From positions 1-58,183 of IMG/VR virus record IMGVR_UViG_3300032156_000010: a DNA stretch of 58,183 nucleotides; one strand, 5' to 3'. Every line of letters starts with the position of its first letter. Positions within the stretch are counted from its first letter, which is position 1. Source of the DNA: a virus. Taxonomy: Duplodnaviria > Caudoviricetes. Both the position numbers and the translations under genes were made by a program. Shown here in pieces: positions 1-58,183 of this stretch. Below the pieces are notes generated by a model. The model saw only the letters and a list, made by a program, of their open reading frames with translations. It had not been told where the DNA came from and did not search any database.

Positions 1-55
1 GAAAGGCCAGTCTCTCTTGCCGGCTGTTCTCCTTGCCCTTCAATCTCCGCTACAA

Positions 56-139
56 AATGGGGTTGCGTAGGTGAGAGATACTTCGGCCTTGGAACCTTGC
101 CCGAAAGGGCAGTTTCTCTCGCCGGCTGTTCTCCCCATT
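56..139 (+). ncRNA. Y RNA-like RNA 2 (short)
   Basis: Terminal stem AAUGGGG/CCCCAUU; same internal motifs and same 84-nt length as copy 1, with compensatory stem changes (UGCCC-GAAA-GGGCA). Confidence 0.75.
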
Positions 140-157
140 CTCATAAAGTCGTTAAGA

Positions 158-286
158 CCGGGTGTCGTAGGCGACGGATACTTCGACTTATAATCGAGAG
201 GTCGCGGGTTCGATTCCCGTCTGAGTCTTCGGGCTCGGTAGCTCAGTGGCAGAGCGCTTCCGTACCGTCACCGGCTGTTACCCCGG
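158..286 (+). ncRNA. yrlA: YrlA-like Y RNA with circularly permuted tRNA-like domain
   Basis: Terminal stem CCGGG/CCCGG; GUCGUAGG...UACUUCG...CCGGCUGUU; T arm GCGGG-UUCGAUU-CCCGU precedes an acceptor stem closed by a UUCG loop, then D arm UA-GCUC-AGUGGCA-GAGC; directly upstream of Ro60; followed by a U tract. Confidence 0.85.
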
Positions 287-320
287 CTTTTTTTATTTCA
301 ACAGAGGGAGGGCTTCCACA

Positions 321-1850
321 ATGACACCTTTCAACAAATCCACTCAAGGCTCCGAGAAGACCGTCAATTTTGAGGGCGACCTGGCTTTCAATATGGGGCC
401 CCGAGAGGCGCTCTACGCGCTGGCTTGCACATCGAGCCTCCGGCCGAAATTCTATGTACCGGAAGTGGCGAACGAACTAAAGCGGCTGCGGGCACTGATT
501 AAGCGAGTGCCGGCCGAGTTCGTCGCCAAGCTGGCCGTCTATGTTAGGGAGAAGATGTATCTGCGGACAATGCCGCTGGTACTGGCCGTGGAGCTCTGCA
601 GGGTCCACAAGGGCGACGATCTAGTGCGACGGACCGTCCGGCGGGTCATCAAACGGGCCGACGAACTGGCCGAGATTCTGGCCTACTTTGCGGCGGCCGA
701 GGATCGGATCAGCAGGGATCCGCGGTCGAAGATTTTGAACCGGCTGCCGAAGCAGCTCCGCCTCGGGCTGGCCGACGCCTTTAATACCTTCGACGCATAT
801 CAGCTTGCCAAATACGATCGGGAAACGGCGATCAGACTGCGGGACGTCATGTTCCTTGTCCATCCGAAACCGAAGGATGCGAGCCAGGCCGAGATATTCA
901 AGCGCCTGGCCGAGCAGAGGCTTGAGACGCCCTACACCTGGGAGACCGAATTGTCGGCGAAGGGGAATAAAAAGGAGACCTGGGAGGGGCTGATCGATTC
1001 GGGCAAGGTCGGCTATATGGCCCTGCTGCGAAACTTGCGGAACATTCTCAGAGCTGGCGTCTCCAAGAATCACCTCAAGGCGGTCTGCGACAAGATCAGC
1101 AATTCGGTCGAGGTCGCCAAATCTCGTCAACTTCCCTTTCGGTATTTTTCCGCCTATGTTGAGATCTCCGGCAGCGATCAAGCTGTCTTCGAGAAAGCGG
1201 CCGTTTTATTGGCTCTTGAGGCGGCGACTCTTGCCTCGATCGTCAACGTGGCGATCAGCGAGGAGCGGGTCGTGGTGGCCTGCGATTTTTCGGGTTCCAT
1301 GCAGCACAACGTTTCCGAAAAGTCGGTCATCCAAAACCTGGATATCGGGATCGTCCTTGGGGCTCTCCTGAAAAGCAATCGGAAGACGGCGGTGGTCGGT
1401 ATCTTCGGAGATGAATGGAAGGTGATCGATTTTCCGCCCGGCAATATTCTCGGTAATTGCCTCGCTATGCGGAGACGGATTGGGGAAGTGGGTTATTCGA
1501 CTAACGGCCACCTGGCTGTCGAATGGGCCATCGCGAACAAGATCGAAGCCGATCGTTTTTGCATTTTTACAGATTGCCAACTTTGGGATTCGACCTGGGA
1601 TTTGCCTGTCCGCGGATTAAGAATTTCCGGCTATGGAGCGATGAATGATGCTTGGAACAAATACCAGGCTCTTTATCCCAAGGCCCGGCTGACGCTGTTC
1701 GACTTGACCGGCTACGGGACAACGCCGATTTCACTGAGAAGGCGAGACGTGACGCTGATCGCCGGCTGGTCCGATAAGGTTTTCGATGCCCTGGCCGCGA
1801 TCGAGCGAGGCGAGGAGGCTGTATCGGAAGTCGAAAAGATGGAGATATAG
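321..1850 (+). CDS. rsr: Ro60/Rsr (TROVE + vWA domain) RNA-binding protein
   Basis: TROVE motifs (AKLAVYVREKMYLRT, RADELAEIL, FDAYQLAKYD, LRDVMFLVHPKP, TWETELS, GYMALLRNLRN, SRQLPFRY); vWA DFSGSM and FTDCQ; RBS GGAGG before ATG 321. Confidence 0.95.
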   Translation: MTPFNKSTQGSEKTVNFEGDLAFNMGPREALYALACTSSLRPKFYVPEVANELKRLRALIKRVPAEFVAKLAVYVREKMYLRTMPLVLAVELCRVHKGDDLVRRTVRRVIKRADELAEILAYFAAAEDRISRDPRSKILNRLPKQLRLGLADAFNTFDAYQLAKYDRETAIRLRDVMFLVHPKPKDASQAEIFKRLAEQRLETPYTWETELSAKGNKKETWEGLIDSGKVGYMALLRNLRNILRAGVSKNHLKAVCDKISNSVEVAKSRQLPFRYFSAYVEISGSDQAVFEKAAVLLALEAATLASIVNVAISEERVVVACDFSGSMQHNVSEKSVIQNLDIGIVLGALLKSNRKTAVVGIFGDEWKVIDFPPGNILGNCLAMRRRIGEVGYSTNGHLAVEWAIANKIEADRFCIFTDCQLWDSTWDLPVRGLRISGYGAMNDAWNKYQALYPKARLTLFDLTGYGTTPISLRRRDVTLIAGWSDKVFDALAAIERGEEAVSEVEKMEI

Positions 1851-1852
1851 AG

Positions 1853-2041
1853 ATGGGCGACACGGGCGATATCTGGCGGGCCTTTAAGGAACAGGAACGG
1901 ATAAGAAAGGCTCAATTGGGGATCGATTGCCCCGGCTGCCCGAAAGTCCAGCCCAAGCGTATTCCCTCACGCCTCCTGCCCGGCCAGGTTTGTCGAGTAT
2001 GTGGTTATCGAGTCCCGCGGATGAAGTTGACGACACAATGA
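1853..2041 (+). CDS. small Zn-ribbon protein
   Basis: CPGC...CRVC; coupled to rsr. Confidence 0.6.
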   Translation: MGDTGDIWRAFKEQERIRKAQLGIDCPGCPKVQPKRIPSRLLPGQVCRVCGYRVPRMKLTTQ

Positions 2042-2304
2042 AGTGGCGGCATTTTAAACGTGGAGCCTATCGAGAAGCCCTCGCTCATATCTATGCCGGC
2101 GGTATTGCCATCCATGATACGGGCATGAAACGGAACGGAAAAGAGACGGCTCACCTTCTCGCCGACGGAACTCTGCTATTCAAGGCGGCTGCGGATTTGG
2201 GGCTATCTGAAAAATATTTACAGATGACGCCTCGGCCGCACTTCGATCTGTTCGGATGGCCGCTGACACACGCGTTGGCTAGGTGCGAGTTGATGTCCGA
2301 ATAG
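2038..2304 (+). CDS. DUF4031-like protein
   Basis: AHLLAD...AADLGL...PHFDL pattern; ATGA overlap with upstream gene. Confidence 0.55.
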   Translation: MKWRHFKRGAYREALAHIYAGGIAIHDTGMKRNGKETAHLLADGTLLFKAAADLGLSEKYLQMTPRPHFDLFGWPLTHALARCELMSE

Positions 2305-2324
2305 GCATCTATGCTAAGATTGAA

Positions 2325-2458
2325 GGGTCTTTTTTTTGCCCCTACAGCCCCTGAGAACCCGCTCTTGACCCCTCTCCACAGGCCCCGCCATTAAATGCAC
2401 CAGGCGCGTTTGTAGGCCCATCCTGAGGGTCCTCGTTGGTTATCAGAGAGGGAAAGGA
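2325..2458. repeat. left arm of ~130-bp long-range inverted repeat (partner 39775-39909)
   Basis: Near-identical to reverse complement of 39775-39909; both copies intergenic. Confidence 0.9.
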
Positions 2459-2485
2459 CCGCGCAAGGGTAGGATTAGGCCATAA

Positions 2486-2746
2486 ATGAGCCCGATGGAC
2501 CGCCTCCTCTATCATCCTGATTGGGAGCGGATTTCGCTCCACGTCCGGGAGCGGGCCGGCTGGCGCTGCGAATTGTGCCGGACTAAACAGAATATGCTTA
2601 CGCGGAGTGGCGGGCCGGTTGTACTGACCGTTCATCATATCAACGGCGATCTCTCAGACAATCGGCGGGTGAATCTCATCGCCCTTTGTCAGAGGTGCCA
2701 TCTCCGGCTCAACCTGCCATTTAAGACGAGAAAAAGAAAGCGATGA
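2486..2746 (+). CDS. HNH endonuclease
   Basis: CELC...LTVHHINGD..DN...NLIALCQRCH. Confidence 0.9.
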   Translation: MSPMDRLLYHPDWERISLHVRERAGWRCELCRTKQNMLTRSGGPVVLTVHHINGDLSDNRRVNLIALCQRCHLRLNLPFKTRKRKR

Positions 2747-3225
2747 TCTCCACGGCCGAAGATATTAAAAAGGCATTCCGAGGACACTATCTAGGGCGCA
2801 TCCAAGATGTTGGCCTTTTCGAATTCGGGATTGAGCACTATGTGCACCTCCGAGAATGGATTGATCACAACTATTCGGATAGTTATCATAAATGTATTTT
2901 CGACGCCTTTATGATCCGAAATTTCGGGAACGTATTCCGAGGATTTGAATTCAAAATCAGTCTGTCGGATTTTCTTCGAGACAAGTTGGCGGGAAAGTGG
3001 AAAAAATATCTCAAATATTGCCATTTTTTTTATTGGGTCTGCCCCGAAGGGTTGATCAAGGTGGCGGAAGTAGAATCTCCGGCCGGGCTCATTTGGATCA
3101 CTCAGGAAGGTTATTTGAGTATTAGAAAAAGGCCGAAGCGGCGAGATGTGGATCCAAAAATAATTCCCGCCATTCTTTTCAGTTTTGCCGCCCGCGTCAA
3201 GATACGGCGCGAGGATTTCTTTTAA
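2743..3225 (+). CDS. MmcB-like PD-(D/E)xK nuclease
   Basis: FDAF...GFEFKISLSDFLRD...KWKKYLKYCHFFYWVCPEGLI. Confidence 0.75.
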   Translation: MISTAEDIKKAFRGHYLGRIQDVGLFEFGIEHYVHLREWIDHNYSDSYHKCIFDAFMIRNFGNVFRGFEFKISLSDFLRDKLAGKWKKYLKYCHFFYWVCPEGLIKVAEVESPAGLIWITQEGYLSIRKRPKRRDVDPKIIPAILFSFAARVKIRREDFF

Positions 3226-3233
3226 GGAGGAAA

Positions 3234-3491
3234 ATGATGGGCATTGAGCAAGTACTTATCAGCGAAGGATATCTTAATTGTGCCGTCCACTTTTCTTTGA
3301 CGAAGGATATCAGCGACCCCGCCACTCCAATCGAACTTATGCTTCAAGTCTGGACACCGCCGCATGGATATGAAAAGGTCACGCTCCTTGTTTTAGAGAA
3401 AGGAAAAATCATTTTCGGGGAGAAGGTCAAAGAGAGGGTGGTCGCAGCGTTAGAGAAATACAATCGGGCTAAATTATCGGGCCGAGACTAA
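3234..3491 (+). CDS. hypothetical protein
   Basis: RBS AAGGAGG, operon context. Confidence 0.6.
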   Translation: MMGIEQVLISEGYLNCAVHFSLTKDISDPATPIELMLQVWTPPHGYEKVTLLVLEKGKIIFGEKVKERVVAALEKYNRAKLSGRD

Positions 3492-3504
3492 GGAGAATTA
3501 AAAA

Positions 3505-3888
3505 ATGGGCGATTTATCCAAAGATTTTTCGAGATCGGAATTCGCCTGCAAATGTGGTTGTGGATTCGATGCCGTGAAACCGTACCTGGTAGAGCAGCTT
3601 CAAAAAATGCGGGATCAGCTTGGGTTCGAAATCATCGTTGAATCCGGCTGCCGCTGCTCTCGTCACAACGCCGAAGTGAACGGCGCCGTCGACTCCTCCC
3701 ACCTGACCGGAGAGGCGGCCGACCTGAAACCGGCGGGCGGGAAACCGTGGGGCTCCGAAGTCCGATTCCGATTCATGGAAGCTGCGCTAGCAGCCCGCTT
3801 TAAGCGCGTTGGGATCGGAGAGACAATCTTTCATGTTGATATATCCACGATCTTGCCGTGGCCGAGACTGTGGCTCTACGAGAAATAG
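3505..3888 (+). CDS. peptidase M15A endolysin
   Basis: FSRSEFACKCGC, SGCRCSRHN..VNGA..SSHLTGEAAD, FHVD. Confidence 0.9.
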   Translation: MGDLSKDFSRSEFACKCGCGFDAVKPYLVEQLQKMRDQLGFEIIVESGCRCSRHNAEVNGAVDSSHLTGEAADLKPAGGKPWGSEVRFRFMEAALAARFKRVGIGETIFHVDISTILPWPRLWLYEK

Positions 3889-3891
3889 GCG

Positions 3892-4296
3892 ATGATCGAG
3901 GCTTATTTTTTTGAGGACGGCAAGACGCTTTATGTCTCAAAATTTTTCACCTATTCCGTCCCGGCCTTGGATCCGCCTGGCTGGGAGCCGATGCTGAGTC
4001 CGGTACAATATAAGCCGTTCAAAAAGAGGAATCTCAGCTATTTTGCGAAACTAATCCGGGATGATCAGACGGTAGGAAGGAGTCTGGTGATTCACTCCGT
4101 TCATCGATGGGGCGATGATCCCCGGGATCCGTTCCGCTCTAAGCGCGAGCGCGTGACGAGGATCGGGATCGGCGACGAGAATCTTGAAACGGTGCGGCTG
4201 ATTCTTTCTCAGGCGATGACGATCGCTTTCCACCGGCCGGATTTCGTCTGCTTCGGCCGGCTTCCCTCCTTGACAACCCGGCCCCTTCTAGCCTAA
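3892..4296 (+). CDS. hypothetical protein
   Basis: ORF packed in operon. Confidence 0.5.
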   Translation: MIEAYFFEDGKTLYVSKFFTYSVPALDPPGWEPMLSPVQYKPFKKRNLSYFAKLIRDDQTVGRSLVIHSVHRWGDDPRDPFRSKRERVTRIGIGDENLETVRLILSQAMTIAFHRPDFVCFGRLPSLTTRPLLA

Positions 4297-4315
4297 TCTT
4301 TTGGGCAGGTGACGG

Positions 4316-5056
4316 ATGGACTACAAGCGAGCATTTACCTGGCTCTGCGTTGCCGCAGTCGCCCTCCTTCTTTTCCTCGGCGCTCTGATCGGAACGATTG
4401 CCTCCGCGCGATCGATGGCTAGGGCGCTGCTAGCCGCCGAACAAAAACATTCCGCTGAACTCGAAGCGCAGATCTCTGTTCTGCGGGTCGATATCGCGGC
4501 GGCCCGGGCGGAAGCCAAGCAATCCTCGATCCTGGCGGCGGCCGCTCTCGAGCGGGCGAATGAGGAGGCGGAGGCGCGGCGCCGGGCGGCCGCGGCCGCT
4601 GCCGATGCGGAGGCGAAGCTCAAGGATGCCCCGCCCGAGACGCTCGTCGCCGAAACGCGAAGGATCCTCGGGACGGCCGAGGTATGGTATAAGCCGGAAG
4701 CCGGCACGATCGAACTTTCACTGGCCGCCTTCCGCACCGCTGCCGTCAGGCTCCACGACTGGGCGGACTTCACGCTGGTCCGCGAACCCGCCTACGCCCG
4801 CGAGATCTCCGGTCTGCGGTCGAGCCTGGCCGCCAAGGCTTCCGAAATCTCCTCGCTCAATGTTGGGATCGCCGGCCTCGAGGCGACGATCAAACTCAAG
4901 GACGAGCAGTATGCGGGGCTTCGGAATACGCTCGAGGAAATTACCCGTCTAGCCTTCGTCCCCTGGTGGGAGCGGGCATCCATCCGCTTTGCGTGGGGCA
5001 TCGGCGGTTGTGTGATAGGAACGTTGGTAGAGAGAGCGCGAGGGCGGAAAAATTAA
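4316..5056 (+). CDS. membrane-anchored coiled-coil protein (spanin-like)
   Basis: N-terminal TM helix, long Ala-rich coiled coil, hydrophobic C-terminus; near endolysin. Confidence 0.5.
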   Translation: MDYKRAFTWLCVAAVALLLFLGALIGTIASARSMARALLAAEQKHSAELEAQISVLRVDIAAARAEAKQSSILAAAALERANEEAEARRRAAAAAADAEAKLKDAPPETLVAETRRILGTAEVWYKPEAGTIELSLAAFRTAAVRLHDWADFTLVREPAYAREISGLRSSLAAKASEISSLNVGIAGLEATIKLKDEQYAGLRNTLEEITRLAFVPWWERASIRFAWGIGGCVIGTLVERARGRKN

Positions 5057-5077
5057 CAGAAAAGGGGACACAACAGA

Positions 5078-5476
5078 ATGGCGCTTGAAACCGTGAATAT
5101 CAGCAAGGAGCTTCTCGGCCTGATCGGAGCCGGGGTGGCGATGGCGATTTTGGGCCAGGTTTTTATGTTCGTCAAAGTGATCCTAAGATGGGCCGGCGAT
5201 ATGAAAAAGAAAAACGAGCAAAAACGGATCGATGACGAACGGCAGGTTGCCGGCAATCCCGGGCCGCTGGTATCCGCCGCCCCCCTACTGACTAACGGGC
5301 AGTTGAAGTTTGCCATCAGCGAGGGTTTGAAGCCAATGCAAGAAAGCGTGAACGCTTTAAACGTGACGGTCCAAGTGTTGACGTCACAATTTGGGGGATT
5401 CAAAGAGGCCTGCTCTGAGAGGCGCAAGGAAATATGGGGCGCGATCGACGTGAAGCAAAGAAGGGGGAAGGAATGA
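5078..5476 (+). CDS. membrane protein (holin/antiholin-like)
   Basis: N-terminal TM segment followed by basic stretch; lysis neighbourhood. Confidence 0.45.
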   Translation: MALETVNISKELLGLIGAGVAMAILGQVFMFVKVILRWAGDMKKKNEQKRIDDERQVAGNPGPLVSAAPLLTNGQLKFAISEGLKPMQESVNALNVTVQVLTSQFGGFKEACSERRKEIWGAIDVKQRRGKE

Positions 5477-5892
5477 AGGGCAAGGCCAGGACGCCCGATC
5501 TTTATCTATCCATCGTCGAGCATTTCGACGCCGCTCACTTTCTGCCTCGTTACCGGGGCCCCTGTCGCCGAATGCACGGGCACACCTGGCAGGTAAAGGT
5601 GACGGTGACGCCGGAGCCGGATTTGATAATCAAGGACGGGATGCTCATCGATTTCAAGGATTTAAAAAAGATCGTCCGCACTGCCCTTCCCGATCACCGT
5701 CTCATCAACACCTTCCGGCCTTTTTTCAAGGCCAACCCGCCGACGGCCGAGAACGTGGCGCTCTATCTGGCCGAAACGCTGAGGCGAAAATTACACGTCA
5801 AAAAACTCCTCCTGTCGGAGATCGAGGTATGGGAGTCGGAGAAAGCGAGCGCGAAGCTCGTTTGCCCGATCCTGTTCTATGAAAACTCTTAA
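5473..5892 (+). CDS. queD: 6-carboxytetrahydropterin synthase QueD
   Basis: FDAAHFL...CRRMHGHTW...GMLIDF..LK...DH...PTAENVA...VWES. Confidence 0.92.
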   Translation: MKGKARTPDLYLSIVEHFDAAHFLPRYRGPCRRMHGHTWQVKVTVTPEPDLIIKDGMLIDFKDLKKIVRTALPDHRLINTFRPFFKANPPTAENVALYLAETLRRKLHVKKLLLSEIEVWESEKASAKLVCPILFYENS

Positions 5893-6490
5893 CATTAACG
5901 AGTGCTTTTACAGCTTGCAGGGGGAGGGCGCCCGGGCGGGGATGCCGGCTGTTTTTCTCCGCCTGGCCGGGTGTAATCTGCGCTGTGAATTCTGCGACAC
6001 CAAATACGCTTACGACCAAGGCCAGGAATTGACAACCGAAAAGGCTGTCTGTTTGATTCATTCCAAAGCTCAAGCCGTTAATCCGCCCGTATGCAGAAAC
6101 GTCATCATAACCGGCGGCGAACCGGCGATACAAATGGATGGGCTGATGGACCTGGTGAGAAGATTGCGCGGGTGGAAACCGGCCTGGAACATAGGCATTG
6201 AGACAAATGGCACTATCGACATAAGCGGTCTCGGTCTGGACTGGATCACCGTCAGCCCTAAGCCGCCCGCCCCGCTCATCCAACGCACGGGCCATGAGTT
6301 AAAAGTCCTCTTTTTCCCGGAGCTCGAACGAAGAATCGGGATCGAAATTATTCGAAGTACGACCGAGTTTCTTTATCATTTCATCCAACCCGTCAGCATG
6401 AAGAACGTCGAGGCGGTGGTGCTGTATATAAAAAAGCATCCGCATTGGAGGCTGAGTCTACAGTGGCAGAAACTAATCGGTATCAAATAA
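5879..6490 (+). CDS. queE: 7-carboxy-7-deazaguanine synthase QueE (radical SAM)
   Basis: FYSLQGEG...FLRLAGCNLRCEFCDT, ITGGEP, IETNGT, TVSPK, WRLSLQ. Confidence 0.95.
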   Translation: MKTLNINECFYSLQGEGARAGMPAVFLRLAGCNLRCEFCDTKYAYDQGQELTTEKAVCLIHSKAQAVNPPVCRNVIITGGEPAIQMDGLMDLVRRLRGWKPAWNIGIETNGTIDISGLGLDWITVSPKPPAPLIQRTGHELKVLFFPELERRIGIEIIRSTTEFLYHFIQPVSMKNVEAVVLYIKKHPHWRLSLQWQKLIGIK

Positions 6491-6612
6491 CCTGGGAGGA
6501 AATCTATGAGCGCCTCGAGCGCCTGCCCCCGGGCCGCCCGTGGGGAGTGCCGAGGGGCGGAGCGGTGCTGGCCGTCGCTGCCTTATTTGAAGCACATCGA
6601 ATATGCCTATAA
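6463..6612 (+). pseudogene. N-terminal remnant of a phosphoribosyltransferase-like gene
   Basis: GTG start after GGAGG; translates MAETNRYQITWEEIYERLERLPPGRPWGVPRGGAVLA then stops after 49 aa; GVPRGG is a type I PRTase motif. Confidence 0.6.
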
Positions 6613-6967
6613 AAACAAGATCCGCGTCCACGGCTTCGCCATGAATTCCCAAATGGTCCACGAGACGCTGCCCTTTTTCTCGATCGACAGTTCAAGCTGG
6701 ATGGCAGTCACGCGGTTTGGCAAGGCGAGCACGTTCAATGAAAAAACGGGCCGAGTTGAATACGTCGCCGTCACCCGCAAGATGCTTGCCCAGCCATATC
6801 TAAAATCCCGCATGGCCGCCAAGCTTTTTCCGCGCCGCCTGCGGTACGATCAGCCCGGAATCCGAGAGTCCGGCGCTTGGGCTCTTTTTAAGGCGGAGGC
6901 GGCCTAGAACGCGTTGGCGCGGCATCTGACGGCGATGTGGGCGGCCAAAGGAGTGACATGGGAATAA
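6570..6967 (+). pseudogene. C-terminal fragment of a TGT/DpdA-like transglycosylase with in-frame TAG at 6905-6907
   Basis: RVHGFAM...PFFSIDSSSW motif; lacks N-terminal half; frame continues after TAG as NALARHLTAMWAAKGVTWE* and overlaps the next ATG. Confidence 0.6.
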
Positions 6968-7953
6968 GACACGTTATTCTTCCGATTGAGAGGATCGCCT
7001 CCCGCTACAGCCTCCAGTGGTGGCGATGGCTGGCGAGGAGCGCCTACCACCTTGAAGCCAAGGTCGAGTTCGTCGGCAGTTACGTCTCGCAGAAGATCAA
7101 GGAGGGAGAATTCCTTGACGTCTACGGCACCAACCTCTATAAGGCCCATCAACTTGCCCGCCTCCTTCGCCTGCTCCGTTCCGATCACACTTCCGATTTC
7201 AACATATTGATTTGCGACGGCTGGTATCCGGGCCTCGAGAGCCTGGCCTATGTACGGGACGCGGGCCGCAGGAGGGTCAGGCTGACTGCAATACTCCATG
7301 CCGGTACTTATGACCCGTGGGACTTTCTGACCCAACGAGGCCTAACCTCGTGGGCAGAGCATATCGAGAGAGGGTGGTTCCACCTGTTGGACAGGGTTTT
7401 CGTTGCCACCAGGTTCCATCAAAACTTGCTTATTTCGGCCCGCCAGGTTGACCCGGCCAAGATCAGCGTCGTCCGCTTTCCCGTCCACTACAATCCCCGC
7501 CACCACGGGAACCCTCACCGTGAACCGATCGTCGTATTTCCGCACCGCCTGGCCCCCGAGAAAGATCCCGAAGCGTTCACCCGCCTTCACGAATGCTATA
7601 TAACCCGCTACGGAGCGACGCCCGACGGACTCCACTTCGTCACGACGGCGGCCGGAGGCGGCTGCCGGAATAAGAGCCAATACTATGCGCTCCTCTCCCG
7701 CTGCCGCGTGGCCGTCTCTACGGCGCTGCAGGAGACGTTCGGAATAGCGATGCAGGAGGCCGTCAACGCCGGCTGTATGCCGGTCGCTCCGAATCGACTT
7801 TCCTATCCCGAAACACTTCGCGGTCATCGCCTTTACGAGAGCGAGGACGAGGCGGTGGATTTGATTCGGGAGGGGCTTTTGGATTATAAATGTCCTCGAG
7901 TGCTGTATCCCGGGGACATGGACGATATTCTCAGGAGGTTTTTATGTCAATAA
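6958..7953 (+). CDS. GT-B (GT4-like) glycosyltransferase
   Basis: HAGTYDPWD, FPHRLAPEKDP, STALQETFGIAMQEA, PNRLSYPE. Confidence 0.85.
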   Translation: MGIRHVILPIERIASRYSLQWWRWLARSAYHLEAKVEFVGSYVSQKIKEGEFLDVYGTNLYKAHQLARLLRLLRSDHTSDFNILICDGWYPGLESLAYVRDAGRRRVRLTAILHAGTYDPWDFLTQRGLTSWAEHIERGWFHLLDRVFVATRFHQNLLISARQVDPAKISVVRFPVHYNPRHHGNPHREPIVVFPHRLAPEKDPEAFTRLHECYITRYGATPDGLHFVTTAAGGGCRNKSQYYALLSRCRVAVSTALQETFGIAMQEAVNAGCMPVAPNRLSYPETLRGHRLYESEDEAVDLIREGLLDYKCPRVLYPGDMDDILRRFLCQ

Positions 7954-8291
7954 CCCGCTGGGTCAAAGCCTACTGCACTTTCGCCGGGATCCATTTTTGG
8001 CCGGGCGCCCCGAAGGGCCATTTCCTCGGCCACCCCCACCGGCATCTATTTCACGTCCGGGCCTTTGCCGTTGTCGGCGGCCCAGACCGCGAGATCGAGT
8101 TTATCGCGCTCAAGGAAAAAATTGAACGCTATTGCATCCGTTATTTCCGCGGCCCCCACACGCTAAGTTGCGAGATGATGGCCGAGCAGTTATTGCGGCA
8201 CTTCCGCCTGGCCCAATGCCAGGTGGACGAGGACGGGGAGAACGGGGCGGTCGTGATGGAGGAGGGATGGTGGAAGGAAAAAAAAGAATGA
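7944..8291 (+). CDS. QueD-like T-fold protein (second PTPS-like gene)
   Basis: GIHFWPGAP...LGHPHRHLFH...DREIEFI...SCEMMAE...VDEDGENGA. Confidence 0.65.
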   Translation: MSITRWVKAYCTFAGIHFWPGAPKGHFLGHPHRHLFHVRAFAVVGGPDREIEFIALKEKIERYCIRYFRGPHTLSCEMMAEQLLRHFRLAQCQVDEDGENGAVVMEEGWWKEKKE

Positions 8292-8345
8292 AACCGACAA
8301 ATTTTAAAGGTTCGAACACGGTACCGAGATAGGGGAGAAAATAAT

Positions 8346-9050
8346 ATGAGCGAGGAAAAGCTGCCCGCCGCCATCAAGCCCTACGACATCAAGGCCATGC
8401 GGGAGATTGAGACGAACCGCCTGGTAAAGGCCGAATGGAACTATAAGGACGATGACGAATTTAAATCGGCCCGCCTCCAAGAGAACCTGAAACGGAACGG
8501 GCAGATTGTCAACCTCATCGTCCGCCGCCTCACAACCGGTTACTACGAGGTGTTGGACGGCAATCACCGGCTGGACGCCATCCTCAAACTCGCCTGGCCC
8601 TCCGTGATCTGCTACGATCTGGGCGAGATCTCCGACGCCAAGGCTAAGCGCATCGCCGTGGAGATCAACGAGACGCGCTTCACGACCAATTATCCGAAAT
8701 TGGCGCAGACCATTAAGGACCTCAAAGAAGAGTTTTCCGACGACGATCTCCTCGCCACGCTCCCGTTCACCGAGCGCGAGTTCCAGGCACTTGAGGATAT
8801 GACCGTGGAGTTCGACTGGGAAAAGGCGGGGGCGGAGGCAGGCGCCAAGCAGAAGACCCTCGAGGACGAGATGGGCGGGGACAGGATCAAAATGGAATTC
8901 ATGCTGACAATCGACCAGGCGGGCGTCGTCAACGAGGCCGTTGCCCGCATCGTACTCGGCCTTAAACTCGAGGGATCGTACAGGAACAGCCGGGCTTTGG
9001 AGCTCATCGCCGCCGATTCCATGAATACCCCGCTGGAGAGTTTGACGTAG
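8346..9050 (+). CDS. ParB/Srx N-terminal domain protein
   Basis: LVKAEWNYK...NLKRNGQIVNLIVR...YEVLDGNHRL. Confidence 0.85.
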   Translation: MSEEKLPAAIKPYDIKAMREIETNRLVKAEWNYKDDDEFKSARLQENLKRNGQIVNLIVRRLTTGYYEVLDGNHRLDAILKLAWPSVICYDLGEISDAKAKRIAVEINETRFTTNYPKLAQTIKDLKEEFSDDDLLATLPFTEREFQALEDMTVEFDWEKAGAEAGAKQKTLEDEMGGDRIKMEFMLTIDQAGVVNEAVARIVLGLKLEGSYRNSRALELIAADSMNTPLESLT

Positions 9051-9057
9051 GACCGAG

Positions 9058-9702
9058 ATGGGAAAATATAAGCAAGACTCTAAGTTGCTCGACATTATCG
9101 AAAGCCTGAAGAATAAACGAATTTCGGGCGCCGACCTCACGACCCGCTTGAAGCGGAAAATCGTGCAGTTCTTTATGACCGAGCACTCGGAACTCACTAA
9201 CCGTTTTGTCGCCTCGCTCCTCGCCTGTTCGGAATCCCTGGTTTGTAAAATCAAACATCAACTCGTGCGCGATATGTCGTGGGAAATGGATCGGATGGAC
9301 ATAAAGGAAATCGCCACGGCGCACAAGATCAAAAAGACGGAACTCCAACAGCGGGCCATGCGAGCCGGAGATTACGCCCTGGCCTGGAAAATTGAGATGG
9401 ACTATCTCGACAGCCTCCGACGCCTCGGGTTTATCTTTGAGGCGCCCAAGAGACTGTTGATATCCGACGATCCGCTCGCCCTCCGGAGCGAACTCGAGAG
9501 GTTCTTTGATGAATTCGACGTTAGAAACCCGGCGGAATTCGCCCGCCTCCTCCACGCAGCCGCCGCCACGAACGGCGGCGCCAGGAGACTTATCGGCCTC
9601 CCCGCCGCCATTCCAGCTGTTGTTGTTGGAAGCGCCGACGGTGGAGCTGATGGTGAGACAAGCGGGCTTAAAGATCCTATTCCGCCGGGGGATAAAGACT
9701 GA
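9058..9702 (+). CDS. terS: probable terminase small subunit
   Basis: HTH-like N-terminal region; directly upstream of and overlapping terL. Confidence 0.55.
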   Translation: MGKYKQDSKLLDIIESLKNKRISGADLTTRLKRKIVQFFMTEHSELTNRFVASLLACSESLVCKIKHQLVRDMSWEMDRMDIKEIATAHKIKKTELQQRAMRAGDYALAWKIEMDYLDSLRRLGFIFEAPKRLLISDDPLALRSELERFFDEFDVRNPAEFARLLHAAAATNGGARRLIGLPAAIPAVVVGSADGGADGETSGLKDPIPPGDKD

Positions 9703-11194
9703 GGCCGACGTCCGCGATGCCGTCGATTGGCTCAAGGAGCCGAAGGTCGGTACTCACGTCAATTGCCGCGAGACGGAGCCCTCTCATTGTTCTCCATTCC
9801 GCTTCCTCTCCGATATCACCTTGGCTGCGGGCAAGGAATGGATTGCTTGGGCCAACCGCGCCGGCTCCAAGTCGTACCTGGCCGCGTTGTCGGTGTGGCT
9901 GAGATCAAGTACGGTGCCCCGCCTCGAGACGACAATTCTCGGAGGATCGCTCGAACAGTCGCAGAAGGCGTACAAGGCGATCGATTCCTTTTGGGCCGTC
10001 TCCGGCATGGGCGAGGAACTGCTCGAGAAACCGCCGTTGCGGAGATCGACCGTCTGGAAATCGGGCAGCCAGGTGGCCGTCCTCACGGCCTCCTCGCGCT
10101 CCGTCCGCGGCCCTCATCCGCAGGTATTGATCATGGACGAGATCGACGAGATGCCCCAGGAAATCTATGACGCCGCCCTCTCCCAACCCACCTCCAAGTA
10201 CGGAGCCGCATCAATGCTCGGCCGCCTCTCGACAAATCATCATCTGGGAGGAGTCATGGACCAGGCGCTCGATCGAGCCCGGGCAGCCGGGATGCCGCTT
10301 TACAAATGGTGCGTCTGGGAGTGTCTGGCGCCGTGTCTGGACTATCGCTGTTCGACCTGCGAGTTGGCGCCCTACTGCCCGGGGGAACACATGAAGAAGG
10401 CCGACGGTTACTACGCCGTCGAAGATCTCCTCGCCAAACTGCGGACGATGAGCTATCTGACGCTCGAAGTGGAATGGTTCTGCCGTAAAGTCGGCTCCTC
10501 GGATTTGGTGTATGGTCACCAATTCGGTCTCGATAAACATTCCGGCCCCTGGCTCCCCTCCTTCTCTGATGGCCTCCCGGCACACCTTTCAATCGACTGG
10601 GGGGGCGAGGTGTTCTCGGTCGGCTGCTGGCAGCAATTTGATTTCGGCTGGGTCCGCGTCGATGAGGTCTATATGCGGAATACCACCAACACCCGACTCA
10701 TGGAGGAGTGTAAGACGCGGCCCTGGTGGGCGAATGTCGAGGATGCCGTGGCCGACCCGTCACGCGACGACCTGATCAGGGAATGGAGGGCGGAGCACGT
10801 CCGGTTCCTCGCTGCCGATAACCGCATCGACGTAGGGGTGGGAAAAACGCGGGACGCGCTGGCGCCCGTCATCGGGCCACCCCGTTTTTATGTCAACCGC
10901 CGTTGCCGCGATTGGCTCCGTGAGGTACAATCCTACAAGGAGAAAAACGGGAAGCCGGTGAAGAAGAATGATCACACTCAAGATGAAACTCGATATTTCA
11001 TTATGGCTCATATTGCTGGCCGGGGCCGGGGCCGGATCATCCTGCCTACGGCGCTGAGGAAGCGCGAGGAGGAATCACCGAAACCGTCCGCGCCCATGCC
11101 GGTCGTTGCCGGCGCCGAGAAAAAAGAGATTGGAGGAAACGATGGAAAAGAAAGCGCCGTCCCGAGAAGCCGAGGGCGGATCTTCGTTCCCTGA
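9650..11194 (+). CDS. terL: terminase large subunit (start approximate)
   Basis: Walker A-like ANRAGSKS, VRGPHP, Walker B LIMDEIDE, nuclease SIDWG and NDHTQDETRY. Confidence 0.9.
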   Translation: MVRQAGLKILFRRGIKTEADVRDAVDWLKEPKVGTHVNCRETEPSHCSPFRFLSDITLAAGKEWIAWANRAGSKSYLAALSVWLRSSTVPRLETTILGGSLEQSQKAYKAIDSFWAVSGMGEELLEKPPLRRSTVWKSGSQVAVLTASSRSVRGPHPQVLIMDEIDEMPQEIYDAALSQPTSKYGAASMLGRLSTNHHLGGVMDQALDRARAAGMPLYKWCVWECLAPCLDYRCSTCELAPYCPGEHMKKADGYYAVEDLLAKLRTMSYLTLEVEWFCRKVGSSDLVYGHQFGLDKHSGPWLPSFSDGLPAHLSIDWGGEVFSVGCWQQFDFGWVRVDEVYMRNTTNTRLMEECKTRPWWANVEDAVADPSRDDLIREWRAEHVRFLAADNRIDVGVGKTRDALAPVIGPPRFYVNRRCRDWLREVQSYKEKNGKPVKKNDHTQDETRYFIMAHIAGRGRGRIILPTALRKREEESPKPSAPMPVVAGAEKKEIGGNDGKESAVPRSRGRIFVP

Positions 11195-12674
11195 AACTAA
11201 AAAAGGCCGGATCTTCGTCTACAAGACGAAGGGGGGGTTGGTGCCGGTGTCGAAGGTTGACCGGTTCTCTCTCCGCAAAAAGACTGAGGACAAGGGCGTG
11301 GCCCGGGCCGAGACCCAACAGCTTCTCGATGAGCAACGGTACTATGCGGACAAAGACCTGGTGAACCTGCCCTACGAGCCGCTGGCGATTATCCGGCTGA
11401 TGGAAAACGTATCGTGGTTCGATGCCTGCGTCCGTCAAATCGCCACCGACGTGATCGGTTCCGAGTACACCATCGTGCCCGACCCGCTGGCGGAGACGAA
11501 GGGCACGGAGGAGGATCGGAAACGGCTGATGGCTTTTTTCGAAGATCCCAACAAAGAGGAGCAGACGATTTCCGACGTGCTGACCAACATGGTCATCGAC
11601 TCCGGCCTGGTGGGATCGATGGCGATGGAGGTGAGCCGGGACGAGAGCGGCATTATCGACGGCCTCTACCACCTGCCGGCCCACACGCTGCGGATCCACA
11701 AGGGACGGCAAAAATATTGCCAGCGCCGCGGCACCGAATACCGATGGTTCAAGCTATTCGGGGAGTCGAAGGGGGGGGCACTCGTTCCAAGTCAGGAGGC
11801 GGAGGACATCTCCAGCGCCGACGGTCTCCCGACCAATGATCCTAAACTCCGCGCCCACGAGGTCATTGTCTGGAAAAACTACTGGCCGAATAACTTTTGG
11901 TATGGAATGCCGCCGGCCCTTTCCGCCGTGGGTTCCATGCTGTCGCTCGTTGGGATCCGCGACTACAACCTGGCCTTCTTCGAAAACTACGGAGTGCCGG
12001 CTGCCATCGTCACGCTCACGGGCGATTGGGATGCGGACGATGTGGACGCCTTCTCGAAGTTCATCAACACGGAGATCAAGCGGGCCGAGAACGCCCACAA
12101 GACGATCGTCATGAACCCGGTCGGCACGGGCGAGGTCGATTGGACGCCCCTCACGTCGGAGGCGAAGGAGAAGGAGGGCCATTTCAAGATTTTAATTAAA
12201 ATGCTGCGGGATGAGATCCTGGCTGTCTTCCGCATGAGCCCCTACCGACTGGGGATTGCGGAGACCGGCAATCTGGGCGGATCGACGGCAGAGGAGGCGA
12301 CGCCCGTCTACATCTCCTCCGTCGTCAATCCCATCAAGCGGATCGTGCAAACCGTGATGACACAAAAGGTGATCAGACGAGGATTCGGAATCGTGGGCTG
12401 GGCGTTTCGGCTACCGACACTCGACATCCGCGACATGAATCGCCTGGTGGAGCGCGCAGAAAGACTTTTTGGAATGAGCGTGCTCCATCGGGATGCGATC
12501 CGCGAGCAGATCGGCAAGGAACCGCTCGGCAAAGCGGCAGGCGGTGAGGACTATTACCTAGCCTCCACCTATGCGCCCCTCGGCGCGGAGGGGGTGGCCG
12601 CAGGAGTGGCCGCCCAAGATCAGGCTATTGCCAAACTCAAGCGCGACGTGGATGCCGCGCTGAGAAAAAAATAA
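11142..12674 (+). CDS. portal protein (PBSX/XkdE-like)
   Basis: GLYHLPAHTLR, WYGMPP, YNLAFFENYGVP, RDEILAVFRMSPYRLG; follows terL. Confidence 0.9.
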   Translation: MEKKAPSREAEGGSSFPETKKGRIFVYKTKGGLVPVSKVDRFSLRKKTEDKGVARAETQQLLDEQRYYADKDLVNLPYEPLAIIRLMENVSWFDACVRQIATDVIGSEYTIVPDPLAETKGTEEDRKRLMAFFEDPNKEEQTISDVLTNMVIDSGLVGSMAMEVSRDESGIIDGLYHLPAHTLRIHKGRQKYCQRRGTEYRWFKLFGESKGGALVPSQEAEDISSADGLPTNDPKLRAHEVIVWKNYWPNNFWYGMPPALSAVGSMLSLVGIRDYNLAFFENYGVPAAIVTLTGDWDADDVDAFSKFINTEIKRAENAHKTIVMNPVGTGEVDWTPLTSEAKEKEGHFKILIKMLRDEILAVFRMSPYRLGIAETGNLGGSTAEEATPVYISSVVNPIKRIVQTVMTQKVIRRGFGIVGWAFRLPTLDIRDMNRLVERAERLFGMSVLHRDAIREQIGKEPLGKAAGGEDYYLASTYAPLGAEGVAAGVAAQDQAIAKLKRDVDAALRKK

Positions 12675-12696
12675 CGATGGAAGGGAGGGCATAAAA

Positions 12697-12993
12697 ATGC
12701 CGATGATTTTACTTCTCCGTGGGGCACAAAAGCTCGTTAACGAGACGGATCTCAAGGCGGCTATCCGGCGGTCGGACGTCAAGGAGTTTGCCCGGTTCAT
12801 CTCTCATACCGGCCAAGTCGAATACATCCGGGTGAGCGAGATTATGGGGGCCGTCGTCGCCAACGACGAGGACGTGGAACGCTTTAAGGACCGACTCCGG
12901 CACCAAGAGGAAGCGAAAGACCCGGGGGCGGCGGGGATGGGCAGCCGTCTGGTGAAGCCCGGTTTCGCGATTCCGAAAAGCGGTAGAAATTAA
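12697..12993 (+). CDS. hypothetical protein
   Basis: RBS GGAGG, head-module context. Confidence 0.55.
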   Translation: MPMILLLRGAQKLVNETDLKAAIRRSDVKEFARFISHTGQVEYIRVSEIMGAVVANDEDVERFKDRLRHQEEAKDPGAAGMGSRLVKPGFAIPKSGRN

Positions 12994-13007
12994 CCGAAGG
13001 AGAGCGG

Positions 13008-13961
13008 ATGATCTGGACTGAGGCGCTGGTGGAGGTGAGCGAGTCGCTTGCCTTTTATCTGAAAAAAGCTCGTGCACCTCGCGCCTATCGGGAACACCTG
13101 CGGTTGGCGGCTCTGGCGGAGCGGCCCCTCAAGGTGGCCATCGATCGATGGTTCCGAATGTTGGCCGCTGCGGTGCGTGAGGAGTTGCCCGCGGAGCGGC
13201 CCGCCGGGACGGCCAGCGAGATAGCCGAGAAGATCGTCGACTGGAAGGCTTTCGAACGGGTGAGCCGTCCCGTGTTGGAGCCGGCGCTGCTCGAGGGGCT
13301 GGTCGCGGTGGGCCGGCGGGTCTATGAGCGCCATCACCGGCGCCGCGAAAAACGAACCTTCGATCTGTTGAAGCAGACGTTTGATCCGATCTCTCAGAGA
13401 GCCACCGCCTATGCCCGCGGCCGCGGCTCGACACTCATCACGCTGATCACCGAGGAATCCAAAGACGCCATCCGCGAGATCGTCGGCGGCGGGCTCCGGG
13501 CGGGGGACTCTTGGCAGACGATGGCCCGCCAGGTCCGTACTCACATCGGCCTCAACCGGCCGCAGATCGGCAGTTATAACCGGACGATTGACGATTGGAT
13601 TTCGCAGGGTCTGGATCCCGACGAGATCAGCGTCAGGGCCGAAGGACTATTCAATCGTCTATTGAGGGAGCGGGCGGAACTGATCGTCCGCACGGAAGGA
13701 AACCGAGCGGCCCGGGCCGGAATCGCCGAGGGGTATGGGCAGATGGGCCTGGAATTTGTCGAATGGATTACCGACCCGGAAGCCTGCGATATCTGCGTCG
13801 CGATCGCCGCTGCCGACGGCGGTCATGGGCCCGGCGTGTACACCATCGAGGAATCCGAGGCGGTGGGTGACACTCACCCAAACTGCGAGTGCACGTGGGT
13901 GGCCGCCGAGCCAGTCGCGGCGCCGGCGGCGGGGGGAACGGAAGGCGGGGCCGGTGAATGA
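13008..13961 (+). CDS. MuF/SPP1 gp7-like minor head protein
   Basis: RAELIVRTE..RA, W...CDIC, HPNCEC. Confidence 0.88.
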   Translation: MIWTEALVEVSESLAFYLKKARAPRAYREHLRLAALAERPLKVAIDRWFRMLAAAVREELPAERPAGTASEIAEKIVDWKAFERVSRPVLEPALLEGLVAVGRRVYERHHRRREKRTFDLLKQTFDPISQRATAYARGRGSTLITLITEESKDAIREIVGGGLRAGDSWQTMARQVRTHIGLNRPQIGSYNRTIDDWISQGLDPDEISVRAEGLFNRLLRERAELIVRTEGNRAARAGIAEGYGQMGLEFVEWITDPEACDICVAIAAADGGHGPGVYTIEESEAVGDTHPNCECTWVAAEPVAAPAAGGTEGGAGE

Positions 13962-14149
13962 AAGCCGGTGGTCGGAAGGCCTCGCTCCGGATGGCCGCTG
14001 AGCAGTGTGACCGATGCGGGGGAGCGATGTTCATCATGGCTGCCTGCTGCGGGCTCGAGAAGCGTGGCTGGCAGACGGCGAGGAAGTGTTTGAGGTGTGG
14101 TCACAAAGAGGGCCACGATCGAATCCCTGACAAGGGGGGAGTAAAATGA
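13958..14149 (+). CDS. small Zn-ribbon protein
   Basis: CDRC...CLRC; ATGA overlaps on both sides. Confidence 0.55.
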   Translation: MKAGGRKASLRMAAEQCDRCGGAMFIMAACCGLEKRGWQTARKCLRCGHKEGHDRIPDKGGVK

Positions 14150-16551
14150 GAATTGAAAACATCACGACAGCCGGACTCCGGGCGCTCTCGACCGAGGAGC
14201 TTTGGAGTTTGAGATCTCGCTGCATTAACGTCCACGTCCAGGCTTGCGGCGACGGCAAGGGGGAGGGCTTGGAGGTCATTGCCGGCATAGAAAAGGCCCG
14301 CTTCATGTCGGCCTATGCGGGCGTTGTTTATGAGCTTCAGCGCCGGGGGCTGCCGCCGAAAACAAAAACGACGCTCGACGACCAGATCGCCGTTCACCTG
14401 CTCCGCCGGGCGGTCTGGAAGATCGACATGGCGACCCTACCGGAGATCCTCGTCTCGCCTGGTCACGTGGCGATCGGAGGCGCTTTTGTCTCCGATCCGA
14501 AGGACGCTCAAGATATCGAAGTTTTTGTCAAGCACCCGAAACCGGAAAACAGAACGGCCCTTGAAATAACAATCGAACGCGTGATCCGCGCCGAGGTGCC
14601 CGACAAAGCCACTCGTTTCGTTTATGATCCGGCCGGCCCGCCGGAGGGTTCCGTGGTGCCGCTCTACGACCTGATATTGCAGCCGAGGGCCGAGGCAAGG
14701 GTGGAAAAGGTTGAGAAACAGGTTGAGCAGCCCACCGGGACCCGCCAGACCAATGCCGTAAGGGGCGATGGGGAGGGGGAGGCGGGGGAGGAGTCCCGCC
14801 TGGCCTGTAAGGTTTTCGACTTCCGATCGTTGGACGACGGGCGACGCGCATACCGCTGCTCATTCACCGGCCTCGAGGATCCCGTGGAGGCGGAGCCTAC
14901 CGCCCTCGAGATCCCCATCGGTTCGCTGATCGAGGTGAAGGCCGCGGCGCTGGGACTGGATAAGGCGGGGCGCTCGACGCTGGCCGGGATCTCCGTCGTG
15001 GGCATCGCCGCTGCCGATCGTGTTCCCTCTGATCTGGCCGCGCTGGCGAAAGCGGAGGCAGAGGATCTCAAAGAAGGCGATTCCGGTGCGGGCATCCTGC
15101 AGCTCCACCTCTTGGGATTGTCGGAAGAGGAGGCGGAGGCCGTGCGCGGGGCTGGGGACCGCCTGGTCGTGGCCCGGCTGAAAACCGATCGCCTCGAGGC
15201 ATTGCTCGGCGAACTCATCAAGAAACCCGGCGCCGTCCAGCTTGACTGCCAATTGGCGAAAGGGGCATCCGGATCTCAGTTTGAGTTTTTTGTCGGCGAT
15301 ACGCTCAGCCTGGAAAAATTAGATTCCTTCCTGGCGGGCAAGCGTAAACTGCGAGCCGTATGGAAAGCCGGGGGCGGCGCGATGGACGTCGGCGCCCGGG
15401 GCCCGGTCCTGTTTGAGCCGGGGATAACCGCGATGGCTAACCCCGGATGGGGGGCTGTGCTCCGGCTTGACGCCTTCGACTGGACTGCCTACCAAGCGGG
15501 GCCCCACGTGAAGAAACTCCACGTGAGCGGCAGCCGGATGATGGATGGTAACTGGACGCTCGAGGCTAAGCCCGCCGGCGCCGGCAGAGTGTGGCTGGGC
15601 AGCCGGTTGACCGACGATGATCACGAGAAGGTTGAGAAGAGGCTTTCGCCGGTCGATCAGGCGGACCTGGAGCGGGAGGATGAGGCCATCGCCGAGAACA
15701 AAAAGAAACCCGAGGCTTCCAAGCCCCATCAGTTCAAAGCGGCCGACTGGACGGCCGGGAACGGTCATCCCCGATGCTTGACTTGTGGCGACGAGGAGTC
15801 GACCGGGAAGGTCTGCAATATGCCGGACTCTTGGTATGCCAAACACGACTGGGACGACGAGGCCGCCTGGCTCGAGGAGCGAAAAAAGCTGCGGGCCGAG
15901 GGCGTCATCAAGGCATTCCACGTTGAGAAGCCCTATCCTAACGAACACGCCTGCCGGCTGATCGACCCGGGCCAAGTCACGGTAGTCGGTTCCGGGGAGC
16001 GAGATCACGAGGGGAAAAAGTACCGTGTTCTCTATGCCCGAAGGGACGGGAAAACGGTTGTGCAGGCCCATCGCTATCCGAAGGATGCTTGGACGGCGGA
16101 CGCGGCCCGGGCACACTGCAAAGGATACGGCGGGACGTTCGAGCCGGCTGCGGGCGAGACTAAGGCCGATTCTCGCCCGGAAATTAAATTCAAAATCCTC
16201 AAGGCGGATCGAAAAAGGCAATTTGTGGGAGGCATTGTTTATGAGCCAGACGTGGCCGACTCCCAGGGGGACTGGACGTCATCGCCGGAGATCGAGGACA
16301 TGAAATTCCGATTCATGGAACGCTACGCCATCGATCCTCGCCGGTTCAAAATCATGCACGACGGCCGGCTCCGCACCTATCCCGTCATTGAGAGTTTTCA
16401 GCCCGAGCAAGACACTAAAAAAGGCAGCGATGTGATCAAGGCTGGGGCCTGGTGGATCGGGATCAAGGTGACTGATGACGATGTGTGGAAGGCGATTGAG
16501 GACGGCACCTTGACGGGCTTCTCTTTTGGTGGGACAGCGAGGAAGGGTTGA
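14146..16551 (+). CDS. multidomain head protein with C-terminal XkdF-like prohead protease core
   Basis: C-terminus RQFVGGIVYEPDVADSQGDW...KIMHDG...VIESF...IKAGAWW...VWKAIEDGTLTGFSFGG; N-terminal ~650 aa of unrelated domains. Confidence 0.8.
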   Translation: MRIENITTAGLRALSTEELWSLRSRCINVHVQACGDGKGEGLEVIAGIEKARFMSAYAGVVYELQRRGLPPKTKTTLDDQIAVHLLRRAVWKIDMATLPEILVSPGHVAIGGAFVSDPKDAQDIEVFVKHPKPENRTALEITIERVIRAEVPDKATRFVYDPAGPPEGSVVPLYDLILQPRAEARVEKVEKQVEQPTGTRQTNAVRGDGEGEAGEESRLACKVFDFRSLDDGRRAYRCSFTGLEDPVEAEPTALEIPIGSLIEVKAAALGLDKAGRSTLAGISVVGIAAADRVPSDLAALAKAEAEDLKEGDSGAGILQLHLLGLSEEEAEAVRGAGDRLVVARLKTDRLEALLGELIKKPGAVQLDCQLAKGASGSQFEFFVGDTLSLEKLDSFLAGKRKLRAVWKAGGGAMDVGARGPVLFEPGITAMANPGWGAVLRLDAFDWTAYQAGPHVKKLHVSGSRMMDGNWTLEAKPAGAGRVWLGSRLTDDDHEKVEKRLSPVDQADLEREDEAIAENKKKPEASKPHQFKAADWTAGNGHPRCLTCGDEESTGKVCNMPDSWYAKHDWDDEAAWLEERKKLRAEGVIKAFHVEKPYPNEHACRLIDPGQVTVVGSGERDHEGKKYRVLYARRDGKTVVQAHRYPKDAWTADAARAHCKGYGGTFEPAAGETKADSRPEIKFKILKADRKRQFVGGIVYEPDVADSQGDWTSSPEIEDMKFRFMERYAIDPRRFKIMHDGRLRTYPVIESFQPEQDTKKGSDVIKAGAWWIGIKVTDDDVWKAIEDGTLTGFSFGGTARKG

Positions 16552-16599
16552 CCGTGAAAAGCGTTGAACGAGTAGGTAAAAGAGGCGGCCGTTATCGTC

Positions 16600-16680
16600 A
16601 AAAGCGGTTACCGCTTTTCTTAAAGCGGTTACCGACTCTCTGTCTCTGTATAAGTATCTGTATCTGTATCTGTATATTTT
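16600..16680. repeat. palindromic iteron-like repeats plus TATCTG microrepeat; homologous to 49061-49160
   Basis: AAAAGCGGT-T-ACCGCTTTT palindrome, second AAGCGGTTACCG 21 bp later, then GTCTCTGTATAAGTAT shared with the rep gene. Confidence 0.8.
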
Positions 16681-16711
16681 AGCTTTAAATTAAAGCCGGA
16701 TCGATGTTTTT

Positions 16712-17020
16712 ATGAAGCGCGAAGGCGAGTGCCGAAGGTGTGGCCGTTGCTGCCAGGACGGCTATGATTTTATCTATTCCATCAGCCGCGACTCCCGAGG
16801 GAAACTCGATTATAAAACATTGAAATTTAAACAGGCCGAGCTCGCCGATTCTTCGGCGCGAAAGTCCTGCATGAAATTGACGTTCGATCCCGAAACGGGC
16901 CGCGCGATCTGTCTCGCCGAGGATGCGAAGCCGGAAATTTGCCGGCGTTATCCAACGACAGCGGGGGAGCGGGTGTTCTCGGATTGCGGATTTCGATTTA
17001 TCGAAACGGGGGGGGCTTGA
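16712..17020 (+). CDS. YkgJ-like cysteine-cluster protein
   Basis: CRRCGRCC...C...C....KPEICRRYP...CGF. Confidence 0.75.
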   Translation: MKREGECRRCGRCCQDGYDFIYSISRDSRGKLDYKTLKFKQAELADSSARKSCMKLTFDPETGRAICLAEDAKPEICRRYPTTAGERVFSDCGFRFIETGGA

Positions 17021-17274
17021 CAAACGAAACGAATGCGCCTATATAGACGATGAATGACGGGGCCCCGAGCCCCGGCCACTGAGAAGTCGCCTCCAAGACT
17101 TCGCATCGCGACCGTAGGGCCGCACTCGGTGCCGTGCAATGCGGCGACCGGAGAGCGGCGCCGAGGTCGGCGGACGTCGAAGGGCGCCCAGGCGACGGCG
17201 CTCACGGAAGACGGCCGCTCGACCCCGATGTAAGAACGCGAGAAAAACGCGGACGGCGCGGGCAGGAGACGACG

Positions 17275-18045
17275 ATGTTCACGGCATTAACCGGCGGCAA
17301 AGGTCGCCGGAAAATCAAAGACATCGACGCCGAGGAAATCTCGATCGTCGACCTCCCCGCTACCCGCAAAAAATTTTTTCTTCTCAAAAGGAGAACTCAA
17401 CTCATGGAGGAATTACTCGCACTACTCAAGTCCTTCTTGGGGGAGCTGCCCGAGGAGCTGGCGAAGGCTGCCAAAGGGATTCCCGAAGAGGTGATGAAGG
17501 CGTTGAAGGCGGCCCTCGGGACAATCGAAAAATACAAAGGCGAATTGCCCGACGATCTGATGGGCGCGTTGAAAACGCTGGCGAAATACGCCTCCGGCGG
17601 TTTCCCCGGCAAGAAACCCGGCGAGGGTGACGGCTCGGGAGACGGCGAGGGTGACGGCAAGGAACCGAAGAAAAAGGCCGGACGCCGGCTTTCCAAAGCC
17701 ACGGCCGAGGAGCTGTTCAAGGCGCTCGCCATTTTGAAGAGCCTGGTCGAAGAGGATAAGGACGAGGAGCTGAAGAAGAAGGTGGCCGACGGCGATCTGC
17801 CCGAGGACGTGCAGCTCCGGCTCGAGAAACTGGATGAGATCGAGGCCGCGGAAAAAGAGAAGCTGGAAAAGGCCTCCAAGGATCGCGTCGACAACCTCGA
17901 GAAAGACATCAAGGACCTCAAGGCCAAGCTCGAGGCCGCCGTGAAGAAACGGGGCGACTCCCAGCAAGCCAAGGGCACCGACGAGGGCAACGACAAGCCT
18001 GAAGTCGACAACTGGACCACGCTCAAGATCGGCTCCGACGATTAG
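17275..18045 (+). CDS. capsid scaffold protein with N-terminal protease-type EISIVDLPA motif
   Basis: RBS GGAG before ATG 17275; charged coiled coil; immediately upstream of capsid. Confidence 0.75.
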   Translation: MFTALTGGKGRRKIKDIDAEEISIVDLPATRKKFFLLKRRTQLMEELLALLKSFLGELPEELAKAAKGIPEEVMKALKAALGTIEKYKGELPDDLMGALKTLAKYASGGFPGKKPGEGDGSGDGEGDGKEPKKKAGRRLSKATAEELFKALAILKSLVEEDKDEELKKKVADGDLPEDVQLRLEKLDEIEAAEKEKLEKASKDRVDNLEKDIKDLKAKLEAAVKKRGDSQQAKGTDEGNDKPEVDNWTTLKIGSDD

Positions 18046-18080
18046 CTCCCGCCGTCACACTGTGAAGGAGAACACAACAC

Positions 18081-19187
18081 ATGATTAAATCCATCATGGA
18101 AAAACTGAGGGTTCGCAAGGCATACGACCTGGTCTCGCTGCCCAACATCCAATTCAGCCCCGAGGAGGCGGATCGGTTCATCACCTACATTGTCGAGGCC
18201 GGCGTTCTCAAAAATTTCGCCAGGATCGAACGGATGAATCGTCCGCAGAAGGACATCCCGGCCATCGGTTTCGGCACGGGCCGATTCCTGTATCCGGCCG
18301 GGCAGTTCAACGAGAGCAAATACAAAAAGGAATTTGCCTCGACCAAAATCCGGCTCGAAACTCAACACCTGCGGGGCGCCTTTCCGATTTTCGACAGCGA
18401 CCTGGAGGACCTGCCCGAGAACATGAGCGAAGCGGCCTACAAAGACGCCCTCATCAAACTCATCGCCCAAAAGATCGATCAGGAGATCGAGGCGGCTTTT
18501 TGGATCGGCGATACGGTGGGCCTCAACGGTTTTGCCGCCGACGACATCCGCAGCCTCTTTGACGGCTGGCGCTACCGGATCGTCAACTCGCAGATTGCCG
18601 GCCAGGCCTATTACAACCTGGTGGCCGGCGGCTCCCACGTGATCAACGCCTGCGAGGGCGGCCTTTCGGGATCCGATTTCGCGATTGCCGGAAAAATCGC
18701 CGAGCGGTTGGGCACGCCTCCCTACGACTGGGAGTTCAAGTACCACCAAATGCTCAAGGAAATGCCCGCCCGCTACAAAGCCGGGCTCGCGGATTTCCGT
18801 TTCTTGAACTCCGACCTGGTGACGCAGGACTATATCGGGGCCCTCGCCTCGCGCGGCACCACGCTGGGTGATGCCGTCATCACCGGCACCATCAAACCCG
18901 CTTTTGGGGCGGTACAGATCGTCGACGTGCCGCTCATGCCGACCGACCTGGGCGACCCGACCGCCACCCCCGACACGGATGGCGTTTTGGGCGCGGGCAA
19001 CTACACCGACGTTCTGCTGACGCTGAAAGACAATCTCATCGTCGGTTTTCAGCGGGATATTCGCATTGAGAGCCAGCGCGAGGCGGCCGACGAGGCGACC
19101 TACTTCTTCTACTCCATCCGGGTCGCGCTCGCCATCGAGAATCCTAACGCCATCGTCCTGCTCCGGTGCCTGGAGCACGCCTGCTAG
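18081..19187 (+). CDS. major capsid protein (XkdG-like, HK97 fold)
   Basis: SPEEADRFI, LFDGW, NLIVGFQRDIRIESQR, size and position. Confidence 0.9.
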   Translation: MIKSIMEKLRVRKAYDLVSLPNIQFSPEEADRFITYIVEAGVLKNFARIERMNRPQKDIPAIGFGTGRFLYPAGQFNESKYKKEFASTKIRLETQHLRGAFPIFDSDLEDLPENMSEAAYKDALIKLIAQKIDQEIEAAFWIGDTVGLNGFAADDIRSLFDGWRYRIVNSQIAGQAYYNLVAGGSHVINACEGGLSGSDFAIAGKIAERLGTPPYDWEFKYHQMLKEMPARYKAGLADFRFLNSDLVTQDYIGALASRGTTLGDAVITGTIKPAFGAVQIVDVPLMPTDLGDPTATPDTDGVLGAGNYTDVLLTLKDNLIVGFQRDIRIESQREAADEATYFFYSIRVALAIENPNAIVLLRCLEHAC

Positions 19188-19221
19188 GAGAGAGGCGCAA
19201 CGGTGACGGAAGCCTAACCTG

Positions 19222-19542
19222 ATGATTGTTCAAAATCACGGCCCACGGCGGACATTCCCGACACGGATTGGCGACCTTTATTTTGTGACGGGTGAGCGGC
19301 GAGAGATCGCCGACCTGGCGGTGGTGGAGGAGATTTCCCATTATCCAATGGTGACGATCGAAGACGCTCAGCCCGCACTTCCCGCGTTGCCGTCGATCCG
19401 CGCCGGGCTGTCCGCAGAGGGGTTCCGTGGTCTGACGCTCATGCAGCTCCGGGTTGAGGCGCGGCGCCTCGCCATCACGCTTCCGACGGGGGCGCGGAAG
19501 GCTAACGTCATCGCAATCCTCGAAAAGGAGATAAACACATGA
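19222..19542 (+). CDS. capsid-adjacent protein with Rho-N/HeH-like tail
   Basis: LTLMQLRVEARRLAI.....RKANVIAIL. Confidence 0.6.
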   Translation: MIVQNHGPRRTFPTRIGDLYFVTGERREIADLAVVEEISHYPMVTIEDAQPALPALPSIRAGLSAEGFRGLTLMQLRVEARRLAITLPTGARKANVIAILEKEINT

Positions 19543-20342
19543 ACGAAACTTTTGACACTGAACGGTTTCCTAAGGTTGGAGCGGACAGACAGCTCTATAT
19601 TCGTGACATCGAGTTCGCCAACCTTCACATCAATCACGACAAGATGGATCTCCTGTGTAACTACCTGGACCTGGCTCAAGCGTTCCGGGTGGAGGAGGAC
19701 TTCAGTTATCTTGACACCGGCCACTGGACCATCGTCTACACGGGAGGGAACGGCTCGGCGACCATTATCGACTGGCCCTGCGGCTTGGCTGAGTTCGTGC
19801 CCGACGTCCACGCCGGCGATGACGTCGAGGTATTCACCCCCGCCCAGGTTTTCGAACTCCATTCCGGCTATCCGGCCTACTTCGAGATCAGAGGCAAGAT
19901 TTGGGGTTTTAGTGACTGTGACTTTTGGTTCGGCCTGGTGGACGCCGGGTTCTTCGCCGGCGCCTACACCAACTGCGTCATCTGGAAAAAGGACGACGGC
20001 GACACCGAACTGGATTACCTGTGCACGACCCCCGACGGCACGACCGCCGGAACGGCCGACGTCGACATCATCGGCGGGGACGAGGTCTTCGGCCGCCTCG
20101 GAATTTATTGGGACGGCAAAGGCAACGTGGCCTTCATCGGGCTGGCCGACGGGGATTGGCCGGAGGCCGTGGTGTTTGTCCACGTGGTGTCCGCCTTCAT
20201 TCCCACGGACATCACTATGTACCTAGGCTTCGGTTTCCAAATCGGCGCTCTCGCCGGGGCCAATGCTCTGTACGTGGACTACGTGAAAGGCGTTCAGCGC
20301 CGGCTGCTGTATGAATACGAGGTGCCGCGCAAACCGCAGTAA
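19539..20342 (+). CDS. beta-rich virion (head decoration-like) protein
   Basis: Acidic, aromatic beta-sandwich-like composition; YVDYV C-terminus; RBS AAGGAG. Confidence 0.55.
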   Translation: MNETFDTERFPKVGADRQLYIRDIEFANLHINHDKMDLLCNYLDLAQAFRVEEDFSYLDTGHWTIVYTGGNGSATIIDWPCGLAEFVPDVHAGDDVEVFTPAQVFELHSGYPAYFEIRGKIWGFSDCDFWFGLVDAGFFAGAYTNCVIWKKDDGDTELDYLCTTPDGTTAGTADVDIIGGDEVFGRLGIYWDGKGNVAFIGLADGDWPEAVVFVHVVSAFIPTDITMYLGFGFQIGALAGANALYVDYVKGVQRRLLYEYEVPRKPQ

Positions 20343-20484
20343 ACCGCTGGTACCTTCCGCGAGGGAGTCACGCTTTACTTTTGAACGATGAAGGGAGCCG
20401 GGGTGAACGGCTGAGAAAGCCAAGCAGCTCCGGCTCCTTATTTCACGCCTAGCGTCCAGCCCGTCGGGGCTGAGGGAGGGATCG

Positions 20485-21108
20485 ATGGGTTATAACGGAA
20501 ACTATATCTCCGACACCGACATCACCTGGCCTTCCGGCATATCGGCCGCCGAGAAGCAGGAGATCATCGAGACGGCCGAAGCCGTCCTCGAACACGCCCT
20601 GGCCTGGCGCCCCCGCTTCAGTCATTTCGATATTCGGATGGACGGCAACAGCAAAAACCGGATCATCCTCCCCCTGCGAGAGCGGATCATTGAGGTCTCC
20701 GACGTCTACGTCAACGCTCAAAAACTCGAACCGACCTGGTGGACCCACGATCTGTGCTCCGTCTATCTTGACGCTTGGAGCTCCAACGCCGCTCTTCCCT
20801 CCGATCCCGAGCTCGACCGCCTGTTGAGCGAGAGGGACGGCGGGATCTTCGTCCGCGGTTACAATAACATTCGCATTGTCGGCACCTGCGGAGTGAGTGC
20901 CGTGCCGGCCTGGGCCCGCCGGGCCGTCCGCATGATTGTCGACGCGATGAACGATCCCACGGCCTATACCATCTACCACACGGGCGGCGAGACGATCGGA
21001 CGCTATTCCTACAACAGCCCGGCCGGGGCCTGTAAGACGGGCATTCGGGAAGTTGACGAGCTGCTGAAGCTCTTTGTCCGGAAGAAACCGATCCTCATGG
21101 CCCCATGA
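20485..21108 (+). CDS. head-tail adaptor/connector
   Basis: RGYNNIRIVGTCG..VPAW, ETIGRYSY, TGIREVDELL. Confidence 0.75.
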   Translation: MGYNGNYISDTDITWPSGISAAEKQEIIETAEAVLEHALAWRPRFSHFDIRMDGNSKNRIILPLRERIIEVSDVYVNAQKLEPTWWTHDLCSVYLDAWSSNAALPSDPELDRLLSERDGGIFVRGYNNIRIVGTCGVSAVPAWARRAVRMIVDAMNDPTAYTIYHTGGETIGRYSYNSPAGACKTGIREVDELLKLFVRKKPILMAP

Positions 21109-21863
21109 CGATTGCCAAGCGGGCCTTCCCCTTCCAGACTAAACGACGGGAGCTCCGTGATCCTGACCAGGATCCTAATTTTGGAACGCCCGACTGGGGC
21201 AATCGTCACGTCGCCGAGGTATTGCCACAGGGCTGTTGGACCGGCCATCCGTGCGTCATCGTGGGAGGCGGGCCGAGCTTCGAGGCGTTCGACGCCTTTC
21301 GGCTCAAGGGCTGGCGCACGATCGGTGTCAACCGAGCCTTCATTCGTTTCGAACCGACGATCGTTTTTTCCATGGACACTCGCTATTTGAATTGGCTTTT
21401 GGCCGGACAATACGGCGTCTCCGAAAAACTCCATTTTTTGACCCTTCGTTCCTACCGCGTATGGCACCTCGTGAGGCCGGCCACCTTGCCGGGCGAATAC
21501 TATTACGCGCAGGGCTATCGCGGGGCCATCAATGCGCTTGATTCCGTGAGTCTGCGCCTCGAGGAGGGGCTGGGGACGGGAGCTAATTCCGGCTACGGGG
21601 CGTTGAACCTGGCGGTGTTGTTGGGGGCCGCCCCGATTTATTTACTGGGCTTCGACTGTAGCCATACACCGAACGGCCGCACTCACTGGCACGCGGGTCA
21701 TCCGGTGTCTCAAACTCAACGCCATCTTAACGCCTTCATTTCGCATTTCACGGCCGCCGCCCGGGAGTTCAAACGCCTGGCCCGCGGTCCGATCATCAAT
21801 CTAAGCCGCGGAACCGCCCTGCGGTGCTTCGATCTGGGCGACCCCGAGGAGGTATTCCAGTGA
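21105..21863 (+). CDS. DUF115/MptE-like (GT-associated Rossmann) protein
   Basis: CVIVGGGPS, TIGVN, NSGYGALNLAVLLGAAPIYLLGFDC. Confidence 0.75.
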   Translation: MTIAKRAFPFQTKRRELRDPDQDPNFGTPDWGNRHVAEVLPQGCWTGHPCVIVGGGPSFEAFDAFRLKGWRTIGVNRAFIRFEPTIVFSMDTRYLNWLLAGQYGVSEKLHFLTLRSYRVWHLVRPATLPGEYYYAQGYRGAINALDSVSLRLEEGLGTGANSGYGALNLAVLLGAAPIYLLGFDCSHTPNGRTHWHAGHPVSQTQRHLNAFISHFTAAAREFKRLARGPIINLSRGTALRCFDLGDPEEVFQ

Positions 21864-22213
21864 TCTCAGGCAAAGTGTGGGGCACGACAATGCCTATTTT
21901 TCAGACACCTTTCGTCAAATCCTTCGGGCTAAAAATCAAGGCCGGGGGCTTCTCCTCCGAACACCGTCATCGCTACCGCTCCAACTATTTTTTTATCGCC
22001 ACGGGGCGACTGCGGGTGTTGACCTGGATGGAGAAGGGAAAGGCGCCGGACGTGATCGAGCTCAGACCATTCGAATCGACCTGCGTCCCGCCTGGCCTGT
22101 GGCATAAATTCGAAGCCCTCGAGGCATCGATCGTCGTGGAGTCCTACGTCGGGATGGAAGCGGACAACGGCGACATCGAACGCCGCACTCGCGGCGGGCT
22201 TGGAAAAGGATGA
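21860..22213 (+). CDS. cupin (sugar isomerase-like)
   Basis: GKVWG, SSEHRH, VPPGLWHKFEALE, DIER. Confidence 0.8.
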   Translation: MISGKVWGTTMPIFQTPFVKSFGLKIKAGGFSSEHRHRYRSNYFFIATGRLRVLTWMEKGKAPDVIELRPFESTCVPPGLWHKFEALEASIVVESYVGMEADNGDIERRTRGGLGKG

Positions 22214-22337
22214 TGGGCGAGGTGAGGGGCGGGAGGAGCATGGGCCGAGTTCCGACGTTTTGGACGCGACGGGAAAGCCCTCCCTCACGGCTTGTGCGCC
22301 CGCCTCTCACCACGCCTTTCCACCGTGGAGCCCGGCC

Positions 22338-23246
22338 ATGAAGGTGGCGCTCTATAGCCGGACACCGCTGGCGGCCGCCCCGCTTGAGATCTGGAAGGCA
22401 CTCGAGCGATATGGCGTCGGCATCGAAACTTCGCTCATCAACAGGACGCTCGGCTATAGAGACGGCCGACGATTCCCCGGGCATCTCCTGGCCTCTAACG
22501 CCGATGCCGCAAGGGCATTAAAAGGGGCTGACCTGTGGCACGTTCACAATTATTGGGATCGGGAACCGCTTGACGCGCTTCTCGCTCGATACGGGCGCCC
22601 CGTGGTGGCCCAATTCCATTCCGTCCCAAGGCTGGGCAACTGGGCCGAACTCCAATCGAAGGCAAAAATCAGTTACACAATTCGACAGCCTTTACAGGCC
22701 AGGGAGTACGCGCCCTTTATGACAATGCCCAACCTTGTCGATGCTGACGAGCGCCGGCCCGCCCGTCGATCGATGGAGGGCCCCGTGCGAATTGCCTTCG
22801 CTCCCTCGACCCAAGCCCCGGTCGGACATCCGGCGTCGAAAGGCCGGGCGGAGGTGTTGGCGATCTTGAAGACCGTTGCCGCCGAGCGGGCCGTGGAGGT
22901 GGTGCTGATCGAGGGCGTTCCCTACGAGGAAAACCTGAAACTCAAGCGATCGGCTCACATCCTGGTGGACGACGTGGTGACGGGCAACTGGCATCGCACC
23001 TCCCTCGAGGGCGCCTGCTTCGCCTGTGCCGTCCTCAATGCCGCCCGACAACAGGGCGCCGCCTGGCCGTGGGTCCATGCGACGCTCGCCTCGCTCCGCG
23101 CCAAGCTTCTGCAGCTTATCGACGATCGTCCGCTATTGATCAGGGTGCAGGAAATGACCCGCGCCTGGATTCTCGGTTCCGAGTTTCATGCCCTCGAGGG
23201 CGTCAAGGAATATGTCAAAGCCTATCAGGAGGTGCTAAGTGCGTGA
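22338..23246 (+). CDS. GT-B glycosyltransferase-like protein
   Basis: ADLWHVHN, RIAFAPS, SKG, AHILVDD, SLEG. Confidence 0.7.
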   Translation: MKVALYSRTPLAAAPLEIWKALERYGVGIETSLINRTLGYRDGRRFPGHLLASNADAARALKGADLWHVHNYWDREPLDALLARYGRPVVAQFHSVPRLGNWAELQSKAKISYTIRQPLQAREYAPFMTMPNLVDADERRPARRSMEGPVRIAFAPSTQAPVGHPASKGRAEVLAILKTVAAERAVEVVLIEGVPYEENLKLKRSAHILVDDVVTGNWHRTSLEGACFACAVLNAARQQGAAWPWVHATLASLRAKLLQLIDDRPLLIRVQEMTRAWILGSEFHALEGVKEYVKAYQEVLSA

Positions 23247-23919
23247 GATCACCGTCATCATCGCTACGCGCGGGCGACTCGAAAAGTTGCGCCGGACATT
23301 GGTCTCCATCCCGCTCCAAGCAAACGGCGCGGCCGTACATGTCGCCGTCGCCTGCGACGCGGACGAAGCGACGTTCCATGAGCTCGGGAAGCAGGGACTC
23401 CGCCGCGCTGGCGAAGTCGATGAACTTGTATTAATCCCGGAGCAGCGGGGGGCCGTCTATTGCCGGAACCGCCTGGCGGAGAACGTGAGGGACGCGGTGT
23501 TGTGGGCTACCGATGACATTGTCTTCAAACCTCGATCGATCGAAGCCGCCGCCGAAAGCCTCTCCCGCCGCTTCACCGAGGAGGACGGGGTTGTGGGTTT
23601 CAATCAGGTGAATCACAAGCATTTCAACCCGACGGGCGTTGGGATTATGGGCCAGGCGTTTCTTCTTCGTTATCCCGAGAAGCACCTATTTTTTCCCGGC
23701 TACTTTCATTTCGCTTGTCAGGAGATTCACTGGTTAGCCACGAGGTTGGGAAAATTTCATTTTGAGCCGATGGCGCGGCTTGTCCACCACCATCCGTCGG
23801 AACGGGAATTTCGAGAGGAGATGGATCAGACGCACGCTGATGCCCGAATTTTCAAGAGCCGCGACATGGCACTCCTCGCCCAGCGTACCGAAGCGGGCGA
23901 GGCATGGGGGGCGGAATGA
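23239..23919 (+). CDS. GT2 (GT-A) glycosyltransferase
   Basis: ITVIIATRGR, ATDD, HHHP. Confidence 0.8.
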   Translation: MREITVIIATRGRLEKLRRTLVSIPLQANGAAVHVAVACDADEATFHELGKQGLRRAGEVDELVLIPEQRGAVYCRNRLAENVRDAVLWATDDIVFKPRSIEAAAESLSRRFTEEDGVVGFNQVNHKHFNPTGVGIMGQAFLLRYPEKHLFFPGYFHFACQEIHWLATRLGKFHFEPMARLVHHHPSEREFREEMDQTHADARIFKSRDMALLAQRTEAGEAWGAE

Positions 23920-23952
23920 ACCTGGCCGGGGCGGAGAGGGCCGAGATCAGGG

Positions 23953-24807
23953 GTGGAAATGCCCTGCGATATGCACCAGGTGCATCCTGCTGGGTCAATA
24001 CGGGTGGGCCTTATAAGGACGCCGGAAAGGGCGATCGAGGCTGACGTGGGCAAATTCCCGCCCCGTGTCCGGTTCGTCGTTGAGACGTTCCTGGCCTACG
24101 ACCGGCCCACTCAAACGCCCTCTCCCGAATGGGTTCAATTCCGGCTTCGTTGGTTTGTCGATCACACGCTCCGCTCCCTCCGGGCTCAGACCTGGCGGGA
24201 GTTTGAGATCTTCGTACAGACCGGAGAACGATATCGGGATCTCGTCAACGCTTTCGCCTGGCCGGACGATGTGAGGGTGTGCCGGCAGCGCGGCCGGGAG
24301 GCATATCAGGAGGGGCTGGGGCGTTACGATTTTCTCTCCATGACCCGTATTGATAGCGACGACCTTTTCCGGCAAGATGCCATGGATGAGGTGCGGGCGG
24401 CGGTCCTGTCTCGGCTGCCCGTCAAGGAACGCACGGTATTGGTCTTTCCGGCCCGATCGGTTTGGGATGCGATGAATGGGCTGATCATCGGCCCCCATAC
24501 CCGGCCCTCGAGTCCGTTCTTCACCCATATTTTTCCCTACTCTATGGTAGCCGACTGGCCCGCGTTCCAGGCGGCTCACTTCTGTGGGCACGGTTCGGGC
24601 GGAGCCGGCGACCGTGGAGCGATGCACCTATCGCGAGATAAAGTGATGGTCGTCAAGCATGGATGGAATTGGTCGAATCTTAAACGCGGCAAAAGCTGGC
24701 CGAAGAAGGCGGCCGATCTCGAAAAGCTCCAGGCCCAATTTCCCGGCGTTGAGGTGACGTGTGACCCGGCCAGGATCGCGGCGATCCTTTCGGAGTATGG
24801 ACAATGA
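23953..24807 (+). CDS. GT-A glycosyltransferase (putative rhamnosyltransferase-like)
   Basis: W..FR..WF...TLRSLRAQT..EF, TRIDSDD. Confidence 0.75.
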   Translation: MEMPCDMHQVHPAGSIRVGLIRTPERAIEADVGKFPPRVRFVVETFLAYDRPTQTPSPEWVQFRLRWFVDHTLRSLRAQTWREFEIFVQTGERYRDLVNAFAWPDDVRVCRQRGREAYQEGLGRYDFLSMTRIDSDDLFRQDAMDEVRAAVLSRLPVKERTVLVFPARSVWDAMNGLIIGPHTRPSSPFFTHIFPYSMVADWPAFQAAHFCGHGSGGAGDRGAMHLSRDKVMVVKHGWNWSNLKRGKSWPKKAADLEKLQAQFPGVEVTCDPARIAAILSEYGQ

Positions 24808-25487
24808 TTAGTGAGAAGACATTTTCGGTTCTGATCACCACTCGTGCGCCCGAACGGCGGACGACAATCGGGGAGGTGGTCGGGGCCTGGGCCGCGCAGA
24901 CGGCCGATCAAGTATGGCTTCTCAATTGCGGCGCCCCGCTGCCGGCCATGAAGGGGGCCAGGGTTTTTAACCTCCCCGTCGATCCCGGCACTCGCACCGA
25001 CTATTCGATGGCCTTATTGACGACGGGGGATTTCGTGGTACTAGCCGACGACGACGTGGTCGTGGGCCATGGCTTCCTCGAGGCCTTATTTCAAGGTTGG
25101 CAGGAGGCCGGAGCGAGGGGCCTGGTGGGAATCATAGGCCGAACGTTCCAGGGTTCTACCTATTGGGGGGAGACCACTTTTTTCCGCGCCTCGCTTCTCG
25201 ATCGACCCGTGAGAGTGGGTTTTGTCGGCGTGGTGATCCTGGCGCCGCGCGAGCTGATGGCTTTTGACGCTCGGGGATGCCCGAGAAATTGCGATGACCT
25301 GTGGCTGGCGATGAAGACGTGGCCGGACGAGCCGAAACACGTGGTGCCCGTCCATCCCTACCGCAATCTGGCGGAAGCGAAGGGCAAGTCGGCCATGTAC
25401 CGTGATCCCGCGCTCCGTGAGCAACGGCAGCAATTCTACGGCGATCACTATCTCAAAACCTATGCGCCAGCGGGAAGGAAATTCTAG
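24804..25487 (+). CDS. GT2 (GT-A) glycosyltransferase
   Basis: FSVLITT, VVLADDD, CDDLWL. Confidence 0.78.
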   Translation: MISEKTFSVLITTRAPERRTTIGEVVGAWAAQTADQVWLLNCGAPLPAMKGARVFNLPVDPGTRTDYSMALLTTGDFVVLADDDVVVGHGFLEALFQGWQEAGARGLVGIIGRTFQGSTYWGETTFFRASLLDRPVRVGFVGVVILAPRELMAFDARGCPRNCDDLWLAMKTWPDEPKHVVPVHPYRNLAEAKGKSAMYRDPALREQRQQFYGDHYLKTYAPAGRKF

Positions 25488-25488
25488 C

Positions 25489-26031
25489 ATGGTGGATCTG
25501 AAGGTGGCCGCGGTGATCGTTGAAACGATCGTCGGGATTATGGCCGAGGCTGAGATCCCGGTTTTTTTGACGCTTGGCACGGCCCTCGGTGCCTGGCGGC
25601 ATGGCGATTTCCTGCCTCACGATCTCGACATCGACCTAGGATTCCTGGCCGAGGACGGGAAGGCGGCCCGCCTCATCCTCGCCGCCGGAGCATTCATGAG
25701 GGCGGGATTTGTGACGAAAGCGTTGACGACGGGCATGGGTTTCAAGCTCTCCCGCTCCCCGTTCCATGCCGATCTGCCTCCCTATGTATTGGAGGGGAAA
25801 GCGCGAGTAGTCTACTCGAATAATAAAACGAAAAATAAAAGGCATTACAAGTTGGTCTATCCGGCAACGCTATTCGAGCACATGGAGACGGTTAGGCTAG
25901 GAGGTCACCGCTATCTCGCGCCGATGCCCATTGAGACCTACCTACGTCGACAATACGGGCCGACCTATGCCGTGCCGGATCCGGAGTGGAAAGCGCAGTG
26001 GAGCCCGGCGCGGGTATATCTAAAGCCATGA
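25489..26031 (+). CDS. licD: LicD-family phosphotransferase
   Basis: GTALGAWRHGDFLPHDLDIDLG, P...ETYLRRQYG. Confidence 0.88.
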   Translation: MVDLKVAAVIVETIVGIMAEAEIPVFLTLGTALGAWRHGDFLPHDLDIDLGFLAEDGKAARLILAAGAFMRAGFVTKALTTGMGFKLSRSPFHADLPPYVLEGKARVVYSNNKTKNKRHYKLVYPATLFEHMETVRLGGHRYLAPMPIETYLRRQYGPTYAVPDPEWKAQWSPARVYLKP

Positions 26032-26486
26032 ACACGGACAAGTTGAAGGACCTGGCTCATCCCCGCGTTCTGGTGGTCGGGTGTTTTGATTTATTCCATC
26101 GCGGCCACCTGGCACTCCTCGAGCGGGCTCGCCGTTGCGGCGTCTCGCTCATTGTGGGCGTGGTGACGGATGAATTTCGCGCCAAGACGAAAGGCGCGGA
26201 ACCCATCATTCCGTTTTCCGATCGGGCGATAATCCTGGCCGGCCTCCGGTGTGTCGACGCGGTAGTCGAGGTGCGAGAGCCTGACTTCCGCCCTCTGATC
26301 AAGGAATATGGGATCGATGTTTTCGTTCACTCGCCCGAACACCGCGAGATCCGCTTTCTCGAGGCAACCGACGTTATCCGCCGCCGCGGAGGTCACGTGG
26401 TGTTGTTATCGAGGACGCCCGATATTTCATCGACGATGATCAGACGGAGGATCGTCGAGACATGGAACGAAGGGAGGGTGGAATGA
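26028..26486 (+). CDS. cytidylyltransferase (TagD-like)
   Basis: GCFDLFHRGH, LIVGV.TD, RTPDISST. Confidence 0.9.
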   Translation: MNTDKLKDLAHPRVLVVGCFDLFHRGHLALLERARRCGVSLIVGVVTDEFRAKTKGAEPIIPFSDRAIILAGLRCVDAVVEVREPDFRPLIKEYGIDVFVHSPEHREIRFLEATDVIRRRGGHVVLLSRTPDISSTMIRRRIVETWNEGRVE

Positions 26487-27061
26487 AAATGACCGCTGAC
26501 GATTACATCCGAAAACATTGGGAGCCGCGCCGGGTCTGGACGCACCTTGAGTGGCCGAAACACCGCAACCGTTTCGCCCGCATCGCGACCATGCTCAACG
26601 GGCCTAGTAAGTCGGGCCTCTACGTGGACGTCGGCTGCTGCTTCGGCCATTCAACATACCACCTGGCTCGCCTTCAAACGGGGACGTGGCATGGTGTCGA
26701 CTTTTCTCTCCGGGCCGTGGACATGGCGAAGACCTTTTTCCCGAAACTCAATTTTATCTTTTGCTCCGGTTTCGACGACTTGGCTCTCCTCGGGCCCTAC
26801 GATGGTGTCGTGTGCTCGGAAGTTATCGAGCACGTTGAGGACGATGCAGGATTAGCCCAGGCGCTGGCTATCATAACGCGCGGGAAGCTCGTCGTCACGA
26901 CGCCGGCGGTGCGGGTGAACGATCCGGGTCACCTCCGCGTTTATAACGAGGCATCGTTAGCCGCCCTTTTCAAAGACCTGGGGCTCCAAGTCTTGACCTC
27001 GATCCATGGGCCGTTTATTTATCTCCAAGGCTGGATGCCGCCAGCCGAGGCGGGAGAATGA
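26483..27061 (+). CDS. class I SAM-dependent methyltransferase
   Basis: VDVGCCFG, GVDFS, YDGVVCSEVIEH, VTTP. Confidence 0.88.
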   Translation: MKMTADDYIRKHWEPRRVWTHLEWPKHRNRFARIATMLNGPSKSGLYVDVGCCFGHSTYHLARLQTGTWHGVDFSLRAVDMAKTFFPKLNFIFCSGFDDLALLGPYDGVVCSEVIEHVEDDAGLAQALAIITRGKLVVTTPAVRVNDPGHLRVYNEASLAALFKDLGLQVLTSIHGPFIYLQGWMPPAEAGE

Positions 27062-27825
27062 TGAAGCAAGCGAGGGTTCTCGATTTCATTATGGAGATCG
27101 ATGAACGAGACGGATTGGGCCGGAAGCTCTTGAAAAATGGAATTTATGAACTCCGTGAAGCCCGTACCTGGCGGGCGATTTTGCGGCCAGGGGCGACGGC
27201 ATTTGACATCGGCGCTCACTGGGGCTATTATTCCATCCAAGCGTCCAAGATCGTCGGCGAGGGGGGCTGTGTTGTCGCCGTGGAGCCTGAGCCGATGAAT
27301 TATGGGATGCTTTGCCGGAACCTCGACCTCAACCGCTGCTCGAACGTCAAGGCAATGGAGGCGGCGGTCGATGGCCCCGATCTGTCCGATTATCCTCCCG
27401 GAGCCTTCCTCCCCAACGCTAAAAATTCCGGCGCCGGCCGCCTCCTCCCCGGCCCGGCCGTTTATCCCCTTCTCCAAACGATTGCCGTCAACCGGTTGTC
27501 GCTTCTTTCTCTTCTTCGCCTTTATCCCAAGGCCAACATCGTAAAATGCGACACACAAGGCGCGGAGGCACACATCTTTTGCGCCGACGCCCTCGAGGAG
27601 CTCCGGCGGCGCGAGGCAAAAATCATTTTTGAGTACTGGCCTCGAGGACTCAACCTTCGCGGTTCCAACGGCAAGGGGCTACTGGCAAATTTTATAAACG
27701 CCGGTTTCGCCCTCTTTCGCTTCGATAAATCCGGCCTCGAGCTCCTCGGCGGGAGGGATCCCCTGGCCGGCGCCCGGGCGGGGCATACAAACCTCTTCGC
27801 CCGCCCCCGGGAGGTCGCGCCGTGA
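27058..27825 (+). CDS. FkbM-family methyltransferase
   Basis: FDIGAHWGYY, VAVEPEP, KCDTQGAE, IFEYWP. Confidence 0.9.
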   Translation: MMKQARVLDFIMEIDERDGLGRKLLKNGIYELREARTWRAILRPGATAFDIGAHWGYYSIQASKIVGEGGCVVAVEPEPMNYGMLCRNLDLNRCSNVKAMEAAVDGPDLSDYPPGAFLPNAKNSGAGRLLPGPAVYPLLQTIAVNRLSLLSLLRLYPKANIVKCDTQGAEAHIFCADALEELRRREAKIIFEYWPRGLNLRGSNGKGLLANFINAGFALFRFDKSGLELLGGRDPLAGARAGHTNLFARPREVAP

Positions 27826-28124
27826 GCTACCTCTCCCTCCTCCCCAACACCGTCCAGCTCGTCTTGATGGCGCCCGACACCATGAATCGTGTCACCCGGA
27901 GCGTGGTCGCTACGGAGAAAGCCAGGATCGAGTACACGGACAAGCTGTTCCGTATGCCGCAAGGCGAATACATCAGGTCCGTGGCCTGCGTTTTCTTGAC
28001 CGCTAAAAGCGTTGTCCGTCAGGAGCACCTGATCTGCTTCGGCGGGCGAGACTATTCGATCATCGAGCTCCGCCGCGAGCAGGGCGCCACGAAGCTCCAC
28101 CATATCGAGGCTTGGGTCCGATGA
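27822..28124 (+). CDS. head closure/stopper-like neck protein
   Basis: ~100 aa, neck position, KLHHIEAWV ending. Confidence 0.6.
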   Translation: MSYLSLLPNTVQLVLMAPDTMNRVTRSVVATEKARIEYTDKLFRMPQGEYIRSVACVFLTAKSVVRQEHLICFGGRDYSIIELRREQGATKLHHIEAWVR

Positions 28125-28561
28125 AACCTCCGGCTATATCCGCCATTTCGACCAAAAATCTTTCGTTGATTTTTGACGATGTGGATTTTTCCAACGGGTA
28201 CGCTCGTTTCATGGGGACGACCGCGCCGGAGACCGCCAAGCGGGCGATATTCCGTACCTGGGCGTTCATCCTTCGCGACGCCATCGTGGAGGAACCGAGA
28301 GCGCCGCACAAGCGCGGTTTCCTCTGGAATTCGCAGACCATCATGACGCCCTATATGATCGGCGACGAGATCGTTTCCATCGGCGGTTTCAGCATCGTCT
28401 ACGCCGGCTATCTTCACGATAAAGGCAAGCCGTCCTGGAATTGGACGCTGGCCGGATCCGGCCCCAGATATCTCTCAACAAAGTTGGCGCGGAACGCCGA
28501 AAAATATCTTCAGATCGCCGCCCGCGAGATGGCCCGCGAGTGGCCGAAGGGAAAGGGGTAG
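28121..28561 (+). CDS. HK97 gp10-like tail completion protein
   Basis: PHKRGFLWNS, YAGYLHD, GPRYL. Confidence 0.7.
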   Translation: MKPPAISAISTKNLSLIFDDVDFSNGYARFMGTTAPETAKRAIFRTWAFILRDAIVEEPRAPHKRGFLWNSQTIMTPYMIGDEIVSIGGFSIVYAGYLHDKGKPSWNWTLAGSGPRYLSTKLARNAEKYLQIAAREMAREWPKGKG

Positions 28562-28564
28562 AAA

Positions 28565-29017
28565 ATGCCCGGCAGCGGATTTGCGGAGCTGATGGCCTGG
28601 ATCGAGACGCGAGTCGGAGCCTACTGGGTCAAGGGACGCACGCTGTTTTACGGTCACCTTCCCAAGCTCACAACCCTCGGTCAGACGCCCCCGCTCCGCT
28701 GCGCCGTCCTCGCCCACATGGATCCCGGGGTGACAGACGGCCAATTGCCCGACTTCGCGGAGTTCTCTTTTCAAGTCTGGAATAGGCACAAGGATTATCC
28801 CTCGGCCGAGGAGGACGCTTATCATTTCTTCTGGATCCTCCACGGCCAGGCGGGCCTCAATCTGCCCGTGCTGACATCGGGGGAGGAATGGACGGCTATG
28901 GTAATTGACGCAATCGGACGGCCCACCGCTATCGGCAATCCCGAGGAGGAGGGCTTTTGGACGTTTGCGACGAACTACATTTGCCGGCTTGAAGCGCCGG
29001 CCCTATCACCCTATTAA
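28565..29017 (+). CDS. tail terminator-like protein
   Basis: Position before tail tube; FQVWNR...FATNY. Confidence 0.65.
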   Translation: MPGSGFAELMAWIETRVGAYWVKGRTLFYGHLPKLTTLGQTPPLRCAVLAHMDPGVTDGQLPDFAEFSFQVWNRHKDYPSAEEDAYHFFWILHGQAGLNLPVLTSGEEWTAMVIDAIGRPTAIGNPEEEGFWTFATNYICRLEAPALSPY

Positions 29018-29029
29018 GGAGGAAAAAAC

Positions 29030-29560
29030 ATGGGTGTAAAACTTCCTTTCAATGACATCGGACCCTGCGACGTTGTGTGGGATTACGGCGAGCCAGGCGA
29101 GTACAGCCTCGGCCCGTATGTGGGCCAAGTCAAACTCGCGGCCGAGGATCAGATCGTCAAGGTGTTCGAGGAGAGCCTGGGCGATACGGCGGTCGACGCC
29201 GTTAACTCGGGAATGACGGCGGAGCTGACTGTGCCGCTGACCCGTTCGACGCTCCAACAGTTGGAGCACATCCTGCCGGGCGTCACACTCGATGTCAACG
29301 GCAACCTGGTCTTTCGCCCGAGGTGCGGTTCGGCGATGTATTCCGCCGCCAAGGCGATCGTCATCAAGCCGGTCGAGAACATGGTGCCCGTGGCGGATGT
29401 CGGGAAATGGATCATGTTCTACAAGTGCTATCCGTACAAATCGCTCGAGATCCCCTTCGATCGCTCGAGCCAACGGACGCACTTGCTCAAGTTCCTGGTT
29501 TTCCCGAACATGGACTCGGGCTTCAGCTACGAGATGTGGCAGTACGGCGTTCACCCCTAA
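29030..29560 (+). CDS. major tail tube protein
   Basis: IGPCDVVW, AELTVPL; strong RBS; position. Confidence 0.75.
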   Translation: MGVKLPFNDIGPCDVVWDYGEPGEYSLGPYVGQVKLAAEDQIVKVFEESLGDTAVDAVNSGMTAELTVPLTRSTLQQLEHILPGVTLDVNGNLVFRPRCGSAMYSAAKAIVIKPVENMVPVADVGKWIMFYKCYPYKSLEIPFDRSSQRTHLLKFLVFPNMDSGFSYEMWQYGVHP

Positions 29561-29603
29561 CGGGATGATGCCGGCTTAAAATTCTACGAGGGAGGGATTC
29601 GCT

Positions 29604-29981
29604 ATGCAAGATGAAAAAATTATCAAAGCGGAGGACCACGCCAAGCGGGTCGTCGTCACGGTAGGCGATAAGCGGCTCGCGGTCCGGCGGTTGACCCGCG
29701 ACGTGATGAAAGAGATCTTCACGCTCGACACCCTACTCAAGAAGATCGACGAGGAAAAAGACCCGATGGCCGCGCTAGAGCTGGTCTACAAGCAGCTCCG
29801 CATTTTCCTCGGCCCGGCGCCGGAAATCGAAGAGCTTTCCTACTCGGAAGCCACCGGCATTTCGCGCGATATCACGGCTGCGCTTTTCCCGGGCAGGAAA
29901 CCGCCCGGTGAAGTGCTGGCGCCGGAAATAGCGGTAGGAAAAAACTTGACAGGGCCTGGGGACTCAAAGCGTCCCGCGTAG
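29604..29981 (+). CDS. tail assembly chaperone (G); -1 frameshift product (GT) extends to 30196
   Basis: Slippery A-AAA-AAC at 29939-29945; -1 frame open to TAG 30194-30196, just before tape measure. Confidence 0.85.
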   Translation: MQDEKIIKAEDHAKRVVVTVGDKRLAVRRLTRDVMKEIFTLDTLLKKIDEEKDPMAALELVYKQLRIFLGPAPEIEELSYSEATGISRDITAALFPGRKPPGEVLAPEIAVGKNLTGPGDSKRPA

Positions 29982-30197
29982 CCGCGGAGTTTCCGGGCCT
30001 GTTCTCCGCCGCCGAGTTTTACGAACTCGACTGGAGGGAGCTTGATTACTGGGATCTGCTCGCGGAAATCAGGGAGCGGAGGCGAGAGCTCATGCTCTAC
30101 AGTGCTGCCCGCGCCGGTCAGGCGTCGGACGCTTCGTTCCGCGATGCTACGGACGTGCTTTCCTACACGCTTTTGCTTTTAGGCGAGGAGTTATAGG

Positions 30198-33100
30198 ATG
30201 CAAGGAAGCGGCGGAAGTTTTGTTGCCGGCTCGATCGTCGGCCAACTGCGCCTTGACAAGTCGCAGTGGACACAATCGATTGGCGGTGTCAAACAGGATC
30301 TAGGCCAGCTCAAGACCTCTGCGTCCCCCGCCGCGGCCGCTATCGGGGGCCTGGCCGGGCAGTTTGCCCTCGGGCAGCTCGCCGCCATCGGGATTCAAGG
30401 CGCCCTTAGATTTGTCGTCGGACAGCTTGGCTCCTGTATCAAGGAGGCCATCGCAGCCGAAGATTCCATCGCTCAACTCGAGGCCGTCCTCAAGAGTACA
30501 AAAAATGCTTCCGGAATGACGAAGGATGAGCTGATCCTTCTCTCCGAGGGACTCCAGGACGTCACGACCTACAGCGATGATACCATCCTTGCAGGCGAAA
30601 ACCTACTCCTGACTTTCACCAAAATCGGTAAAGATATATTTCCGGAGGCGACGGCTTGTATGCTCGATATGTCGAAGGCCCTCGGGCAGGATCTCAAGGG
30701 CTCGGCCATCCAACTCGGCAAGGCGCTCCAAGATCCGATTCTCGGTATCACGGCCCTGCGGCGCGTCGGCGTCAACTTCAACGATGCCCAGAAGGACATC
30801 ATCCAAAAGCTCGTCGAATCCGGGAACCTTTTCGAAGCGCAAAAGCTCATCCTGAAGGAACTTTCCACCGAATTCGGCGGGTCGGCGCAAGCCGCAGCCG
30901 GGACGTATAGCGGCCGCCTGGCGCAGCTCAAAAACAGCATTAACGACGTGAAAGAGGAGATCGGCGCGGCGCTGTTGCCGGTTCTAAAAAAGATCGTTGA
31001 AGCGATCACGCCCATCGTAAGATCGATCGGGGATTGGATTAAAAACAATCAGGATCTCATTGCCGATACCATCAGGCTTGTCGGCGACACGGCAGATTTT
31101 GTCTGGAACATGGGCAACGCCGGAAGTGTTCTCGGCCTGCTAAACGAAAAATTCGCGGACCTCAAGATCACCCTGGCTGATATCGTTGCCGGCCCGGGCG
31201 GCAAGCTCCTCCTTTGGATCATTGAGACGAATCATAAAATGCGCGACGCTGAGCGCCAGACCGAACGCCTGGTTGATCAGCAGGATAAGGCCAAAACCAT
31301 TCTCCGCGATTGGGCGCGGGAGAACGAAATCGGGGCCGCTACGCTAAATACATTGGCGACGGCATACGACAGCAACTATGTCGCCATGCACAACGCCATT
31401 ATGGAAGGCAAGGTCGGCCAGGGACTCCAAGAATCGCTCGCCGAATGGCACAAAAAAGCGGCCGCGGCCGTGAACGACAACGCCGATGCGACGGACGCCC
31501 TCACGGAAACCGCCAAAAGGCTCGGTTTCTCTCTACGCACGGATGTCATCGCGCAAATCAAGGAATTGGAGGGCGCCCTAGAGCTTTTGAGGAAGAAGGG
31601 CGAGGACACGCCGGGCGCCATCAACGAGATCAACGAGAAAATACGCAAACTGCAAACGCTCCTAGTTGACACGAATAATCCGATGGTAGCCATGCGGCTA
31701 AACCTGGATGATTTAACCGATCGCTATACGAAGTATGGCGCCTCCATGCCGCTCGCCGAACAGTTCAAGCTGAGAACGGAAATCGTCAACACAAAGCTGG
31801 CCCTGGAAGGAGCGACTCCGTCGTTCGAGACGATGGTCGATAAAATGATGCTTCAGCGAGAGACCACCGTCCTTGTGCGCGAGGAAACGAAAAGCCTGGG
31901 AGAAGAATTCGGCATCGTGACGAAAGCGAACATAGCCGCGACCATAGATAAAATCACGCGAGCCTTGGAGGAATACAAAAACGTCGGCGCGACGGGGGAA
32001 ACCGAAAAGCTCGAAATGAGACTCATCCAACTAAAGCTCTCCGCCGCCGGCGCCTATCCTCCGGTCGCGTTACTCGAGGAGGAATTCCGGCTGTGGGCCA
32101 AGCAGGGGCCCCCCGTTCGCATGGGCATCGTGGAAATCGGGCAGGCGCTTGGGGTGACGTTCAGCAAGGATATCGAGAATCGAATCGCCATGATCACGCA
32201 GCTCTTCCAGGACTACGGCGATCAACTTCCGGTTGGGCAACAGCGGGCCTTCCGCGAGGAGATGGCCCAGTTAAAGCTCGGCGATATGGCGACGGAATGG
32301 TTTAACTTCTTCGACGCTGTATCGCAGGGCGCCGGGAATGCGGTTAAGGAATGTATCAAATTGCCGGCGGAAATGCGCAAATGGGTGGACGAGTTGCCGC
32401 CCCTCCTGGGGGGCTTGTTCACCTCGATTTATGACGCCTTTTCCCAGATGGTCGCCGATATGATCACGAAATGGGTGAAGGACTTTCTGGTCTCCCTGGT
32501 GAGCGAGACGGCCACCGCAGCCGGCAAAGCTACGGCTTCACTTGTCGGTATCGGCAAGACCGTCATGCAGACCACCGGGGACGTCGCGGGCGCGGCGGCC
32601 AAGACGGCGACCGGGGCCATCAGCGGAGTGGCGACGAGCCTGGTCAACACGATTTCCGGCGTCGTGACGGCCGTCGCCAGCGTCCTAAACCTATTCAAGA
32701 AGGCCGATTACTCGTCCATGACTTACTGGCTCAAGATGATAAAGGATTTGAATCAGGAGATGAGGGATTATCTGTTCATCGTGCTCGAGGGCCAGCACCT
32801 GGGTTACATGCACGACATCATGGTGGACGACAATAAGTGCCTTTGGGATCTGGTCTACAAGGGACAAGGCATCCTCGACCTCTTGGGCAGCGGGTTCCAG
32901 TCCGTGGTGGATGCCATCCACGGCATCAAGAGTATGCAGGGCGGCGGTTACGTGGAACGGGGCGGACTCGCTATGCTGCACGCCGGGGAGCGGGTGTTGT
33001 CGGCCCCCGGCCATGAAAGACCCTTTCAGATGGCGACTGCCGCCGGCTCCGGTCAAACCGTAGCGATCACCATGAACAACACGTTCGAGATCTCCGGCAG

Positions 33101-33218
33101 CGCCTCCGGGGATGACGTTCGAAAACAAGTGCGCGGGGAAATAATTCCGGCCATTCTCGATTCGCTGGACGTGCACTATATGAAAGCCCTTTGGCAACAG
33201 AAATTAGGGGTGAAATAG
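30198..33218 (+). CDS. tape measure protein
   Basis: 1006 aa helical; AIQLGKALQDPILGITALRRVG; GGYVERGGLAMLHAGERV. Confidence 0.93.
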   Translation: MQGSGGSFVAGSIVGQLRLDKSQWTQSIGGVKQDLGQLKTSASPAAAAIGGLAGQFALGQLAAIGIQGALRFVVGQLGSCIKEAIAAEDSIAQLEAVLKSTKNASGMTKDELILLSEGLQDVTTYSDDTILAGENLLLTFTKIGKDIFPEATACMLDMSKALGQDLKGSAIQLGKALQDPILGITALRRVGVNFNDAQKDIIQKLVESGNLFEAQKLILKELSTEFGGSAQAAAGTYSGRLAQLKNSINDVKEEIGAALLPVLKKIVEAITPIVRSIGDWIKNNQDLIADTIRLVGDTADFVWNMGNAGSVLGLLNEKFADLKITLADIVAGPGGKLLLWIIETNHKMRDAERQTERLVDQQDKAKTILRDWARENEIGAATLNTLATAYDSNYVAMHNAIMEGKVGQGLQESLAEWHKKAAAAVNDNADATDALTETAKRLGFSLRTDVIAQIKELEGALELLRKKGEDTPGAINEINEKIRKLQTLLVDTNNPMVAMRLNLDDLTDRYTKYGASMPLAEQFKLRTEIVNTKLALEGATPSFETMVDKMMLQRETTVLVREETKSLGEEFGIVTKANIAATIDKITRALEEYKNVGATGETEKLEMRLIQLKLSAAGAYPPVALLEEEFRLWAKQGPPVRMGIVEIGQALGVTFSKDIENRIAMITQLFQDYGDQLPVGQQRAFREEMAQLKLGDMATEWFNFFDAVSQGAGNAVKECIKLPAEMRKWVDELPPLLGGLFTSIYDAFSQMVADMITKWVKDFLVSLVSETATAAGKATASLVGIGKTVMQTTGDVAGAAAKTATGAISGVATSLVNTISGVVTAVASVLNLFKKADYSSMTYWLKMIKDLNQEMRDYLFIVLEGQHLGYMHDIMVDDNKCLWDLVYKGQGILDLLGSGFQSVVDAIHGIKSMQGGGYVERGGLAMLHAGERVLSAPGHERPFQMATAAGSGQTVAITMNNTFEISGSASGDDVRKQVRGEIIPAILDSLDVHYMKALWQQKLGVK

Positions 33219-33220
33219 CC

Positions 33221-34000
33221 ATGTCCATGCTCTACGCGATAAATAATCTAATCAACTTAAACACGCTGGTGGCGACGAGCACGGAGGATCCCGTCTACGT
33301 GAAAGAATGGCTTTATGATCGGCGCCCCAGCCGGCCGTTCCGGTTCACGGTCAAGACGGCTCAGTGGATAAAGGTGAATTTGGGCGCTCCGATGCAGATC
33401 ACCCTGGCCGCCCTCTTCAATCACAACCTGCAGGATGCGGTCTCCTCCGTGCTGCTGGAAGCGGATAATGCCGGCGCCTGGCCGCCCGGTTGTTACCAGC
33501 AGGCCATGACCTGGCGCGCCGAAGATCAACGGTTGCTCCTAAATCAGACCTACCAGTGGTGGCGCCTGGCGGTATCCGATGCCACGAATTCCGAGAACCT
33601 ACAGGTGGGCGATTTTTTCCTCGGCAATTGGCAGAAATTCGCCTATGGCAAGGTACAGCCGGGCCGGGCCGACGGGCCGGTACTTCATCGATCAACCTAC
33701 ACCACGCCCTACGGCCAGCTTTGGAGCTCCTATTTCGGGAAATCCGGGAGATTCGAGATAAGGATTCGGAATTTAAGCAGCGCCGCCCAAGTCGATGAAC
33801 TACAAACGTTTATCGAAGCGGTGGCCGCCGCTGGCGGGACATTCGTATTTATGCCGCGGGACACTTTGCCCCATGTCTATTATGTTTTTTTGGAAAACGA
33901 AGAAGCCTTTGCCCAGCAGATCGTAGCCGGCCCGACAGAGGAATTGCGGGACTGGAGCCTGAGGCTTCGCGTTCTAAACAAGGGGATCACCCTGCTGTGA
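33221..34000 (+). CDS. distal tail-like protein
   Basis: Follows TMP; ALFNHNL, YQWWRL. Confidence 0.6.
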   Translation: MSMLYAINNLINLNTLVATSTEDPVYVKEWLYDRRPSRPFRFTVKTAQWIKVNLGAPMQITLAALFNHNLQDAVSSVLLEADNAGAWPPGCYQQAMTWRAEDQRLLLNQTYQWWRLAVSDATNSENLQVGDFFLGNWQKFAYGKVQPGRADGPVLHRSTYTTPYGQLWSSYFGKSGRFEIRIRNLSSAAQVDELQTFIEAVAAAGGTFVFMPRDTLPHVYYVFLENEEAFAQQIVAGPTEELRDWSLRLRVLNKGITLL

Positions 34001-34863
34001 ATACCGCCGACGAGATCAAGCAACTACGCCAGGAGGTGACCCGGATAAACTTCCTTCTCATGCAACTTCGGGGCTCGGCTGGACCCGGCGCCGCTCATAA
34101 TCTTTTATCTGCGATGCATGCCGACAGCACGCCGGCCTCTCCGGTACTTGGCGACGTTATCGTGGCAGGGGCCGCCCCGGCTTGGAAAAGGAAAGCCGGC
34201 AACATAACGGCGACCCGGAAATTCTTGAGGCAGGTGGGGACGGGGGCGGTTTCTGACGAACCCGAATGGGACACCCTTCAGCCCGGAGACCTCATGGGCG
34301 CGCTTAACCCGCTCTCCGGAGGGACGCCGCTGGAATACTGGCGGCACTGGGGCGCCACTAATTATGTGAGTTGGTATGCGCCCACTTTTGCACCTGGGAC
34401 GACGACTGGCACCATGACCAAAGACCAGCTTTACGCAGTCCCCTTTAGCTGTCCGAAGAATATCACGCTCGATCGAATCGCCTGCAGGTTGAACACCGCC
34501 GTCGCGGGGAATGCGCGAATCGGGATCTATACTGACGGCGGGAATATTTATCCGGCCTCCCTGGTCTTGGACGCCGGGACGATCAGCACCGCCGCGCCCA
34601 CGGGGCTCAAAACGCTGACGATAAATCAGGCGCTTGTCGGGCCGGCGCTCTACTGGCTTGTCATCGTATTCAGTGCGAACACTTCGATGGTGTGCTCCCA
34701 AGGAGGGGGGACAATTTCTATAGTGGGATTTTTTGATCCGACCGTTGTGGCCACCATAGGTCTTTGGGCGGCCTTCGCTTATGGTGCTCTGCCTGCGAAT
34801 TTTCCCGGGTCGCCAACATTAGTCTCTGTCATAAATGCTTTTTGGGTCAGGTTATCGGCATGA
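33997..34863 (+). CDS. tail fibre/receptor-binding-like protein
   Basis: N-terminal coiled coil, G/T/A-rich beta domain (ARIGIY...P...VLDAG...YWL). Confidence 0.6.
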   Translation: MNTADEIKQLRQEVTRINFLLMQLRGSAGPGAAHNLLSAMHADSTPASPVLGDVIVAGAAPAWKRKAGNITATRKFLRQVGTGAVSDEPEWDTLQPGDLMGALNPLSGGTPLEYWRHWGATNYVSWYAPTFAPGTTTGTMTKDQLYAVPFSCPKNITLDRIACRLNTAVAGNARIGIYTDGGNIYPASLVLDAGTISTAAPTGLKTLTINQALVGPALYWLVIVFSANTSMVCSQGGGTISIVGFFDPTVVATIGLWAAFAYGALPANFPGSPTLVSVINAFWVRLSA

Positions 34864-37601
34864 TTCCCTTCCGCGAATGGTACGAATTTTACAGCGCCAC
34901 CCTGGAAGCGCTGGACGCGACGGACTTTACCACCGCCGCACAATGGGGCATCGGCCACTACGGCTACTGCTCGCTCGGCCATCAAGAAGAACTCCCCGGC
35001 GGGGTCGGCTGCCTCAACCGCTGGGACGCGCTTTTCAAACCGAAAGACTCGGCCTTCTCCACTGCCAGCGCGGATCACATCTTCGCCTATGCAGCGTGCC
35101 TGAACCTCTGCGTAGCTCAGAACGATTGGGGCGGTGGGAGTTTGACTTCGTTCAAACTGCGGCTCGGCCAGGTGAATGACGTCGTCCATGCCGTCGACGT
35201 CTGGGAGCCGGCCCTGGTGAGCGGCCGCATGTATGACGGCGCAAATAATTGGAGCGGCTTCCCGGTCGACGGCTACTGGCCCTATCCCGTCCCCACCATA
35301 ACGGTCGCCAGCCTCCCGGCGAGCATAGTGACGGAGAAGTCGTGCTATGAACTCGGAGTCGGCTGGGGAGCGCATCACGGCCAACCTGGGATGTTCCGCA
35401 ATGGGTTCCATATCTACCTTGAGAGTTTTGTCCCGGGCCGGCTCCCGGGCGACGTGTTCCGGGCCGGCTGTCGAATAGAATATCTCCGCTGCTACATGGT
35501 CAACTGCGTCGTGAACAGTCTGAGCCGGGTCTGGGTGCACGAAGCGGGCGGCGACACTCTGGTACTGGCGGGGCTGGGCTTCGACAACACAGATGCCGAG
35601 GTGGCCGCGATCGGCCCCGGCGACGTGCCAGGGGGCGGGTTCCTTGACGCCGTGGACTTTATTTATCTGGAAGGGCTGCAGGGCCAGGGTACCTATACGT
35701 TGCAACGCACTTTGGGCCACTTCACGATCGACAGCAATTCGCAGATCACCATCGCCGCCACCCCGGCCATGATACGCGGTACCTATGCCGTTCGGCTGCA
35801 GAAGGTAGGCGTCAACTGTGATGGCGTGGTGCCGACCGTCAATAGCTATGCCGGCGATTTTTGGTGTACCAGTGATGGTCGGATGTACGCCGGTGCCCGC
35901 ATGGCCCTGCAGGTGGGCGAGCCCTTGACGCGACGCCGGCCCATCACGCTGACGAGATGGCGATTCCGAAAGCGGGACGGTACCTATATCACTAAATATT
36001 ACGCACCCATCGACACCTGCGCGCCTGACGTATTTTATGACGGCCGCATCTTGAGCATCGGCAGTCTGGATCGCGGCATGGACGATCTCACGGGGATGCC
36101 CAATATTGCGGAAATGACCGTGGAGATGGCTAATACCGACAAGGAATTCAGCAAACTATTGGACGAATATGTGCTCAAGAACGCCGAGTGCGAAGTGTGG
36201 CTGGCCTGGGCCGAGGAACCGCACGGGCTCAAGGTAGCGCAGACACGCCTGGTGGTGGATGATTACAGCCGGAAAGGCACCGCGTTCAACTTTATTCTGC
36301 GGGATGTTTCGACTCAATATTTCAAAGTCCAAGTGCCTCGCTATTTTGTCACTAAAGTCGAGTATCCGAACGCTCACGAGCAGGCGCTCGGCCAGCCGAT
36401 GCCCGAAGTACTCGGCTATAATGTACACGACACCGGCGACGCGCCCGGCGCCGTTACGGCGCTCTACGTGGACATCACCACCTTCACGTATCTGGCCGCT
36501 CGCGGGAGTCTTCATGCCGTACTCGCCGTCTATTCGGACGGGGTATTAGTGGGCGGCGGGAGTTACGAGGTGTTTTATGACGTCCAAGGGCGCACGCTCA
36601 TCCAGTTCGCCGGCGACCAGGGGAGCAATAAAATCACTTTCAATGCCGAAGGTTATATGTTTGAACCGTGGAATAGCGCCAACGATTACGTGCAAAATCC
36701 GATTTATATTTTGCTTTTTTATCTGGCCCTTATTGCGGAGATCCCGATTGAATTCTTCCGGCTCGATAAATTCATAGACTTGGCCGCCATCTACGACACG
36801 CTCGGCTGGGGCGAAGCCGGGCGATGGGCTGCCGCCAGTTTTCAAGGCGCGGACAGTGGTCTGCAGGAATTACTATTCAGCTTCGGGTGCAAACTCTATC
36901 AGGAAAAATCAGGCCAGTTCGTCGTCGGCAAAAAAGATATTTCGAGCTTTGCCAATTCCATGCGGCTGTTCGATCAGATTGATGCCTTGGAACCTGCTGG
37001 GCAGGCCTTCAGTTTACGCTCCGCGGTGAACAGCCTGCGGGTGTTGGCCGATCTCCAGCTGGCCCCTGGTCTTTGCAAATTGGCTAAACAACAACAGCGC
37101 CAAAGTAGCATTGATGACCTACAGGCTGTGATCGAGCCCGGCACTTCGCCGACCGTTTTTCCTTGGATAACGTTGGAAAGTATGCTCGATCAGTTGATGC
37201 AGGATTATCTGCTCAAATACGGTTATGGTGATCAAAAACTTACCTTCCCGGTCGGCATTCATTATATCGACGAACTGGAAATTTTCGGCAACTTCCGTTT
37301 CCAAGACCTTTTCGGTTTGGACAAATTGGGCGTTGGTCAACCCGGCCGCTATTATTATATCGAGCGCATGAGCACGGATTTGCTGGGCGGGGCCATTACG
37401 ATCACGGCCATTGACTTCCAGTGGCTGTTGCGCCAGTATTTTATCTTGGGAGACGAGGGCGCCCTGGCCGCGACCTGGGCCGCCGCAAGCGACACCGACC
37501 GGATGTATGGCTATCTGTGCAACGAAGTGACCGGGAAGTTCGCCGACGGCGAACCCGGCAAAATACTCGTAGATGAAAACGTGTTGGGGAGCGGCACCTA
37601 A
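34860..37601 (+). CDS. large tail tip/hub protein
   Basis: ~913 aa beta-rich, IPT-like segment, tail module position. Confidence 0.65.
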   Translation: MIPFREWYEFYSATLEALDATDFTTAAQWGIGHYGYCSLGHQEELPGGVGCLNRWDALFKPKDSAFSTASADHIFAYAACLNLCVAQNDWGGGSLTSFKLRLGQVNDVVHAVDVWEPALVSGRMYDGANNWSGFPVDGYWPYPVPTITVASLPASIVTEKSCYELGVGWGAHHGQPGMFRNGFHIYLESFVPGRLPGDVFRAGCRIEYLRCYMVNCVVNSLSRVWVHEAGGDTLVLAGLGFDNTDAEVAAIGPGDVPGGGFLDAVDFIYLEGLQGQGTYTLQRTLGHFTIDSNSQITIAATPAMIRGTYAVRLQKVGVNCDGVVPTVNSYAGDFWCTSDGRMYAGARMALQVGEPLTRRRPITLTRWRFRKRDGTYITKYYAPIDTCAPDVFYDGRILSIGSLDRGMDDLTGMPNIAEMTVEMANTDKEFSKLLDEYVLKNAECEVWLAWAEEPHGLKVAQTRLVVDDYSRKGTAFNFILRDVSTQYFKVQVPRYFVTKVEYPNAHEQALGQPMPEVLGYNVHDTGDAPGAVTALYVDITTFTYLAARGSLHAVLAVYSDGVLVGGGSYEVFYDVQGRTLIQFAGDQGSNKITFNAEGYMFEPWNSANDYVQNPIYILLFYLALIAEIPIEFFRLDKFIDLAAIYDTLGWGEAGRWAAASFQGADSGLQELLFSFGCKLYQEKSGQFVVGKKDISSFANSMRLFDQIDALEPAGQAFSLRSAVNSLRVLADLQLAPGLCKLAKQQQRQSSIDDLQAVIEPGTSPTVFPWITLESMLDQLMQDYLLKYGYGDQKLTFPVGIHYIDELEIFGNFRFQDLFGLDKLGVGQPGRYYYIERMSTDLLGGAITITAIDFQWLLRQYFILGDEGALAATWAAASDTDRMYGYLCNEVTGKFADGEPGKILVDENVLGSGT

Positions 37602-37613
37602 TAGGAGGATCCC

Positions 37614-37928
37614 ATGCCACTCATTGACGGCCTGGATTTTATCTCGGGCGACATTCTAAGTTATCAGGAAGCGAATCGGCTGAAAAATAATTTCCGGGGG
37701 GCCGGCGTACCGGCCAGTATTCAGCCCGGGATGCTATTTTCCGACAGCGACGACGACCGCCTCTACCACCGCGGCGCCGCGGCCGTGGAGGAAACGCTGC
37801 AAGAAACGCGCAGCAAATATGCCGACCCGCTGTTTTCCGATGGGCAGTTTAAAAGCCTGAACATCGTCTGTAATAACGACGAAGTGCTGGTGAACGACGA
37901 CGACGTGGTGTTCATCACCGCTTATTGA
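37614..37928 (+). CDS. small tail-associated protein
   Basis: RBS GGAGG; NRLKNNFRG..P....PGM. Confidence 0.55.
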   Translation: MPLIDGLDFISGDILSYQEANRLKNNFRGAGVPASIQPGMLFSDSDDDRLYHRGAAAVEETLQETRSKYADPLFSDGQFKSLNIVCNNDEVLVNDDDVVFITAY

Positions 37929-37942
37929 TAGAGGAGGATAAG

Positions 37943-38332
37943 ATGAATTTAAAACAGTACGCGCCAACGCTGGTCGCTACCATTGCAGGAATCAATGCCA
38001 AGGCGGTAGCCATCACCAGTCTTTACACGGTGCCGCCCGGCTACAAGTTCATCCCGGTGTTCGTGCACATCCGGGTGACGGCCTTCGTGGTAGGCGCCAA
38101 GGCCGTCCAGGCCGTCGCGTCCTTCGGCTGCAACGCCGCGACCTACGACGATTATCTAAACAGCATCACCTATACGGTGGCGGCCGTGGATAAGTTCATC
38201 CGCGACAGCGTGGAGGACAGCGCCCTGCCCATCTGCACGGCCGGTCAGGTGTTCAAAATCAGCGTTGAAATCGGCTCCGATGCCACCACGGAAACCTGGG
38301 CCGTGGATGTATTCGGCTACCTGACGGTCTGA
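37943..38332 (+). CDS. small virion-like protein
   Basis: RBS GAGGAGG; YTVPPG motif. Confidence 0.55.
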   Translation: MNLKQYAPTLVATIAGINAKAVAITSLYTVPPGYKFIPVFVHIRVTAFVVGAKAVQAVASFGCNAATYDDYLNSITYTVAAVDKFIRDSVEDSALPICTAGQVFKISVEIGSDATTETWAVDVFGYLTV

Positions 38333-38355
38333 TAGGAAACAAAGAAGACGAGGAA

Positions 38356-39750
38356 ATGATGGAAATAAAAAGATGGAATAAGCCCGAACTATCCGCGGCC
38401 ATTACGATCACTATTCTTTTGCTATTTTGTTTTGGCTGCCCCCCGCCCAAACCGATCTGGGTCGATGTTGTCGTCTGCTCTGCCTCTCATCTTCTTCCGA
38501 CGGAAAACTGTCCGGAACGCGTCATCATAAAATTCGAGGCCGGGAAGGAGCCTAAGGATCCCTGCTTCGTTCATCCCGCCGGTCGGGTCAAGGTCTGTAC
38601 CGATACGGGCGAATTAGCCGGCGCCGGCTGTCCATCGATCCATGAAGTTCCGTTCTACGAGAAGCCCACGGATTTTTATTGTCTCCGGCACGCTCGGAAT
38701 CCTCTTCCTCGGCCCCTGCTGATCCTGGCCTGGCTGGACGGGCAAAGCAAAATTCATCGCATGACTGATGAGCAGACTGAGGACGGTTCTCACAAGGTCG
38801 GAGAGGCAGGCGTGAAATATATGCGGATTTTTTATCCCGGCTGGCTTGACGGCCTGGATTGTATCCTCCCCTATCTGCAGGAGGCGGATGGACGATTCAA
38901 TCTTGATCGGCCCAATCCGAAATATGATGAAAACTTGAGGCGCCTGGCCGTCGCGCTGGGGCGCCATGAGGTCGGTCTCCTGATCGACATGGCGGATCAG
39001 TGTGGATGGAATTCGGAATGGGATTTTTGGCGAAAAAACGTGAACGGCGTCTACGGCTGGCAGGATGAATCGGCCGTGGCCTTTGAATACTGGAAGACGG
39101 CCGTCAATAGAGTGATCGAGGATATCGGCGGCCTCGAGGGGAATTTGATCGGGCTTGGGAATGAACTCCGCCATCCGGCCGACGACGATCTGGTAGGCTC
39201 CTGTACGTGGGCCTTGACTTGGGCGGGCAAGCGAGTCGATTATCTCGTCTCTCTCGGCCAACCTCGGCCCGTCCTTTTTTCAGGTTGCTGCAACACGGCT
39301 CACAAAATCATCGGCTGCGTCTCGAGCGAGGACGGATACTATCCCGACAATCGTTTCGTCTCGCTGGTCATTCACGGCATAGGACTTGTCGATCATCAGC
39401 CCGATGGAAAACCGCTGGCGGAATGGTTGGCCGGGCTGTCGGTGACGAGGCCATTCGGCTATTCAACCGACGGCGTCGACACGGCGACCTGGAATCACGT
39501 CCCGCCCGAACGGGCCGGGACTTGTGATAAATTCGGCGGCTGCTCCGGGAATATCGAGGAGACCATCGCCGTCATCCGTCTTTTTGAACGCTACCTTGAC
39601 GAAGGCCGGTTTGTGTCGATCGAATATCTTCCGCGTGAGATCAGCTTTGATGAACCCCTCTCCGCAATCCAACAATTGAGTCTCGATATGTTTTGGCGTA
39701 CCGCTCTCGAAGTCTACGGTGTGGACGTGAGGCGGGCTTTTTCTGATTGA
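38356..39750 (+). CDS. predicted lipoprotein with Cys-rich repeats and clan GH-A-like glycoside hydrolase barrel
   Basis: Hydrophobic signal ending LFCFGC; two VCxxSxxLxxxxCP-type repeats; YMRIF, FNLD, GLGNEL. Confidence 0.55.
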   Translation: MMEIKRWNKPELSAAITITILLLFCFGCPPPKPIWVDVVVCSASHLLPTENCPERVIIKFEAGKEPKDPCFVHPAGRVKVCTDTGELAGAGCPSIHEVPFYEKPTDFYCLRHARNPLPRPLLILAWLDGQSKIHRMTDEQTEDGSHKVGEAGVKYMRIFYPGWLDGLDCILPYLQEADGRFNLDRPNPKYDENLRRLAVALGRHEVGLLIDMADQCGWNSEWDFWRKNVNGVYGWQDESAVAFEYWKTAVNRVIEDIGGLEGNLIGLGNELRHPADDDLVGSCTWALTWAGKRVDYLVSLGQPRPVLFSGCCNTAHKIIGCVSSEDGYYPDNRFVSLVIHGIGLVDHQPDGKPLAEWLAGLSVTRPFGYSTDGVDTATWNHVPPERAGTCDKFGGCSGNIEETIAVIRLFERYLDEGRFVSIEYLPREISFDEPLSAIQQLSLDMFWRTALEVYGVDVRRAFSD

Positions 39751-39774
39751 AACGCGGAATTTCGTCCGTGCGGC

Positions 39775-39909
39775 TCCTTTTGCCTCTCTGGTAGCCAACG
39801 AGGACCCTCAGGATGGGCCTACAAACGCGCCTGGTGCATTTACTGGCGGGGCCTGTGGAGAGGGTCAAGAGCGGGCTCTCAGGGGCTGTAGGGGCAAAAA
39901 AAAAGGCCC
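39775..39909. repeat. right arm of ~130-bp inverted repeat (partner 2325-2458)
   Basis: Reverse complement of 2325-2458 with few mismatches. Confidence 0.9.
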
Positions 39910-39945
39910 GCTGCGGGCCTTTCCCGCAAACGGGCCTTTTCTTTT
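39896..39945. terminator. bidirectional intrinsic terminator between convergent late and early operons
   Basis: A9-GGCCCG...CGGGCC-TTTTCTTTT. Confidence 0.85.
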
Positions 39946-39967
39946 CGGCTAGAATCCTCCTGATCTA

Positions 39968-40765
39968 TCAGGCGTCGTAGGCGTCGCCAGGTTCGCCGCT
40001 CTTAATGCTTTCGACAAAATCATTGATGTTGATGCAGGGATCGTCGCGGAGCCTGATCGCCGCGTTGCAGAGATCGACGAGTTTGCGCTGTTTGTCGAAC
40101 TGTCCGATAAGTGACGTCTGGGCGTGGGTCAGAAAATCAGTGGCGGCGCCGTGAAACGCTCGCAGATTGGATTGGGGATAGACTGTCTCGCGGAGCTGGA
40201 TAAAATCACGGATCGAGGAGCCGGGGATAATCCCGAGCGCGACGGCGGTCAGGGTGAGATAGGAAAATTTCGCCGGATGGAGGCTGTAATCCGTCAGCCC
40301 TGCCTCCCATGCGCCCAAGGCATCGAAGCGAGGGATCGTCTTTTCGATCGCCTCGCAAGATAACGCATAGAGTTCATCGCTTGTCAGGAGTCCCGAATGT
40401 TTACGGAACAGGACCACGTCGCCGCTGAAAGCCAGGTTGTCGCAGACGAAGACCCGCATTCCTACGGCCAGACCGACAGCCATCGACTTGTCCATCGAAT
40501 TTCGGATCCCCAGCGCGAAGCTGCTCTCGAAGCCGTAACGCTTGCCGAAATCCCAAAGGCCAAACATTTTGTGGCCGTTGGCCGAGAGCGAATAAGTCCG
40601 CTTGAGGGGCACTAGGCTCTGCTTTTCGCAGGCGGCACCGATCGTGTCAAGGATTACGGCGTGATGGATGGGGCGCCACGATGCCGTGAAAGGAACCGCG
40701 GACACCGCTCTCACCCTTTCCTCGGTGGTGTAGATAGTATCCCCGTGGGCAATTAAACCGTTCAT
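39968..40765 (-). CDS. DUF932-like protein
   Basis: PIHH, LGIRNSMDKS....LAVGMRVFVCDNLAFSG....RKH. Confidence 0.75.
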   Translation of the reverse strand: MNGLIAHGDTIYTTEERVRAVSAVPFTASWRPIHHAVILDTIGAACEKQSLVPLKRTYSLSANGHKMFGLWDFGKRYGFESSFALGIRNSMDKSMAVGLAVGMRVFVCDNLAFSGDVVLFRKHSGLLTSDELYALSCEAIEKTIPRFDALGAWEAGLTDYSLHPAKFSYLTLTAVALGIIPGSSIRDFIQLRETVYPQSNLRAFHGAATDFLTHAQTSLIGQFDKQRKLVDLCNAAIRLRDDPCININDFVESIKSGEPGDAYDA

Positions 40766-40875
40766 TTAAAACCTCCTTTACCGCGCCTCCCCGCCAAGTC
40801 CTTTCGGACCCCCCCTTTCTGGCTCGGGGCTTTGGGTCGGGCTGAAGACGGGGCCGCGGGGCCCCGCCCTCCTGG

Positions 40876-41124
40876 TCATTTGTCTCGCGTGAATTTGTGC
40901 ATCTTCAAGATAGCTTCACAGGCTTCTCTCACCGCATTCCTGTCCCAAGAATCGAGGAACACAAATAGTGCCGTGGGCAACGTCTTCGTCCAAAAATCCT
41001 TTTTCTCGTGTCCCAACTGCTTCCCCAAGGCCAGAGCCGCGATCTCGAAGGTGTTGATGGTTTTTTGCTCGGCTGCGTAGACTTGTGGCGCTGCTTCTCG
41101 GCCGAGAAAGTGGAAGTCGATCAC
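40876..41124 (-). CDS. hypothetical early protein
   Basis: GTGA overlap with upstream gene. Confidence 0.45.
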   Translation of the reverse strand: MIDFHFLGREAAPQVYAAEQKTINTFEIAALALGKQLGHEKKDFWTKTLPTALFVFLDSWDRNAVREACEAILKMHKFTRDK

Positions 41125-41777
41125 TTCTTCGCTCCGGTGGCTTGCTGGACTTCTTCTTCCTGAATTGCCTCCCGCAGCGGCACCAGCCATTTTTGATCAG
41201 GCCGGCAGCCCTTGGGAAGCGCTTCGAGATAGCCGAGACATCCTTTCGCCGCCGTCAATAGCTTTGACGGTTCCTTCGATTCCTTGGCCGGGAGCTTTTT
41301 CTCCTCCCAACGTCGCCAGCCATCACCCGTAAATTTGCCACCAAGCTCATGCTCGATAACCGCTGCGACGTCGGCCGAGATATTTGGCCACGTTCTTTCT
41401 CCGCACATTCCGCAGATATTCTCGGCCTGGAAAACGTCAGGAAGATCGCTTCGCTCAGCATAGTCGCCGACTACGGCAATCCGATCACCGGCCCAGCGCC
41501 CGATGGTCCGCCTGGCAATCTCTGGATACTCCTCGGGCATGGGGCCTGGGCAGGTGTTGTGCTCGAGAAACGTGCGCTCCGGCCCGTGCCAATTCTTGTC
41601 CATGTCCAGATCGCCGCCGCCTCTCGGCTCCGGCATGGCCGCGCAGAGAACGATGAGCGCCGCCCCCGGGCCCGGATAAGCCGAAAGCTGTTCCGACAAT
41701 TTAAGCCCGGACCCAAGGTCGTGCGGGTTGATGAATTCCCGCTTGTCAAGATTGACCACATACCAATATTGTCCCAT
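41121..41777 (-). CDS. phage-type hypothetical protein (MGQY..VNLDKREF...GRWAGDRI..VGDY)
   Basis: RBS GGAGG; recognisable phage protein motif. Confidence 0.75.
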   Translation of the reverse strand: MGQYWYVVNLDKREFINPHDLGSGLKLSEQLSAYPGPGAALIVLCAAMPEPRGGGDLDMDKNWHGPERTFLEHNTCPGPMPEEYPEIARRTIGRWAGDRIAVVGDYAERSDLPDVFQAENICGMCGERTWPNISADVAAVIEHELGGKFTGDGWRRWEEKKLPAKESKEPSKLLTAAKGCLGYLEALPKGCRPDQKWLVPLREAIQEEEVQQATGAKK

Positions 41778-41880
41778 TTCCTTGACCTCCTTCATTGGCT
41801 CCCCGGCAAGTCCCCGCCGCGGGGGCTCCGCTTTTCCGCCTCAGCGCGGAGGCTCGGGCAGGAGGCGGGCCAGACCCGCC

Positions 41881-42177
41881 TCACCTCACCACATTCCGGC
41901 AATTGACGATAAGATCATTCAGCATCCCGTGAGCATCTTCGCTCGGCGGTTCCGGCAACATCCCGCCATGGATGACATGGTCGGCAAGTTGGCGAAGAAA
42001 AAGACCAAGTTCGGCCGGGATCTCCACATACCGATATCGCCCGGCTGCCATCTTGATCTTCTCTGCCACTCGTTGATCATGGGCCTTGATCCGCTCAACA
42101 ATGATTCGTTTAAACCGGCTACAGTCATTCGTCTTGGGCCGGCCTCTCGGCCGGCGCCCGATGGATTCGTTGTTCAT
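41881..42177 (-). CDS. hypothetical protein with AT-hook-like RPRGRPK
   Basis: ATGA overlap; motif. Confidence 0.6.
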   Translation of the reverse strand: MNNESIGRRPRGRPKTNDCSRFKRIIVERIKAHDQRVAEKIKMAAGRYRYVEIPAELGLFLRQLADHVIHGGMLPEPPSEDAHGMLNDLIVNCRNVVR

Positions 42178-42335
42178 GATTTCAGCCTCAAGTTCCGTAG
42201 CCGTCCGAAAGCGGTGCTGAGTTTAGCCTCGATCCTGTCCCGGCCAGGCCCGTCCGGCTCGCGCCGCAGAGCGGCGACCAGGCTGGCGATCTTTGCGGCC
42301 CTGGCTCCGGTCCCGTTTTTGGATCTCGAACGCAT
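42174..42335 (-). CDS. 53-aa basic protein (not in ORF track)
   Basis: RBS GAGGAGGTTTT; MRSRSKNGTGARAAKIASLVAALRRE...; stop overlaps next ATG. Confidence 0.6.
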   Translation of the reverse strand: MRSRSKNGTGARAAKIASLVAALRREPDGPGRDRIEAKLSTAFGRLRNLRLKS

Positions 42336-42357
42336 TTGAAAACCTCCTCATTGAAAT

Positions 42358-42427
42358 TTGACCTGCCTTTCATCAGCGCCAGGAGGTCAATCCTAGCGGA
42401 CCGGGCCGCTGATGGCCCGGTTTCGGC
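42358..42427 (-). ncRNA. type II hammerhead ribozyme D (AA insertion after core)
   Basis: GCC-GAAA-CCGGGCC..GGCCCGG-UC^CGCUAGGA-UUGACC-UCCUGGCG-CUGAUGA-AA-GGC-A-GGUCAA; loop I/3' pseudoknot; cleavage 42399/42398. Confidence 0.75.
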
Positions 42428-42428
42428 T

Positions 42429-42851
42429 TCATTTGGAAAGGACGCGTTTTTCGGATTCCCTCAAGGCGTGCTCGTAAGTCCGGACAGTTGATTTGATTAA
42501 CGGATTAAGCAATCCCGTCGCCTTCCAGCGCCGCCAGGAATACAAGTTACGGACGATCTGATCTAACATCTCGTCGAAATGCGCGGACGTAATCTCGGAG
42601 GAATCCGATTTGAATTTTTCGAGTACCATCTCATTGATTCTTTTGGTGAAAGATTCGAGGGTCAGATCATGTCCATCCCGCTTGGAGAGATCGACGGCCG
42701 TTAAAGCTGCGGAGATAAAATAGGTTATTCCCGACGCGAACCCGGCCGAAAATGTCCCAGCGTCCTCTTCGAGAAATGAAAGGCCCTTGGCGAGCATTGT
42801 TATGTGAGCCAGGATTAGAGCCGTCGTCCTGATGTGATCTTTGGCTTCCAT
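42429..42851 (-). CDS. hypothetical early protein
   Basis: ORF with RBS, ends at hammerhead D. Confidence 0.65.
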   Translation of the reverse strand: MEAKDHIRTTALILAHITMLAKGLSFLEEDAGTFSAGFASGITYFISAALTAVDLSKRDGHDLTLESFTKRINEMVLEKFKSDSSEITSAHFDEMLDQIVRNLYSWRRWKATGLLNPLIKSTVRTYEHALRESEKRVLSK

Positions 42852-42864
42852 GTCTTTTTTCCTT

Positions 42865-43152
42865 TTAAAAAGCCAAGAGCTTTTTTAGACAGCCGGTATG
42901 GAAAGCCCGCCCTTCCCGCAGCTTGATGTCATCAAGGCCAACCGGTTCGCCGCAATAACCGCAGTAACTCAATCGCCGGATCCCAATGCTGTTCAGCTGG
43001 CCGCCGGCCTCCCTTTCCTTTCGTTCCCGCTCTATGCGGGCTTCCTTGGCTTCAAGACTTCTGACCCGCCTGGCCGCCCGATCCGTCCTCGCTTTGGCGT
43101 CCACCTGGCGCAATAATTCTCGCTGCTGCGCTTTCAATCGGAGCTTTTTCAT
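42865..43152 (-). CDS. basic protein with C-terminal Zn finger
   Basis: CGYC...HTGC. Confidence 0.65.
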   Translation of the reverse strand: MKKLRLKAQQRELLRQVDAKARTDRAARRVRSLEAKEARIERERKEREAGGQLNSIGIRRLSYCGYCGEPVGLDDIKLREGRAFHTGCLKKLLAF

Positions 43153-43155
43153 CTC

Positions 43156-43605
43156 TCAGCCCCCAAACATCTTATTGGTCAGGACACGAAACGCCTCGGT
43201 TGCCGCATTTTTTCTGACGAATATCCGACTTCCCCGCTTGCCGAGCACTGTGCCGGTCGGATAGAGACAGGCCAGGCGGGTGAGCCTTTGCGCATCTTCG
43301 CGGATAATGGCCGTCGCTTCCTCGGGCGTGTGATATTTCGCCCATCCGGCTTTTTTAAACGACTTACGGACTTCGGAGAGAAATTCGCCGGGTGTCATGT
43401 CGGGCTGGTCTTCAATCTTAAATGAGGTCGTCGCCCTCAGGCATTCCATCCCGACCATCGAGCGTCGGCAGCCGCACCGACCGTCCCAGCGGTCGTCGCT
43501 GTCGCACTCCATTGCGAATGTCACCAGTTCGCCTTCGGGTACACAACAGAAGTCCCGTCTGCCCCAATCGCCTTGCGTCTCCTTTGTGGAAACTAATACC
43601 TTCAT
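43156..43605 (-). CDS. Cys-rich hypothetical protein
   Basis: MKVLVSTKETQG...DF...EGELV...CGCRRS; RBS GGAGGTTTT. Confidence 0.75.
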   Translation of the reverse strand: MKVLVSTKETQGDWGRRDFCCVPEGELVTFAMECDSDDRWDGRCGCRRSMVGMECLRATTSFKIEDQPDMTPGEFLSEVRKSFKKAGWAKYHTPEEATAIIREDAQRLTRLACLYPTGTVLGKRGSRIFVRKNAATEAFRVLTNKMFGG

Positions 43606-43627
43606 CGAAAACCTCCTCCTGAAAGAT

Positions 43628-43698
43628 TTGACCTTGCCTCATCAGGTTGTAGACGGTCGGGCTACAACGACCGAGGCCCCGTGGTCCTCGGTTTCGGC
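43628..43698 (-). ncRNA. type II hammerhead ribozyme C (canonical core)
   Basis: GCC-GAAA-CCGAGG..CCUCGG-UC^GUUGUAG..CUACAAC-CUGAUGA-GGC-AA-GGUC; cleavage 43669/43668. Confidence 0.9.
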
Positions 43699-43700
43699 TT

Positions 43701-43919
43701 TCAGCCTTCCTCCTCGTCTTCTTCTTTCGTTGGTTGAAGCTGGGAATAAGTCCAGTTTTTGTAATCGTCGGCGATCCCGAGACAAACCTCGATCAGCGTC
43801 TTTGCTGCCCGCATTTCCTCTTTGGAATCGCTCACCTCGGCGTTCTCCAGCGCCGACCGGCACGCATTCAAGTCTAGGAGCGTATTCTGGAACCGACAAT
43901 AACTCATATTCGCCATCAT
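43701..43919 (-). CDS. small phage-type protein (MANMSYCRFQNT motif)
   Basis: Motif; RBS GGAGG. Confidence 0.75.
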   Translation of the reverse strand: MMANMSYCRFQNTLLDLNACRSALENAEVSDSKEEMRAAKTLIEVCLGIADDYKNWTYSQLQPTKEEDEEEG

Positions 43920-43946
43920 CCCCTCCTTCCTGAACGTCTTCTCCCT

Positions 43947-44276
43947 TTAACAAAGCGGTTCGGTATCAACATATCGACGCTCAAAAGCCGCCATGACCAG
44001 TTTGACGATCCGCCCATTTTCCTGCCTTGCAAAAACGACTTTTTTGTGCCGCAACCTTGTCTTGATGACGGTCAGGCAGGATCCATCTCTCGTAAAGAGC
44101 AGCATCCCTTCCCGAAGTTTTAGGAGCAGGGAGCGAGTTTCCTTTGCGTTTCTCCGGTCGAATGTTTTGGCCGGAATAGCCACAAGTTTCTTGATCTTGG
44201 GCGTCCATTCTGTGGCCTTGAGTTTGCATTTGAACAAAGAACGGAAAAAAGAACCGATCCATTTAATGAGTTTCAT
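43947..44276 (-). CDS. basic hypothetical protein
   Basis: RBS GGAGGTTTT before ATG 44276. Confidence 0.65.
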   Translation of the reverse strand: MKLIKWIGSFFRSLFKCKLKATEWTPKIKKLVAIPAKTFDRRNAKETRSLLLKLREGMLLFTRDGSCLTVIKTRLRHKKVVFARQENGRIVKLVMAAFERRYVDTEPLC

Positions 44277-44298
44277 TCGAAAACCTCCTGAAAAAATT

Positions 44299-44363
44299 TT
44301 GACCCGCCTCGTCAGATCGTGGTCGGTCAAGCCACGATAACCGGGCCGGAGCCCGGTTTCGGC
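44299..44363 (-). ncRNA. type II hammerhead ribozyme B (canonical core)
   Basis: GCC-GAAA-CCGGG..CCCGG-UU^AUCGUGG-CUUGACCGA-CCACGAU-CUGACGA-GGC-G-GGUCAA; 6-bp pseudoknot UUGACC/GGUCAA; cleavage 44339/44338. Confidence 0.9.
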
Positions 44364-44365
44364 TT

Positions 44366-44560
44366 TTAGTGGACGTCGAAATACTCCGTGCACGTCCCGA
44401 GCAAATTGTCGTAATCGCCGGACATCGCCTTCTTCATAAATTCGTCCAGCCTTTCCTTCGACCAGCCGGCTTTCTTGGCCGCCCTAGATGCCAGGCCCAA
44501 GACCACGAAGGCGTTGCCGTCCTGTCCGATCAGCGTAAGTTTCGGCTTTGTCTCGTTCAT
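44366..44560 (-). CDS. small phage-type protein (GQDGNAF...MSGDYDNLL motif)
   Basis: Motif. Confidence 0.8.
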   Translation of the reverse strand: MNETKPKLTLIGQDGNAFVVLGLASRAAKKAGWSKERLDEFMKKAMSGDYDNLLGTCTEYFDVH

Positions 44561-44901
44561 GATGATCTCCTGATTCGCCGCTGTTCCTTCCTGTACCAGA
44601 GCCGATCCTCATGCCTTCCGATATCCAAATTCTCCCAATCTGCGAGTTGGCAATCGGGCCGCTCAAACCGTTCGGCCATTATTGGCATTGCGGCATAAGG
44701 ACAAAACACGTCGTCCCGGCTGCAGGAAAATTCCTGTGGGTCGCCGGCCCGGGCAGGACACTCTTTTTTCCCCCGTTCTCGCATCCGCCCATCCATGTAA
44801 CCCCTGCAAAAATCTTTGGGGCCGACCGCCAGCACCGGGATGCCCCGCCGTTCGTGATCCACGCCCCGCGCAAAGCCATCTGTGTACATTTTTTTGACCA
44901 T
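44557..44901 (-). CDS. Cys-rich hypothetical protein
   Basis: RBS GGAGGTTTT; ATGA overlap with next gene. Confidence 0.65.
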   Translation of the reverse strand: MVKKMYTDGFARGVDHERRGIPVLAVGPKDFCRGYMDGRMRERGKKECPARAGDPQEFSCSRDDVFCPYAAMPIMAERFERPDCQLADWENLDIGRHEDRLWYRKEQRRIRRSS

Positions 44902-44921
44902 TGAAAACCTCCTTCGAAAAT

Positions 44922-44990
44922 TTGACTTGCCTCATCGGGCTGCGCGTTGTCATCGCGCAGCGACAGGCCCCGGCGGGGGCCTGTTTCGGC
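44922..44990 (-). ncRNA. type II hammerhead ribozyme A (U4C core variant CCGAUGA)
   Basis: GCC-GAAA-CAGGCCCC..GGGGCCUG-UC^GCUGCGCG-AUGACAA-CGCGCAGC-CCGAUGA-GGC-AA-GUCA; cleavage 44962/44961. Confidence 0.8.
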
Positions 44991-44992
44991 TT

Positions 44993-45412
44993 TCAGATTA
45001 TCCCGGCCGTGATCAGCCAGGATTGGAAACCGTGCGGACATTGGCCATCGGGTTCAACCCGGCAGCCGTCCGTTGCCTTGGCTACGCCATCCATCGCCCA
45101 TCGTTCCATCGTATGGAGTGAAGGTTGACGGATTCCGGCACTACTGATGAAGCCCTGTTTGTCGTGATAGAACTGGAAAAATCGGGTCGTCATTTCTGCC
45201 TGTGTAAATGCCCATTCTTTTTTGTAGCGCCGCCACAACTTCCATTCTCCTAAGAGTGTCTTCCGCAGGATTTCGCCGTCGCTCATGAGGGCAATCAGCG
45301 ACCCTGATTTCGGGTTGAACAGCCGGACAAGTTCCTTCTTGACATTCTTCGTGTGTGGATGCTTTTTTATATACAGCACCACCGCCTCGTGTACGCTCAT
45401 CGATTTTGCCAT
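44993..45412 (-). CDS. first gene of left operon; C-terminal ATDGCRVEPDGxCPHG Zn-binding motif
   Basis: RBS AAGGAGG; motif. Confidence 0.75.
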   Translation of the reverse strand: MAKSMSVHEAVVLYIKKHPHTKNVKKELVRLFNPKSGSLIALMSDGEILRKTLLGEWKLWRRYKKEWAFTQAEMTTRFFQFYHDKQGFISSAGIRQPSLHTMERWAMDGVAKATDGCRVEPDGQCPHGFQSWLITAGII

Positions 45413-45782
45413 CCTGAACCTCCTTAAAAATTTTTATTGGCGCCCTCTCGCACCGGCTACCTAAACCGGCCCCTTTTATTGCGCCGTCAGAGCAAGGCGA
45501 GAGCGGGCAGCGGCCAGTAGGCGCTGACCGTGATCTGCCCATTCGGAGGTTTTGGAGGTTTGTTGTGCTGGTGAATGATTTTCGGTACCTGGCAAATTTT
45601 TACCGCTGCCCCGACGTCTGTTCGGTCTCCTTAGGCTGTCGGGAATATCCCGAATCCGCCGAGACCGTCAGCCGGACAGCGTCATCCGCCGTCCCTACTC
45701 ACCACATTCTTTCTGCGCCTGACGATCAGACCTGGCCTTAGCCGTTCCGTCCGTCCCCTCTGCCTTGGGGCCCGTCAGGCTT

Positions 45783-45813
45783 TTTTCAAAGATCAATTGC
45801 TACGCCCGGTAGC
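45783..45813 (-). promoter_or_regulatory. boxB-like hairpin plus boxA antitermination site
   Basis: GCUAC-CGGGC-GUAGC hairpin then UGAUCUUUGAAAA just after the predicted TSS. Confidence 0.7.
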
Positions 45814-45820
45814 TGCTTAT

Positions 45821-45849
45821 ATAATAAGTATATCCATTAGTATTGTCAA
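45821..45849 (-). promoter_or_regulatory. leftward sigma70 promoter
   Basis: TTGACA (45849-44), 17 bp, TATTAT (45826-21). Confidence 0.8.
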
Positions 45850-45922
45850 GACTCTACAGACAATTTATGGAAAATAATCAACTCCGTAAGTTTCTTAAAT
45901 TAAAGGGGTTACGCTTTTTGGG

Positions 45923-45956
45923 TTGATTTTTATGCTAATCTATCTTATTTTATAAT
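45923..45956 (+). promoter_or_regulatory. putative rightward promoter
   Basis: AT-rich divergent region with TATAAT at 45951-56; -35 ambiguous. Confidence 0.5.
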
Positions 45957-45982
45957 AGATTGCCAGATAAAGGAGGCGTGGA

Positions 45983-46174
45983 ATGAGGCAGAAAATCGGG
46001 GAGCCCAAAAGCTCCACCATAACATTCACCCTTGAGCCCTCGCTGAGGGCCAGGTTGGAGACGCAGGCAAGGCAGGAGGGCCGGTCGGTGTCGAGCATGA
46101 TCAGACAGCTTGTGATGACCGCCCTCCATCGAGAAGTCCGCCCGCTCGAGACGCGGACTCCGGCTCCGAAATAA
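45983..46174 (+). CDS. ribbon-helix-helix (CopG/Arc-like) regulator
   Basis: ITFTLEPSLRARLETQARQEGRSVSSMIRQLV; RBS AAGGAGG. Confidence 0.88.
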   Translation: MRQKIGEPKSSTITFTLEPSLRARLETQARQEGRSVSSMIRQLVMTALHREVRPLETRTPAPK

Positions 46175-46178
46175 AGTT

Positions 46179-46547
46179 ATGGCATCGGCCAGGCCGAAGT
46201 GCCGCTTTATTTTTTGCCGAAAATCATTTATCCCAAAACGGCCTTGGCAGACATTCTGCCGATATAATCATCAAAAAGCCCAAGAGCGGTTTGAGCGCGG
46301 AGCGATAAATATTTTCTCAATCAACCTGCAGGCGCTAGCCGACTTTGTGGCTAAAGTGAAGGGGGTGAGAATCAGGGGAAGATCAGATTTTAAAATCAAG
46401 AAGTCGAGGAACAAAAAGGCCCCGGCCTTTTTGTCTCGAGTTGGGAGATCAAGGTCGGAGCGGGCCCCGGGGGGGCCGAAGAGGCGTGCTATCCACAAGG
46501 TAGGTTCCGGCCGGATGATTGTCAAGAGGGAGAAAAAAAATGATTGA
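46179..46547 (+). CDS. basic Zn-finger-like protein
   Basis: C....CRKSFIPKRPWQTFC. Confidence 0.5.
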   Translation: MASARPKCRFIFCRKSFIPKRPWQTFCRYNHQKAQERFERGAINIFSINLQALADFVAKVKGVRIRGRSDFKIKKSRNKKAPAFLSRVGRSRSERAPGGPKRRAIHKVGSGRMIVKREKKND

Positions 46548-47610
46548 TACAAAAAAAGAGCCGGGGCCGGGTCCGGTCGAATCTAGGCCTCCGGCTGCTC
46601 AGTCCATCGCCGAGCACACAGTGGGCGAGACGAAAACATCGACAGCCGCCGATTTTGGGAAAGTGTGGTTTGCTGTCGGGCCTGACGGCAAACTGCTCAA
46701 ACCGTTTGCCGCTTCGATCCGGCTATTCGAGCGTGCCGGCCATCTCTACAAGGTGCCGGGCGGAGGGAAGGCTGGCGATCGATGGGGGATCACCATGCCG
46801 GGTTACTCGGTGTTGAATAAGGTGGCGTCGGTATCGGTGTTGACTCCGCCCTGCGTGTCGTTCGGGGGCCGGGAGGTTTCAAATCCATATGTGGAAAGAA
46901 ACGCGGTCACCCGGGCGATCGAAAGCGTGATTATCCGCAAAGTCGCCTTGGGAATGACGCCGGTGGGAAACGTAGTCGTGATCGACAAGACCCTCTATTA
47001 CAACCCCTACACTTATTTCCTGCAATCCATCCAAGCGAAGGCCAGGAGAAAGGTGTGGGAGATGGGGAAGATGACCAACAAACTCGCCCACCCCGACGCC
47101 GCTCGGCTGGGCACCAAGGATGTCCAGCCCGAAGGGGCGACCGCTGGTCGATGGATTTTCAAGCCCATCGACGAGACGATCGGATATTGGATCAACATTG
47201 ATGACTCGGCCATTCAAGAAGTCATTGACGAGCACCTACAACGGCAGCGATTCGGTGATCGGATAGCGCAGACCATCTGCGCCCGCAACGCGCTCAAAGA
47301 CCATCCGGCCATCGCTGTTTCTCAGGTCCAGCCGGAATTCGTTTATCACAAGGTGTACGGTAAGGATAAGGAGGAGGCCTTCGCCGAGGTGTCCATCACG
47401 GTCTACGGATATCGACATGAGCTTGGTCGGGATACGCAGGAAAATATTATGCTCAGCCTGGTGATGCCCGGCACTTCTACCAGACCGCTTTCCGGGCCTG
47501 TCGAGCATAGGCGGGAAACTCTGCCTTCGCCGTTGCCCGAGGACGAGGCCTTTGCGCTCAAAGAGTCGGCCGAGGAAGAGGACGCGGAGCTCGGGCTGAA
47601 AAAGGAATGA
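46540..47610 (+). CDS. probable recombination (ssDNA-annealing-like) protein
   Basis: Adjacent to exonuclease, acidic C-terminal tail; family not recognised. Confidence 0.45.
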   Translation: MIDTKKEPGPGPVESRPPAAQSIAEHTVGETKTSTAADFGKVWFAVGPDGKLLKPFAASIRLFERAGHLYKVPGGGKAGDRWGITMPGYSVLNKVASVSVLTPPCVSFGGREVSNPYVERNAVTRAIESVIIRKVALGMTPVGNVVVIDKTLYYNPYTYFLQSIQAKARRKVWEMGKMTNKLAHPDAARLGTKDVQPEGATAGRWIFKPIDETIGYWINIDDSAIQEVIDEHLQRQRFGDRIAQTICARNALKDHPAIAVSQVQPEFVYHKVYGKDKEEAFAEVSITVYGYRHELGRDTQENIMLSLVMPGTSTRPLSGPVEHRRETLPSPLPEDEAFALKESAEEEDAELGLKKE

Positions 47611-48692
47611 CCCCGATGAGCACGCCGCAAGAATTATTTGAAGATATGACGGAGCCGGCCCGGCCCGGCGCCTCCCCGGCCGCGGAGCAGCGGTTCCCGG
47701 AGGGGCTGGCGGAATTGACGGTCGAAATCGAAGCGAAGCTTGACGAGCAGACTAGGCTTGACGAGGAGCGAGACCCCAGCGAGCCGATCGATCATTCGGC
47801 CTCAAATTGGGCGTCGGAAATCGGCCATCCCTGCCAGCGAATGCTTGTCTACGCGAGACTCAACTGGCGGGAGCGAAAACCGATCGATATCGCCGGTCTT
47901 TATAAAGTGCAAGAGGGCAAGCGGCAGGAGCGGGAGTTGAAACACAAACTCGAGCGAGCGGGTTTTGAGGTCGTGGAGGGCCAAGCCCGTTTCACCTGGC
48001 CGCAATTCGAGATTAGCGGCAAGATCGACGGCAAGCTCCGCCGTCCGCGCACCAAGGCGCTTTTCCCGCAGGAGACCAAATATATCAACCCCATGTTTTT
48101 TGATCAGATCAGAACGGTCGACGACCTGAAACGGAGCCGGAAGTGGTGGCTTCGAAAAATCCCCTCCCAATTAAACTGCTACCAATTTATGACGAATATC
48201 GAGGGGGGGATTTTGGCTTTGACGACGGCCGGGAGGAAACCCAAGATACTGCCCATGGCGATCGATTACGACCTGGCCGAGGCTGATACTCGAAGGGCGG
48301 AGGCTATCAACGCCCATGTTGCGGCCGGCACCTATCCCGCGCCCATTCCCCACGATGCCTCGATCTGCGGCCTTTGCCCATTCGATCACCTCTGCCCGCA
48401 ACTCAAGGTGAAGGGCGCCGATTGGACGGAGCTCACGGATGACGATTATTGGGAACTCAAACTCATGCTCCATCTTGAGGAGCAGGGCAAAAAGGGAGAC
48501 AAGATCAAGGCCGAATTAATCGGAACCGAGAAAAAGCCGGGGAGGTTTTTCGGCCGGAATGCCCTGATGAACGATATCGAGATTGTATCGAGGAAGCGAG
48601 GGCAGACCACTTTCAACATCCCGGCCGAGATCAAAGAGCCCTATAAGAAGGTCGGCGAGATCACCGTGACGTCCGTCGAGATAACCGAATGA
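47607..48692 (+). CDS. Cas4-like PD-(D/E)xK exonuclease
   Basis: WASEIGHPC.R, ISGKIDG, ETK, QLNCY, CGLCPFDHLCP. Confidence 0.85.
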   Translation: MTPMSTPQELFEDMTEPARPGASPAAEQRFPEGLAELTVEIEAKLDEQTRLDEERDPSEPIDHSASNWASEIGHPCQRMLVYARLNWRERKPIDIAGLYKVQEGKRQERELKHKLERAGFEVVEGQARFTWPQFEISGKIDGKLRRPRTKALFPQETKYINPMFFDQIRTVDDLKRSRKWWLRKIPSQLNCYQFMTNIEGGILALTTAGRKPKILPMAIDYDLAEADTRRAEAINAHVAAGTYPAPIPHDASICGLCPFDHLCPQLKVKGADWTELTDDDYWELKLMLHLEEQGKKGDKIKAELIGTEKKPGRFFGRNALMNDIEIVSRKRGQTTFNIPAEIKEPYKKVGEITVTSVEITE

Positions 48693-48728
48693 AACACGGG
48701 AATTTATGAAATACACCAGGAGGGCACC

Positions 48729-49547
48729 TTGAAAAGAGGGCGCTCATACGATTGGATCCCGTTGTGGGTCAAGAAGTGGCTCTGGGGTTCGACCCGCCAT
48801 GAACTCAAGCATGACGAGCGGGCAATCTTTATCGACCTGTTGGCCCTAGCCTCGCAGGACGACGGCTACATCAGGGCCAGCGAGACAATCCCTTATCCGC
48901 TTTATCAGCTTGCCGGGATGCTACAGGCCGAACCCGAGCTCGTCCAGAGGACTATCGATAAATGTCTCAGGGAGGACATAAAAAAACTTGAGAGAAAGGA
49001 AAACGGCACTCTCTATATTATCAATTGGGAGGAATATTGTCTGGCCCCAGGTTACAAAAGAGCGGTGACTGCTTCAACAAAAGCGGATACCGCTTCTCCT
49101 AAAGCGGTTACCGCGGCTACGTCTCTGTATAAGTATAAGTCTCAGTATCTGTCTCTGTCTTTTATTCAAGAACATAAGAACGTCCTCACGGAGGAGCAGA
49201 TCAAGCCCTCCAATAATGCCCGGCGATTAGTCGCGGAGCTTATCATCCTCATGGAACGGAACGATCCAAGAAGCAGGACGCTGAGGAACCTGACGGAGCG
49301 GAGGCGCGAGGCGTGGGAGAGGGAGGCGTGGCGGATTGTGGCGCTTGACGGCTATACCTTTGAACAGGCGCTGTGGCTGTTAAGGTGGTGCCAGGAGGAC
49401 GCCTTCTGGCGAGGCAATATCCTGTCCATGCCGAAATTCCGCGAGAAGTTCGATCAGCTGAAACTCCATGCCGCGCGGAAGCATGGCCCTTCGGCGGCCT
49501 ACGAATGGCTGAAAGAAAAACGGGAAAAGGAGGAAAAAATAAAATGA
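48729..49547 (+). CDS. replication initiator (replisome organiser, lambda O-like)
   Basis: WIPLW...IFIDLLALA, LYIINWEEY, C-terminal W...DAFWRGNILSMPKFREKFDQL; internal iterons. Confidence 0.85.
   Translation: MKRGRSYDWIPLWVKKWLWGSTRHELKHDERAIFIDLLALASQDDGYIRASETIPYPLYQLAGMLQAEPELVQRTIDKCLREDIKKLERKENGTLYIINWEEYCLAPGYKRAVTASTKADTASPKAVTAATSLYKYKSQYLSLSFIQEHKNVLTEEQIKPSNNARRLVAELIILMERNDPRSRTLRNLTERRREAWEREAWRIVALDGYTFEQALWLLRWCQEDAFWRGNILSMPKFREKFDQLKLHAARKHGPSAAYEWLKEKREKEEKIK
49061..49160. other. putative replication origin (iterons within initiator gene)
   Basis: Three AGCGG-N3-CYGC quasi-palindromes at 21-bp period followed by a low-complexity tract. Confidence 0.7.
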
Positions 49548-50056
49548 TAGAGGACGTGGTTTTCGCACAACTTATGAGACGCCTCGAGCGGGCTTTCCCG
49601 ACCGTCAAATTGACGAAGGAGGTGGTCGATCTATATTGGGATTTTTTGAATGACGTTAACGAGGACGCCCTAATCCAGGCCGTGAGTTTTATGATTGCCA
49701 CCCGAAAGGACCCCCGCTTTCCGACCGTCGGTGAGCTCCGGGCGGCCGTCTTCGGTTCTCTCGAGCTCAAGGCGATCGAAGCCTGGGGGCAGGCGAAAGA
49801 CCCGAAGTTCACCCGGCACCGCATGGAGGAGGAGGGGCCAGAGAACGAGGACGATCAGCTCGTCCGCAAGGTTATCAGGACGGCCTGGGGCAGGGAACAG
49901 CATTTCGGCCGGGCGGAGGTGAATGAGGCCGCTGATCGACGGGCCTTTATCGACACCTATAAGCTGGTGGCGGTCCGGGAGAGGAAGGCGCCGGAACAGC
50001 GGTTGTTGTCGGCGAAACAATTTTTTCTCGACATAGGACAAAAAAAGGAGGAATGA
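49544..50056 (+). CDS. helicase loader/inhibitor-like protein
   Basis: YWDFLND...FPTVGELR...AIEAW...RRAFIDTY; follows initiator. Confidence 0.65.
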   Translation: MIEDVVFAQLMRRLERAFPTVKLTKEVVDLYWDFLNDVNEDALIQAVSFMIATRKDPRFPTVGELRAAVFGSLELKAIEAWGQAKDPKFTRHRMEEEGPENEDDQLVRKVIRTAWGREQHFGRAEVNEAADRRAFIDTYKLVAVRERKAPEQRLLSAKQFFLDIGQKKEE

Positions 50057-50910
50057 AAAATGATTACGAACGAGCGGATTTTCTAGTCATGGGCGATCCC
50101 ATCAAATTTGAATCAGAGGGAGAGGGGCGACGGACGCCATGGGGGCAACTTGTTCGTTATCTTAAAGGCGTCTCTCCGCTAAAATGGCGGCAGGCAATCA
50201 CGAGGATTGTCGCCTCATTGATCGGAGCGGCCGGTATCGCCGGAATTATTTATTTCGGGAATCAGTGGCGATACGCGGATTTGAAAGCAGACCTGGCGGC
50301 ACTCACCATGAACGTCAGCGGCATGATGGATGACAATGCCGGGGCCGAACGGGAGCTCCGTGCCGCGCTCGATGTGGCTTCGATCTTGGCAACGGATTCG
50401 CGAAATAAAATCAGCTTGCCAAAGGCGGTCGAGACGGCGAGGGTCATTCGCCGGAAATGTATCGCCTATGGCCCGGCCTACGGATTGGATGAAGCCAGGG
50501 TGCTGGCGGTCGGAGAGCGGGAGACGGATGGATTCGACCCGCGGGCAAGGTCATCGACGGGCGCCTTGGGTCTCATGCAGGTTGTGGGGACAACGTACAG
50601 GAAACACCTGGCAAGAATCGGGATGGCCGATAAATTCACCGAGGAGCTTGCCTTCGATCCGGCCGCTAACGTCGAGATCGCCATCGAGGAGTTAATTGAA
50701 CAGCGACGCACGTTCCAGCCGATCGAGAAGGACTCCTGGCTCTTGACCTTGACGGCCTACCGCTGGGGCCCAGGCGAGGCGCAGAAGCTGATCAGTCACA
50801 TGATCGGCGGGCAGACGACGAGCCTCGAGTATGCCGTGAATGTCGAGCAGCGGGCTGACCGCTGGCGGAAAAAACTGGCCGAGATCCGGGCGGGGAGGGT
50901 GAGACAATGA
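50053..50910 (+). CDS. membrane-anchored lytic transglycosylase (SLT)
   Basis: TM helix; ET..FDPRARSSTGALGLMQV, FDPAANV, LTAY..G. Confidence 0.85.
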   Translation: MKNDYERADFLVMGDPIKFESEGEGRRTPWGQLVRYLKGVSPLKWRQAITRIVASLIGAAGIAGIIYFGNQWRYADLKADLAALTMNVSGMMDDNAGAERELRAALDVASILATDSRNKISLPKAVETARVIRRKCIAYGPAYGLDEARVLAVGERETDGFDPRARSSTGALGLMQVVGTTYRKHLARIGMADKFTEELAFDPAANVEIAIEELIEQRRTFQPIEKDSWLLTLTAYRWGPGEAQKLISHMIGGQTTSLEYAVNVEQRADRWRKKLAEIRAGRVRQ

Positions 50911-51197
50911 AATACTGGGGCATGCCTGGCCCGGGAGGAAGCTTGGGCAAGTGTGCGGTCTGCGGCAAGCCCTTCCTGGTGGAAATCTTGATGGGGCAGC
51001 CCGTCCAATCATTCAAGATCAAAGGCATTGCGGAGATGCTCTATGCTCACCAAAAGTGCGCCGATCTGTTGAAGAAAATCATGGATAGCGATGCGAAGGA
51101 CTGGCGGGAATTACCAGGGGGGCCGCTACGGACGGCATTTGAGGAACAGGAAAAAACGGGGCCGATGGCCGAGGAGGGGGAGGGTGAAAGCAAATAA
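50907..51197 (+). CDS. small Zn-binding protein
   Basis: CAVC...HQKC...W..LP.GPLR. Confidence 0.6.
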   Translation: MKYWGMPGPGGSLGKCAVCGKPFLVEILMGQPVQSFKIKGIAEMLYAHQKCADLLKKIMDSDAKDWRELPGGPLRTAFEEQEKTGPMAEEGEGESK

Positions 51198-52406
51198 ATG
51201 GCAAAATTGTTTTTTGTGTCCTTCGCGTGGCCCAGGTCGATGGTGCTGGGAATTAAAAGCGGTACTTGATGACATGGATTTTGATAAAATTCACCCCTCC
51301 TGTCCCCTTCCCGACTGGCCGAGTGTGAGCAAAAAAGATATTGAAAATTGGATTGATGAACTTTGGCAAGAAGCCATTGAAAAAGATGGAGCGATTAAAT
51401 TTTTAATTAATCAAATCCGCTCCCTCGGCATCATCATAACCGAGCCGGATAAGGAGGTGCCGAGATGACTATTGCAATTGATATTTTACGGGAACATCTT
51501 ATAGGAGCCAAAAATCCTGACGAGTGGTCTGTTATTCAAGATGCAATAAATTATTTATCAATGAGGGATGATTTTATTCAGTTAGTTTTTAAAACAAGAC
51601 ATCAAATGGCTGAATTTTTGGACGCTTGGCCGGAGATAAAGCCGAAGGAGGTGCCGCATGACTAAACAAGAACGGCTGGATTCGTTTGACGAGATGTGGG
51701 CGTCGGCCGCAATAGGAGAAACCTGGAAACTGCACGACCGAATCCGCTCTCTCATCTCCGCCCACGGCGGGGAGGCCGAACAGAAGCGGATGGTGAATAG
51801 ATTAGATTTTGACGAATGGGTTGATTTTTTGTGGCACTCATTAGATCGAAAAGATCACAGTCTTTTGGGAAGAAGATTGGAATATATTCTTTCTCATCTT
51901 GGCTTTGAGATAAGGGAGAGAACATGAGCTTCGTCGAGGTGGGGGATGAGGAAAGGGAAATTTTGGCTGGTCACATTATGTGTGATTTTGAATTTGACCA
52001 AGAAATATCCCCAATAAAACCATGTCCTCTCTGCCAGCGAATCCGCGTCCTCATCCGGCAGAAGCGGATGATGAGCAGGGAGCAAATAGAGGAGTGGGGA
52101 AGAGAGCTTTATGAGGAGGCCAGGTTTATCGGTTCCTGTCGGCCTAAATTAAAATCGATTCTCTCCGATCTCGGCTATGAGATAGTGGGATTGAGAGCGA
52201 GAAGTTTTTATATTACGTTTGGGCAAATTCACGTTCATTCAATCGAGGGCAAAACGTTTGATAAAGATTGTGTGGCAAAAATTCAAGAAAAGGACTTCGA
52301 CAAAGCACGCGAAAAAGCCATGATCATTTTCAAGGGAAAATTTTGTTTTTTATATGAAGAAATTCCCGATATGAGTTATTACCCGCGCGGGATTATCGAG
52401 ATTTAG
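51184..52406 (+). other. four small AT-richer ORFs (51184-51468, 51465-51665, 51658-51927, 51924-52406), three sharing a helical motif
   Basis: Overlapping starts/stops, strong RBSs, shared ..W...L(W/Y)...(I/L)..LG..I motif. Confidence 0.65.
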
Positions 52407-52439
52407 AGAGGGCGGCGATGTCCGATAAGAGGAGGGGAG

Positions 52440-53210
52440 ATGAAAAACAGGAAGGCTAAACTCACCATGATTTTTGATACGAGTCCGCATGGCAAAGTTT
52501 TGACCTGCGGATATGAGGCCTTTCCCGGTATCTGCGGTAGCATCAATTTCGAAATAACTCCCAAACTTAGAATCCGTTGTTCTGATTGTGGCCGGATCGT
52601 GGGTTATGCCAAACGATCAACAGTGGCGCCCCGGGGCGAGGCCGCGCAGCACGAAGACGATGAAAAAAAATAGCCTATGGGTTCTGCTGGAGCGGTTCCT
52701 GGAGAAAGACCCAGCCATGTTCAAGTGCTTGTTCAAGCATGTCGTCATCGGGGAGCTTCGTCGGCATGGTGTCAGCACGGTCGACCTGAGTATGGGCCTA
52801 GACGACAAGGGGGGCCTGTGGATGAAGGCCGATTATTGGGACAAGGGCATCATTTTCAAGGATGGACCGGTAGCGTTCCTGTCCCTGCTTGGCGAATTGA
52901 AAGGCTGTGGCAACCCGGCCGTTTTTTGGGCCGCGGTATCTCCGATTGAAGAAAAAAAGAGAGGATGAACAGGATGACAACTAGAACCCGGCTGATGGAA
53001 ACGGTCGCCTTGCTGGCGCTTACGGCGACATTCACCAAAAAATACAGCTTCGGGCAGCTAGGAATGGGCTTACAGCGGGATTACGATCCTCGAGGCCAAT
53101 TGAGCCCTGGCCCGGGAAATCCGCGAGTTGTGCGGGCGCCTGGTCCGACGGAATCGCGGCCGCTCGTGAAACCGATTCTAAAAATCCCCGGGCGGAGAAA
53201 AAATAGATGA
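52440..53210 (+). other. three small hypothetical ORFs (52440-52673, 52660-52968, 52965-53210)
   Basis: Translationally coupled ORFs with RBSs. Confidence 0.5.
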
Positions 53211-53239
53211 GATCAAAAATCAAAAGGAGGAAAAATCAA

Positions 53240-54940
53240 ATGGGCAAAGAAAGTTCTGTCGAAGTCGGAGCGGGAATCCTTTCGGACATCCCGCTGGATC
53301 AGATCGCAACGAATCCCTTGAATCCCCGGTTGAATATCACCGGGGGCGAGGCATTCGCAGACCTGGTGAAGTCTGTAAAGATCAAGGGCGTGATCGTCCC
53401 AATCATTGTGAGGCTGTTAAAGAGCGTGACGTATCCCTATCAGCTCGTGGTCGGGGAACGGCGTTTCCATGCGGCTCGGGCAGCCGGGCGTGCCACCGTC
53501 CCTGCTTTCATCCGAGAGTTGACGGATGGCGAAGCCTATGAAATCATGCTCATCGAAAACCTGCAACGGCAGGATCTCACGGAGCGCGAGGAGGCCAATA
53601 CCTTCAAAGCCTTCGAGGGGGCCCACGGTAGCATCCAGACCCTCTCTGAAAAGACGGGTGTCAGCCCGCGCTATATCCGGGCTCGGATCGCGGTACTGGC
53701 GCTGCCGGACTTCCTCCTGGTGGCCTGGGAGAAGGGCGTGCTCAAATACGACCATCTGGAACAATTCCTAAAGCTACAAGGCCAGACGGAGCGGATGAAA
53801 CTCCTATTCCGCCGGGTCAAGGATCAAAGTCTTTCTGCCGTCCAGATGAAAAAAGATATTGGAGAGGAGCGGATCCCCCTGAGTATGGCCCTCTTCGATG
53901 TCAAAAAATCGTGTGCCGAATGTCGTTCAAACTCCGCCGTGCAGAAAGACCTGTTCGGGCTCGGAGATTCAAAGAAAATCGCCTGCTTCGATCCAAAATG
54001 TTTTAAGGCCCAACAGGGGCGGTGGCTCACCGCCCACTGGTCTGAAACAGCGGAAGGGAAAAAGTACGGGACGAAAGGCGTCCGGTTTGACGATGAGATT
54101 CGTTGGAATGAAAAAGAGGCCTTCAAGAGCAGTGGACCCGTTCCCAAAAAATGCCTCGAGTGTATGCAATTCGCTTCTCTCGTCTGGTTGAACGGCAAGA
54201 TCAGGCATGAATATGGTGACGCCCGCGTCTGCATTGGAAACAAACCGTGTTTCAAGGCCGTTCAAAAAGAGATGATAGCTTCGACCCGAGGGAAGAAAAA
54301 GGGAGTAATCGCCGGCGCCATCGGCAGTGGACCGCGGGTCGCCTGGCATGGCGAGTATTTCCGCAACGCGTTTTATAAAAAAAGAGTGCCGGAAGTGCTG
54401 GCCGGGATGAAGGCCGAAGACCCGAAGCTCAAGACCCTGCTCGTCGCCTGCCTAATCCACACCAACGGCTATGCGCTCGATGCCGCGGCGAAGGCGCTCC
54501 AAACAAAAAATTACACATCAAAGGCCGACCTGATGAAAAAATTGTTTGCCCAGCCCTACGAGAAGGCCGTGGCCCCGCTTTTCGCGAAGATCGTGGAGGC
54601 CATGTTTGACGAGGGTCAGAACGTGGGGGAGCGGAACGGTCTCGGGTCCAGCTGCCGGCGCGAGATCGGCAATTTCCTTGGTATCAACCTGGCGAAGGAA
54701 TGGGCCCCCACAGAGGAATACTTCCAGAAAAAAACGACCAAGGAGATATTGGCCTTCGGGAAGAAATCCGGTCTGTTTGCTGAGCCCAAGGTGAAAGAAT
54801 ACCTGGCGAAGACGATGAAGAAGAAGCCGGATTCGTTTGACAGGCTGAAGAAGTCAGAGCTCATCACTCTTCTCCTCAAATCCGGCGTGACCCTTGTTGG
54901 TCGAGTCCCCGACGAAATTATTAAAGCCCAAGAGGTGTGA
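53240..54940 (+). CDS. ParB/Spo0J-family protein with long Cys-rich C-terminal extension
   Basis: NPLNPR, GVIVPIIVR, YQLVVGERRFHAA, LIENLQRQDLT..EEA. Confidence 0.9.
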   Translation: MGKESSVEVGAGILSDIPLDQIATNPLNPRLNITGGEAFADLVKSVKIKGVIVPIIVRLLKSVTYPYQLVVGERRFHAARAAGRATVPAFIRELTDGEAYEIMLIENLQRQDLTEREEANTFKAFEGAHGSIQTLSEKTGVSPRYIRARIAVLALPDFLLVAWEKGVLKYDHLEQFLKLQGQTERMKLLFRRVKDQSLSAVQMKKDIGEERIPLSMALFDVKKSCAECRSNSAVQKDLFGLGDSKKIACFDPKCFKAQQGRWLTAHWSETAEGKKYGTKGVRFDDEIRWNEKEAFKSSGPVPKKCLECMQFASLVWLNGKIRHEYGDARVCIGNKPCFKAVQKEMIASTRGKKKGVIAGAIGSGPRVAWHGEYFRNAFYKKRVPEVLAGMKAEDPKLKTLLVACLIHTNGYALDAAAKALQTKNYTSKADLMKKLFAQPYEKAVAPLFAKIVEAMFDEGQNVGERNGLGSSCRREIGNFLGINLAKEWAPTEEYFQKKTTKEILAFGKKSGLFAEPKVKEYLAKTMKKKPDSFDRLKKSELITLLLKSGVTLVGRVPDEIIKAQEV

Positions 54941-54941
54941 T

Positions 54942-55358
54942 ATGTTAAGCACGATAACCTATTGCGTGAAGCGACTCTTGGAAAAAGGGGTCGAGGCGTG
55001 GCGTCATGACGGCCTCCGGCTTTCCGACCCGCCGGTAAGGGTGAAGCACATCGTGTATCATTCGCCGGACGGCTTTGAGTGCGGATACGGCGGGAGCGGG
55101 CCGGCGGACCTGGCTCTGTCCATCCTGGCTGATTTCACCGACGAGACGGAGCGTAACCCGCGCCGGGATCGCCCGGGCGTCGCCATGAGGAATCATCAGG
55201 AATTCAAGTGGCGGTTCATCGCCGGCTTGTCTCTCAGGCCGGGAGAAGAAAAATATATCGGGGGCAATGATATCGCGGCCATGCTCGATCAGATAGAACC
55301 GGAATGGAGATCGGAAAAACCGAAAGGAAAAGAGAATGGGGATGAACACGCCTCCTGA
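54942..55358 (+). CDS. DUF6166-like protein
   Basis: HSPDGFECGYGGSGPADLALSILAD...HQEFKWRFIA. Confidence 0.8.
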   Translation: MLSTITYCVKRLLEKGVEAWRHDGLRLSDPPVRVKHIVYHSPDGFECGYGGSGPADLALSILADFTDETERNPRRDRPGVAMRNHQEFKWRFIAGLSLRPGEEKYIGGNDIAAMLDQIEPEWRSEKPKGKENGDEHAS

Positions 55359-55752
55359 AAAATGGGTCGAGATCTCCGACCTGGTGGAAAAGATCGGCGA
55401 GGATTTAAGCGCGATGATGAAGACACTCTATTCCCTCAGTAATTTGTTTGCCTATCTCGCCGGGCTTCTTAACACGCCGGAAATGCGGGCCGCCCTCTCG
55501 GAGCTCCGCCGGGAGGACCAGACAAGTGGATCGTTGGAGATCGAGGATGAGGAAGCCGAGAAGTATATCAAACTGGCCGGTTACGAGACGATCAACGCCA
55601 TCCTCGAGGATGGAACATCCGGCTGGCTAAAATTGAATGCCGCCCTCATTCTTTCTGAACGTATAACCGTTGATGATTTTCGCGAGGCTAGGGATTCGAT
55701 CATCCGGGCCCTAAAAAAGAAGGGCCTTGAATTTGGGCCGACACGGCCCTGA
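55342..55752 (+). CDS. hypothetical protein
   Basis: Operon context. Confidence 0.55.
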   Translation: MNTPPEKWVEISDLVEKIGEDLSAMMKTLYSLSNLFAYLAGLLNTPEMRAALSELRREDQTSGSLEIEDEEAEKYIKLAGYETINAILEDGTSGWLKLNAALILSERITVDDFREARDSIIRALKKKGLEFGPTRP

Positions 55753-55765
55753 AAGGAGAAGGAAT

Positions 55766-56050
55766 ATGGACGTAGCGGTATTAGCAGCAGCCGTCGTGTT
55801 GGGCGTCCAGGTTATTAAGACCGGGTTGAAAGAGTTGGGGCTGATCGTCCAAGGATGGGGAGCTGTCCTCTTGGCGATCTTGGCTTCGGCGGCCGTCGTC
55901 TCCTTTGAGGCGGTTCACCAGGTGATACCTTTTAACCTGGCCCTCTTTTGGATCTTCGCCCAGGTCGCCTTTTTCGCGGCTACCGGCAAGGCGTTCTTGA
56001 GCTACACCATCAATAAGCTCAAGGCGCCAACGCTTCCTCCGGTACCCTGA
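55766..56050 (+). CDS. holin-like multi-TM membrane protein
   Basis: Hydrophobic helices; RBS. Confidence 0.55.
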   Translation: MDVAVLAAAVVLGVQVIKTGLKELGLIVQGWGAVLLAILASAAVVSFEAVHQVIPFNLALFWIFAQVAFFAATGKAFLSYTINKLKAPTLPPVP

Positions 56051-56053
56051 CTA

Positions 56054-56124
56054 CCCTGACGGTGAGCGGGGTCGGCTTCGGCCGGCCCTAAACCCCAGTC
56101 CGGGTACGCAAGGCCCGGCCAGGG
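56054..56124 (+). ncRNA. probable circularly permuted (P5-type) twister ribozyme
   Basis: CCCUG..GGU-GA-GCG-[GGGUCGGC UUCG GCCGGCCC]-U^AA-ACC-CC..CCGGG-UACGCAAGG-CCCGG..CAGGG; T1 GCG/CGC and T2 CC/GG pseudoknots possible. Confidence 0.6.
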
Positions 56125-56146
56125 AATTTGAACAAGGAGGAATCGA

Positions 56147-56446
56147 ATGGTACAAAGACGGGACATGGATCCCAGGATGGAGCTCATCGAGCGGATGAGG
56201 ATTAAAGTCAGAGCGGATTGCTCTAAGGAAATTGCAGACATCGAAAACCGAAAGGCGAAGACGATGGAATGGCTCGACATGGAGGAGCTACGCGTGGCGA
56301 AGTCGGCGCTGACGGGCGGGGTGATATCACTGACGCTGGAAGAAGATGCCCGCGGTCCGAAAGTCACGGACAACCGGTCGGGCGAGACAACGCGGCTGCC
56401 CGGCCCGCTGCCGGAGGAACAAAAAAAAGAGGAGAAAGAAGCGTGA
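56147..56446 (+). CDS. hypothetical protein
   Basis: RBS AAGGAGG. Confidence 0.65.
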   Translation: MVQRRDMDPRMELIERMRIKVRADCSKEIADIENRKAKTMEWLDMEELRVAKSALTGGVISLTLEEDARGPKVTDNRSGETTRLPGPLPEEQKKEEKEA

Positions 56447-56646
56447 TAAAAAAGCCAAAAGGAAAGGGTCTGGCAAGTCTGATCGCCGCCACAATTGCCT
56501 TCGCCCAGGTCGTGCTCATCGTTCTCAAACTGGACCATCGGATTGATTCTTGGCTTTTGGCGCTGAGCCCGCTGTGGAGTTTTATGATTGTAATTATCAT
56601 ATTGCTGGCGATCGGGACATTCATTGACAAAGGACCAACTGGATGA
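56443..56646 (+). CDS. small 2-TM membrane protein
   Basis: VLIVLKL...IDSWL.ALSPLW; GTGA overlap. Confidence 0.6.
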   Translation: MIKKPKGKGLASLIAATIAFAQVVLIVLKLDHRIDSWLLALSPLWSFMIVIIILLAIGTFIDKGPTG

Positions 56647-56991
56647 AAGAAGCTGGCCGGAGTGACCGGAGACCCGTAGCAGGGCGGTGTCGACGGGTTT
56701 TTTGCCTGGGTTCCCTACCCATTTCATTGACCCCTCCTTTTTGGACTTGCCTACTCGCCCGCCCCACTCCGGCCGGCTCTTATTGGAGGGACTAATGACG
56801 GTAAAAGAATTGGCTGCCGATCTGAGGGCGGCCCAAAAGAGAAATTCGGGCGCTTATTTGATTCTATCTCAAGTGGCGGCAATTTCGGAAGACAGAATCC
56901 GAGATATTGCCGAAGAGAAAGTTCTGCCGACCGTCTATGAAAAAGGCGTACTTGAGGCCTTGAGATAAAAAGAAGAAGGAAGGATAAATAA

Positions 56992-57489
56992 ATGAGCGAA
57001 AATGATTGGCGAGATTTATATGGGGATCGCTCGCAGGATTTCTTTGCGGGGATACGGGCAGCCCTTAAAACGCTCGGTATTAAAGAAGGCAGTATTCAGA
57101 TAAAAAATTCTTCCTTGGAGACGTGCATCGAAAAAGATTTTTGTTGCAAAATTCACTATCTGGGCATTAAGCCGGAACTCAAAATAGGAGATACGATTCT
57201 TTGGCCTGATCGCGATGGCGATGTGATTGGATCGTTCGACGAACTTATATTTGCCCAAAGACATCGTGATGATGTGGTTTTAATATGGGATTGGAAGCGA
57301 GCTTGCGCCTGGTTGATAGAAAAGGGATGGACTATTTTGACACTTAATCGCCATGACTTGGGCTCGGACTTTGAGGCGTATTCCGGTGGATTAAATAAAA
57401 AATTAAAAGCAAAGGGAGATACCGGCCTAGAGGCGATTTTAAAAGTCTTTGTGGCCGCGGCAGGGGAAGAGACAAATGGAAGAAAATAA
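56992..57489 (+). CDS. hypothetical protein
   Basis: ORF with RBS. Confidence 0.6.
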   Translation: MSENDWRDLYGDRSQDFFAGIRAALKTLGIKEGSIQIKNSSLETCIEKDFCCKIHYLGIKPELKIGDTILWPDRDGDVIGSFDELIFAQRHRDDVVLIWDWKRACAWLIEKGWTILTLNRHDLGSDFEAYSGGLNKKLKAKGDTGLEAILKVFVAAAGEETNGRK

Positions 57490-57991
57490 AATAATCTGGC
57501 AAAAAATCTTCGAGGCCTTTATTCCCGGCCCGGCCAAAGGACAACCGAGGCCGCGGGCAACGGCCATGATGGGGAGACGTGGGCGATTCGTCGGCCACGT
57601 CTATAAGAGTCGGGCGCAGGAGATCGCCGAGGCTATTTGCCGGGTGGCGATGGATATAGAGGGCGAATATTCGCTCGGTGTCAAGGGCCCCTTTCCTACC
57701 GAATCCCCGGTCGAGCTCCGCGTTTCTGCTTATATCCGTCCGCCCAAGACGATGACAAAACAGCGACGGGCGGAGATCGCGGCCGGCATCGCTTTCCCGA
57801 TTAAAAAACCTGATCTCAAGAATATCATCGCCCTGGTCGAGGATGTGATGACCGGTAGGATATTTAGAGACGATGCTCAGGTGGTCTGTATCTCGGCGAC
57901 GAAAGACTACACGAAAGAAGGTAGTGAGCTCCGAGATCGCGAGGGGATTCGCGTCGTAGTGAATGAGGCCACCGTTGACAAAGCACTCTAA
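57476..57991 (+). CDS. rusA: RusA-like Holliday junction resolvase
   Basis: IPG..KGQPRPR, KKPDLKNIIALVEDVMTG.IFRDDAQVV...ATKDY. Confidence 0.85.
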   Translation: MEENKIIWQKIFEAFIPGPAKGQPRPRATAMMGRRGRFVGHVYKSRAQEIAEAICRVAMDIEGEYSLGVKGPFPTESPVELRVSAYIRPPKTMTKQRRAEIAAGIAFPIKKPDLKNIIALVEDVMTGRIFRDDAQVVCISATKDYTKEGSELRDREGIRVVVNEATVDKAL

Positions 57992-58003
57992 TAATGTTAG
58001 ATT
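57975..58003 (+). promoter_or_regulatory. sigma70-type promoter for the Y RNA/Ro60 locus
   Basis: TTGACA (57975-80), 17-bp spacer, extended -10 TGnTAGATT (57995-58003); predicted TSS near 58010 coincides with the 5' end of Y RNA 1. Confidence 0.8.
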
Positions 58004-58009
58004 ATAAGC

Positions 58010-58093
58010 GGCGAGGTTGCGTAGGTGAGAGTTACTTCGTTCAGCAAACGTTGGCCGAAAGGCCAGTCTCTCTTGCCGGCTGTTCTCCTTGCC
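58010..58093 (+). ncRNA. Y RNA-like RNA 1 (short, no tRNA-like domain; spans the circular junction, 3' half also at 1-37)
   Basis: Terminal stem GGCGAGG/CCUUGCC; shared motifs UUGCGUAGGUGAGAG, UACUUCG, GCCGGCUGUU; UGGCC-GAAA-GGCCA hairpin; upstream of TROVE gene. Confidence 0.75.
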
Positions 58094-58183
58094 CTTCAAT
58101 CTCCGCTACAAAATGGGGTTGCGTAGGTGAGAGATACTTCGGCCTTGGAACCTTGCCCGAAAGGGCAGTTTCTCTCGCCGGCT
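58057..58183. repeat. 127-bp terminal direct repeat identical to 1-127 (circular-assembly overlap; genome about 58,056 bp)
   Basis: 58057-58183 matches 1-127 exactly; 127 is a common assembler k-mer length. Confidence 0.95.

Follow-up and report, generated by a model that had tools for sequence, protein, structure and literature searches.

The question raised by this locus is whether four short intergenic elements, arranged in the same direction within one phage operon, are genuine self-cleaving ribozymes, and whether they divide the operon RNA into separate mRNA pieces. The window, that is, the whole 58-kb stretch of DNA that was analysed, is a complete phage record with direct terminal repeats and genes for portal, terminase, tape measure and protease proteins. 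The operon is located on the minus strand and extends over approximately 5.9 kb; it opens with a sigma-70-like promoter at about 45.8 kb and closes with a terminator-like hairpin at about 39.9 kb. It contains 14 small genes, three with family matches (DUF7715, phrog_1933 and phrog_8760) and none with a known function. It is divergent from an Arc-like repressor gene and replication genes, and this layout together with the promoter-like site suggests early transcription. The features are given below in the direction of transcription.

45821..45849, minus strand: candidate sigma-70-like operon promoter, TTGACA-17-TATTAT, 11 of 12 consensus matches, by consensus match only
44993..45412, minus strand: operon gene 1, 139 aa, stop codon adjoining hammerhead A
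44921..44991, minus strand: predicted type II hammerhead A; RF02276 31.6 bits, whole-window E 0.017, below the gathering score
44903..44912, minus strand: ribosome-binding site and spacer GGAGGUUUUC 3' of A; start codon 44901
44366..44901, minus strand: module A to B, genes 44557-44901 (114 aa) and 44366-44560 (64 aa, phrog_1933)
44298..44364, minus strand: predicted type II hammerhead B; RF02276 37.7 bits, whole-window E 4.1e-4, at or above the gathering score
44279..44288, minus strand: ribosome-binding site and spacer GGAGGUUUUC 3' of B; start codon 44276
43701..44276, minus strand: module B to C, genes 43947-44276 (109 aa) and 43701-43919 (72 aa, phrog_8760)
43628..43699, minus strand: predicted type II hammerhead C; RF02276 29.4 bits, whole-window E 0.061, below the gathering score
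43607..43616, minus strand: ribosome-binding site and spacer GGAGGUUUUC 3' of C; start codon 43605
42429..43605, minus strand: module C to D, genes 43156-43605 (149 aa, DUF7715), 42865-43152 (95 aa) and 42429-42851 (140 aa)
42357..42428, minus strand: predicted type II hammerhead D; RF02276 46.3 bits, whole-window E 2.3e-6, top scorer of the four
42338..42347, minus strand: ribosome-binding site and spacer GGAGGUUUUC 3' of D; start codon 42335
39968..42335, minus strand: distal module 3' of D, five genes (53, 98, 224, 104 and 265 aa)
39894..39924, minus strand: terminator-like hairpin rich in GC, with a run of U after it, read from the sequence

It can be observed that the four hammerheads lie within 2.6 kb on a single strand and bound modules of two, two and three genes, while no hammerhead was found between the five genes of the distal module. 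No family match was found for the product of gene 1. The GC hairpin is likely the end of the operon; it is absent from the terminator-scan output. A weak match to a ctRNA-like hairpin was also recorded there, and at the other end the operon promoter candidate is overlapped by a divergent plus-strand promoter candidate at 45797-45825.

An Infernal search with the Rfam hammerhead II model had been proposed in an earlier, sequence-only reading of this DNA. When Rfam cmscan was applied with Hammerhead_II (RF02276, curated gathering score 37 bits), all four elements were matched over the full length of the model (positions 1-66 of 66), each in an intergenic position, but only B and D reached the gathering score. 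The boundaries given by that reading differ from the Rfam matches by at most 1 nt at each end. When the search was restricted to the hammerhead region alone, E values ranged from 2.4e-7 to 6.3e-3. With a model constructed from the four copies and the filters switched off, no fifth copy was found in the window, the next match scoring 12.8 bits (E 0.3). The window carries neither twister-sister nor pistol ribozymes.

The anatomy of each element was then compared with the core defined in the Methods of Perreault et al. 2011 (PMC3088659), namely C3 U4 G5 A6 N7 G8 A9, G12 A13 A14, A15.1-U16.1 and H17. Element A is parsed as a 9-bp stem III, site GUC, an 8-bp stem I, core CCGAUGA, stem II GCC/GGC and pseudoknot UGAC/GUCA; B as a 7-bp stem III, site GUU, a 7-bp stem I, core CUGACGA and pseudoknot UUGACC/GGUCAA; C as a 7-bp stem III, site GUC, a 7-bp stem I, core CUGAUGA and pseudoknot GACC/GGUC; and D as an 8-bp stem III, site GUC, an 8-bp stem I, core CUGAUGA followed by AA, and pseudoknot UUGACC/GGUCAA. 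In all four, stems I (7-8 bp) and III (7-9 bp) are closed by loops and stem II is open with 3 bp. The pseudoknot pairs loop I with the tail that follows stem II on its 3' side, and most type II members have one; against a requirement of at least 4 bp, it comprises 4, 6, 4 and 6 bp in A, B, C and D, respectively. The element order and the loop-I/tail pseudoknot first seen by eye were thus recovered in every copy. The core is canonical throughout in B and C. In A, position 4 is occupied by C (U4C), and in D two nucleotides, AA, are inserted between A9 and stem II (G10.1), the rest being canonical. The motif CYGANGA, as which the core had been described, is present in all four, while these two deviations were overlooked. 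Regarding predicted folding, the minimum-free-energy fold of A is the hammerhead fold (z -3.83); for B and D the nested minimum-free-energy folds favour alternative pairings (-32.8 against -26.5 kcal/mol in B), the pseudoknot lying outside the fold model.

The scores of A and C below the gathering threshold, and a hairpin with a T run marked within B by the terminator scan, could be taken to imply non-catalytic hairpin repeats, acting as stabilisers, terminators or protein-binding sites, whose likeness to hammerheads arose by chance. Such an origin is scarcely credible: GAAA, the NUH site and CYGANGA occur in the correct order and register with a pseudoknot in four of four elements, window-wide E values descend to 2.3e-6, and the core bases would be needless for such repeats. 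The evidence supports the assignment of all four, by their sequences, as genuine pseudoknotted type II hammerhead ribozymes in one co-oriented operon.

The stems were described in the sequence-only reading as differing almost completely among copies, and this description applies to a different degree to each stem. In stem I, both sides changed at 7 of 7 positions while all 28 cells remained paired. Stem III agrees in part, with compensatory changes at 4 of 7 positions and with B identical to D over the seven shared pairs. Stem II does not agree, GCC/GGC being invariant in the four copies. A larger sample of 56 elements (54 distinct) was drawn from the window and 21 phage loci: 93.2% of its cells are paired compared with 65.4% in shuffles, none of the 500 shuffles reached 93.2%, and the covariation score is 0.637 compared with 0.146. 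The pseudoknot also covaries in this sample, although it is absent from the search model (for example, AU 39 and GC 8 at columns 90/117). Core nucleotides that are kept while stems covary point to selection on the RNA fold and not on DNA repeats.

Each hammerhead takes up the whole gap from a stop codon to the next ribosome-binding site. The stop codon ends 0-1 nt ahead of the first A of the model in the four elements, and behind each of them stands the exact 10-mer GGAGGTTTTC, which occurs four times in the window and nowhere else; the placement between upstream stop codon and ribosome-binding site proposed earlier is thereby borne out. The spacing is similarly tight across the family sample: of 43 elements, 32 have the stop codon -2 to +5 nt away from the ribozyme, and 37 are followed within 35 nt by a ribosome-binding site and start codon. 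In a second explanation, hammerhead and ribosome-binding site would be mainly a duplicative junction cassette that spreads with accessory genes or helps them recombine, cleavage being a neutral or minor by-product. Repetition is indeed confined to the intergenic unit, of which the 10-mer is a private mark, since an all-against-all comparison of 13 operon proteins revealed no paralogues (E > 0.1 for every pair); moreover, closely similar units separate unrelated genes elsewhere, in 21 further phage loci as well as in genomes from several phyla. The distribution is also patchy. Conservation in related phages had been put forward as a check, and the array proved absent: no type II hammerhead was found at E <= 0.01 in any of seven phage records with the neighbouring exonuclease (39-51% identity), and no Rfam ribozyme at the gathering threshold in nine loci with a phrog_1933 homologue. 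The four-hammerhead array is not conserved. We nevertheless consider a mere cassette improbable, given that the catalytic core is kept while the stems covary and that homologous tracts between copies reach only about 9-20 nt.

The preferred reading, to which we assign a probability of roughly 75%, is that the operon RNA is cut at the four hammerheads into mRNA pieces, so that stability and translation are uncoupled; the identity of the motif, its layout and its covariation are shown by the sequences, whereas cutting inside cells, early expression and any advantage are inferred. Each transcribed element would fold and cleave after H17, at 44962 (A), 44339 (B), 43669 (C) and 42399 (D), in exact agreement with the positions first predicted, and the predicted piece sizes of 623, 670 and 1270 nt follow from these. 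Hammerhead cleavage leaves a 2',3'-cyclic phosphate and a 5'-OH. Since the hammerheads are of type II, a GC-rich stem III hairpin bearing the cyclic phosphate would close the upstream piece, and the downstream piece would begin with the 5'-OH on a stem I hairpin with the pseudoknot, approximately 20 nt ahead of its own ribosome-binding site. The products would be joined only by the 3-bp stem II and therefore should separate. Five pieces would result, namely the leader with gene 1, the three internal pieces, and about 2.5 kb of distal RNA, each with a stability and a translation independent of the others. Predicted accessibility of the ribosome-binding site after cleavage increases for C and D and not for A and B, so that a benefit for translation is not clearly supported in silico. 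Any protection of the pieces by the 5'-OH is host-dependent; in Bacillus subtilis, cleavage by the glmS ribozyme leaves a 5'-OH product that is made unstable by way of RNase J1. In the synthetic insulator of the RiboJ type, which is engineered and derived from a satellite RNA, a hammerhead before the ribosome-binding site removes upstream RNA, and the downstream gene gains a constant hairpin 5' end; compared with RiboJ, the arrangement in the window is natural and repeated within the operon. A self-dicing polycistronic mRNA, as already proposed in print for such arrays, is a plausible interpretation here in view of the cleavage of other arrays described in PMC3088659 (see below). A look-up of sequencing runs for this DNA listed no RNA run.

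The core deviations suggest that the four sites may differ in rate. U4C "considerably decreases activity in vitro", and insertions near the pseudoknot or changes in stem II can reduce rates by orders of magnitude, according to the text of PMC3088659; the same source cites a viroid U4C variant that kept enough activity in vivo. Judged by sequence, A and perhaps D may therefore cleave more slowly than B and C. This opens a further explanation, graded or conditional processing, in which B and C would be cut fast and A and D slowly or only under certain conditions, leaving the junctions before the 114-aa gene and the distal five genes largely uncut or cut later, as a timed or stoichiometric programme. 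Apart from C4 in A and AA after A9 in D, it draws on the suggestion in PMC3088659 that slower phage variants might gain activity under particular conditions, and on the presence of U4C with intact stems in 7 of 56 family elements (six outside the window), which suggests that the change is tolerated or selected, although this frequency is biased, two of the six outside copies having been fetched by a pattern permitting C at position 4. The AA insertion occurs in D alone among the 56, a single U being found at the same place in four. However, D has the highest Rfam score (46.3 bits). Graded processing is thus regarded as possible but doubtful.

Of the internal pieces that the preferred reading predicts, a further fate can be imagined, in which either a host ligase of the RtcB type or the hammerhead reaction run in reverse rejoins them, giving circular or spliced RNAs. 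A piece has stem I, CUGAUGA and GGC at its 5' end, and GCC, GAAA, stem III and GUC>p at its 3' end; since stem II is identical in the four copies, the two ends could together restore a chimeric hammerhead, and this would position the 5'-OH and the cyclic phosphate for joining by ribozyme or host ligase, to which established end chemistry would be suited. If so, they would be phage mRNAs that resist exonucleases, and the ribosome-binding site of each would lie internally. Nevertheless, spliced and circular products were sought by Perreault et al. (PMC3088659) in other arrays, and neither was detected; RtcB is not encoded among the genes of the window, and 3 bp alone must close loops of 550-1200 nt. 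In the eight-copy array L026, furthermore, adjacent stem II strands are mismatched (GAC/GCC, GAC/ACC, from an alignment read by eye), so that compatibility between copies is no general feature. Rejoining is very improbable, and equally so the closure of the 623-, 670- and 1270-nt pieces into circular mRNAs.

Comparison with known systems places these results in context. Clustered hammerheads that flank genes in prophages were described by Perreault et al. 2011 (PMC3088659), who proposed mRNA processing; in transcripts of about 2 kb with three tandem hammerheads from three bacteria, all sites were cleaved in vitro, and in one array also in E. coli, as the paper recounts. The criterion taken from that work, several co-oriented hammerheads flanking genes or short blocks in phage DNA, describes the window. 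Like the prophage arrays of Agrobacterium tumefaciens, Azorhizobium caulinodans and Clostridium scindens, it has clustered copies around single genes or short blocks of varying identity, and its pseudoknot from loop I to the 3' tail is that of the type II forms reported there. Unlike the arrays in the text of that paper, it has four copies, one with U4C and one with AA, in a complete metagenomic phage genome, and its flanked genes are unrelated and do not include ardA. Both the arrangement and the mechanism suggested for it had been published in PMC3088659, where the circle idea was likewise raised, and the sequence-only reading overstates the novelty; the value of the present check is mainly corrective. 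For Desulfovibrio vulgaris, PMC8782182 describes cleavage in cells of three type II hammerheads that have hypothetical and phage-like genes nearby, both ends of the cut being captured from cellular RNA by cyPhyRNA-seq; the window copies resemble them in type and setting, are known from sequence, and form an array in one operon instead of occupying three separate genome locations. In haloviruses HF1/HF2, HHphage is found just a few nucleotides 5' of the first ORF in a polycistronic phage transcript of the early class, with a mapped 5' end near the cleavage site, and differs as a single variant ribozyme of an archaeal virus that depends on high salt, as portrayed in PMC3088659. A 2019 review (PMC6765202) states that the purpose of hammerheads in phage DNA calls for additional work. 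This phage provides a compact test case, with a complete genome, one promoter-like site and one operon, and with two canonical copies, one U4C and one insertion, all of them placed alike between a stop codon and a ribosome-binding site.

Longer hammerhead arrays are easily found in public phage contigs. In IMG/VR, type II arrays of 8 (L026), 7 (L018), 6 (L014), 5 (L011) and 6 copies (L019+L020) were observed, sharing with the window the cassette of stop codon, AGCCGAAAC, stem III, GUC, stem I, CUGAUGA, GGC, GUCAA tail and ribosome-binding site. Their modules also consist of 1-3 small genes, except for seven ORFs after the first L011 copy. They differ from the window in having more copies, in some loci in carrying twister-sister or pistol ribozymes, and in having no homologous genes except for one weak match: the 114-aa gene after A resembles the ORF directly 3' of a hammerhead in L014 (E 7.7e-4).

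The four elements on the minus strand of the operon, designated A to D in 5' to 3' order, are confirmed as type II hammerhead ribozymes. The Rfam model Hammerhead_II (RF02276) matches all of them full-length on that strand, also when the whole record is searched, in agreement with what had been claimed from the sequence alone. Regarding the gathering score of 37 bits, D and B pass, and A and C fall below it. The elements and their surroundings are listed below.

Features of the hammerhead operon and its flanks (position, strand, description)
~0.2-39.7 kb, plus: block with a Ro60/TROVE gene; QueD- and QueE-like genes; terminase; portal, protease fusion and tape measure protein
39924-39894, minus: GC hairpin followed by a U run
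45412 down to 39968, minus: hammerhead operon of 14 small ORFs, between two plus-strand blocks
42357-42428, minus: hammerhead D, RF02276 46.3 bits
43628-43699, minus: hammerhead C, RF02276 29.4 bits
44298-44364, minus: hammerhead B, RF02276 37.7 bits
44921-44991, minus: hammerhead A, RF02276 31.6 bits
45849-45821, minus: sigma-70-like promoter candidate upstream of the operon, TTGACA-17-TATTAT, 11/12 matches
46 kb onward, plus: Arc-like repressor, Cas4-like exonuclease, then replisome organiser and ParB

It can be observed that every element parses with a stem II of GCC/GGC followed by GAAA, a stem III hairpin of 7-9 bp, a stem I hairpin of 7-8 bp and a pseudoknot of 4-6 bp between loop I and the 3' tail. 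The cleavage-site triplet is GUC in A, C and D and GUU in B. H17, the nucleotide after which cleavage is predicted, lies at 44962 (A), 44339 (B), 43669 (C) and 42399 (D), giving predicted pieces of 623, 670 and 1270 nt, the same sites and sizes as in the sequence-only reading. The stems had also been described as differing almost completely while retaining their pairing. This holds for stem I, in which 7/7 shared positions are changed on both sides with 28/28 cells paired across the four copies; stem III varies at only 4/7 positions, and stem II is invariant. A covariance model made from the four copies, run on the window with filters off, found no fifth hammerhead there, the next best match scoring 12.8 bits.

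Relatives were collected with a pattern from the shared motifs, which was run on IMG/VR and retrieved 21 loci. In these loci, 39 type II hammerheads reach the gathering score of the Rfam model, and the four-copy model gives 56 matches in the window and the loci together. In the 56-match alignment the three stems and the pseudoknot covary strongly, with pairing in 93.2% of cells versus 65.4% in shuffles (0/500 reach 93.2%) and falling to 27-41% when partners are slid by 1-3 columns; because the stems guided the fitting of the alignment, their counts lean toward structure, while those for the pseudoknot, which was left out of the search model, do not. Larger arrays are present in other phage loci: eight copies within ~4.3 kb in L026, seven in L018 (six by our own model, one by Rfam only), six in L014, six in L019 and L020 together, and five in L011. 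Rfam also recognizes two twister-sister ribozymes (L010, 9252-9326; L024, 3322-3396) and one pistol ribozyme (L015, 324-400) in the same 21 loci, each within a few kb of type II hammerheads.

The core box is CUGANGA in B, C and D. The core of A reads CCGAUGA, with C at position 4 (U4C), and in D an AA is inserted between CUGAUGA and GGC; the sequence-only reading had overlooked both. Of the 56 related elements collected, U4C occurs in seven, six of them outside the window, a frequency biased for pattern-matched copies since both pyrimidines were permitted at position 4 in the fetching pattern. In 4/56, A9 is followed by a single U, and the AA insertion is found in D alone. According to Perreault et al. 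(PMC3088659), a U4C variant "considerably decreases activity in vitro", with viroid infectivity retained.

The upstream stop codon ends 0-1 nt before each element, measured to the first A of the model, and the exact 10-mer GGAGGTTTTC follows each of the four and is absent from the rest of the window, bearing out the tight junction with the stop codon and the ribosome-binding site behind. In the family sample, 32/43 elements have a stop codon at -2 to +5 nt relative to the ribozyme, and 37/43 have a ribosome-binding site with start codon at most 35 nt away. The tight layout of stop codon, ribozyme and ribosome-binding site is general in this sample. The modules between neighbouring hammerheads in four other arrays contain 1-3 small ORFs, with the exception of seven after the first L011 copy. 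Their ORFs mostly belong to no known family; ten genes from other arrays included one resolvase and one DUF2786/DUF7168 gene.

When a hammerhead cleaves, the end at H17 carries a 2',3'-cyclic phosphate and the following nucleotide a 5'-OH. With the helices in type II order, the stem III hairpin would remain in the 5' product and the stem I hairpin in the 3' product, which would also contain the whole pseudoknot; as only the 3-bp stem II joins both products, they should part. The upstream piece would then end in a GC-rich hairpin ~30 nt beyond its stop codon, and the downstream piece would have a structured 5'-OH terminus, with its ribosome-binding site ~20 nt further on. The RNases of the host would determine whether the pieces are stabilized or destabilized. 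RNase E-type enzymes favour 5'-monophosphate ends; in Bacillus subtilis, cleavage of the glmS ribozyme yields a 5'-OH product that is degraded by RNase J1. A genome scan located the motif in metagenome-assembled genomes of Planctomycetaceae, Actinomycetes, Clostridia, Chloroflexota-type and Bacteroidota-type bacteria. Pseudoknot-free folding gave a mixed picture of how cleavage would affect ribosome-binding-site accessibility, with changes from 0.20 to 0.19 for A, 0.29 to 0.33 for B, 0.39 to 0.59 for C and 0.17 to 0.57 for D. The proposed self-dicing early mRNA is partly supported: the hammerhead identity stands, and cleavage, early timing and benefit are predicted. A longer stem II, in which the stop-codon flank would pair with the U-rich sequence ahead of the ribosome-binding site, was considered and rejected: the duplex reaches 6 bp in element C, and its mean over 43 elements is -2.77 kcal/mol versus -2.45 kcal/mol for permuted partners, equalled in 58/500 permutations.

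The only family matches among the operon genes are DUF7715, phrog_1933 and phrog_8760; searches for functions in NCBIfam and PDB sequences returned zero matches, and all-vs-all comparison of 13 operon proteins revealed no paralogy. No homologues of the operon proteins were present in the 21 hammerhead loci except for one weak match, no relatives of the DUF7715 protein were found in viral contigs, and the operon DNA gave only a 44-nt match to INPHARED phages. Conservation in related phages, proposed as a check in the sequence-only reading, did not appear: RF02276 at E <= 0.01 was found in 0/7 phage records sharing the neighbouring exonuclease (39-51% identity). Furthermore, Rfam ribozymes at the gathering threshold were found in 0/9 loci with phrog_1933 homologues. 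The lack of homologues and paralogues, together with the 0/7 related records, indicates that only the cassette of hammerhead and ribosome-binding site is repeated, with a patchy occurrence among phages. The one weak match links the 114-aa gene after A to an ORF of L014 (3079-3246, plus strand; 39% identity over 59 aa, E 7.7e-4) that follows a hammerhead directly, a hint that ribozymes may move as a unit with the genes behind them.

Arrays of this type have been described. Perreault et al. (2011, PMC3088659) state that single genes or short gene blocks of prophages are often bordered by multiple hammerheads, and that long phage transcripts are perhaps processed to operon- or gene-length mRNAs; three tandem arrays cut at all sites in vitro, one also in E. 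coli, and spliced or circular products were considered, with none detected. The mechanism of the sequence-only reading, circles included, was therefore already in print, and the present case adds four members to a published type of hammerhead array. In a 2019 review (PMC6765202) the processing idea is repeated and the purpose is said to remain undefined, and PMC8782182 reports that three type II hammerheads near phage-like genes of D. vulgaris cleave in vivo. Searches of open-access text yielded no later paper that addresses what such arrays do in phages. Regarding circular mRNAs, the invariant stem II would allow chimeric hammerheads to form between copies. Such circles are nonetheless rated highly improbable, owing to the published search that detected none, the weakness of a 3-bp closure, and L026, where the stem II strands of neighbouring copies do not match in the alignment read by eye. 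An RtcB encoded by the phage was looked for and none was found.

Within the operon (39850-45900), Rfam at E <= 10 gave no other ribozyme classes. Two GC-rich spacers of ~85-110 nt in the distal operon, 40766-40875 and 41796-41880 (minus strand), are without an Rfam match; the folds of 41796-41884 and 40763-40880 are no more stable than those of shuffled sequences (z -0.82 and -1.10, respectively). At its end, the spacer at 40766-40875 has GGAGGTTTTA, which differs from the cassette 10-mer by one mismatch, and it contains a GGGGCC-CCGC-GGCCCC-GUC hairpin and a GCCCGACC stretch resembling one in element C. It may represent a decayed hammerhead cassette.

The operon leader before the first gene (45413-45560, minus strand) folds better than its shuffles (z -3.03, 0/200); in this fold the ribosome-binding site ahead of the 139-aa gene, GGAGGUU, is paired with AACCUCC at the 5' end of the leader. 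That same stretch (AAAACCUCC) also complements the GGAGGUUUU motif behind each hammerhead, and 13 one-mismatch matches occur in the window versus 5.8 expected. The AACCUCC stretch may be an anti-ribosome-binding-site element, or chance. Divergent promoter-like sites occupy both strands of 45797-45849 with overlapping -10 regions (TATAAT on the plus and TATTAT on the minus strand), and the first plus-side gene beside them is the Arc-like repressor gene (45983-46174), a layout that resembles a genetic switch.

The record, of 58,183 bp, is that of a complete virus and carries direct repeats at its termini. Sequencing runs listed for this DNA comprise two DNA runs of sediment metagenomes, one of them possibly the source, and no RNA run. 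Near its start, a tRNA-like RNA at 155-230 (plus strand; tRNA-Ile TAT by ARAGORN, 29.5 bits with the Rfam tRNA model) extends into a Y-RNA-like match to YrlA at 171-274 (plus strand; 36.7 bits against a gathering score of 69). Directly behind, 246-1850 (plus strand) encodes a Ro60/TROVE protein that includes a vWA domain. The whole of 155-1850 looks like a phage-borne Ro60 and Y-RNA module. A link between this module and the ribozymes was rejected, a TROVE domain being present in 0/18 other hammerhead-bearing phage records. Moreover, adjoining QueD-like (PTPS, 1e-31) and QueE-like (radical SAM, 4Fe-4S) genes at 5434-6490 on the plus strand suggest a 7-deazaguanine pathway, which is used by phages for DNA modification.

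Follow-up and report, generated by a model that had tools for sequence, protein, structure and literature searches.

Twister ribozymes are defined by three stems (P1, P2 and P4), two pseudoknots (T1 and T2) and ten or more conserved nucleotides of the loops L1 and L4, and catalytic roles have been given for a guanine and for the adenine at position +1 (PMC5408937). A structural paper cited in the same work suggested that an altered P2 length could disturb the active site. In a high-throughput test of more than 2,600 type-P1 twisters, about 94% were active; cleavage was uncorrelated with the length of P2 or of L4, and pseudoknot mismatches and L4 insertions reduced it on average (PMC11662667). 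In the case of T2, double mutants indicate that the inner pair tolerates any Watson-Crick pair, the text being silent on the outer pair (PMC5113685). A role in the processing of polycistronic transcripts has been proposed for ribozymes of this kind (PMC5408937, PMC6765202 and PMC8782182).

Here, we describe an element at 56054-56124 on the plus strand of a phage genome, which we compare with the circularly permuted Twister-P5 family (RF02684, clan CL00120), with natural phage twisters from IMG/VR and with the type II hammerheads (RF02276) of the same genome. We put the probability that it is a type-P5 twister self-cleaving ribozyme, carried by the polycistronic message of the rightward operon, at a little over three in four. 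Its identity as a twister is well supported, and its folding, its cleavage at 56089/56090 and its effect on expression are predicted from the sequence.

Genome setting and permuted layout

The window, that is, the whole stretch of DNA analysed, corresponds to a complete virus record: it is 58,183 bases long, has direct terminal repeats and includes genes for a portal, a tape-measure-like, a ParB-like and a RusA-like protein. The strand-block map gives a rightward block from 246 to about 39750, a leftward block from 45542 to 39968 and a further rightward block from about 45565 to the end, and at about 45800-45850 two divergent promoter-like sites face apart (45849-45821 on the minus strand and 45797-45825 on the plus strand). 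The candidate begins three bases after the stop codon of one cistron of the rightward operon and ends just before the AAGGAGG motif of the next, a placement that a first-pass annotation had already pointed out and that the sequence bears out (Table 1). The products of the upstream and downstream cistrons are both without a PHROG match. At the other end of the window, a tRNA-like gene at 155-230 (+), which ARAGORN reads as tRNA-Ile with anticodon tat and which matches the Rfam tRNA model at 29.5 bits, stands directly upstream of a TROVE/Ro60-family gene (246/321-1850, +). This pair may resemble bacterial Ro60 with its tRNA-like Y RNA.

Table 1. Features of the candidate twister, its flanking cistrons and the hammerheads of the leftward operon. 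R1 and R2 are models built from natural phage twisters (see below).
Feature	Position	Strand	Description or basis
Upstream cistron	55766-56050	+	94-aa small hydrophobic protein; stop TGA 56048-56050
P5, 5' strand CCCUG	56054-56058	+	pairs with 56120-56124 in MFE fold; open stem defining the type-P5 permutation
P2, 3' strand GGU	56061-56063	+	sequence, MFE fold, RF02684 alignment
G-A of loop L1	56064-56065	+	aligned to invariant GA of RF02684, R1 and R2
T1 pseudoknot, L1 side GCG	56066-56068	+	Watson-Crick complement of CGC 56107-56109, 3 pairs
P1 hairpin, 8 bp, UUCG tetraloop, closed end	56069-56088	+	sequence, MFE fold, RF02684 alignment
U-A-A	56089-56091	+	aligned to invariant UAA (RF02684, R1, R2); predicted scissile bond U56089/A56090
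P2, 5' strand ACC	56092-56094	+	sequence, MFE fold, RF02684 alignment
T2 pseudoknot, L2 side CC	56095-56096	+	complement of GG 56112-56113, 2 Watson-Crick pairs
P4 stem (5 bp, 56100-56104/56114-56118) and loop L4 (56105-56113)	56100-56118	+	sequence, MFE fold, RF02684 alignment
P5, 3' strand CAGGG	56120-56124	+	sequence, MFE fold
RBS AAGGAGG (56134-56140) and start ATG (56147-56149) of downstream cistron	56134-56149	+	sequence
Downstream cistron	56147-56446	+	99-aa protein
Type II hammerhead	42357-42428	-	Rfam, 46.3 bits
Type II hammerhead	43627-43699	-	29.4 bits, below gathering score 37
Type II hammerhead	44298-44364	-	Rfam, 37.7 bits
Type II hammerhead	44921-44991	-	31.6 bits, below gathering score 37; core CCGAUGA (consensus CUGAUGA)

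In its predicted fold the stretch has the layout of a circularly permuted (type P5) twister, and all parts of the permuted layout listed in the first-pass annotation are present in the sequence where it had placed them. With RF02684 the candidate shares the order of its elements (P2 3' strand, G-A, T1, P1 hairpin, U-A-A, P2 5' strand, T2 and P4/L4), every letter of L1 and L4 that is invariant, the ability to form both pseudoknots and, as described below, a match over the full model. The open stem P5 is positioned between the 3' strand of P4 and the 3' strand of P2, and the motif ends in it. When the RF02684 alignment is set against the consensus given in PMC5408937, the conserved L1 and L4 letters are all there, namely G-A, U-A-A, the U and AA of L4 and the closing G-C. 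By the roles and chemistry set out there, G56064 occupies the position of the general-base guanine, A56065 that of the partner of the L4 adenine and A56090 that of the general acid. The candidate departs from RF02684 in three respects: its P2 has three pairs and not four, its outer T2 pair is C-G and not G-C, and its L4 has an extra A after the first U. This loop reads U, the extra A56106, the CGC of T1, AA (56110-56111) and the GG of T2, nine bases in all, and all three covariance models used (RF02684, R1 and R2) treat A56106 as inserted. Among the conserved pairs, only the outer T2 pair differs from the consensus, and there both bases are changed.

The nested helices P5, P2, P1 and P4 are all part of the MFE fold, the z-score of which is only -1.73, with 10 of 200 shuffles folding equally well. 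So modest a value would also be expected if there were no twister here, and two GC-rich intergenic hairpins, serving as a nuclease processing site, a terminator-like structure or a protein-binding site, mimicked the layout by chance. Other GC-rich structured gaps without an Rfam match do occur in this genome (40766-40875 and 41796-41880), and searches at default filters are silent on the candidate. An intrinsic terminator as such was rejected, there being no U run after P1. The searches described next make a chance mimic very improbable.

Covariance models and chance expectation

A scan of the whole window against Rfam at gathering thresholds returned two type II hammerheads and a tRNA-like match and no twister; a 301-nt scan around the candidate, with E up to 10, gave no twister either, and neither did a genome search with RF02684 at default filters. 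A rescan of 67 nt with lax filters, prompted by the Twister-P5 consensus from a weak match in a related phage, to which the candidate bore a close resemblance by eye, then matched RF02684 along the whole model (positions 1-58), scoring 35.5 bits (E 1.1e-6). The earlier scans were thus blank because their filters had dropped the candidate. The score misses the Rfam gathering score of 37.6, which is an operational cut-off, by 2.1 bits, and RF02684 penalises a 3-bp P2 and cannot credit compensated pseudoknot pairs. The weak match itself, at 13.8 bits to Twister-P5 in L009, was rejected as an L4-like hairpin and no twister.

Two further models were built from natural IMG/VR phage twisters with the candidate left out, R1 from 70 sequences with a 4-bp P2 and R2 from 45 sequences with a 3-bp P2, and both were run over the whole window, on both strands and with filters off. 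In each case the candidate was the sole significant match: R2 gave it 26.8 bits (E 1.8e-5; runner-up 8.9 bits) and R1 19.6 bits (E 0.0025; runner-up 9.6 bits), and these unfiltered searches found no second twister on either strand of the window. The covariance-model search that the first-pass annotation had named as a check was therefore blank in its initial form and positive once the 67-nt scan and the two natural models were used, and all three scores support its view that the element is probably a twister.

A layout descriptor, written after the candidate had been seen and allowing any sequence in T1 and T2 so long as the two sides were complementary, matched one site in the window over both strands. 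Applied to 300 dinucleotide shuffles, it matched 4 sites, and none of the 300 combined a P1 of at least 6 bp with a P4 of at least 5 bp. A pattern of the candidate's conserved letters alone, with no demand for pairing, had 26 matches in metagenome contigs; P2 could pair in 1 of the 26 and a P1 stem of at least four pairs was formed in none. Two matches to the candidate's signature pattern in viral contigs did not form hairpins either, as judged by eye. A chance mimic would have to account for the agreement of three covariance models in full-length alignments, with E values from 0.0025 to 1.1e-6, for the rarity of the layout in shuffled sequence and for the absence of the helices from all 26 of the sequence-only look-alikes.

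Departures from the consensus and their natural counterparts

The departures of the candidate were compared with twisters from two scans of IMG/VR, one for this layout (at least 120 stretches, 91 unique well-formed copies) and one for a 3-bp P2 (52 stretches, 45 unique well-formed copies), and with a descriptor set of 223 unique matches in phage loci. Counts for the CC/GG subclass were taken from the descriptor table; a MAFFT alignment misplaced the 5' half and no pairs were counted from it. A 3-bp P2 was found in 122 of the 223 descriptor matches, and the candidate's own version, GGU/ACC, in 13 of the 45 copies of the second scan. For T2, the consensus GC/GC accounts for 156 of the 223 matches, AC/GU for 27 and the CC/GG of the candidate for 11; the departure at T2 that the first-pass annotation had recorded is real and is a natural variant. 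The middle pair of T1, mostly G-C or U-A in the consensus and C-G in the candidate, was paired in all 91 natural twisters listed and covaries among them (U-A 74, G-C 11, C-G 3, A-U 2 and U.G 1), and T1 as a whole, GCG/CGC in place of GgG/CcC, recurs in 2 of the 223 descriptor matches.

These departures of the pseudoknots, C-G as the middle pair of T1 and C-G as the outer pair of T2, are compensated, and the models score neither T1 nor T2 as pairs. In the natural sets, the T1 pair and the T2 pair left free by the search pattern vary yet stay paired (in one set, the T1 pair alone had been left free). Phage twisters with a 3-bp P2 are, like the candidate, variable in T1 and always complementary there, and those members of the descriptor set that have CC/GG in T2 show six different complementary forms of T1. 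The closest in form are copies in two IMG/VR contigs (L162 and L174), which have P2 GGU/ACC, T2 CC/GG and the same layout as the candidate, and which likewise lie downstream of a stop codon, with an SD-like motif and a start codon following. They differ from it in having the standard 8-base L4, the candidate combining a 9-base L4 with a clear 5-bp P5. More generally, an SD-like motif follows within 40 nt in 65 of the 91 natural phage twisters listed from the first scan and in 40 of the 45 from the second. Twister arrays were also seen in IMG/VR phage contigs: ten copies are spread over about 5 kb of L196 (about 6330-11140), seven unique ones occur in L175 and five pattern matches in L198, and a single contig accounts for four twisters as L063 and two as L074.

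This leaves the extra A of L4, also reported by the first-pass annotation and confirmed here as A56106, as the one feature without a credible natural precedent in the sample, in which the consensus loop has eight bases. A two-base L4 start was found in 4 of the 223 descriptor matches, all of them weak and AT-rich; a pattern combining an L4 insertion with a 3-bp P2 and a canonical T2 occurred at no place in viral contigs, and neither the 223 descriptor matches nor the signature patterns supplied a credible counterpart. The insertion is also the starting point of another reading, according to which the element is a twister by descent whose cleavage was lost or slowed by base 56106 and which is kept as a structured spacer, the hairpins P1 and P4 protecting RNA ends or setting the distance to the RBS. 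The lack of a precedent agrees with this, as do the reduction of mean cleavage by L4 insertions (PMC11662667), a score lying just below the Rfam cut-off and the occurrence of imperfect ribozyme copies in this very genome, such as the hammerhead at 44921-44991 with its CCGAUGA core. On the other hand, the catalytic positions and both pseudoknots are all intact, the changes in T1 and T2, being compensated, suggest that selection acts on the tertiary fold rather than on hairpins alone, and most natural twisters in the high-throughput test were active despite their imperfections (about 94%; PMC11662667).

Related sequences bear on the same point. Runs X2 and X4 belong to another study, and their contigs over this stretch are roughly 92% identical to it. 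Their listed differences from the window number 40, of which 20 fall in 55742-56053 and the other 20 in 56151-56248, leaving 56054-56150 with none; up to seven more differences of the X2 contig are unplaced and, from their equal support and the row order, probably lie beyond 56248. The block without a listed difference is 97 nt long, begins exactly at the first base of P5 and ends just past the start codon, and the extra A56106 is among its bases. It takes in the single-stranded core, which a hairpin spacer would not need, and a structured spacer in place of an active ribozyme is in our view unlikely. An antisense ORF (56002-56727) was rejected as the cause of this conservation, since the same ORF spans the strongly diverged 56151-56248. 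None of the runs listed as containing the candidate stretch is on record as RNA.

Searches with both flanking proteins and with the ParB-like protein found no relatives in viral contigs. The terminase led to distant phages, at 59% and 55% identity, and a loose first look at their records, which are 34-68% complete, found no DNA homologue of the candidate and no twister by RF02684 or R2, a negative that carries little weight. Among GenBank phages nothing matched at the DNA level, and the terminase matches there were all remote. The nearest terminase relative (G001, a contig of L001; 59% identity) has two type II hammerheads on its minus strand, at 5411-5479 and 9254-9320, both above the Rfam cut-off (47.2 and 38.4 bits).

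Hammerheads of the opposite operon and the proposed role

The first-pass annotation had inferred that self-cleavage is used in both divergent operons. This holds for the presence of ribozymes and falls short of their number, since four type II hammerhead elements, not two, are found in the minus-strand operon (Table 1). Each lies between a stop codon and an RBS, and their stems covary. The two that score below the gathering threshold (43627-43699 and 44921-44991) emerge only when less than about 100 nt is searched and are lost with default or medium filters. These hammerheads share with the candidate the stop-to-RBS slot of a polycistronic operon and presumably the same job, cutting the message between cistrons; they differ from it in having an unrelated fold and active site, in belonging to the divergent operon of the opposite strand and in being present in four copies. 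In the same leftward operon, and in the same type of slot, are the two GC-rich structured gaps named above (both on the minus strand), for which Rfam gave no match at E up to 5. The two gaps align with each other, with 22 predicted pairs in common, three of them with compensating changes, and may be copies of an unclassified RNA motif.

If the candidate acts as a type-P5 twister, P1, P2, P4 and P5 would form during transcription, L4 would then dock via T1 (GCG/CGC) and T2 (CC/GG), and, with G56064 as the general base and A56090 as the general acid, the chain would break between U56089 and A56090. As far as its position in the sequence can tell, the message would most likely be cut between the cistrons 55766-56050 and 56147-56446. 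The upstream product would end one base past the stable UUCG-capped P1 hairpin and carry a 2',3'-cyclic phosphate, and the downstream product would have a 5'-hydroxyl, start 57 bases before the start codon and keep the P4 hairpin together with an unpaired RBS. The stability and the translation of the neighbouring cistrons would thereby be uncoupled, as the four hammerheads probably do for the cistrons of the opposite operon.

A variant of the ribozyme reading is that A56106 is not a defect and instead tunes the twister to be slower or conditional, leaving a set fraction of transcripts uncut. We consider this quite unlikely; if true, cistron ratios would be set differently in the two operons, by fast hammerheads in the leftward one and by an attenuated twister in the rightward one. 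If the candidate is simply fully active, the tolerated architecture of L4 would still be extended, and in this sense the insertion is a natural test case for the tolerance of the twister loop.

Neither the kind nor the place of the ribozyme is new, twisters near hammerheads and near phage genes being already in the literature, and no new principle follows from the locus; what is new here is a single extra L4 base that is unprecedented in the sample. For annotation, the consequence is that in one genome the standard procedure loses, at the filter stage, both a 35.5-bit twister match and two hammerheads out of four; counts of phage ribozymes obtained at default settings are therefore likely to be underestimates. 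For the biology of the virus, the two ribozyme classes in the stop-to-RBS slots of divergent operons fit the published hypothesis that polycistronic messages are cut into pieces with different fates.
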